A stretch of DNA of 64,000 nt from Sminthopsis crassicaudata (lineage: Eukaryota). The notes under the pieces are model-generated. The model was not told the DNA's origin. It saw only the letters and a list, made by a program, of their open reading frames with translations, and searched no databases. The position numbers and the translations under genes are program-made. Of this stretch, positions 1-64,000 are shown in pieces. Location: NCBI RefSeq assembly GCF_048593235.1, contig NC_133620.1, positions 61,630,852 through 61,694,851 of the forward strand, in the 5' to 3' direction. Positions within the stretch are counted from its first letter, which is position 1, and every line of letters starts with the position of its first letter.

Positions 1-1190
1 TTCTTTGATAAAAGCCTTATTTCTCAAATAAGTAAGGAACTGAGCCAAATTAATAAAAAATAAAAGCCTTTCTCCAAATGATGGATATGAAAGGAAGTTT
101 TTAGAAGAAATCAAAACACATGAAAAAAAATGCCCTAAATCATTACTGATTAAAGAAATACAAATTAAAACTACTCTAAGGTACCATTTCACATCTATCA
201 GGTTGACTAACATAACAGAAAAGAAAAATGACATATGCTAGAAGAAATGCAGAAAACTGGGGCACTAAAATAGCATTGGTGGAATTGTGAACTAGTTCAA
301 CCATTCTGAAAAACAATTTGGAACTATGCCCAAAGGGTTGACGCAGTATTATCACTAGAAGATCTGTATCTCAAAGAGATCAAACAAAAGAAAAAAAGGG
401 GGGGAAAGAACCCATTTTAGAAGAAAAAATCTTCATAGCACCTCTTTTTGTGGTAACAAAAAAATTGGAAATTGAGGGATGCTCATCAAATGGAAAATGG
501 CTGAACAAGTTATGGTATATGATTGTGACAAAATTATTATTGTACTATGAGAAATTGCTATGGGGGACTGGTTCAAAAAAACCCGGGACGACTTATGTGG
601 AATGATACAAAATGAAGTGAGAATCATGAGAACATTGTACACAGTTACAGCAATATGGTTAATAATGATCATCTGTGAAAGATTTAGCTACTCCAATAAA
701 GAAAAAGATCCAAGATCCAAAGCTGATATTATTTGTCCTTTGTTCTCAAATGGGACCATGACATCAGGAAGGTGATGCCATGACTTACAAATGAATTGGA
801 TTTAATGGGAGGGAGAGCTGTGCAGTGTCTCCAACCTCACTTTCTCCACTAGAGCCATCTGGGTTTAGTGGCACAATATAGATTAGGATGACTGGAGATA
901 GCCCCAAAATTCCAAAGTATACACGCTGGGGCAAGGAGGAGAAGCTATCTTCTTCCAAGGAAAGAACAAGACTCTGGCTTCAGACTAAAACATTTTAATT
1001 TCACTTTTTTTCCTTGCTTCTCATTTTTGGATTTTTTTGGATTGGTTTGTTTTTTTTGCAACATGACCAATTTGGAATTGTTTTTGCATAATTTAACATT
1101 TATAATAAATACCATATTGCTTACCTTTTTAATGGGTGAGGGAGGGGTGGGAGAGAATTTGGAACTCAATTAAAAAAAAAATTGTTAAAA
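1..1190 (+). mobile_element. Decayed L1 LINE 3' portion (ORF2 C-terminus and 3'UTR), interrupted by a SINE at ~730-910
   Basis: Degenerate L1 ORF2 C-terminal coding pattern (KEIQIKTTLRYHFTSIRL-like) at ~130-330 and an A-rich end near 1170-1190. Boundaries approximate. Confidence 0.7.
730..910 (-). mobile_element. RTE-tailed non-autonomous retroposon (marsupial MAR/WALLSI-like)
   Basis: Reverse complement matches the 3' tail seen at 25970-26115 and 60730-60880 (…gatgtcatggtcc…gagaacaaaggacaaa). Confidence 0.6.
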
Positions 1191-1429
1191 GGAGGAACGG
1201 AGGGAGAGAGGGAAAAAATGTTTGGCTTAGTGAATCTTTGTATTCCTAGCCTAACACTGTCCCTTGGACATAATAAACATTTCACAAATGCTCCTGGAAC
1301 CTAAAACTATATTGTAAAGTAGCAGTCATCAAAATCTTTTGGTATTAGCTAAGAAGGATCAGTGTAGATGGGATCAGTGGTTGGTTTACAAGACACTAGT
1401 TAATGACTATAATAATCTAGTGTTTGATA

Positions 1430-3022
1430 AACCCAAGACCCCAGCTCCTAGGATAAGAACTCACTATTTGACAAAAATTGCTGGAAAAACTAGAAAATAG
1501 TATGGCAGAAACTAGGCATTAACCAACATCTAATATCCTAATCCAAAATAAAGTCAAAATTCATGTTTTAAACATAAAGGATGGATACTATAAACAAATT
1601 AGGGGAACAAGAGATAGTCCACCTCTCAAATCTGTGGAGAAGGGAGGAATTTATAAGCCAAAAGAAGGACTAGAGAACATCACGAAATGCAAAATGGTTA
1701 ATTTTGATTAAATTAAAAAGATTTCACAAAAGCAAAAACCACTGAAGCCATGATTAGAAGGGAAGTAGATAGCTGGGGGGAAAATTTCAGTCAGGGTTTT
1801 GATAAAGATCTCATTTCTAAAATACAGAGAAACTGACTCAAATTTGTGAAAATAGAAGCTATTCCTCAATTAATAAATGGCCAAAGAATATGAACAATTT
1901 TCAGATGAAGAAATTAAAGCCATCTACAGTCATATGAAAAAGTGTTCTAAATATCACTATTGATGAGAGAAATGCAAATTAAGACAATTCTGAGGTACCA
2001 CTACACATCTCTCAGACTGGCTAAAATGACAGGAAAAGATGACAAATGTTGGAGGGGGTGTGGGAAAACTGGGATACTAATGCATTATTGGTGGAATTGT
2101 AAAGTAATTTTGGAGAGCAATTTGGAATTATGCCTAAAGGACTATACCTTTGTATACCTCTATACCTCTGCCTACTCTTGTATACCTATGCATACCCTTT
2201 GATCCAGCAGTGCCTCTGCTGCATCTGTATCCCAAAAAGATCATAAAAAATAAATAAATAAATAAATAAATAAGGACCCACATGTGCAGAAATGTTGGTA
2301 GCAGCCCTTTTAGTAGTGGAAAAGAACTGGAAATTGAGTGAATGCCCTATAATTGGGGAAGGCAGACATGCATTTCTGTATATATAATATGTACATTAAT
2401 ATGTAAGTATAATTGTTTAATATGTAAAAAATGCATTACTGTTTTAGTGTCCCCATTTGGGGAACAACTAAATAAGCTATGGTATATGAATGTAATGGAT
2501 TATTGTTCTATAAGAAATGATGAACAAGCTTATTTCAGAAAAGCCTGCAAAGATTTACATGAACTGATGTTGAGTGACATCTGTAGAACCAAGAGAACAT
2601 TGGACACAGTAACAAGATTATGTGATGAAAACCTATGATAGATTTGGCTCTTCTCAATAATGAGATAATTCAAGACAACTCTAATAGACTTGTGATGGAA
2701 AGTACCATCCACACCCAGAGAAAGAACTACAAAGACTAGATGTGGATCAAAGCATAGTTATTTTTTGTTATTGTTCTTGTTTGCTTTTTTTTCCTTTCCA
2801 GTGTTTTTTCCTTTTTAATTTGATTTTTCTTGTGCATGACAAATATGGAAACATAATTAAAAGAATTGCACATTTAACCTATATTGTATTGCTTGCTGTC
2901 TTGGGTTGGGGAGAACAAGGAGAAAAAATTGGAACACAAGGTTTTGCAAAGGTGAATGTTGAAGTCTATCTATGCATGTATTTGGAAAAATAAAATATTT
3001 GTTAAAAAAAAAAAAAAAAAAA
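1430..3022 (+). mobile_element. L1 LINE 3' fragment with poly(A) tail
   Basis: ORF 1960-2202 (REMQIKTILRYHYTSLRLAKM…CWRGCGKTGILMHYWWNCK) is the L1 ORF2 cysteine-rich C-terminus. Poly(A) at ~3003-3022. Confidence 0.85.
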
Positions 3023-3878
3023 GATCCTGGGATCAAACTAAATCTTCACATATTTTGTCCATGGGCAATGTATAAATTTGTTTTCCTTGACTATGCAACA
3101 TTGTTACAAGGAAAGCTTTTATAAATTTCCCTTTTGTGAATAGGAGAAAATAGAGAAGGGGGTAATGATAATAATGTGAAAAGAAAGAGAAAAAAGTAAA
3201 GTATTTTTTAAATGCACAGAAGTGAACAGGAGGAAATTTAGAGGGCTACTGACAGCACTGAATTTAGTATACACCTTAAAAAATAAAAACAAGAAATGGA
3301 GATATACAATTACTCATTCTGTTCTCTGTGTAATAAATATTCATGTTTGTTGGTGTTCATCAAGTTAGAATAAAAAATTTTAAATATACATGTACATTAA
3401 AGAAATAAATAGTGCTATGTGGAATCCAAGGAAAACAGGAAAGGCCATTAATGTCTGGAGGAATTCAGAGAAGATAAAACTTAAATCGGGCTTTAAAGGA
3501 TGGCTAAAAATTTAATGGATGTATATGGAAGAAAGAATGACATTCCATGTTATCACCAATGGAGATGCAGCCGGGCACTTGTGGCTGTAGTCATTGCTAC
3601 TTAAGATCTAGTAAATAAAGTTCTTGCCACCAAAGCTTTCAGCACAGTAAAATAATATGATTTTATCAAAAGAAATTAAAGATGTGTTAACATCTGCTTT
3701 GCTGCTGTATGCTAAGGATCATGGGATTTTTTTTGACTTAGAGCTGATCATTCTCCCTGTTAGAATTTGAGTTCTTGAGAGCAGAAAGTGGCTTATTTTT
3801 TCTGTCTGTATCTGCAGTTCTTAGCACAATGCTGTACATAGCAGGCGTTTAATGCTTTATTGCTCAAAGGAAATGAAG

Positions 3879-3881
<3 letters not shown>

Positions 3882-3927
<46 letters not shown>
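3882..3927. repeat. (CA)n microsatellite, ~23 units
   Basis: Perfect CA dinucleotide run. Confidence 0.97.
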
Positions 3928-3928
<1 letters not shown>

Positions 3929-4947
3929 CTAGTAGGGAGGAGAGCCACGACTGGAAAAGTAGACCTGCTTTAGGCAGACAGTCTTTTAAAGCCAGACACT
4001 GTCCTTGGTGCTAGAGATACAAAGACAAAAATGAAATACAATACCCATTTAAAGGGCCATACATTCTGTCAAAAGGAGAAAGCAGGTAAACGTGTAAGTC
4101 TGTGCAAAAAAATATACAAATACAAGGCAATGGGAGTGGATCAAAGAGCCAGCAGTTGGGGGTGGGGCAAGAGATGAAAGGTCTCCTGTGGAACCTAGGT
4201 GAGAGATACCTCCTCAGAGACAGGAGTGGAAACGAGACCAAATGAGATGATGAGAAGAACTATTGGGGGAGTGGGACTGAACTTTCAGCCGGGCTCAGGT
4301 TGGGAAAGACGGCCTAGGGAATGAGAAAGTCAGACTAGAGTGAGAAGAGAGGGGAGAAGCACCGAGGAAGTGGGAAAAGGAGGAGAAGTGGAGGAAGGAG
4401 AAGGAGGGGGAGGGGGAGGGGGCGCTGCAAGAAAGAGACTCTCGGCAGACCCACCGGATGACCACAGCTGTGGCGAGGGCCGTCGGGCTGCGGTCCCAGC
4501 CCTCCTCTCTGAGGAAGTACAGGGGTAGCCTCGGAGACAAAGGAAGTGATCTGGGAAAGGGCACTTCAGTTTTCTCCACCAGAACTAATAAAGAACCTGC
4601 AAGGTTCATACCCTAGCTAGGGTGTGGAAAACAAAGAGGGAAGGGAGGGCGGGAAAAACACAAATCAGAAACGAGGGCGGGACCCAAAAGCACAGTCAGC
4701 TGTCATTCCCCCTCGACCGGCTGTCATTTAGCCGAGATTCCGACGAAAAGGTTTAACGACAGGCTCTGGGGCTGCAGCCGCACGCGGCTCCCTAAGCGCC
4801 AGGTGGCTGTTATCCCGGCAGAGGAGTGGGTCCCTCGGATACCCGGAGAGCTCGGGCTGAAGAAAGGCCGCCGGGCGCCGTCCGCCCGCCTGTCGGGGGA
4901 GACCAACGGGCCGCGAGCCCCCGCCCCGGCCGCCGCGGCAGTCTCAC

Positions 4948-5200
4948 CTTCCACCCTCTGGAGGCAGGGCAACCCCGGTACCGGTTGCCCCCACGAAGCC
5001 CAACGTCTTAGATCCTGCGGGTCAGCGGCATCTTCCCGGCGAGGCCCCGCCCCAGTTTGAAATTACTTCCCGACAGGCTGCGCGGCCAGTCTACAGGCTC
5101 CGCCCCCGAGGTAACCACCGTCTTTTCCCCCTTAGACTTCGGGTCGCCAGTTTCGCCGTCATCTTTACCACTTGCAAAGGCGAACGACGTAATCAGTTTT
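4948..5200 (-). other. Probable non-coding first exon of the divergent gene (CENPL inferred from conserved head-to-head synteny with DARS2)
   Basis: Strong minus-strand donor AAG|GTGAGA at 4948/4947 inside the CpG island. No CENPL coding exon was recognised in the window. The 5' boundary is a guess. Confidence 0.4.
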
Positions 5201-6297
5201 GACGCAGGCTACTCCTCCTACCCAATTTAGAGCCAGCCTGCTTTCCGGGCTAAACTCCAGCTGTAGAGACCGTTCACTTTGCCCGGGAAACTGTGCGCTC
5301 CGTCCCCTTCCCATGGCATCCGCCCACAGCCAACAGGGTGGCCATGACGACTCACGGCGCTCAGGAAGTGACGTAATACGCCAGCAAACGCACGCGCGAT
5401 GCTCGCGGAGGCTTTAAGCTTGAGGGCGGGGAGAGTCTCGAGCTGACCCTTAGTCGAGCTTGGCTTGGGAGCTGCGGCCGACGGGAGTGACCCGGTGGTG
5501 GCCTTGTCTTGGTGACGGGGTCGCTTCCTTCCAGATTCTCCCTCTGGAAGGATTTGGAAGCCGAAGGTCCCTTTGCTACGAATGATCTGTATTGTGACCT
5601 TGGACAAGTCGTTTGCCTTCTGCAGACGCCTGGGCTTCCTCTTCAGTGCAATGAACCGAGGCACCCGATGGTCTGGACGCTGTCTTCCAGCTCAGTGAAC
5701 CTCGTCCTGGAACGTAAGATCCTCCGGGCCCAGGGCCTGTATATTTCCAGAGCCTCGCATGCAGGAGGTGCTCAATAAGTGCGTTCTTAGATCTGATGGA
5801 AGGAGGGAAGACTAGAAAGGGTGCGACTTTTGAAGCCCGCTCCCGAGCTCCTCCCTGAGCCTGGTGCGAGCCTGAACGAGCATAGTGCACATTTTTAGGC
5901 AATCATTTTAGGTTTGTGCCTGGTGCTTCCCGGCCTGCCCAGGGACTGATTCCATCCCACCTACCTGCACACGCACTCTTGCAAACGTGTGCACGGGCGC
6001 ACATATACCGGTGTACAGGTGAGTGTGTAAGGCGCACCTGCAAGCAGGCCTGCACGCGTACATACCTGCATAGCACACACGCGCATACACTTCTGCATGT
6101 ATGCTTGCACACACCTGCCCACGTGCAGGACTTCAAACAGCTGTTATTCTCTAGACCCAGTGACATCCAAAGGGGATCAGTAAGAATGGGTTCTTTTTTT
6201 CCCAGTGGAAATGTTTTTTTTTCCTAAATGTCCCACTTTGTTTCTCCAAGACTGACCCCCAGAAGGCCTGCCCCGCGGCTACCTCTGCCTGTCCAGC

Positions 6298-33191
<26,894 letters not shown>

Positions 33192-34122
33192 GCCATACTC
33201 CTGAACATTGGGGAAAAAAGGAAGTCCAGCCCATGGCCAGATGGCTAGTGAAGAAGGTGTGCAACACATGGAAGGTGTCTCCTCTCTCAGTCATAGAATC
33301 CAGTATTATCACAGACAAAGACATTGGGCCCACTGGGTGGCTAGGATGACTGCTTTGTGCCCATTCACCATGGTTCTCCAGGGCATTCTTTGGAGCAAAA
33401 ATGGCCAGAATTGTGTCTGGTAGAAAATGCTGCAATAACTGGGATTTGGTGATTAAGGCCAACACAGGGTCTTATCCCATAGTAGAACTGGCTAAATTGT
33501 GATGTTTCACTTGCAGTGTGGAAGAGGAAACTGGGCACCAGGCAAGAAGTCAGTCCAGAGGCCCAGCTCTAGGGCCAGGGACCCCAAGATTGTCTCACCT
33601 CAGCTAGGGTCTTTATCTGAAACCTAATCATGATACCATTGACCTACCTCACAAAGTAGTTATGAGGATTAAAGGGAAAATTAAAGTGTTCTGAATTTAT
33701 TAAGTGCTATCATTAACTACCAAATATACATATATAGAGGCAGCTAATCAGTTATATAACTAAAGCCCAAACAAAAACGAATAACAGATTTGTAATCAAC
33801 TATTTTATGTTGTTTAGAGAATACTAATTTAATTACTAAATGTAAATCCCTGCCTGGATTAGAAGCATCAGGAAATGAGGTACTAATTGAGATTTGATGA
33901 CATAGAAAGAATATAATGTTCATATTTTGACTACCACACTAGTGGAAACCTTGTGTACCTTGGGGCTTACTTAACTGACACTCAGCTACAATTCCTAAAT
34001 TACCAAACTCAGAAGAGTTTGTTGTGGGGAAAACATTTCATGGCCTATAAAACACTGCTATATAAAAGTGATCTTAATGGTACTAATGAAAAGAAGAAAG
34101 TTGGTTCAATTAATTAATGATT

Positions 34123-34264
34123 GGGCCAGCTAGGTGGCGCAGTGGAAAGAGCACCAGCCTTGAATTCAGGAAGACCCACGTTTAAATCTGGTCTCAGACA
34201 CTTAACACTTCCTAGCTGTGTGACCCTGGGCAAGTCACTTAACCCCAGCCTCAGGGGGAAAAAA
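34123..34264 (+). mobile_element. Young CORE SINE (WSINE1-like), probably within the DARS2 3'UTR
   Basis: Same family. TSD AATTAATGATT (34112-34122, 34265-34275). Confidence 0.9.
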
Positions 34265-34462
34265 AATTAATGATTAGAGTTGACACTAGACATATAAACA
34301 GGACTATGATCTTCCCTGACTTACCTTAAATTGGATTATATGCATTTGGTCCAAAATTTTAAAATAGCTTGACATACCTTCCGTTTTTTATTATATTATA
34401 GTTGAGAGATATAAATCTTGGGCTTATGATCTAATCAGCTAAAAAACTATATTTTTCTGGTG

Positions 34463-34468
34463 AATAAA
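34463..34468 (+). terminator. Candidate DARS2 polyadenylation signal
   Basis: First AATAAA noticed downstream of the DARS2 stop, followed by a U/GU-rich tract. Confidence 0.4.
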
Positions 34469-34861
34469 ATTTGTCTTTATATTTTGAGATGTGCATAACA
34501 TAGATGGAGTTAAACTACAGAAAAGTTGGCTAACCAGTAGATGGTGCTTTTCCCTCAAGTTTGTCTTGTAACAACATCTTGCCTAACTTTGGTAGGCACT
34601 TGGTGAACAGAAAATTTTTAATGGATTTCAATAGTGACATCAAAGTTACTTGTGTTTTCCTTCTCAGTATCATTTAAAGGTTTTTCTGAAGTGAACTGAA
34701 AACCTTCATTAGACAACAGTCCTATTTTTTCCCCGTTACCTCTTTCATCAACATCTAATCACCCATTTTCTAACATTAAATATTTTCACCTCTTCTAAAT
34801 TAACGAAAAACTCAAACCTGACAAAGAATTCTTCTTGGCATCATAGAAAAATCACTATGCT

Positions 34862-35009
34862 GGGGCAGCGAGGTGGTACAGTGTATAGAGCATCAGTTCT
34901 GAAGTCGGGAGTACCTGAGTTCAAATCTGGCCCCAGACACTTAATATTCCCTAGATGTGTGAGACTCTGCACAAGTCATTTAACCCCAATTGCCTCAGCA
35001 AAAAAAAAG
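34862..35009 (+). mobile_element. CORE SINE, more diverged copy
   Basis: A/B boxes, family body and A-tail. Confidence 0.85.
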
Positions 35010-35489
35010 AAACATCATTGTACTGCCAGTATTTCCAAAATTCAAAAAGATCAGCATTAGATTTCAGAGAATCTGTTAATGTCATTGCTTAAGTCCTTTT
35101 CATGCCTAGCAAAAAATACTTTATTCTAAAATTCTACCACTTGTCTTGGGAGGTTTGGGTTTTTTTAACTAGAACTATAATTCTGCAAATATAAAAGATT
35201 TCCATCTCCCTCTCTTTCTACCCTCATCCCCACCTGCCCACACAAAATTGGGCAACTGCTCCAAAACTTAGTCTAGGAGACAAGTTACCTGGAGACAGTG
35301 AGAAGGTAGTTAAGTTGCCCAGGGTCACAGTAGCAGGACTTAATCAAAACAGGTCTTTTTATCTTCCCACCTACTAGATCTCTAGTTATTAATTTAATAA
35401 TGCTTATTATATATTTATACCCCCTGATAGTTTTAACTTTTGAGATATCCTAAGGCAATTTTAGGAATAGCTCAATTTGGGAATTCGGT

Positions 35490-36080
35490 TTTTTTAATTC
35501 AATTTTATTTGTAAGTTTTAGATTTTCCCCCTTCCTTACCCATTGAGAAGGAAAAATAAAATCTATTACAAATATGTTGTTAGTTATACAAAACAAATTC
35601 CTTCAGTAGCTAAAATATGCTTCCATTGGCATTCTTGCTCCATTAGTCTATCTGGAGGTGGATACATTTCCTCATGAGTCTTTGTAATTGTAGTTTCCTC
35701 ATAAGAAATTGTAGTTGGTCCTTTTTGAACAGTTACTAGATCTTTAAAAGTTAATTACTTTTCCAATATTGTTATTTTATGAATTGCTGTCTTGGTTCTG
35801 CTCACTTCACTTTGCATCAATTCACATGCCTTTTCAGGTTTTTCTGAAACCATCTCTTCATTTGTTATTGCACAGCAGTATTCCAGCATATTCATATACC
35901 ATGACTTTGTTCAACCGTACCCTAGTCGATTGGCTTCTCCTCAGTTTCCAATTGTTGGCCACCACAAAAAGAACTGCTATAAATATCTTTTATATATGCC
36001 CTTTTCCTTTTTGATCTTTTTAAGATACAAACCTAGCAGAAGTATCATTTGATCAAGGGTATGTATATCTGAATAGCTTT
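35490..36080 (-). mobile_element. L1 3' fragment (antisense)
   Basis: Reverse of the L1 ORF2 C-terminal/3'UTR pattern (gttggccaccacaaaaagaactgctataaatat). Confidence 0.7.
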
Positions 36081-39000
36081 GGGGGTTCTTTCCATTCAAT
36101 TTAGGAATTTGTAAGCTTAATTTCAAACAAGACAAATTTTCCAGTTCCAGTCAAAAAAAATCCTGAGAAATAACTGTAAGATACATGCTTTTAAAGGGGC
36201 ATAAGAAGGGTGGAGAGGGGCTGGCTATTTCTTGGGGAGAACAGTGGTAGCCATTGTCCAGCAGTGATGCTTGCTGTGAACAATTTCTCCTTGTTGTCAT
36301 CTGATACTTCTATTCCCACGTCTGATGGATTCATTTTATGCCCTTCTGCTTTGGAAACAATGGTCCTATGCAACTGGTTTGTTTACTCCAAGAATTCCCC
36401 TTTCCTTCTTTTTAAAAGTTTAGGTCTTTCTATATTAATTAATAACAAAAACCCTTTTTACTAACCTCTTGGAACTCTTTAGTCTTTCTAAAGTTGGCTG
36501 GCCCTATACCCTTTTCTGACTTCCAAAGAAATAATTAGCAGATAACAGTCAAGATAACCACTAACATTTCTCTGTGGATACAGATCATCATCTGTAACAA
36601 AAAGTTGTACTCTGTGATCTGTAAGGCTTTTTCTGATATAAAATTTTGTCAGGTACCTCTGTTAAAATACCATTACCCATTTAAATACTCCCATATCCTC
36701 TTCTCACTATTTTCTGTCTTCTCTAATTTGAACAATGGCTGAAAGTCTATCTCCTCCATGAAGATTTATAGAGATAATAAGACAACTCATCACTTTCTTT
36801 AGTTAAAGGTTTTTGGCTTATAGCTTATAATGCCTAGCTCATAATATTCATCATTGATATTTGTGTGGCATTTTAAATTTCACCTAATTTGAGCTTCACA
36901 ACAACCTTCTGAAGTGAAGATACCAAAGTTTTCAGTAACCATGTTTTACAATTAGGAAGTGATCTTAAAGAAGTTATTGCTCATATGGCTGGTGGCAGAA
37001 GCTCCTGCATTTCCATTGCTTCCCACACTGCCTTGGAGAAGAACTCCTGTTCTCAGATCCAAATGCCATGAATTTTTCTTAAAGGCAGGACTGAAGTTAT
37101 CACACTACAACCAGCAAATTATCATTCTCTCATTCATGCCAGTACTACCCCTTAGAATTTTCCTCTTAATTTTTTATTATAAATTTAACAAACAGTTCAG
37201 TATAAGAATAAAAAAGGATTACATGTGAAACAGCTTCTTGATATAAAGTGAATATAAAATTTCGCAATGCTAACAAAATTCCCTTTCTTTCTAATGTCTC
37301 CTTCTGAACTTCTTTTTCCCCTCTTCTAACATATCTTTTCAATATCTTATTTTTTTGGAATCTTTATCACAACTCCCCCAAATAGCTCTCCCTTCACAAA
37401 TACAGATATAAAAGCCAAACAGTTCCTACACTGGCTATGTCTGTTACCACTATATGGGGTGTTCAAGAAGACTAACACTCTGGTGGGAGGGTTTGCAGAG
37501 CCCTTTGGGGGCAATCTAGTGTAAACCCTTGTTCATCCAGACACTCTCATTTCATTGGTCCAGGTAACATATCAAGAGGCAACTCTATACCAAGTGCACT
37601 GCAGTTTAGCCTTAGAAAATTGTCAAAAGCACTGTGAAAAAATGAACACTTGGGAGTTGATCCTTTGAAAGGCAGTGGCATCTATATCCTAATGGGCAAA
37701 CATTACTTAGAGATGAGCAGAAGCAATCTATTATTTCTGAATTTTGATGCTTGAATACTACAACAACACATAAATCCACTCTTTGTGCTCCTCTTAATGT
37801 CCATGGCAATAGGCTTTGTTTCAAGCTCCGTTAATTAAACAGATGGCATCCCAACCCAGAGTGGCCATATGTGGGTGCTGGTGCTTCAAATACTTTGGCT
37901 CTTATAACAGTTTGCACCAATAGAAAAATGGAAGGAGTGTCCTAGTCTTACAACAGTGACCCAAGTGTTCTCATCCACACTCGAATACGTACATCTGGGT
38001 ATGTATTTGCACTTTGGAAAACGGACCAGGGAACTTGAAGCGTGTTCAGATGTAAGTATTTACAACTCTTTAATCTCTTTCCAATTCTAGGAATTAGGAT
38101 AGGTGGGAAGGAAAGGAAGGAAAAGGCAGTCATGGGACATTAGAAGATTTTTGGGGTTTTTTTGAAAGCTTTGAATCAGGAAATTTTTTGAAGGCTGTTA
38201 CAAAAGTGTTGTTAATAAGCCAAATACATAAAATTGCCCAACTAAATTAGGTTGATCAGTTTCCCTGATGGCTGAATTGAAATTTTAGCATTGAGACTAT
38301 CATTATGGCCTCATCAACTACCTTTCTCATTATGCACAATTCTGAGAAACAATATATTCATTTCTTGCTTTATGTAAAAAAAAAAAAAATAGCAACAAGA
38401 CAACTAAATGAAACCTGTGGGTCTAAGCTCATGATTTTTATATGAACTTGAGCAAAGCACTCTTATCTCTTCAGGGCTACTTCATTTGTAATTGGGCAAG
38501 ATAACCTACCTCTAAGGGGTCTTTTTCCACCCCTAGACCTTTGATCTTAATGAATTTTCATAAATTCTGTTAGACATCCTTTGATTCTCACAAGACAGAA
38601 AGCTGGAAAGAAACAGTGGTACAGATCCTATTAAAACTTTGTCCTATCCCATCTTCTCTCAAACGCTAGTGCTTCCTTTGTCCCTTCTCCTTTAAGTTGG
38701 CAGTCAGCTTGGCTGGCAAGGTAGTTTTTCCTGATGCTCTGCCTACTTGTTGTCCCTCAGCTATGCAGCTGACAATGCAGCCTTTCAGAACTCTCCTGTC
38801 CATTGGAAGAGAACTCATAAACTAACATTGGCCACCAAGCAAGAATTGACTCAATATTTCCAAATTCATTTTATAACATGGAGGTGCATATGGAAGACTA
38901 AGGAGAGAAGAATACATTACATATATAGTTTTTAAATGACCAATGTTCCTTTCTATAAGAGCTACATCATACTGCTATATTGTGGTCATTTAACATATAA

Positions 39001-40478
39001 TCAGTATCTTCAAAGTCCTTTCTACGATGAGGTTTTTTTTTTTTCACTTTTATATCATTTTTGGATATAAACTTTCTCTGTCATATATACACTCATTCAT
39101 CTATTAATTGAACTTTCCCTTAAGAAAAATTGATCCAAACCACCAGAGTTAGAACTCTATCCAATATTATATGCCACATTCCTTCCTCAAAGTCCCCATG
39201 AATTTTTCAAATGAAATCTATCAAGCTTTCTCCTTGTCCTGTTATTTATGCCATTCAGAAAGCAGCCTCAAATACAACGTAGAATCTGACATTTTACAGA
39301 TTATATCAAAAGTCCTAATGCAATAATTAGCTATTAGATTCAGTCCACAATCCAAAATTATTTTGTTTAAAAAGTTGATTGTGCTCCCAAAAATATCTCT
39401 GAACTAAAGAGTGACTGCAAATTTGTGTTATTCTAGGTGAGTCACTTGACCACTGCCTGTCATTTTTTTCACAAATAAAATAGGGATAACACCTACCCTT
39501 TAGGGTTGTGGTGAGGATCAAATAAGATATTTGCAAAGCATTTTTCAGATCTTAAAGTGCTATATAAATAGTGATACAGTAATAATGGTGGTGGCAATAA
39601 ATAATGTTGATGAGGGGAATAGAGTAGTGGTAGTGGTGATAGTAGTAGTACATGACTGCCAAATCGTTTTTCTGCCTATTGTCTTGTCTCATGTATAAAA
39701 CAGCAGCCTACTCAGTCATTTTGGCAAATCTCAAAAACAAGTTACACTGAACAGACAAGGTGTCCAACAACAAGAGTTCAGTGTCCCACTAATTGTAGGC
39801 TTCCCATGCAGAGCTATTTTCATTTTCTGGAAGTCATTCAACCATTAACAACATTAATGGCATGTTATATACCAACATTTGCTAAGTGCTTTACAAATGG
39901 CACAACTCTGGGAGGTAGGTGTCATTATTCTCATTTTACAGATGAGGAAACAAGTCAGAGGTTGAAACTTGTCTCAGATTTTTGCAACTTTGGGGCTAGG
40001 GCTCCAACTGCTGAGCCTGAAACTGTGAAGCTATTCACCTATATCATCCTCCAAATGACTAGTTCCCTCATCTTGTTCAAGAATATTCAAGTATTCCTTA
40101 TTTAGCAATATAGCAACTCTTAAATGTAGACATGATGGGGGATGACAAAACACACTCTAACTGCCAGCAGACACCCATTTTCTATGTGCTCACAAATTAT
40201 CTGTTTAATAATCCACCTCGAACTACTTCGTAGTTTAAGATTGCAGAAGCCACTTTTTCCCATGTTTTAAAAAAAAAAATCTGACTTTCTTCCATCTCAA
40301 TCCTTGGGACACTTTCCTAATGTTTTCCTAAAGACCGCCAAGTTTACCCACAATCACAATTATTCCTTTCAGTGCACTGGCCAGGCATTTCTTTTGATAT
40401 GCTGCTCTGTTACAGTAATGTCAGATCTTTCTCTGTGCCTGTTCTTTCAGCTGACTCCCCTTGGGCTCTGGTGTGGCC

Positions 40479-42534
40479 ATGATCAGATCCCTAAAAAAGA
40501 CATTGCTGTCCCAAAACCGGGAGTCGCCTCAATGGAGCCCAGCAGAGGTTGCGGTAAATACTGCCAGTATTTGGGGTGGAGGTAATTGTGTGGGAATTGA
40601 AATGTAACTTCAGACTTACCAAGTTTTCTTTAGAAATTGAGCAAAGGCAAAGATCCTCGGTTTGCCATTTAGCACCCTGGTGGTGGTCTACATCAGTAGG
40701 CACATTACTAATATTTGCATCAAGATGCAGGGATGATGCTGGCCAAAACCCTGATGGTTGAGAGATGGATGTTGGGGATTTGACTAGACAACCTAACTAC
40801 TGCTAGGGCAGTCAAGACAAAGAGATCATATTGTATTTTTGGCCCTTTTTGTCCCTTGACTTTTTTTCCGCTACTGTTTCACTTGTATCCATTCTTGTAG
40901 TTCAGTCACATACAAACTGGTTAACCAACTTGGTATTGGGCAGTTGGTTGCAAGGTTTGGTTTGTTCATGGGTCTCTGTATACCAGATAAGCTGAAACTT
41001 CAGCTATCAAACCCTACTTATCTGGTAGGGAACCTGATATGACAAAGCCACTTCCGACCATAAATTCAAATTAATGATTGTCCATCAGAGCACATCCTGA
41101 AAAGATGGTTGTATTCCCAGGTGCCCGGATGTGAACTCCGGCATTATGAGGCTGGGTTATGGGCCAGTACTGTGATCAAAGGCGAGAGCCAGAAGGAGGC
41201 CCTTCGTCAAGGGTTCAGCAAACTCTTCCACTACATCCAGGGAGAGAATGAGACAGGTATCCAGCTCTTCAATCCCCCAAACAGTACCCAGAATGACCTT
41301 ACCATTATAGGTGGCAATCCTATAGAGTTGGGCTCCACAGACAAGACCAACTAAACCAAAGACTAGTTTTTAAGTTTTTAAGACCATTGGGTATGGCACA
41401 ACCTCAGGTTTCACCCTTTCTTGCCACCATTATCAGAAGGCAGCTTTTGCAATTAGTTGAAATAAGGCAGTCACCAGTAATTGAATGCCCTAAGAGGTAA
41501 CTGCAAAGGTCTCCCAAAATTTCCTGTCACATCCAAAGTTTAACACTAACATTATTGCACTGATCTAATTCCAAATTGAGGCTTAATGAGTGGCACTTCT
41601 ATACCTAAGGCAAGACTGTCCTTTAAATTATGAGTAGTAAGCTATTTTGGGTTACATTCTACAAACTAGCCTCAACTTGTATTCCAGATAGTTGAGGCTG
41701 GTATTTTTGCAATTTCCAATTTTGCTTTTCATGAGCACTGTGGCTTGGAATAACTTTCCTGAACAAAAATATGCAAATATTTTCTACATCAACAGGTATA
41801 GCCCATACTGCACTATCCTAATTATCTTCCCCAAATATAATACAAATGATCACCCAAAACATCAATCTATATCCCTGTTATCTGCCTCTTGAAGACATCC
41901 AACATAGGCCATTTAGCTTCTTCAACTAATTCCCTTTTGTGGTTTTAGCAAGATCCATGTAGATCACTATTGAGTTTTTTCTTACCAGAGACTAAGATTG
42001 AGATGACAGTGCCAGTGACCTGCCGGGTGCAACCTGGCACCACTGAATACAAGGTTTCCTTCTTTGTACCAACTAAGCATCAGAATTCTCCACCAGAGCC
42101 CACAGACCCGGATGTGTTCATTGAGGAGAGGAAAGGAGCAGCCATTTTTGTCAGGTAGTATTTGTTTCCACTTCAGGGAGGTAGAGACCCCCTTGACATG
42201 CAAGTAAAATGGGTCATCAGGACTCCACCCTACATTGTACAACTGATACCCAGTTTCCCCAAAGAATGTCAATTTAAAATGCTTTGCCTGAGGTAAAATC
42301 TTTTCATCTTATTGCAGATCATTTGGAGGATTTGCTTCTGCAGAAAAATTCAGCAAAGAAGCCAAAGAGCTAGCAGATACTCTGAAGAAAGAGGGTCAAC
42401 CCTTTCATTCTGATTTCTACTATACTGCTGGCTATAACAGTCCTTTTAGACTCTTCAACAGACATAACGAAGTTTGGTATTTCAAGAAAGAAGAAATAGA
42501 AGGCTTATGGGTAAGGGTTAAATATTTGTGCTGA
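40479..42534 (+). CDS. SOUL/HEBP2-like heme-binding family protein, 4 coding exons, 197 aa (possible 204-aa isoform using exon 42712-42756)
   Basis: join(40479-40553,41121-41256,41989-42154,42318-42534). Translation: MIRSLKKTLLSQNRESPQWSPAEVAVPGCELRHYEAGLWASTVIKGESQKEALRQGFSKLFHYIQGENETETKIEMTVPVTCRVQPGTTEYKVSFFVPTKHQNSPPEPTDPDVFIEERKGAAIFVRSFGGFASAEKFSKEAKELADTLKKEGQPFHSDFYYTAGYNSPFRLFNRHNEVWYFKKEEIEGLWVRVKYLC. SOUL motifs: E-x-R-H-Y, GFxKLxxYIQGxN, IxMTxPV, PPxPxDxxVFIE, FVRSFGGF, YTAGYNSP, RxNEVW. GT-AG introns. Kozak GCCATG with an in-frame TGA upstream at 40452. Confidence 0.93.
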
Positions 42535-43260
42535 CTTAAGTCACATGCAATTATACCTTGTGCTATTGGGGGGGGTGGAATAGGGGAGAACACGGAAGAA
42601 ATCAATGGGTGTTTTCCAATTCCTAAAGCTGCAACTCAAATAGTTATAGGAAATGGGTAGGGAGTAAAGCAAAGCACAAGAAATCATTTTGTGTTAAACT
42701 TTGAGTTACAGATGGCGAAGAACTTCCTTGGAAAAATTGGCAAACTCCTAGTCTAATGGACAGTTAAAGGAAACCTGGGCACTGACCTCAACTGCCATTG
42801 ATTTACACCCTGTCAATATCTGCATGGATCTGCCATTCCTTTAGTTTTCTTGCCAAATGAGGCAATAGGTAGTTTTTACACACTTAAACTCTTCTTGCAA
42901 AATTGTTTAGTTAATTTAAAATATTTCAATTAAAATGACTAAGCTCAGTGAGGCTCATGAATACACTCTAATGTTCTTTCCTTCCAAATATACCTCATAA
43001 TCTAGTATGGATGCATTGCCATAGTAATGGTGCTAAGTGAGCTTTTTATCTGGAAATTCATTATTATGAATGAGATTATGACAGCAAATAATGTACAATA
43101 CCACTTTATTAAAGTTCTGTTGAGTACAATTGATAACAGCATACTGGCATTTTGTTCTGCTTCCGCTTCTCAGGTCACCCAAAGTTCCTACCTGTAAGAC
43201 AAAAGACCACTCTTAGTTTAAAAACAAAAATTTAGGCGAATGAAGTTCCAGGATTTTGTT

Positions 43261-43333
43261 AATTATCAGACCTTAGTTTCTCATCACTTAATCAGTGAGA
43301 GAGTTCAAGTAAAGGATGATGTCATCATATTCT
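43261..43333 (-). ncRNA. SNORD81: C/D box snoRNA U81
   Basis: ATGATGA…cttgaactctctcaCTGA…TGATGA…CTGA. The guide matches recalled human U81. Confidence 0.93.
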
Positions 43334-43500
43334 AATGAACAAGGATTGATTTTGCTCCCCTCTTTAACTTACTTGAGCTTAAGACAGCCGTCCAGTCTCA
43401 TTTTCTGATGGTTCATTACAAGTATCGCTATGTAGGAGGCAAAGAAATGTGTAATGAGCTAAAGATTTTCAATACCTGAAAAACCATTGATTTTTCATGA

Positions 43501-43581
43501 TAACCTCAGAATAAAAGTGGAACGGTTTATGGGTGAAATCATTGCCATTTCATTTGGCAGAATCAATAACATCACTGGTTA
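43501..43581 (-). ncRNA. SNORD47: C/D box snoRNA U47, copy A (intron 10)
   Basis: taacc stem, GTGATGT, gattctgccaa-ATGA, aaaccgttcc, CTGA-ggtta. Confidence 0.93.
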
Positions 43582-43870
43582 CAACTTCCACACCCCAAAC
43601 TGCAAAATCTAAGTAAAAAGTTCTTACCTTCCTATAATATTTGGGCTCCTGATTATTGTCAAATCTATAAAAAGATGATAAAACTTTAGAAGGTTGCAAC
43701 TTGGACATTTGGCCTCTTACTATGAAGAGAAATTCTCTATTTTGTCATCTCTTCTTATCCTATTTTCCCATACTCTTGCAGTGACTAAAAATGATAGAAA
43801 TATAGGCCATTGTAACTAAATGAAATTCTTAATGATTTGTTAAGATGCCACTGCATTCTGGATTCCAAAT

Positions 43871-43952
43871 GTAACCTCAGTTTTAAACTATGGAACGGTT
43901 TATGATTAAAATCATCTTGTCATTTGGCAGAATCTTTTTCATCACTGGTTAC
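43871..43952 (-). ncRNA. SNORD47: C/D box snoRNA U47, copy B (intron 9)
   Basis: gtaacc/ggttac stem, GTGATGA, gattctgccaa-ATGA, aaaccgttcc, CTGA. Confidence 0.9.
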
Positions 43953-44216
43953 ACTCAAAAATATCAAATTGGACAAACTAAAATGACTTCACTTACCGGT
44001 GTCCAATCCCAAGACATTTTATGCTGAAAAAAGAAAAGCCATATTGTAATCAGGGGATGCCAAAACTATCCAAAGAAAAACCACAAAAGAGGAACCTTTC
44101 AAAATCCCATTCTAAGAATATTTACTATGGGCAACAAAAAAAAATTTATCTGCTACCTCTTTATAACTTTCATTTGGGTAGTGATTTTACAGATAGTTTT
44201 GGTATCTTCAATAGCA

Positions 44217-44296
44217 GATACATCAGATAGGAGCGAAAGACAAAAACAAGTATTCATCACCATAGATCTGCTGAACTATGTTATCATCATCATATC
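44217..44296 (-). ncRNA. SNORD80: C/D box snoRNA U80
   Basis: ATGATGAtaacatagttcagcagat…TGATGA…gtctttcgctcctatCTGA. Confidence 0.95.
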
Positions 44297-44503
44297 AGCT
44301 TTGAGACACCACTTTTAGCATAATGTAACCTAATTGAAATGTCTTAAAATCTAAAATTAGAATATCACCTTTTCAGCAGCTTCACTTTAACTCAGGACAA
44401 AGTCCACTGTTGAACTGACAATTCACTTTTCATCTGCAAAAAATAACAGGAAATTAAAATCTTGCCAAAATGTGTTTCTTTCTAAACCAACTATTCAAAA
44501 TCT

Positions 44504-44586
44504 GTACTGTTTCAGAAAAAGAAAATCCTCATTCTCTTTCAGAGAGATTCCCATTGTTTTAATATATAAATCATCACTAACAGTAC
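44504..44586 (-). ncRNA. SNORD79: C/D box snoRNA U79
   Basis: gtactgtt/aacagtac stem, GTGATGA, atgggaatctctCTGA, CTGA. Confidence 0.95.
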
Positions 44587-45120
44587 ATGACATATCATGA
44601 ATCAACTCTACAAAGGTATAAGCTTTATAGGCTGACAATCAGAATCAAGTTGTCTTTATGTACTTTTTCTTGAACAATTACAATGACATGCCATTACATT
44701 ACATGCAAATTAGTCACTGATTGAACTGCTTTTTCAAAAGGCACTTTCCACCCCAGAACTTTACAAACTTTACACATGTAAAAATATTTTCTATGTAAGG
44801 CATAAAAAAAGTACACATTTTAAAATGTCAACTCCAACAGCCCAGTTTGCACACTAAAGCCTAACAAAGTACTAAATTCCTTTCACTCCTTCCCTATGCA
44901 TTAAGGAAAATATTAAAGCTTATTCTTTAAACTAGGAAAAAGTATTTGAAAACTGATAACATATTCAATCAATAATTACCCCCAAAATTACCCAATTAAC
45001 AAAATTTTTTCCTTACCCATTTCCAAGTGAAATCACAGCATCTGGACAAGGAAAACCTAAACCAAAAGTTTACATTACATATGATTTTGTCAGAGAAATA
45101 AAGGTTGCGCTTAATTTGTG

Positions 45121-45197
45121 ACAGGGCACTTCAGTGCTATATTTGTCTACATGCTGACTTCAGGTCAGACATTTGAAGACATCATTATAAACCCTGT
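45121..45197 (-). ncRNA. SNORD78: C/D box snoRNA U78
   Basis: acaggg/ccctgt stem, ATGATGT…caaatgtCTGAcctgaa…gcatgtagacaaa…CTGA. Confidence 0.95.
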
Positions 45198-45455
45198 TAA
45201 GTGACTTTTAAAATGTTTTATTTCCCAAAATCCAAATGGAATATATTGCTATGAATTAAAAATACTTTTTGAAAAGTAATCTTATGGTAGGTAATATAAT
45301 ACCATACTATCAAGTTAAATCTAAAAGCAACTCTTCCCACCAGCACTCACAAAATAATCCAACTGGAAAATCTTCAAGATTCAGGTGGTACCTAAAAGAG
45401 ACCAATTTTAGTTAAATAAACATCAAATTAGATTAATCATTTAAAGTTTCAAACA

Positions 45456-45530
45456 AAGCCTGAAATCAGCTAGAGCTAATTAGACCTTCATGATTTAAGT
45501 CAGTCTATTGGCTTATCATCACTCAGGCTT
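45456..45530 (-). ncRNA. SNORD44: C/D box snoRNA U44
   Basis: aagcctga/tcaggctt stem, GTGATGA, guide attagctctag-CTGA (complementary to 18S ctagagctaat). Confidence 0.95.
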
Positions 45531-45864
45531 TGAAACCACTGAACAAGTAACTTCCCCATGGAAATTCAATTATGAACACCATTTCTATTGCCCAGTTAAT
45601 AGGAAATGAAACATTCTATCCTAAGACCTCTTGAAGCAAACTGTAGTGCATTTTACCCAAGACCATAAAAATCAAAAATCTTTATTTCAAAGTACAATAA
45701 TTCCTAATTTATAAGTAGGACCTCAGTTCCACTGATCCTTTAAATGCTAAGCTTTAGGCCTTACCATTTCTTGTTTCCAGTTTATAAGTCCCTGGAGGCA
45801 AAAGGAAAAAAATCCCAAGGTTATTTCTATTTGTGGAATTTTTAGCAAAATGTTTTTAATAGGA

Positions 45865-45938
45865 CAGACACATCAGACAATAAGGTATATATTCTTCACT
45901 ATTCTATCTGCTGAACTATGCAACCATCATAGTATCTG
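45865..45938 (-). ncRNA. SNORD77: C/D box snoRNA U77
   Basis: cagatactATGATGGttgcatagttcagcagat…tgtCTGAtgtgtctg. Confidence 0.93.
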
Positions 45939-46084
45939 CTTATTTTCAGATAGTGAATATTTAAAAGATATTTAAGTAATTACCTGTTTGCCTGTGACTG
46001 TAATACTTTGGAGCCTGGGGAGAGAAATAAACAGCAGTTAATAACAATTTTCTTGTGTATACATCTCCAAATTGTATAGTTTAA

Positions 46085-46169
46085 GTGCTTCAGTGTAAGA
46101 AAGAGGTGGTAATGACTCTCATCATATTTGTGATCAAGAGTAGCAAATAAAAACTCATCATTAAGGCAC
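46085..46169 (-). ncRNA. SNORD76: C/D box snoRNA U76
   Basis: ATGATGA…tttatttgctactcttga…ATGATGA…accacc…CTGA. Confidence 0.93.
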
Positions 46170-46379
46170 AGTTATTCAATACTTAACAACTTTGAGGTTG
46201 GGCCAAATGCAAAATGCAAGACACTTCCCAAAGCTGCATCATTTTCACTCAACTAAATTCAACACTTACCGCAGTAACACTATCTTCATCCATGACACAT
46301 AACTGTAAAGTACATGAAAAAAAAAGATTAAATATTCCAAAGAATTAAATTGAATGCAATTACTGTCCCTCAACATTAA

Positions 46380-46440
46380 AGCCTCAGTATGATATTGTCA
46401 GAAATCACTTCTGTCCACTACTCTGAAACCATCATAGGCT
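46380..46440 (-). ncRNA. SNORD75: C/D box snoRNA U75
   Basis: agcctATGATGG…agagtagtggacagaag…CTGAggct. Confidence 0.93.
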
Positions 46441-46779
46441 TAGCAACTTCGGGCACGTGGAAACTTCCCGACACTACAGGCCTTTAAGACCTAGATCCCA
46501 GTTAACAGGAGACGCTAATGCGAACTCGGCAAACTTACGTACTCTGCACAACGTATTACAGTAGGCGGCGCCCTCCCAAGCCCCATCTTGGGCAGGAAGC
46601 TTACCTTTAAGGGCATCAAGGGGAATGCTTCCGTTTTCCTGAACTCCATGCCTTAAAAATAAAAAAAGCTTTGTGGAAAGCAATCCAAGCTAACGACTCA
46701 AAAAAATTACATTTCAAGCCTCAGTGGCAACGAACGTCTTAAATTCACTGACCAGCATAATGACCGATATGCAGCAAAA

Positions 46780-48450
46780 ACGGTACTCATTTTATCGGCA
46801 AAAAATGCCATACGCCACTCCTAGTTCCCTGTCTGTCCTTGCAATCTAAGGCCCAAATTCTGTCACGGAGAGCCGCGGAAAGGATCTTGTTAATTCCGCT
46901 CGACTCCCTGGCTCCAGGGGAACGGGCCAGGCGTCCGGCCAATCTACCTCAGGCGCGCCTACGAGCACGTGGTGCCCGCCGCCTGCTCGGACCCCAGCGT
47001 GGACTCGGCCCAGGCCCCGCATCAGAGACGTTGGCCTTCATCAGCGGTCTCAGATGTCCCTACCAACGTTGCTTTCATCACACAGCAAGGCCTGGAGCCA
47101 GACGCTCTACCCCTCCTTCCCCCAACTCCATGGCAGCCTCAGCTTAGCTGCAGAGGCTTCTCGGGCCACGAAATCCCGCCCCACAGTCCCGAACCCAATC
47201 CGGAACCATCCAACGTTTACTCAAAGACACGGTCTCCTGCCGCGGCGAGGGCCTGGGTGCCGACTAACACCAAAGTCGCGAGGCCGCAAAGGCCGGGCCG
47301 CGCTAAGCGCCAAACGCAGCAGAACTTACCTAACGCAAAGACGCGCCACCGCTGTGGAAAGAACGAAAAGCGGCCGAGCGGCCCCTTATATAAAGGCGGT
47401 GTGACGTCATGACGCCCCCGTCGGCTTCGGTACCGCCCCCCAGCCAAAGAGCGGGAACTGAAGGCTGGAACGTCACTTAGCCTCTCCTCTCGCCTCATCC
47501 ACCTGCTCCTCCTCCCCGCCTCCCGACTCGACTGGTCAGAGCGTTCGTGGCCCCTCCTCCAGCCCGCAGCGGAGGGCGGGACTCCCGGGGGACACGTGAC
47601 GCAGGGCTGTGGCCTGGGAAGCGGAGCTGTGGAGAACGGAGGAAGGGGGAGGGGGAAAGGAGTGGAATGGGGGAGGGGGCAAGTGAGGAGGAGGAGGAGG
47701 AGGATGGGGGGGCGGTGTAAGGGTGAGTGATTTCCTTCCGGCACGTCGCCCGCTCGGGGGGAGGGGGCGGGGGGTTTCACTTCCGGGACGGTGTTCCGGC
47801 CCATTCCGGCCCATTTCCACCCCCGGAGGTAGGTACTGCTCCTCGGCGGGGTCCGGGCCCCGACTCTCTGTCCTGGCCTCCCCCCTCCTACCCTCGGCCC
47901 GCTCGGATCCGCCCCGCCCCCGTTCCCCCTCTCAGCCCAGCCCAGGTGGGGCCCGACCCCAGAGCTAGGGGCGACCTTTCTTGCCCCACCCCACCCCCTC
48001 CTCTCAGCCCCAAGAGCAGGCGGACCCGCCCCCCCACTCGGGGCCCCTCCCTCTAGACCCCCGAGACCCGCACCCACCGCGGCTGCCGCCGGGCACCACT
48101 CCCCTGCAGCCACACCCCACCCCACCCCCGCTGGACCCGCTCGGGGGGAACGCCCCCTTCCCCTCCCTGGCAGACCCGCCCCCGTGCCCACCTTCCCAGT
48201 GCCCCCTTACCCACTCCGATCATCTGCAAACTGAGCACCAGTCCGTGGCCCCGCGGGACCCCCAGCCACGCAAGGGAGAGACAGACAGACTTTTCTCGTG
48301 GCTCCCTCCCGCCCCACTCGGGAGCTGCTGGAACGAGGAAACGAGCACCAGCTCACCCAAAGGCGCTGGTGTGGGCTCCAAAATAAACACGTCTGAATTC
48401 CGAGTGGCATCGGCCGGGCTCTCTCCGAATTACATGTCTCAAAACAAACA
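46780..48450. promoter_or_regulatory. CpG-island bidirectional promoter GAS5 (-) / ZBTB37 (+)
   Basis: TATA TTATATAAAG at 47386-47395, CRE TGACGTCA at 47402-47409, TTCCGG ETS cores at 47736, 47781, 47794 and 47804. ZBTB37 exon-1 donor GAG|GTAGGT at 47828/47829. Confidence 0.85.
47017..47087 (-). ncRNA. SNORD74: C/D box snoRNA U74
   Basis: GTGATGA…gttggtagggacatCTGA…TGATGA…gccaac…CTGA. Confidence 0.95.
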
Positions 48451-49393
48451 CCACTTGGCTGGGGAAGGGGAGGTCAAGTTGGCTCCGAGGGGTCGGCCAC
48501 ATAGGTAGCTCTCCGCGCAGGGCAGTCTGGAGAAGGCAGAGCCAGGAGGGAGGGCACCCCTAGCTGAGGACAGGCAGGGAGGCAGTGCACACACAGAGCT
48601 GCCACCCACCTGTGAAACTGACAAATGCTGGCCCGGGCCGGAGCGCCTCATCCTATAAACGCTCAGCCCGCAGAGCCCGAGATGGGCCCGCTGCATCCGC
48701 ACTGTGCACTCCAGTTACCTATGGCACTTTTCCTAAAACAAGATTACTCTTGCCTGTGTGTCCCAGGCCAGCTCTCTCAGGAGCTGGCTGGTTTACTTGG
48801 GAAAACTGGCACAGCTTTCAATAGGTTATTAGTCATACTACGATATACGTAGGACGAGGATTGTAATAAAATGTTCACATCTTATGTGAGGACCTAGCAA
48901 ATTAGGACTTACCCCAATTTTGGGGGGTATCCTTGGTTATTTTTGAGAACCCAAATCCCCCTCCCCCCAAAACAATTATTTCTCCATTTTTTATCTATCT
49001 TGAAAAAATTAAAATATATACATTTGAAAAGTGAAACATTTAAATGTTTTATTCTTTCTCTCTTGAATTCTGGATTCAAAGCTGAAGCTACATAAACTTA
49101 ATAAATAAAAATAGTGTCATCATAACCTGAGATAGTCTAATAAAGTCCAGAGTTTCTTTTCAAGTTTCACAGTGACTAACCACAAACCCTGGAGAAGTGG
49201 ACTTTACCTCCTGATAGTGCTGTTTTCCCATTTAGAAATAGGAAAAGTAACTTTATTCTTTTGAGAAGTATTTTGAAGTAAAATTTTCAAATAGTGTGGT
49301 TATAAAGTTCACTGGGAATGAAATTATGATTCGTAGTCATTATTCCTATTTCCTCTTTCAGCAGGGCTGAAAGCCTGTTCCATCAGGCACAAC

Positions 49394-52300
49394 ATGGAGA
49401 AAGGTGGGAACATACAATTGGAGATCCCTGACTTTAGCAACTCAGTCCTGAGCCACCTCAACCAGCTGCGCATGCAGGGGCGTCTCTGTGATATTGTGGT
49501 CAATGTGCAAGGACAGGCTTTTCGGGCTCATAAAGTTGTGTTGGCTGCCAGCTCGCCCTATTTCCGGGACCATATGTCCTTGAATGAGATGAGCACTGTG
49601 TCTATATCGGTCATCAAGAATCCAACTGTTTTCGAGCAGCTCCTTTCATTTTGTTACACTGGGAGGATCTGTCTGCAATTGGCAGATATCATCAGTTACC
49701 TTACGGCTGCCAGTTTCCTACAGATGCAGCACATCATAGACAAATGTACACAGATCCTGGAGGGTATACATTTCAAAATTAATGTAGCAGAAGTTGAGGC
49801 AGAATTAGGACAGACAAGGACAAAGCATCAGGAGAGACCCCCAGAATCTCACAGAGTCACTCCCAATCTAAACCGCCCCCTCAGCCCACGTCACAATACA
49901 CCAAAAGGGAGCCGAAGAGGCCAAGTTAGCACGGTGCTGGACATCAGGGAGCTAAGTCCCCCCGAAGAATCAACCAGCCCCCAGATAATTGAGCAGAGTT
50001 CTGACGTGGAAAGCCGGGAGCCCATTCTTCGGATTAACCGAGCAGGACAGTGGTACGTGGAAACGGGGGTAGCCGACCGGGGGGGTCGGGGTGATGATGA
50101 GGTGAGAGTTCTGGGAGGAGTTCGGATCAAAACTGAGAATCTGGAAGAGTGGCTTGGGACGGAGAATCAGCCCTCCGGAGAAGATGGAAGTAGTGCCGAG
50201 GAGGTTGCCGCCATGGTGATCGACACCACAGGCCACGGGTCTGGAGCACAAGAGAGTTATGGCTTGGGGTCTTCGGCGCCCAAGGCCACTCGGCCTACCA
50301 GCAGTGAAATGGACAGGTAAGGTTCCTTTTGCACCTTTGCAGACTGTCACTCAGGTACCACTGATCCAGGCCATCTCTCTGGTTTAGAGAGCATCTTCCC
50401 TCCCTGTTGCTTAGACGAAATAAGAATTGACTCTGTTGGGGAAATTGGAGGTGTGCCAAAAGACTTGCATTCTTATTTTTTTAAAGCAGGAAGCTCCTAG
50501 TCCTGAAGTATTCACAGTGTTGTGAGAACTATGGTAAAGTTAGACACTTCCATGAATCAGAATAGCATCTGCAGCCACACTAGCGTCAGTAATTGCCAGG
50601 GCTTCCTCGGATTCGAGGCAGGGAGCTGACCGTCAGCTGGGGACCAGGCGGCCTTTCCCTTCCTGGGTATGTTATTGCACAGGTAGGTGGCTTGGGGGAG
50701 TTTCCCTTTCCTTTATGGTCCTGCTTTGCTTTTCTTTAGCTGCCGCTTCCAAAGGAGGCTTTGCTGTGGTCCTGGTTATTCTTTGGCTCTCTATGGCAGT
50801 AGTGTGAAGCCAAGGAGATTCTTCTGGGATGGAGAATTTCTTTCTCAGCTTGCCATTGGAATATATTTTCTGGCTGGCCTTGATCAGTGGCCACCACTGC
50901 CAAGGGCCTAACCATTTCATTATTTTTTCTCTTTGTTTCCCCACTTTTCTCTTTTTAACATGCTTCTATATAAGTAGCTGAGGACATGTCTTTAAGGGAA
51001 AAGAAGTACAGGTGTTAATAATGGAATTGAGTTGAAAGTACATTAAGCATTTTCCTCCAAAATTTAGATTGGTTACTTGCAATCCAAAGAGAATATTCTG
51101 CTGTTTTCTCTATTGTCAATAAATGAATTTTGACTGCATAGACCAGGGGTTCTCAAACTATGGCCCCGGGGCCAAATGCGGCCCACTGAGGACGATTATG
51201 CAGCCCACTGGGTTATGGCAAATGGGCTGAGGGGCGGAGACAGAGTGTGAGTTTTTGTTTTTACTATAGTCCGGCCTTCCCACAGTCTGAGGGACAGTGA
51301 ACTGGCCCCCTATTTAAAAAGTTTGAGGACCACTGGCATAGACAATCGATCTACAACATATTACTGGCCTGTTAAGACCTTGTTGCAGAGATCAATAAGT
51401 GCCATAGAGATGCAAATAACCCAGGACCTCTCATATCTTCATTTAGTAACATTTTAGATATTTTCTCTCTTTTATTCCTTTACTCATGGAGAGTATATAG
51501 ATAGATAAATAGCACTTTTAATTGACCATTCTGATTTCTATGCCCCAAGATTTGGCCAGTGATAAAAATAACTGAAGTTTTAATCCAAGTGATTCAGAAT
51601 TTTATTTAGCTTCTATCACTCATTTTTAAAAATATAAGTTGGTGGTATTTGATCCCTTACTAATTTAAAATGTAATGGGACACACAGACTCTGAATAGGC
51701 TCAGAATTATAGACCTAGCGCGAATTTTAGTTCATTGAATCATATTACAGATTTCTTAGGTTTTTTTTCTAGAAGTGTTGTGACAAAAGGAGTTTATTTA
51801 CATATTGTACCTCAGTGCTATTAGGTCATTATGTACCATTGATCTCATATTCTGCAAAATGGTTTTTCTTTGATTTATGGGACCAAATGTGATTTTTTTA
51901 ACTTCGTCAAAATGGACCCAGTGTGAGCATTTCTTAATTACTATGCTGAAAATTATCATATTGTTCCATATGCTTTCCCCTTCATTATCCATAGGCTAAG
52001 GGAATGACCTCATCACTTGGAAGTTCTTTAACCGTACTTTTCTGTTACCCCATTTATGCTCCTTTGTCGACAGATTTAGCCCTTCTGGCAGTGTTGTCAC
52101 CCTGACGGAGCGACACCGAGCCCGAAGTGAATCTCCTGGGAGAATGGATGAGCCTAAGCAACCCAATTCCCAGGTATGTAGTGACAGATCTGAAGGACTT
52201 TGTTGAAATTCAAGGGTGCATTTCAGCAAGTATAGTGTTATCTTTTTTATTTTATTTCTTTTAATCACCTTGGGAAATCTTTGGTTAACATTGTTTTTGA

Positions 52301-55300
52301 ATTACTGGAAAAATAAAGGTTGAAAGGCAAGGGAATCTTAAATGTTATATTTAATGTTCTCTTGTTATTGCCAAACACTTGTTCTGCAACGCTCAAAAAA
52401 AATATTCTTTTGGTGAAGGTTGAAGTTTGGAAAGAAGAAGCAGGAATACAATGTAGCATTTCTTGTGGAATACAGGGACAGCTTGTATTCTAGGAAAAAT
52501 TAAACTAACTTCTGACAAAGTACAACCAAGAAGAGCAGGATTTAGTGGCTGCTCTAATTGGTTGTGCATTTAAATGGATGAAAGAATGAAAAGATTTTTA
52601 TTAAGCATTTGCAATTCACGTTTTTGTATATTCTCATTTGTATTAGACTTATCTAAATAAATCATAAAGTACTAGAGAACAGGAACCATGTCTTCTGTTT
52701 TCTTTATATTTAGCCACAGAGCATATTTCTGGTTTTGACCAGTGAGCACTGTACAAAAGTTGAACTCCTTGCTTATATCTGAAATAGTATCTCATATGGT
52801 AGGCCAACTGAGGACTAGAAGAAGCAGGTGTCAAGTGAAAACAAAGAATGAATTTTGAGCTGTTCTGTCATTCTTCTCTGGCTAGTTACTTAGAGAAGTA
52901 ATAGAGGTTTTTGTTGTTGTTGTTGTTGTTGTTTGTTTTAATAATTTCATTTAAGACACTGAGAAATGAGAACTACAAATGAGAGGCAGTGAATAGAGTC
53001 CTGGACTTGGAATCAAGAGACTAGGTTTCTGATCGCACCTCAGCATGTAGTAGCTGTGTGATCCTAAGCAAGCCATTTCCTGTTTATGAGCTTCAGCTTT
53101 TTATATGTATGTTGATTCTGCTAGCCTACCTTAAAGAAATATGAGGGAAATGCTTCATAAACTTATTGTTCCAAATAAATGTGCATTATTATCAATTCTA
53201 GCACACGGTTAATATTTTGTTCAATTTGTAGTTATTGATTTAACCTCATTTCTTTTACTAGACTTGTGTTTTGTTATGGGGAACTCACAGTGAGGAATCT
53301 ACCAGTGCAGATTGGCACCTGGCCTTCAAGCTTCAGTCTTAAACAGTTAACTAGAGTGCTGAGGGGGCCTGCCTGTTATTTGAATACTTGCATTCATACT
53401 GTGTTTATGGTATCATAAAAAAAAGTGCCATTATTACCATGGAAATTTTTTTCTTCTGATATTAGGGAAAAAAACCCAGCAGCAAATTAGAGCTATAAAA
53501 TAAAAGCTTTGTTCAAGTGATAGTCACATTTGGGGATATGTTTTTTTTTTCCTCAAGCCTCTAAAGAGGGATGTAATTTCTATATAAAGGTAACTATTAT
53601 GCAAATAAATGTGTTAATAAGCAAATAAAATAAACATCTCACAGGAAGCTAAGACCATTAACAATTACTAATTCACCAGACCATTTAAATTGGACCAGAG
53701 AGTCAGTCACACACCAGCATATGCAGACATATGGCAAAGTGAATAGTGTAACATAGTGTAACATACAATAACATACAAGTCTTTAAATTAAACTGACAAA
53801 CTGGGACCAGATAATTTTTAATCTATGATTTATCCAGCTAAAATAAGGGAAGGAAAGGCTTTCAAGACCACATTTAGAGTGTTACATTTGATATATCATA
53901 TTGGGAAAATGGTACATATGAACCAACTAAGTTGTTTAGTTGTTCAGACTTGATATAAAACAAAATAGTGATGTTCTAAAACTTTAGTCATTCGTCAGCT
54001 CTTCATTTATAGTATTTTTCTCCTCTTAATTCTTCAAATTTTTGCGAAATAATGCTGTACATTATGAGAAATTATTAATAACCAATAATCTAGAGGTCTA
54101 TTCAGAGCTCTCCTCTTCTGAAACTTTAAAAGTTCAGTCTAAAGCACATTACTGATAAGATTAACTCTTCTTTAATCTTAACCCAACCTAGCCTGGGGAA
54201 TCCTATTATGGTCTAGAATCTTCCTAACTAGACTGATCCTACACCTGGAAAAAGGCCACCTACCTGAGAGCCAGGGTGGCTTCAGAAAAGGCTCAGGAAC
54301 AGCCGATAACAGTGTTTACTCTCCAACAATTCCAGGAGAAATGCCAGGAACAGAACAGAGGTCTGTGTACAACGTTTGTAGATATGACCAAGGCCTGTGA
54401 TGCTGTTAATCACTAGAGTTTATGGAATATTGTGTCAAAAGTTGGTTGCCCAGAGACACCAACAGAGGACGTCAGTTTCATGGCGGCATGCTTGCCTGGG
54501 TTCTGGGAAACGTGCAGTGCTCTCGAGCTTTCCCAGTCACCAGTGAAGTGAAACAAGGCTGTGCGCTTTTGCTCCCCTACTTTTTAGTGATATTTTCGAC
54601 ATGTTAAATGCCTTCAATGAGGACAAACCTGGAATCAAAGTCAGCTACTGCACTGCCAATAAATTCTTCAACTTGAAAAGCCAAAACCAAAGTGGAGAGA
54701 GTGTTGGTGCATGATTTTTTTTTTTTATTTGCGAATGATTAGATACACTCTGAAGCTGATTACAAAGTATGGATCAGTTCTCTGCTGCTGGTGCTAATTT
54801 TGGCCTAACACCACAAGAAAACACAGGTGCTCCATCAGCCAGCACCACACCATCCATGTGCAGAGCTGTTAGTTATAGCAGATGGTGTGAAATTTTGAAT
54901 GCTGTGGGAAAAGTTCACTTGCCTTGGCAGCATACTTTCCAGGGATATCCACATCGATAATGAGGTTGACACATAGATTGAGATAACTCATTGTTTGGGA
55001 GACTCCAAAAGAAAGTGAGGGAGAGGAAAGGAATTAGACTGCCCACCAAACAAGGTCAACAGACCCTTTGTGCTGACCTCATTGTTGGATGCCTATGAGA
55101 CCTGGACGGCATACCAGCACCGTGCCAGGAAACTGAATGGCTCCATCTGAATGTCTTAGGAAGATTCTGAAGCTCACCTGGCAGGATAAAGTACCAAACA
55201 CTGAGGTTCTTTCTTGAACTAAACCGCCAAGCATTCCAGCCCTACTGCAGAGAGCATGACTCCATTGATCTGGCCACATTGTTTGAATGCCAAACATACA

Positions 55301-56419
55301 CTTGCCCAAAAAAAATTATTTTATGAAGAACTTACACGGGGCAAACACTCAAAAGGTGTTCAGAAAAATCAATACAAAGACACTCTCAAGATCTCTCATA
55401 AAAACTTTAAAATTGATTGTATGACCGACACTGGCCCAGGTCTGCCCAGCATGGTGTGCCCTCATCAGAGAGAATTGTGCTCTATGAACAAATCAGAATT
55501 GAATTAGCTCAAAAGAGAGATGCACAAAGTTAGAGAATCCACCCCAAAGGTTCAGAGTCCAACCTGTGGCAGACATTGTGAGTTCCTTTGGTCTTATCAG
55601 CCATAGTTCGATACACTGTAACTCGACTTTAACATGGCAATGTCATTTTGGTCCTTTGAGAAGAAAGGACAAAACCCAACTATCCAACTCCAGAGGAGAG
55701 CGGAGAAAGGTCTTCAGCACAAGATGGGACTAGAATTGAATCTTAAAGGTAGCCAGGGAAACTGAACAGCAGAGGTGATGGAGCAGAATATTCTGGAATG
55801 AGACAGACCTCACATGTGAGGGAGGAGCAGCAAGGAAGTTGATGAGACTGAGATTTCTGAGAGTGTGGTGGAGGGAGGGGAGGAATAAAGTATATGAAGA
55901 CCAGGAAGGTAGGAAGGGGCCAGATTGGGAAAGGCTTTAAATGACAACTAGACTTTATGAGAATATTTCAAAAGTCTTAGTGCTATGTTAAACTATAATA
56001 GCTTAAATAGCTTTTAACATGTTTCATCATAAAACTGCACTAAGACTTTGAACACCTCATCTATATCTGAGGAGTGAAATGTTGAACTATTGGAAAGTTG
56101 GATTAAGTTAGGGTTCCTTAAGGATGGGGGAGGACCAATTCTAGCTTGGGGGAGACAGATCTTTTTGTCTAGATAAAGGTTTTGGGAGGGAGGTCCGGAT
56201 AGAAATAATTTCTCAGGGCCTTCTCCCTCCCCCAGAAGGGTATCTAAACTGTGAATCCCACTGCTATTAGTCTAGAAGAGTTAACCATCCTTTTTAATGT
56301 GCTGATTTTATTAATTGATTAAATTATCAGAAATTGTATCTCTCAAAACTTTAAACATCACAGTATCCATTTCTCTTGCCCTCTGTTGAAACTACTAGAC
56401 ACTTGTCTCATTAGACAAC

Positions 56420-56450
<31 letters not shown>

Positions 56451-59400
56451 GGTGAAGCAATTAAGGTTAAGTCACTTAGGGTCACACAGCTGGGAAGTGT
56501 TAAGTGTCTGAGATCAAATTTGAACTCAGGCCTCCTGAATTCAGGGCTGGTGCTCGATCCACTGCGTCATCTAGCTGCCCCTTAGACAACACTTTTTTGA
56601 AGAAATAAGAGAAAAGGATTTAGGATTAATTAAATAGTCCTCCAGATATCTGCAATACTTTTTGGTTTGGTTTTTGGCTTTCTCCTCCCCTTCTACAGCA
56701 GCACCTTCACCTCACCCCCACCAATTTCCACTGTCATTCTGGTCTCAGCTTAACATAGTTACTTTCTGCACATTTAGAAAAAAAAGTATTTTTCTGTTTC
56801 TGATGTCTACAGAAATCAACAGGGTTGAGAAATTTAGTAAAAACCTCAATGATGAAATTTTAATGCAACACTTTGGAAAAAAAGCATTCTGTAAATCCAA
56901 GATATTGTTTCCAAAAAAATAATCAATCTTCATCTTATAGTTTCCTTCAGTTGAGAAGAACTGATGTGTGTATTGATTCATTCAAATGAATGGATAAATG
57001 ACTTCATTGTTCAGTTATAGATGTTCAAATTAGACTAAAAAATAAAGTTGTTAGTATTTGATCTTCACAAAGAGATAAAAATCAAGTTTTCTCCATGCCA
57101 TGAAAATCTGCTTTTAATTGCCTTAATTCAACATTCTTCTGAAACTAACCTTGATTTTTTCATCATCCACATATTATCTTCTTAAATAACTAGCAAAAAG
57201 AAAAATAAATTTCTTTTATAATAACTCTAAGAGTTCATTGTCTAATTAGAAAGGAAAAGAATGTAAATGCTACTTAGTCATAATTCTCAAATTTTCTGTT
57301 AAATTTAGTACCTCTCTGTAATAAAATAAATTTAATTATCCCCCAAAAAATGTTACTCTAAAATCTGTGGGAAGTTGGAAAAATATTAACCATGTCATAT
57401 AACTTGGACGTGACTTCCAGCTGCTTAAACTAATATAAAGCTTGTGTATATGACATATATAAATTATATGATGTGAGGTAGGCAATATGAAGAGATAATT
57501 GACAACATCAGTTGAAAATATGCATCTCCTCTGTTTTTTAGGTATTTGTTGTTTTCTAAGCATTTCAAAAGCAGGAACGTGTCTTAAAATAGTTAATTTT
57601 TTTTTTCCAGTCCAGACCTATTATGACTTCACTGGTATAGGGAACCCCTAAGTATCCAAATTTCCTTTGCCAATGCAGATCAGAACCTGTTCTACTACAT
57701 TGTGTTAGGATACCTGAGGCATCAAGAGGTTAAGGGAATTGCCCAGGCATGTTGCCAACATGTGCAGGCTGGCTTTTCAGCCTATGCCACATTATTCCTC
57801 AGTGAATTATAATACTTTATGTTATGTTAGAAAACATTCTCACATGTGTTATCTTATTTGCTCTTCCACCAACTATTAGAGATATGTTTGTGTTATTGTT
57901 TCTTTTTACAGATAACATTCAGGCCCAGAAAGATTGACTGATCTGGAGTTATATCCAAATTGAAAGTCAGAGCTAAGACTTAGGAACCCAAAGCCAATAG
58001 TCCTTCCATTACATGCTGCCAATAACTGTCCAATTGAATTGTGAGAACTCAATAAGTTTTATGGGTTGATTACTTTCAATGAACTTTTCATAATATAAGT
58101 ATATAGGATGTTAAATTTATAATTCAATCTAGGTTCTCTTTCTAGTTGTTGTTGTTTGGTTTTTTTTCCCTAGTTTTCTCTGAGGTGTTGGGTCAATGAC
58201 TTGTCTGTGAGAGTAGTATAAAATGTTGGGAATATATTGAAAAATCACTAATAATGTTTCAGAGAAAAAGTTATTGCCTGCAACTTGTGCTTTTATAGAA
58301 ACTTCAAGTTGGAAAACAATTATCTAATATAGTTTAACTTAAATTGAATTGAAATATGCTTCCTTTTAATTTCTACTTAGTGGCACTAGTTTTGCCTTCT
58401 GAGGAGCCCCATGAGAGTTGATAGGACTCTGGACTTGCAATCAAGAAGACCCTTTTTTTTCCCCCCCAAATATATTTTTTAAGGAATTGTTTTCTTTAAT
58501 CAATTTTTGTGCTTTCTTTTCCAAGTTGTTGGCTTTCCCCAAAAAACTTTCATAATTGTCCTACATAACTCTTATTTCCTTTCTTCAGTTTTCTTCTATC
58601 TCTCTTTTAAGATCCTTTTTGAACTCTTCCAAAAGATCCTCTTGAGCTGGAAACCAGTTTATTTCCCCCTTTTCAAGCTTCACCAGAAGGCATATTGCCT
58701 TTAGTGTCCTCTTCTGGGTTTGTGTTCTGATCTTCCCTGTCTTCATAGCAGTTTTCTATAGCCAAATTCTTTTTGCTTTTTCACTCATTTTTAAAATTTG
58801 AGCTCTGCTCTTAAGGCATAGGGGAGATTGTCCCAAGGTTGCAGGGGGACAGGGACTTCTCACTGACTACATCGAGGCTTGCAATGCTACAGGCTTTCCT
58901 GCTGCATTGGACCTGGCTAAGTCCTGCCTGGTTTGCTGGTGTATGAGGATTCACAATTTGCCTTCTGTAATTGTCTTGGAGGACTCACAGCTGGTCTGCT
59001 GATCCACTGGCCTGCCTCCTGAACCAATACAGAGTAGTCAGCTGTCAAGTGTATTTTGGCTGAGGGCCTCCCACTAAATTCCCTGCACCAGGCAGGGAAT
59101 GTAATGTACTTTTTCTCTAAATTGTAATCATTCTCTTGGAGCAGATCTCTTGGGGAGCTTCTGGAGGCAGCCTTAGTTTCAGTTCAGTTCAATAATCATC
59201 CCAAATGCAGTCAGGAGTTAATCCAACTCTTTTATCGTCTCTTCCAAAATCTTATCTCCTTCATTTGGAGCTTGGCTAATTTTCTGGATGTTTTCCTTGG
59301 TTCCCGAGAGCTCTTGTCCGAATGTCTCCAGCTAGCACAAAGGTGGAAGTGGGGATGAATCTTGACTCTGAATCTCCCGAAGTTCCCTTGAAATTCTCCC

Positions 59401-61793
59401 AAAGTCCTGAGAGCTTCTCACTTACATGTCCCACACTGAGTATACACCAATCATTATATTACAAGGAAACCATTATTTGTTGTAGGATTAAATCAATGCT
59501 AAATTAGATTTAACCATTGTCTCCTCAATGAGTGGAAACTCAGTACCTTGTTTCAAGTTCTGGCCCATAACATCTCTTTGTAGGATTAAATCAATCATAC
59601 TGAACCATGCTAAATTAGATAATTATTGTCTCTATTCATTCCAGTGACTTAACACCTTATAAGAATCCTAACACTCCTCTGCCTCAGATCTCCCTGCCCT
59701 AGGCACATTTCTCCCTGCCCAATGAGACAGACCTTTCCTGACATCCTTCCAAGATATCTAAAGCTAAAGAATTATTACATTCTGAATGTTTGTCGGTTTT
59801 GTTGCTCCAAAAATCCTTTCAGAAGCTTGATCTAGCATTGATTCTGAGGGAAAGTGGGGGAGAACTCAGATAATGTCCTGTCTACTCCTCACTATCTTGA
59901 CTCTGCCCCTCCAAGACTTAAGTTTAATAATTTCGTCACTACCTGTATGATTGTGGCAATTCACTTAACCTCTTTGAGCCTCAGTTTCCTCATCTGGAAA
60001 ATAATAGTATTAAATTCCCTGGCCACAAAGGTCCCTTCCTGCTTTAAATCTTTGATTGTATGAACTACACAGAATAAATTAATTCTTTTTTATGCCCTCA
60101 AAATTAATCTTGTTTTCTGCCTTTTTGTCTTTAAATAACTAAGTAGTGTATGTTTCCACAGTTTGTTATTTTGGTATTTGATTTATGTAGATGGATCAGA
60201 AAGACCCATCAGTTCAACATTGTTTATTAGCCTGGTAAAAAAAATTGTTTTAGTTGGTCTTCTGTTGTCTCACTATTGCAAGGTAGTCTATCGAACAGGT
60301 TCTTTAGAAGCATCTAGTATCAATCAGAAAGTAACCTTTAATTTTCTTGCTTTTTATTTGATAATGAAGCAAAATACTTCAAAGAGAGATGAGCAGCCCT
60401 GAAAAGGGCTCAGCAAGCCCTCCTAAACAGAGTGTTGGTCTTTGAACATTCATGTCCCCCATCTTGGCAGATGGGCTAAACCAAGCTGAGGAGAACTGAC
60501 AGACCCCAAACCCAGCAGGTTAAGGAAACTGTCTACCCCAAGCCTATGAAGCCTATTTCTTCAGTCCTGTCCTTTCCACCTCACCCTAGTAGAATGAGCA
60601 GGTGAAAACAATTTGTTCCAATGACCATGAAGGTGGACCTGTGGAACACGTAGAGCTTGGTTAGACATGGAAGACACTGTGATTATTCACTGCACTCCTG
60701 GCTATTGCTGTTCCTCTTGACTTTTGTTTTGCCACTGGATTCCAATGACTGAGAGAGAGATGGAGACTAAGTGAGACTCTCTATGCAAGTCTCCCTCGTT
60801 TAAATCCAATTCACATGTAAGTGAAGACATTACCCATGATGTCATTGGTCCTCTTTGAAAATGAAGAACGGAACTATTCAAATGTTTGATGTAAAGTTTG
60901 TCAGAGATTTAAGAATTCCCAACCATAATAACTTAATGAGAACAGGACTTTAAGAAACAGAATCTTGCCAATTTTTTTTTTCATTTTATTTCTGTGCTTA
61001 AAAAATGCAGGTGTTTATTTAAAAAAATTTTTTTCCCTTATATCTAGTAATTCCATCAATCTTTGGTTCTTTACCTCATTCCTCACCCTAGATATTTCAT
61101 TTGATCTTTCAGCAAATCCCTTAGGTAGAATATAAGTATTGGGTAGTATAGGTAGTATACTAGTGTTACAGATAATAAAATTGAATCCCAAAGAGGTTGA
61201 ATAGCCTGAGATCACATAGGATGTAATAGGTTTTTTTTGAAATAACATATTTGGATTTACTTGTATCTAATATTTTATGTGTATATTTTCCATTCTTGGT
61301 GCAGGTTGAAGAGTCAGCAATGATTGGAGTAAGTGGCTATGTGGAATATCTTCGTGAACAAGAAGTGTCTGAGAGATGGTTCCGATACAATCCCCGTCTC
61401 ACCTGCATCTATTGCGCCAAATCCTTCAACCAGAAAGGTAGCCTGGACCGCCATATGCGCCTCCACATGGGAATCACACCTTTTGTCTGCCGAATGTGTG
61501 GCAAGAAGTACACCCGCAAAGATCAGCTGGAGTATCACATCCGCAAGCACACGGGCAACAAACCCTTCCACTGTCACGTTTGTGGCAAAAGCTTCCCCTT
61601 CCAGGCCATCCTGAACCAGCACTTTCGCAAGAACCACCCAGGCTGCATGCCCCTCGAGGGGCCTCACAGCATCTCCCCTGAGACAACAGTCACATCCCGG
61701 GGACAGGCTGAGGAAGAGTCACCCCCACAGGAAGAGACAGTTGCCACTGGGGAGACTGCACAGGGATCTGTATCCACCACTGGGCCCGATTGA
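49394..61793 (+). CDS. ZBTB37: BTB/POZ and three C2H2 zinc finger transcription factor, 503 aa
   Basis: join(49394-50316,52074-52173,61305-61793) = 1512 nt. BTB domain (LNQLRMQGRLCDIVVNVQGQAFRAHKVVLAASSPYFRD). Fingers CIYC…HMRLH, CRMC…HIRKH, CHVC…HFRKNH. GT-AG introns. Confidence 0.97.
51144..51335 (+). mobile_element. Non-autonomous hAT (OC1/OposCharlie-type) MITE, 192 bp
   Basis: TIRs CAGGGGTTCTCAAACT / AGTTTGAGGACCACTG. Perfect 8-bp TSD GCATAGAC (51136-51143, 51336-51343). Confidence 0.92.
54190..55681 (+). mobile_element. 5'-truncated, decayed RTE-clade LINE (reverse transcriptase region and 3' end)
   Basis: Frameshifted RT motifs (LPESQGGFRK, QQFQEKCQEQNRGL, FVDMTKACD, FPVTSEVKQGC, LFAND). 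Ends ggtcctttgagaagaaaggacaaaacccaac. Confidence 0.88.
56428..56581 (-). mobile_element. Young CORE SINE (antisense) with a long poly(A)
   Basis: Reverse complement of the family at 28239. TSD TTAGACAACACTTTTTT on both sides. Confidence 0.9.
58480..59830 (-). mobile_element. L1 5'UTR/ORF1 fragment (antisense) with a nested LTR-like insert
   Basis: Similar to the antisense L1 at 22900-23850 (tttttcactcatttttaaa…gctctgctc…ggggagattgtccca). Confidence 0.7.
59100..59673 (-). mobile_element. Probable solo ERV LTR
   Basis: TG…CA termini, internal direct repeat ttgtaggattaaatcaat…gctaaattaga, and a CCAAT motif. Interrupts the L1. No TSD could be discerned. Confidence 0.5.
60395..60880 (+). mobile_element. 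RTE-related non-autonomous retroposon
   Basis: Same 3' tail family as 25970-26115 (gccactgga…aaatccaattcac…gatgtcattggtcctctttgaaaatgaagaac). Confidence 0.6.
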
Positions 61794-64000
61794 AAGATGG
61801 CAGAGGGGGGTGGTCCTCTGCCCCATTCTGGGCCATAAGCAGCCAGCATCTGGGCCAAGAGCCAGTTCTTGGATTCACAAAATGCCACATCACTAGACAG
61901 GAAGACATTCCCAAGATGTTGCCAAACTAGAGGATTAACAAAGTACAGGAAAATACTCAAGGCTCTTCCCTTCCCTTCCCCCACTTCACACCTCAGAAAA
62001 TAATTAAGCAAAACAGCTTTCTGATTCAGGGATCAACAGCTTTGGTTTGTTAATTTTTTTAAGAAAAATTTTTTAAGAAATTCCAGGATAAACTGTCATT
62101 TAGTTACCAACCATGGTTTCAACTCTGTGAATTGGTCCAGGTGACTAACCTTGGTGGCTGTAATGTCCCAGCTCCAATAAGCACAGCATTCAGACCTCTG
62201 TCATCTGGATCAGTTGCAGGAGAGGAGGAGGAGGTGGTAAGAACAGGCCCTTGCTCCTCTACCTCCCCTGCCAGTTAATACTGTTTCCACAGTCAAAGGA
62301 AAAGAATAGTTCTGGTGGTCCTTATTACTCTCAAGTTTTTTTTCAACAGAATGTGATTGGGGGCTTTCTGTTTGCCCCATCCAGGCAACTGGCTTCTTGT
62401 CTGATTGCTTCATGTAGGCAACCCTCTTGCAGTAGTATTCTAGTAGGCAATACAACTGTAAGCACCCGTAAGATACCAAAAGTTAAGCTAGTAACTATGA
62501 GATTTGCATTATTTAATGCTGCATTGGGGAATTAGGTGTGTGGTGAGGGAGACAGGGAGGAGTGGGGAAACTGTGGGTGTCTGCAAATGTGGACTGGCAC
62601 AGGACCACATTGCAGCTTCTTGACGGGGAGGCCACATCTCTAAGCATTTAAGCAGTGGCTCTGGCCCAGATGGATTAATGAGCTGAAGGCTGACCACCAA
62701 AGTCTTGTCAAGCCTCTTTGGCTCTTGGTCTTATATAACAGCAATATTGTACATCAGAAATATCACTTCCCAGTGGAAATGATTCTGGGTCGTGTTTTTA
62801 AATCCATATATCTTCATGTTTGATAAATTTTATATGAAGTTTTAAATGAATTTTTTGTTACAACAACATTGTGGTTCAGGAAATATAAAGCTATTATTCC
62901 TATTGCAACCATAATTCACCTCCCTCCTACAAATATAATAGCTTATATTTCCTGCTCATTTGAAGAACCTCACTAATTCCTATGTCTCCAGTCTGCCAAT
63001 TCACAAAAACCCTCAGCAAATTAGTATTCATTTGAGAATATTGCTTTTTAAAAGTACGCAACAGGGCACTTACCACAGAGCATCATCATGAGCACCCAGA
63101 ATGAACCCCCATTTGTTGCAACAAATGAACAGAGGATCAGTTTGGATCATGTTTGTTCTCTTGGTCATTTTCAAGATTTAGCACTATTCACTGGGTCTCT
63201 GGCACTTTTAGGTATTAATGAGGTTCTCTCAAGTTGAAAATCATGGAGAGGAGTAACCAGTCCCGCATATACCTTGCCCTGAAGGGGGAAAGGGAAGAAT
63301 AGGGCTTGTGCTTATAGTAGGATTTTTTTGAGTACTAAGACATGCAGGTAAGTAGTAGGAAACTACTTTCAGACACAAGTGCAAATAGAAAAATCTCTGT
63401 CCTCCCTCATTGTTGAAATGATTACTGGCTTTTTGATGAGTTTTACTTTGAAGTATTTAAAATCTGCAGTGGCTTAAGAGATTGCTTTGGTGCAGAGGTA
63501 CGTGAAAATGAAAAAATAACTTACTGGGTATTAGTCATATTAGTGATGGTGAACTTACTGTGAGCACACTGGTCATTTCCTCCTTCCCCTCCAAGAATAT
63601 TTTGTGATTGATGGGAAGGTAGGCAAAGAAGAAGATTTTTCTGAAAACAAGAAGTTGGAGTGCAAGGGTGGCTATTAAAAAGCAAATTAAGTTTGTTATT
63701 GAATTATGAGTGCCCTACTGTATTCCTTCCTCCAAAAGAAGTCTTTGAATTTTTTGGAGGGGCTCAGGAAGACACAGTTTCTTTAAGTGGTATAATGCTT
63801 TTGTGTAATGAGAACCTACCTATAAAAGGGAGAACTTGCTTCATAGATTGCTCAGGAGCAGGTTGTTCCTTTCCAGGAGCTGCATTTTGTTTTTAGAACC
63901 ACCTCACTGGCAGCAACATAATATGATGAGACTTGTTTTCAGTGGCTTTCTGAGGACTATCAGTGTTCCATGGCCAAGAGTTCAAGTTAGACCAGGATCT

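Follow-up and report, generated by a model that had tools for sequence, protein, structure and literature searches.

A second SNORD47 gene in the GAS5 orthologue of the dunnart Sminthopsis crassicaudata, and SNORD47 relics at the same position in monotremes

Introduction

The locus described here raises the question of whether a second SNORD47 (U47) gene in the GAS5 orthologue of a marsupial, the dunnart Sminthopsis crassicaudata, has a bearing on the one intron of human GAS5 that contains no box C/D snoRNA. That intron is taken here to be the one between SNORD80 and SNORD47, which is consistent with the spacing found in bat. Human GAS5 comprises 12 exons as well as 11 introns, and carries 10 box C/D snoRNAs in 10 of these introns (PMC4402533, PMC6794681), while its annotation also includes SNORA103, a degenerate and non-expressed H/ACA entry (PMC10234308). 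GAS5 has been described as a hotspot in which snoRNAs are duplicated and lost (PMC2653536, PMC4408788).

A preliminary description of the window, by which we mean the whole stretch of 64,000 nucleotides that was analysed, had reported two SNORD47 genes in neighbouring GAS5 introns and had proposed that the empty human intron is a lost U47 slot; the human numbers that it gave, 12 exons and 10 snoRNAs, agree with the literature (PMC4402533, PMC6794681). The results below offer a concrete, testable history for a peculiarity of a human lncRNA gene that has been studied intensively, namely its intron without a box C/D snoRNA.

Materials and methods

Three features served to identify GAS5: snoRNAs in the order SNORD74-75-76-77-44-78-79-80-47-81, an oligopyrimidine start preceded by a TATA box, and the DARS2/ZBTB37 neighbourhood. 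The loci of platypus (L001), echidna (L002), softshell turtle (L003), Myotis bat (L004), pika (L005) and tinamou (L006) were reached through the neighbour genes, using the single large ZBTB37 exon and the SOUL part of a green-turtle model (P0070:1-150); the search with the latter returned marsupial (including Sminthopsis crassicaudata), monotreme, turtle and bird proteins. In the complete P0070 model (Chelonia mydas), the SOUL/HEBP2-like gene and ZBTB37 are joined into a single gene that spans GAS5, most likely through an annotation artefact. Positions were compared in seven species, with the dunnart as the sole marsupial, and human was included by publication only.

SNORD47 genes were scored with Rfam cmscan against RF00281, the gathering score of which is 50 bits, and with nhmmer, using an HMM trained on the U47s of the six other species only. 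Constrained columns of the SNORD47 alignment were defined as those invariant among the sequences of platypus, echidna, bat, pika, turtle and tinamou.

Results

Analysis of the window revealed a complete GAS5 orthologue on the minus strand (Table 1), in which the snoRNAs follow the order SNORD74, 75, 76-like, 77, 44, 78, 79, 80, 47B, 47A and 81. The order, the start of the gene and its neighbourhood are those by which GAS5 is recognised, and the snoRNA order and the neighbours recur in platypus, echidna, bat and pika. SNORD74, 75, 77, 44, 78 and 79, the SNORD80 homologue, the two SNORD47 genes and SNORD81 all scored above their own Rfam gathering scores, while the U76 homologue was recognised by its boxes and its position, so that the count of 11 snoRNAs given in the preliminary description holds. 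The exact ORF of the ZBTB37 exon in the window had no match on record. The predicted intron that holds SNORD79 (44435-45017) measures 583 nt, of which 432 nt lie ahead of the snoRNA, the longest such lead in the gene; this lead corresponds to the site of a second SNORD75 in monotremes and turtle.

Table 1. Positions of the features of the dunnart GAS5 locus and of the SNORD47 elements compared with it. Dunnart positions are those of the window; a slash after or within a splice site marks the predicted junction.
Feature	Sequence	Position	Strand	Basis or remark
ZBTB37 exon	Dunnart	49394-50317		flanks GAS5
GAS5 orthologue, complete	Dunnart	47370-43085 (about)	minus	TATA near 47392; oligopyrimidine start near 47370; AATAAA near 43109
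U76 homologue	Dunnart	46168-46086	minus	related SNORD24 model, 28.8 bits only; boxes present, position right
SNORD80 homologue, upstream neighbour of copy B	Dunnart	44298-44215	minus	Rfam snosnR60_Z15, 60.9 bits
Predicted exon upstream of copy B	Dunnart	44023-43997	minus	splice consensus; acceptor TTTTTTCAG/, donor CCG/GTAAGT
SNORD47 copy B (5' copy)	Dunnart	43950-43873	minus	Rfam cmscan RF00281, 71.9 bits, model 1-77
Copy B, C box GTGATGA	Dunnart	43945-43939	minus	
Copy B, guide GATTCTGCCAA	Dunnart	43934-43924	minus	
Copy B, D'-like ATGA	Dunnart	43923-43920	minus	
Copy B, C' box ATGATTT	Dunnart	43915-43909	minus	
Copy B, conserved block CATAAACCGTTCCA	Dunnart	43904-43891	minus	
Copy B, D box	Dunnart	43880-43877	minus	
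Alternative 64-nt candidate exon between the copies	Dunnart	43784-43721	minus	sequence read; acceptor TCATTTTTAG/, donor CATA/GTAAGAG
Predicted 37-nt exon between the copies	Dunnart	43664-43628	minus	splice consensus only; acceptor TTTTTATAG/, donor AAG/GTAAGA
SNORD47 copy A (3' copy)	Dunnart	43580-43502	minus	Rfam cmscan RF00281, 86.8 bits, model 1-77
Copy A, C box GTGATGT	Dunnart	43575-43569	minus	
Copy A, guide	Dunnart	43564-43554	minus	
Copy A, ATGA	Dunnart	43553-43550	minus	
Copy A, C' box	Dunnart	43542-43536	minus	
Copy A, conserved block	Dunnart	43531-43518	minus	
Copy A, D box	Dunnart	43509-43506	minus	
Predicted exon downstream of copy A	Dunnart	43427-43373	minus	acceptor CTCCTACATAG/, donor CAA/GTAAGT
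SNORD81, downstream neighbour of copy A	Dunnart	43335-43259	minus	Rfam, 51.9 bits
SOUL/HEBP2-like gene, SOUL-domain exons	Dunnart	41109-42158		flanks GAS5
SNORD47 relic between SNORD80 and main SNORD47	Platypus L001	14779-14712		Rfam, 42.1 bits, E 3e-5; nhmmer E 6e-7
SNORD47 relic, two pieces	Echidna L002	15176-15149 and 14885-14831		nhmmer, 13.9 and 24.4 bits
Repeat splitting the echidna relic	Echidna L002	15148-14886		263 nt
Sole SNORD47	Softshell turtle L003	17491-17416		between SNORD78 and second SNORD75

Both dunnart SNORD47 copies cover the full RF00281 model at scores above gathering, and nhmmer, the HMM of which contains no window sequence, gave 72.2 bits for copy A and 50.6 bits for copy B. 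The two copies have in common the start AACCAGTGATG, the end CTGAGGTT and a terminal stem AACC/GGTT, and in both the identical guide GATTCTGCCAA is followed by ATGA, an ATGATTT C' box, the block CATAAACCGTTCCA and CTGA. The terminal stem of copy B measures 8 bp in the fold, reaching 43954/43869, and that of copy A 4-6 bp. At the RNA level the C box is GUGAUGA, the consensus, in copy B and GUGAUGU in copy A, the D box is CUGA in both, and the guide GAUUCUGCCAA stands directly upstream of the D'-like AUGA in both. The same 11 guide letters were found in platypus A, bat, pika and turtle, while echidna A and tinamou were each one base off. The spacers of the copies have diverged by substitutions and small indels, the bases specific to copy B being GAAAAAG after the C box, GACAAGATG, TAATCAT and ATAGTTTAAAA.

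Copy A is the positional orthologue of placental SNORD47, between SNORD80 and SNORD81. Copy B, which is intact as well, represents a second box C/D snoRNA gene of this family and is predicted to lie one GAS5 intron upstream of copy A. The full-length Rfam matches and the sequence itself confirm what had been described earlier, namely two complete U47 genes with stem, boxes and identical guide, and with a C box that follows the consensus in copy B (GTGATGA) and reads GTGATGT in copy A. Features such as the C box, the D box and the terminal stem accompany expressed snoRNAs (PMC10234308). A search of metagenome contigs with the SNORD47 pattern carrying the consensus C box gave 0 matches.

Alignment of copies A and B showed 80% identity with indels, the differences falling at 3 of the 43 constrained columns (7%) versus 18 of the 44 variable columns (41%; Fisher p 3e-4). 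Relative to the six other species, copy A keeps 42 and copy B 41 of the 43 invariant residues. This distribution fits the earlier proposal that diverged loops with kept boxes and guides imply selection on both copies, and purifying selection on both would fit the alternation of conserved blocks and diverged spacers better than gene conversion. The snoRNA bodies gave a z of 28, but the flanks, compared over 200 bases on either side, were unrelated, with z below 0; the duplication is therefore old and not an assembly artefact. The preliminary description, too, had considered an assembly duplication unlikely. Doubling of a single SNORD47 locus by misassembly has nothing in its favour beyond the existence of two copies, and it is at odds with their 80% identity with indels, with their unrelated flanks, with the unique sequence containing splice signals between them and with the occurrence of the same layout in two monotreme assemblies. 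Its probability is negligible, and an artefact was rejected on the divergence of the copies.

At least one exon is likely to lie between the copies, the candidates being the predicted 37-nt exon, which is separated by 208 nt from the end of copy B and by 47 nt from the start of copy A, and the 64-nt exon, which begins 88 nt after copy B. The distance from the snoRNA end to the predicted acceptor is 67-84 nt for 8 of the 11 GAS5 snoRNAs (74 nt for copy A), a range that is favourable to box C/D processing (summarised in PMC10234308), while the 208 nt from copy B to the acceptor of the 37-nt exon is far from the values of most of its neighbours. An arrangement of one snoRNA per intron, 11 in 11 introns, is a prediction from splice consensus. 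Copy B and SNORD80 are also each followed by a candidate acceptor at 88-89 nt (about 44126 for SNORD80), while the exons predicted by eye stand 208 and 191 nt away, respectively; these spacings hint at alternative or additional short exons, perhaps with an empty mini-intron.

Platypus GAS5 carries SNORD74, 75, 76, 77, a Z15-like element, 44, 78, a second 75, 79, 80, a weak SNORD47, the main SNORD47 (87.7 bits with Rfam) and 81. The weak SNORD47 is a relic with two guide substitutions, without a C' box and with the second conserved block deleted, and it keeps 31 of the 43 invariant residues. Echidna has a relic at the same position, which is split by a repeat of 263 nt; its C box is shortened and, when the repeat is set aside, 39 of the 43 invariant residues are kept. 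More than 30 related copies of this repeat were found in the two monotreme loci and none in the other loci. Many of the repeat copies stand in a dense array at L002 19500-23700, which also draws spurious matches to miRNA families. In the maximum likelihood (ML) tree the platypus and echidna relics grouped at 98/95 support, and since they group and are broken differently, the common ancestor of the two monotremes probably had a complete second SNORD47. In both monotremes, consensus splice sites mark a candidate exon that separates the relic from the main SNORD47. The decayed SNORD47 relics between SNORD80 and the main SNORD47 of monotremes are new here.

The interval between SNORD80 and SNORD47 measures 600 nt in bat, where it is the largest such spacing in GAS5 and contains two candidate exons, and 171 nt in pika (L005 5650-5820), where it contains one candidate exon of 63 nt. 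The nhmmer search for SNORD47 relics in the gaps of bat, pika, turtle and tinamou gave nothing above chance. The 63-nt exon of pika resembles a fusion of the two exons of bat, as would be expected from a clean loss of the snoRNA-less intron. Tinamou has a single SNORD47, directly before SNORD81. The sole SNORD47 of softshell turtle lies between SNORD78 and the second SNORD75, and no SNORD47-like element was found before SNORD81 in this species, which is evidence of relocation within the gene; SNORD47 has moved or been duplicated more than once in amniote GAS5.

The ML tree constructed from the SNORD47 alignment of about 85 columns does not discriminate between a single old duplication and parallel duplications. 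The B copies of dunnart and monotremes did not group in this tree, and in AU tests a clade of B copies cost 4.06 lnL (p 0.07) while clades joining A and B within each lineage gave p 0.29 and 0.22. When the exons and flanks that precede SNORD47 were compared between lineages, only platypus and echidna showed significant similarity.

Discussion

A single old origin of copy B followed by decay or loss is the reading that we favour, with a probability of roughly 0.6. Copy B would have arisen by intragenic duplication before the monotreme/therian split and would afterwards have stayed intact in at least the dunnart, decayed independently in platypus and echidna and been lost in placentals, leaving the snoRNA-less intron between SNORD80 and SNORD47. 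This history is favoured because it needs the fewest events for the three layouts. The extra intron is predicted at the same place in three mammalian lineages, with an intact SNORD47 in dunnart, a broken one in monotremes and, by splice consensus, nothing in bat; copy B, the monotreme relics and the placental empty intron are plausibly linked, and linked by position only.

Alternatively, SNORD47 may have been duplicated in parallel in marsupials and in monotremes, the placental empty intron having a separate cause such as exonisation, in which case no SNORD47 would ever have been lost from the human intron. The AU tests tolerate the clades of A and B within lineages (p 0.29 and 0.22) and favour the clade of B copies least (p 0.07), and the paralogues of a lineage have states in common that are specific to it, since at C' both monotreme copies read CTGAT and both copies of the dunnart ATGATTT. 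GAS5 is moreover known for intragenic snoRNA duplication (PMC2653536), and the turtle SNORD47 stands in another slot. However, the shared states may also be explained by gene conversion between neighbouring paralogues, and parallel duplication needs three independent intron gains at exactly one place, between SNORD80 and SNORD47, whereas one old duplication with subsequent loss accounts for all three layouts. We regard parallel duplication as unlikely. The earlier claim that the empty human intron is a lost U47 slot thus stands in part: relics occupy the same position in monotremes and none was found in bat and pika, but neither the tree nor exon homology lends it support.

Copy B would be released from a spliced GAS5 intron in the same way as copy A, and the box C/D core proteins would assemble on its C/D motif and terminal stem. 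The target C of SNORD47 is expected opposite the fifth base before D'. The shared guide upstream of the D'-like AUGA would direct methylation of the 28S cytidine assigned to SNORD47, which is Cm3887 in human (PMC11550049) and C3376, reached via a 12-nt 5' element, for chicken U47 (PMC2653536). By family membership, both copies should guide 28S 2'-O-methylation, and copy B is very likely a working redundant paralogue. As judged from its position, the second conserved block is too far from the D box for a standard guide; as a guess, it may serve for additional base-pairing, for which yeast snoRNAs offer a precedent (PMC3116282).

Copy B may also be unexpressed or non-functional, its intact look being due to chance or to gene conversion from copy A. 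The 208 nt to the acceptor, if the 37-nt exon is used, and the pseudogene state of the monotreme counterparts would agree with this, but copy B has a perfect C box, a stem longer than that of copy A and a candidate acceptor 88 nt downstream. Conserved blocks that alternate with diverged spacers are not expected from gene conversion, and it is unlikely that, without selection, 41 of the 43 constrained residues would have survived a divergence of 41% at free positions, so that we hold a non-functional copy B to be quite improbable. It is improbable as well that copy B, pre-dating the mammalian radiation, has been kept by selection in marsupials for more than 160 million years as a gene that is not fully redundant. 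The spacer next to its D box, which is unlike that of copy A, could in that case pair with another RNA, or copy B could provide a tissue- or stage-specific dosage of 28S methylation, and the placental snoRNA-less GAS5 intron would be a vestige left by the loss of a functional gene.

The dunnart copies have the family, the guide, the boxes and the second conserved block in common with placental GAS5 SNORD47 (U47, RF00281), which is single in bat, pika and, by publication, human, while the dunnart adds an intact copy one intron upstream that differs in its consensus C box and its spacers. The monotreme relics have the position of dunnart copy B relative to SNORD80, SNORD47 and SNORD81, but both are broken. 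Chicken GGgCD56 (U47) is likewise a single-guide box C/D snoRNA with a 5' antisense element on 28S and lies just before U81 (PMC2653536). Chicken differs in having one U47, in intron 11 of its gas5-like gene, with no snoRNA listed for intron 10, and, unlike the dunnart, no U80 between U79 and U47 (PMC2653536). Chicken GGgCD36a/b, in introns 4 and 5 of the gas5-like gene, are likewise tandem paralogues in neighbouring introns of one non-coding host gene that arose by intragenic duplication (PMC2653536), but they differ in snoRNA family and lineage, and in the present case one of the paralogues would afterwards have decayed in, or disappeared from, sister lineages. The case is one of ordinary snoRNA paralogue turnover and brings no new kind of RNA or mechanism, redundant snoRNA paralogues and host-gene turnover being already well known.

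Two further elements were noted in the compared loci. A second SNORD75 lies between SNORD78 and SNORD79 in platypus (L001 15895-15825), echidna (L002 16286-16217) and turtle (L003 16251-16184) and had no counterpart at E<=1 in dunnart, bat, pika and tinamou; it would seem to be a further GAS5 paralogue of old origin that therians and birds have lost. The extra snR60/Z15-like element of platypus (L001 17023-16943, 37.6 bits) lies between SNORD77 and SNORD44, an interval that holds a pair of U80-like snoRNAs in turtle, tinamou and chicken.
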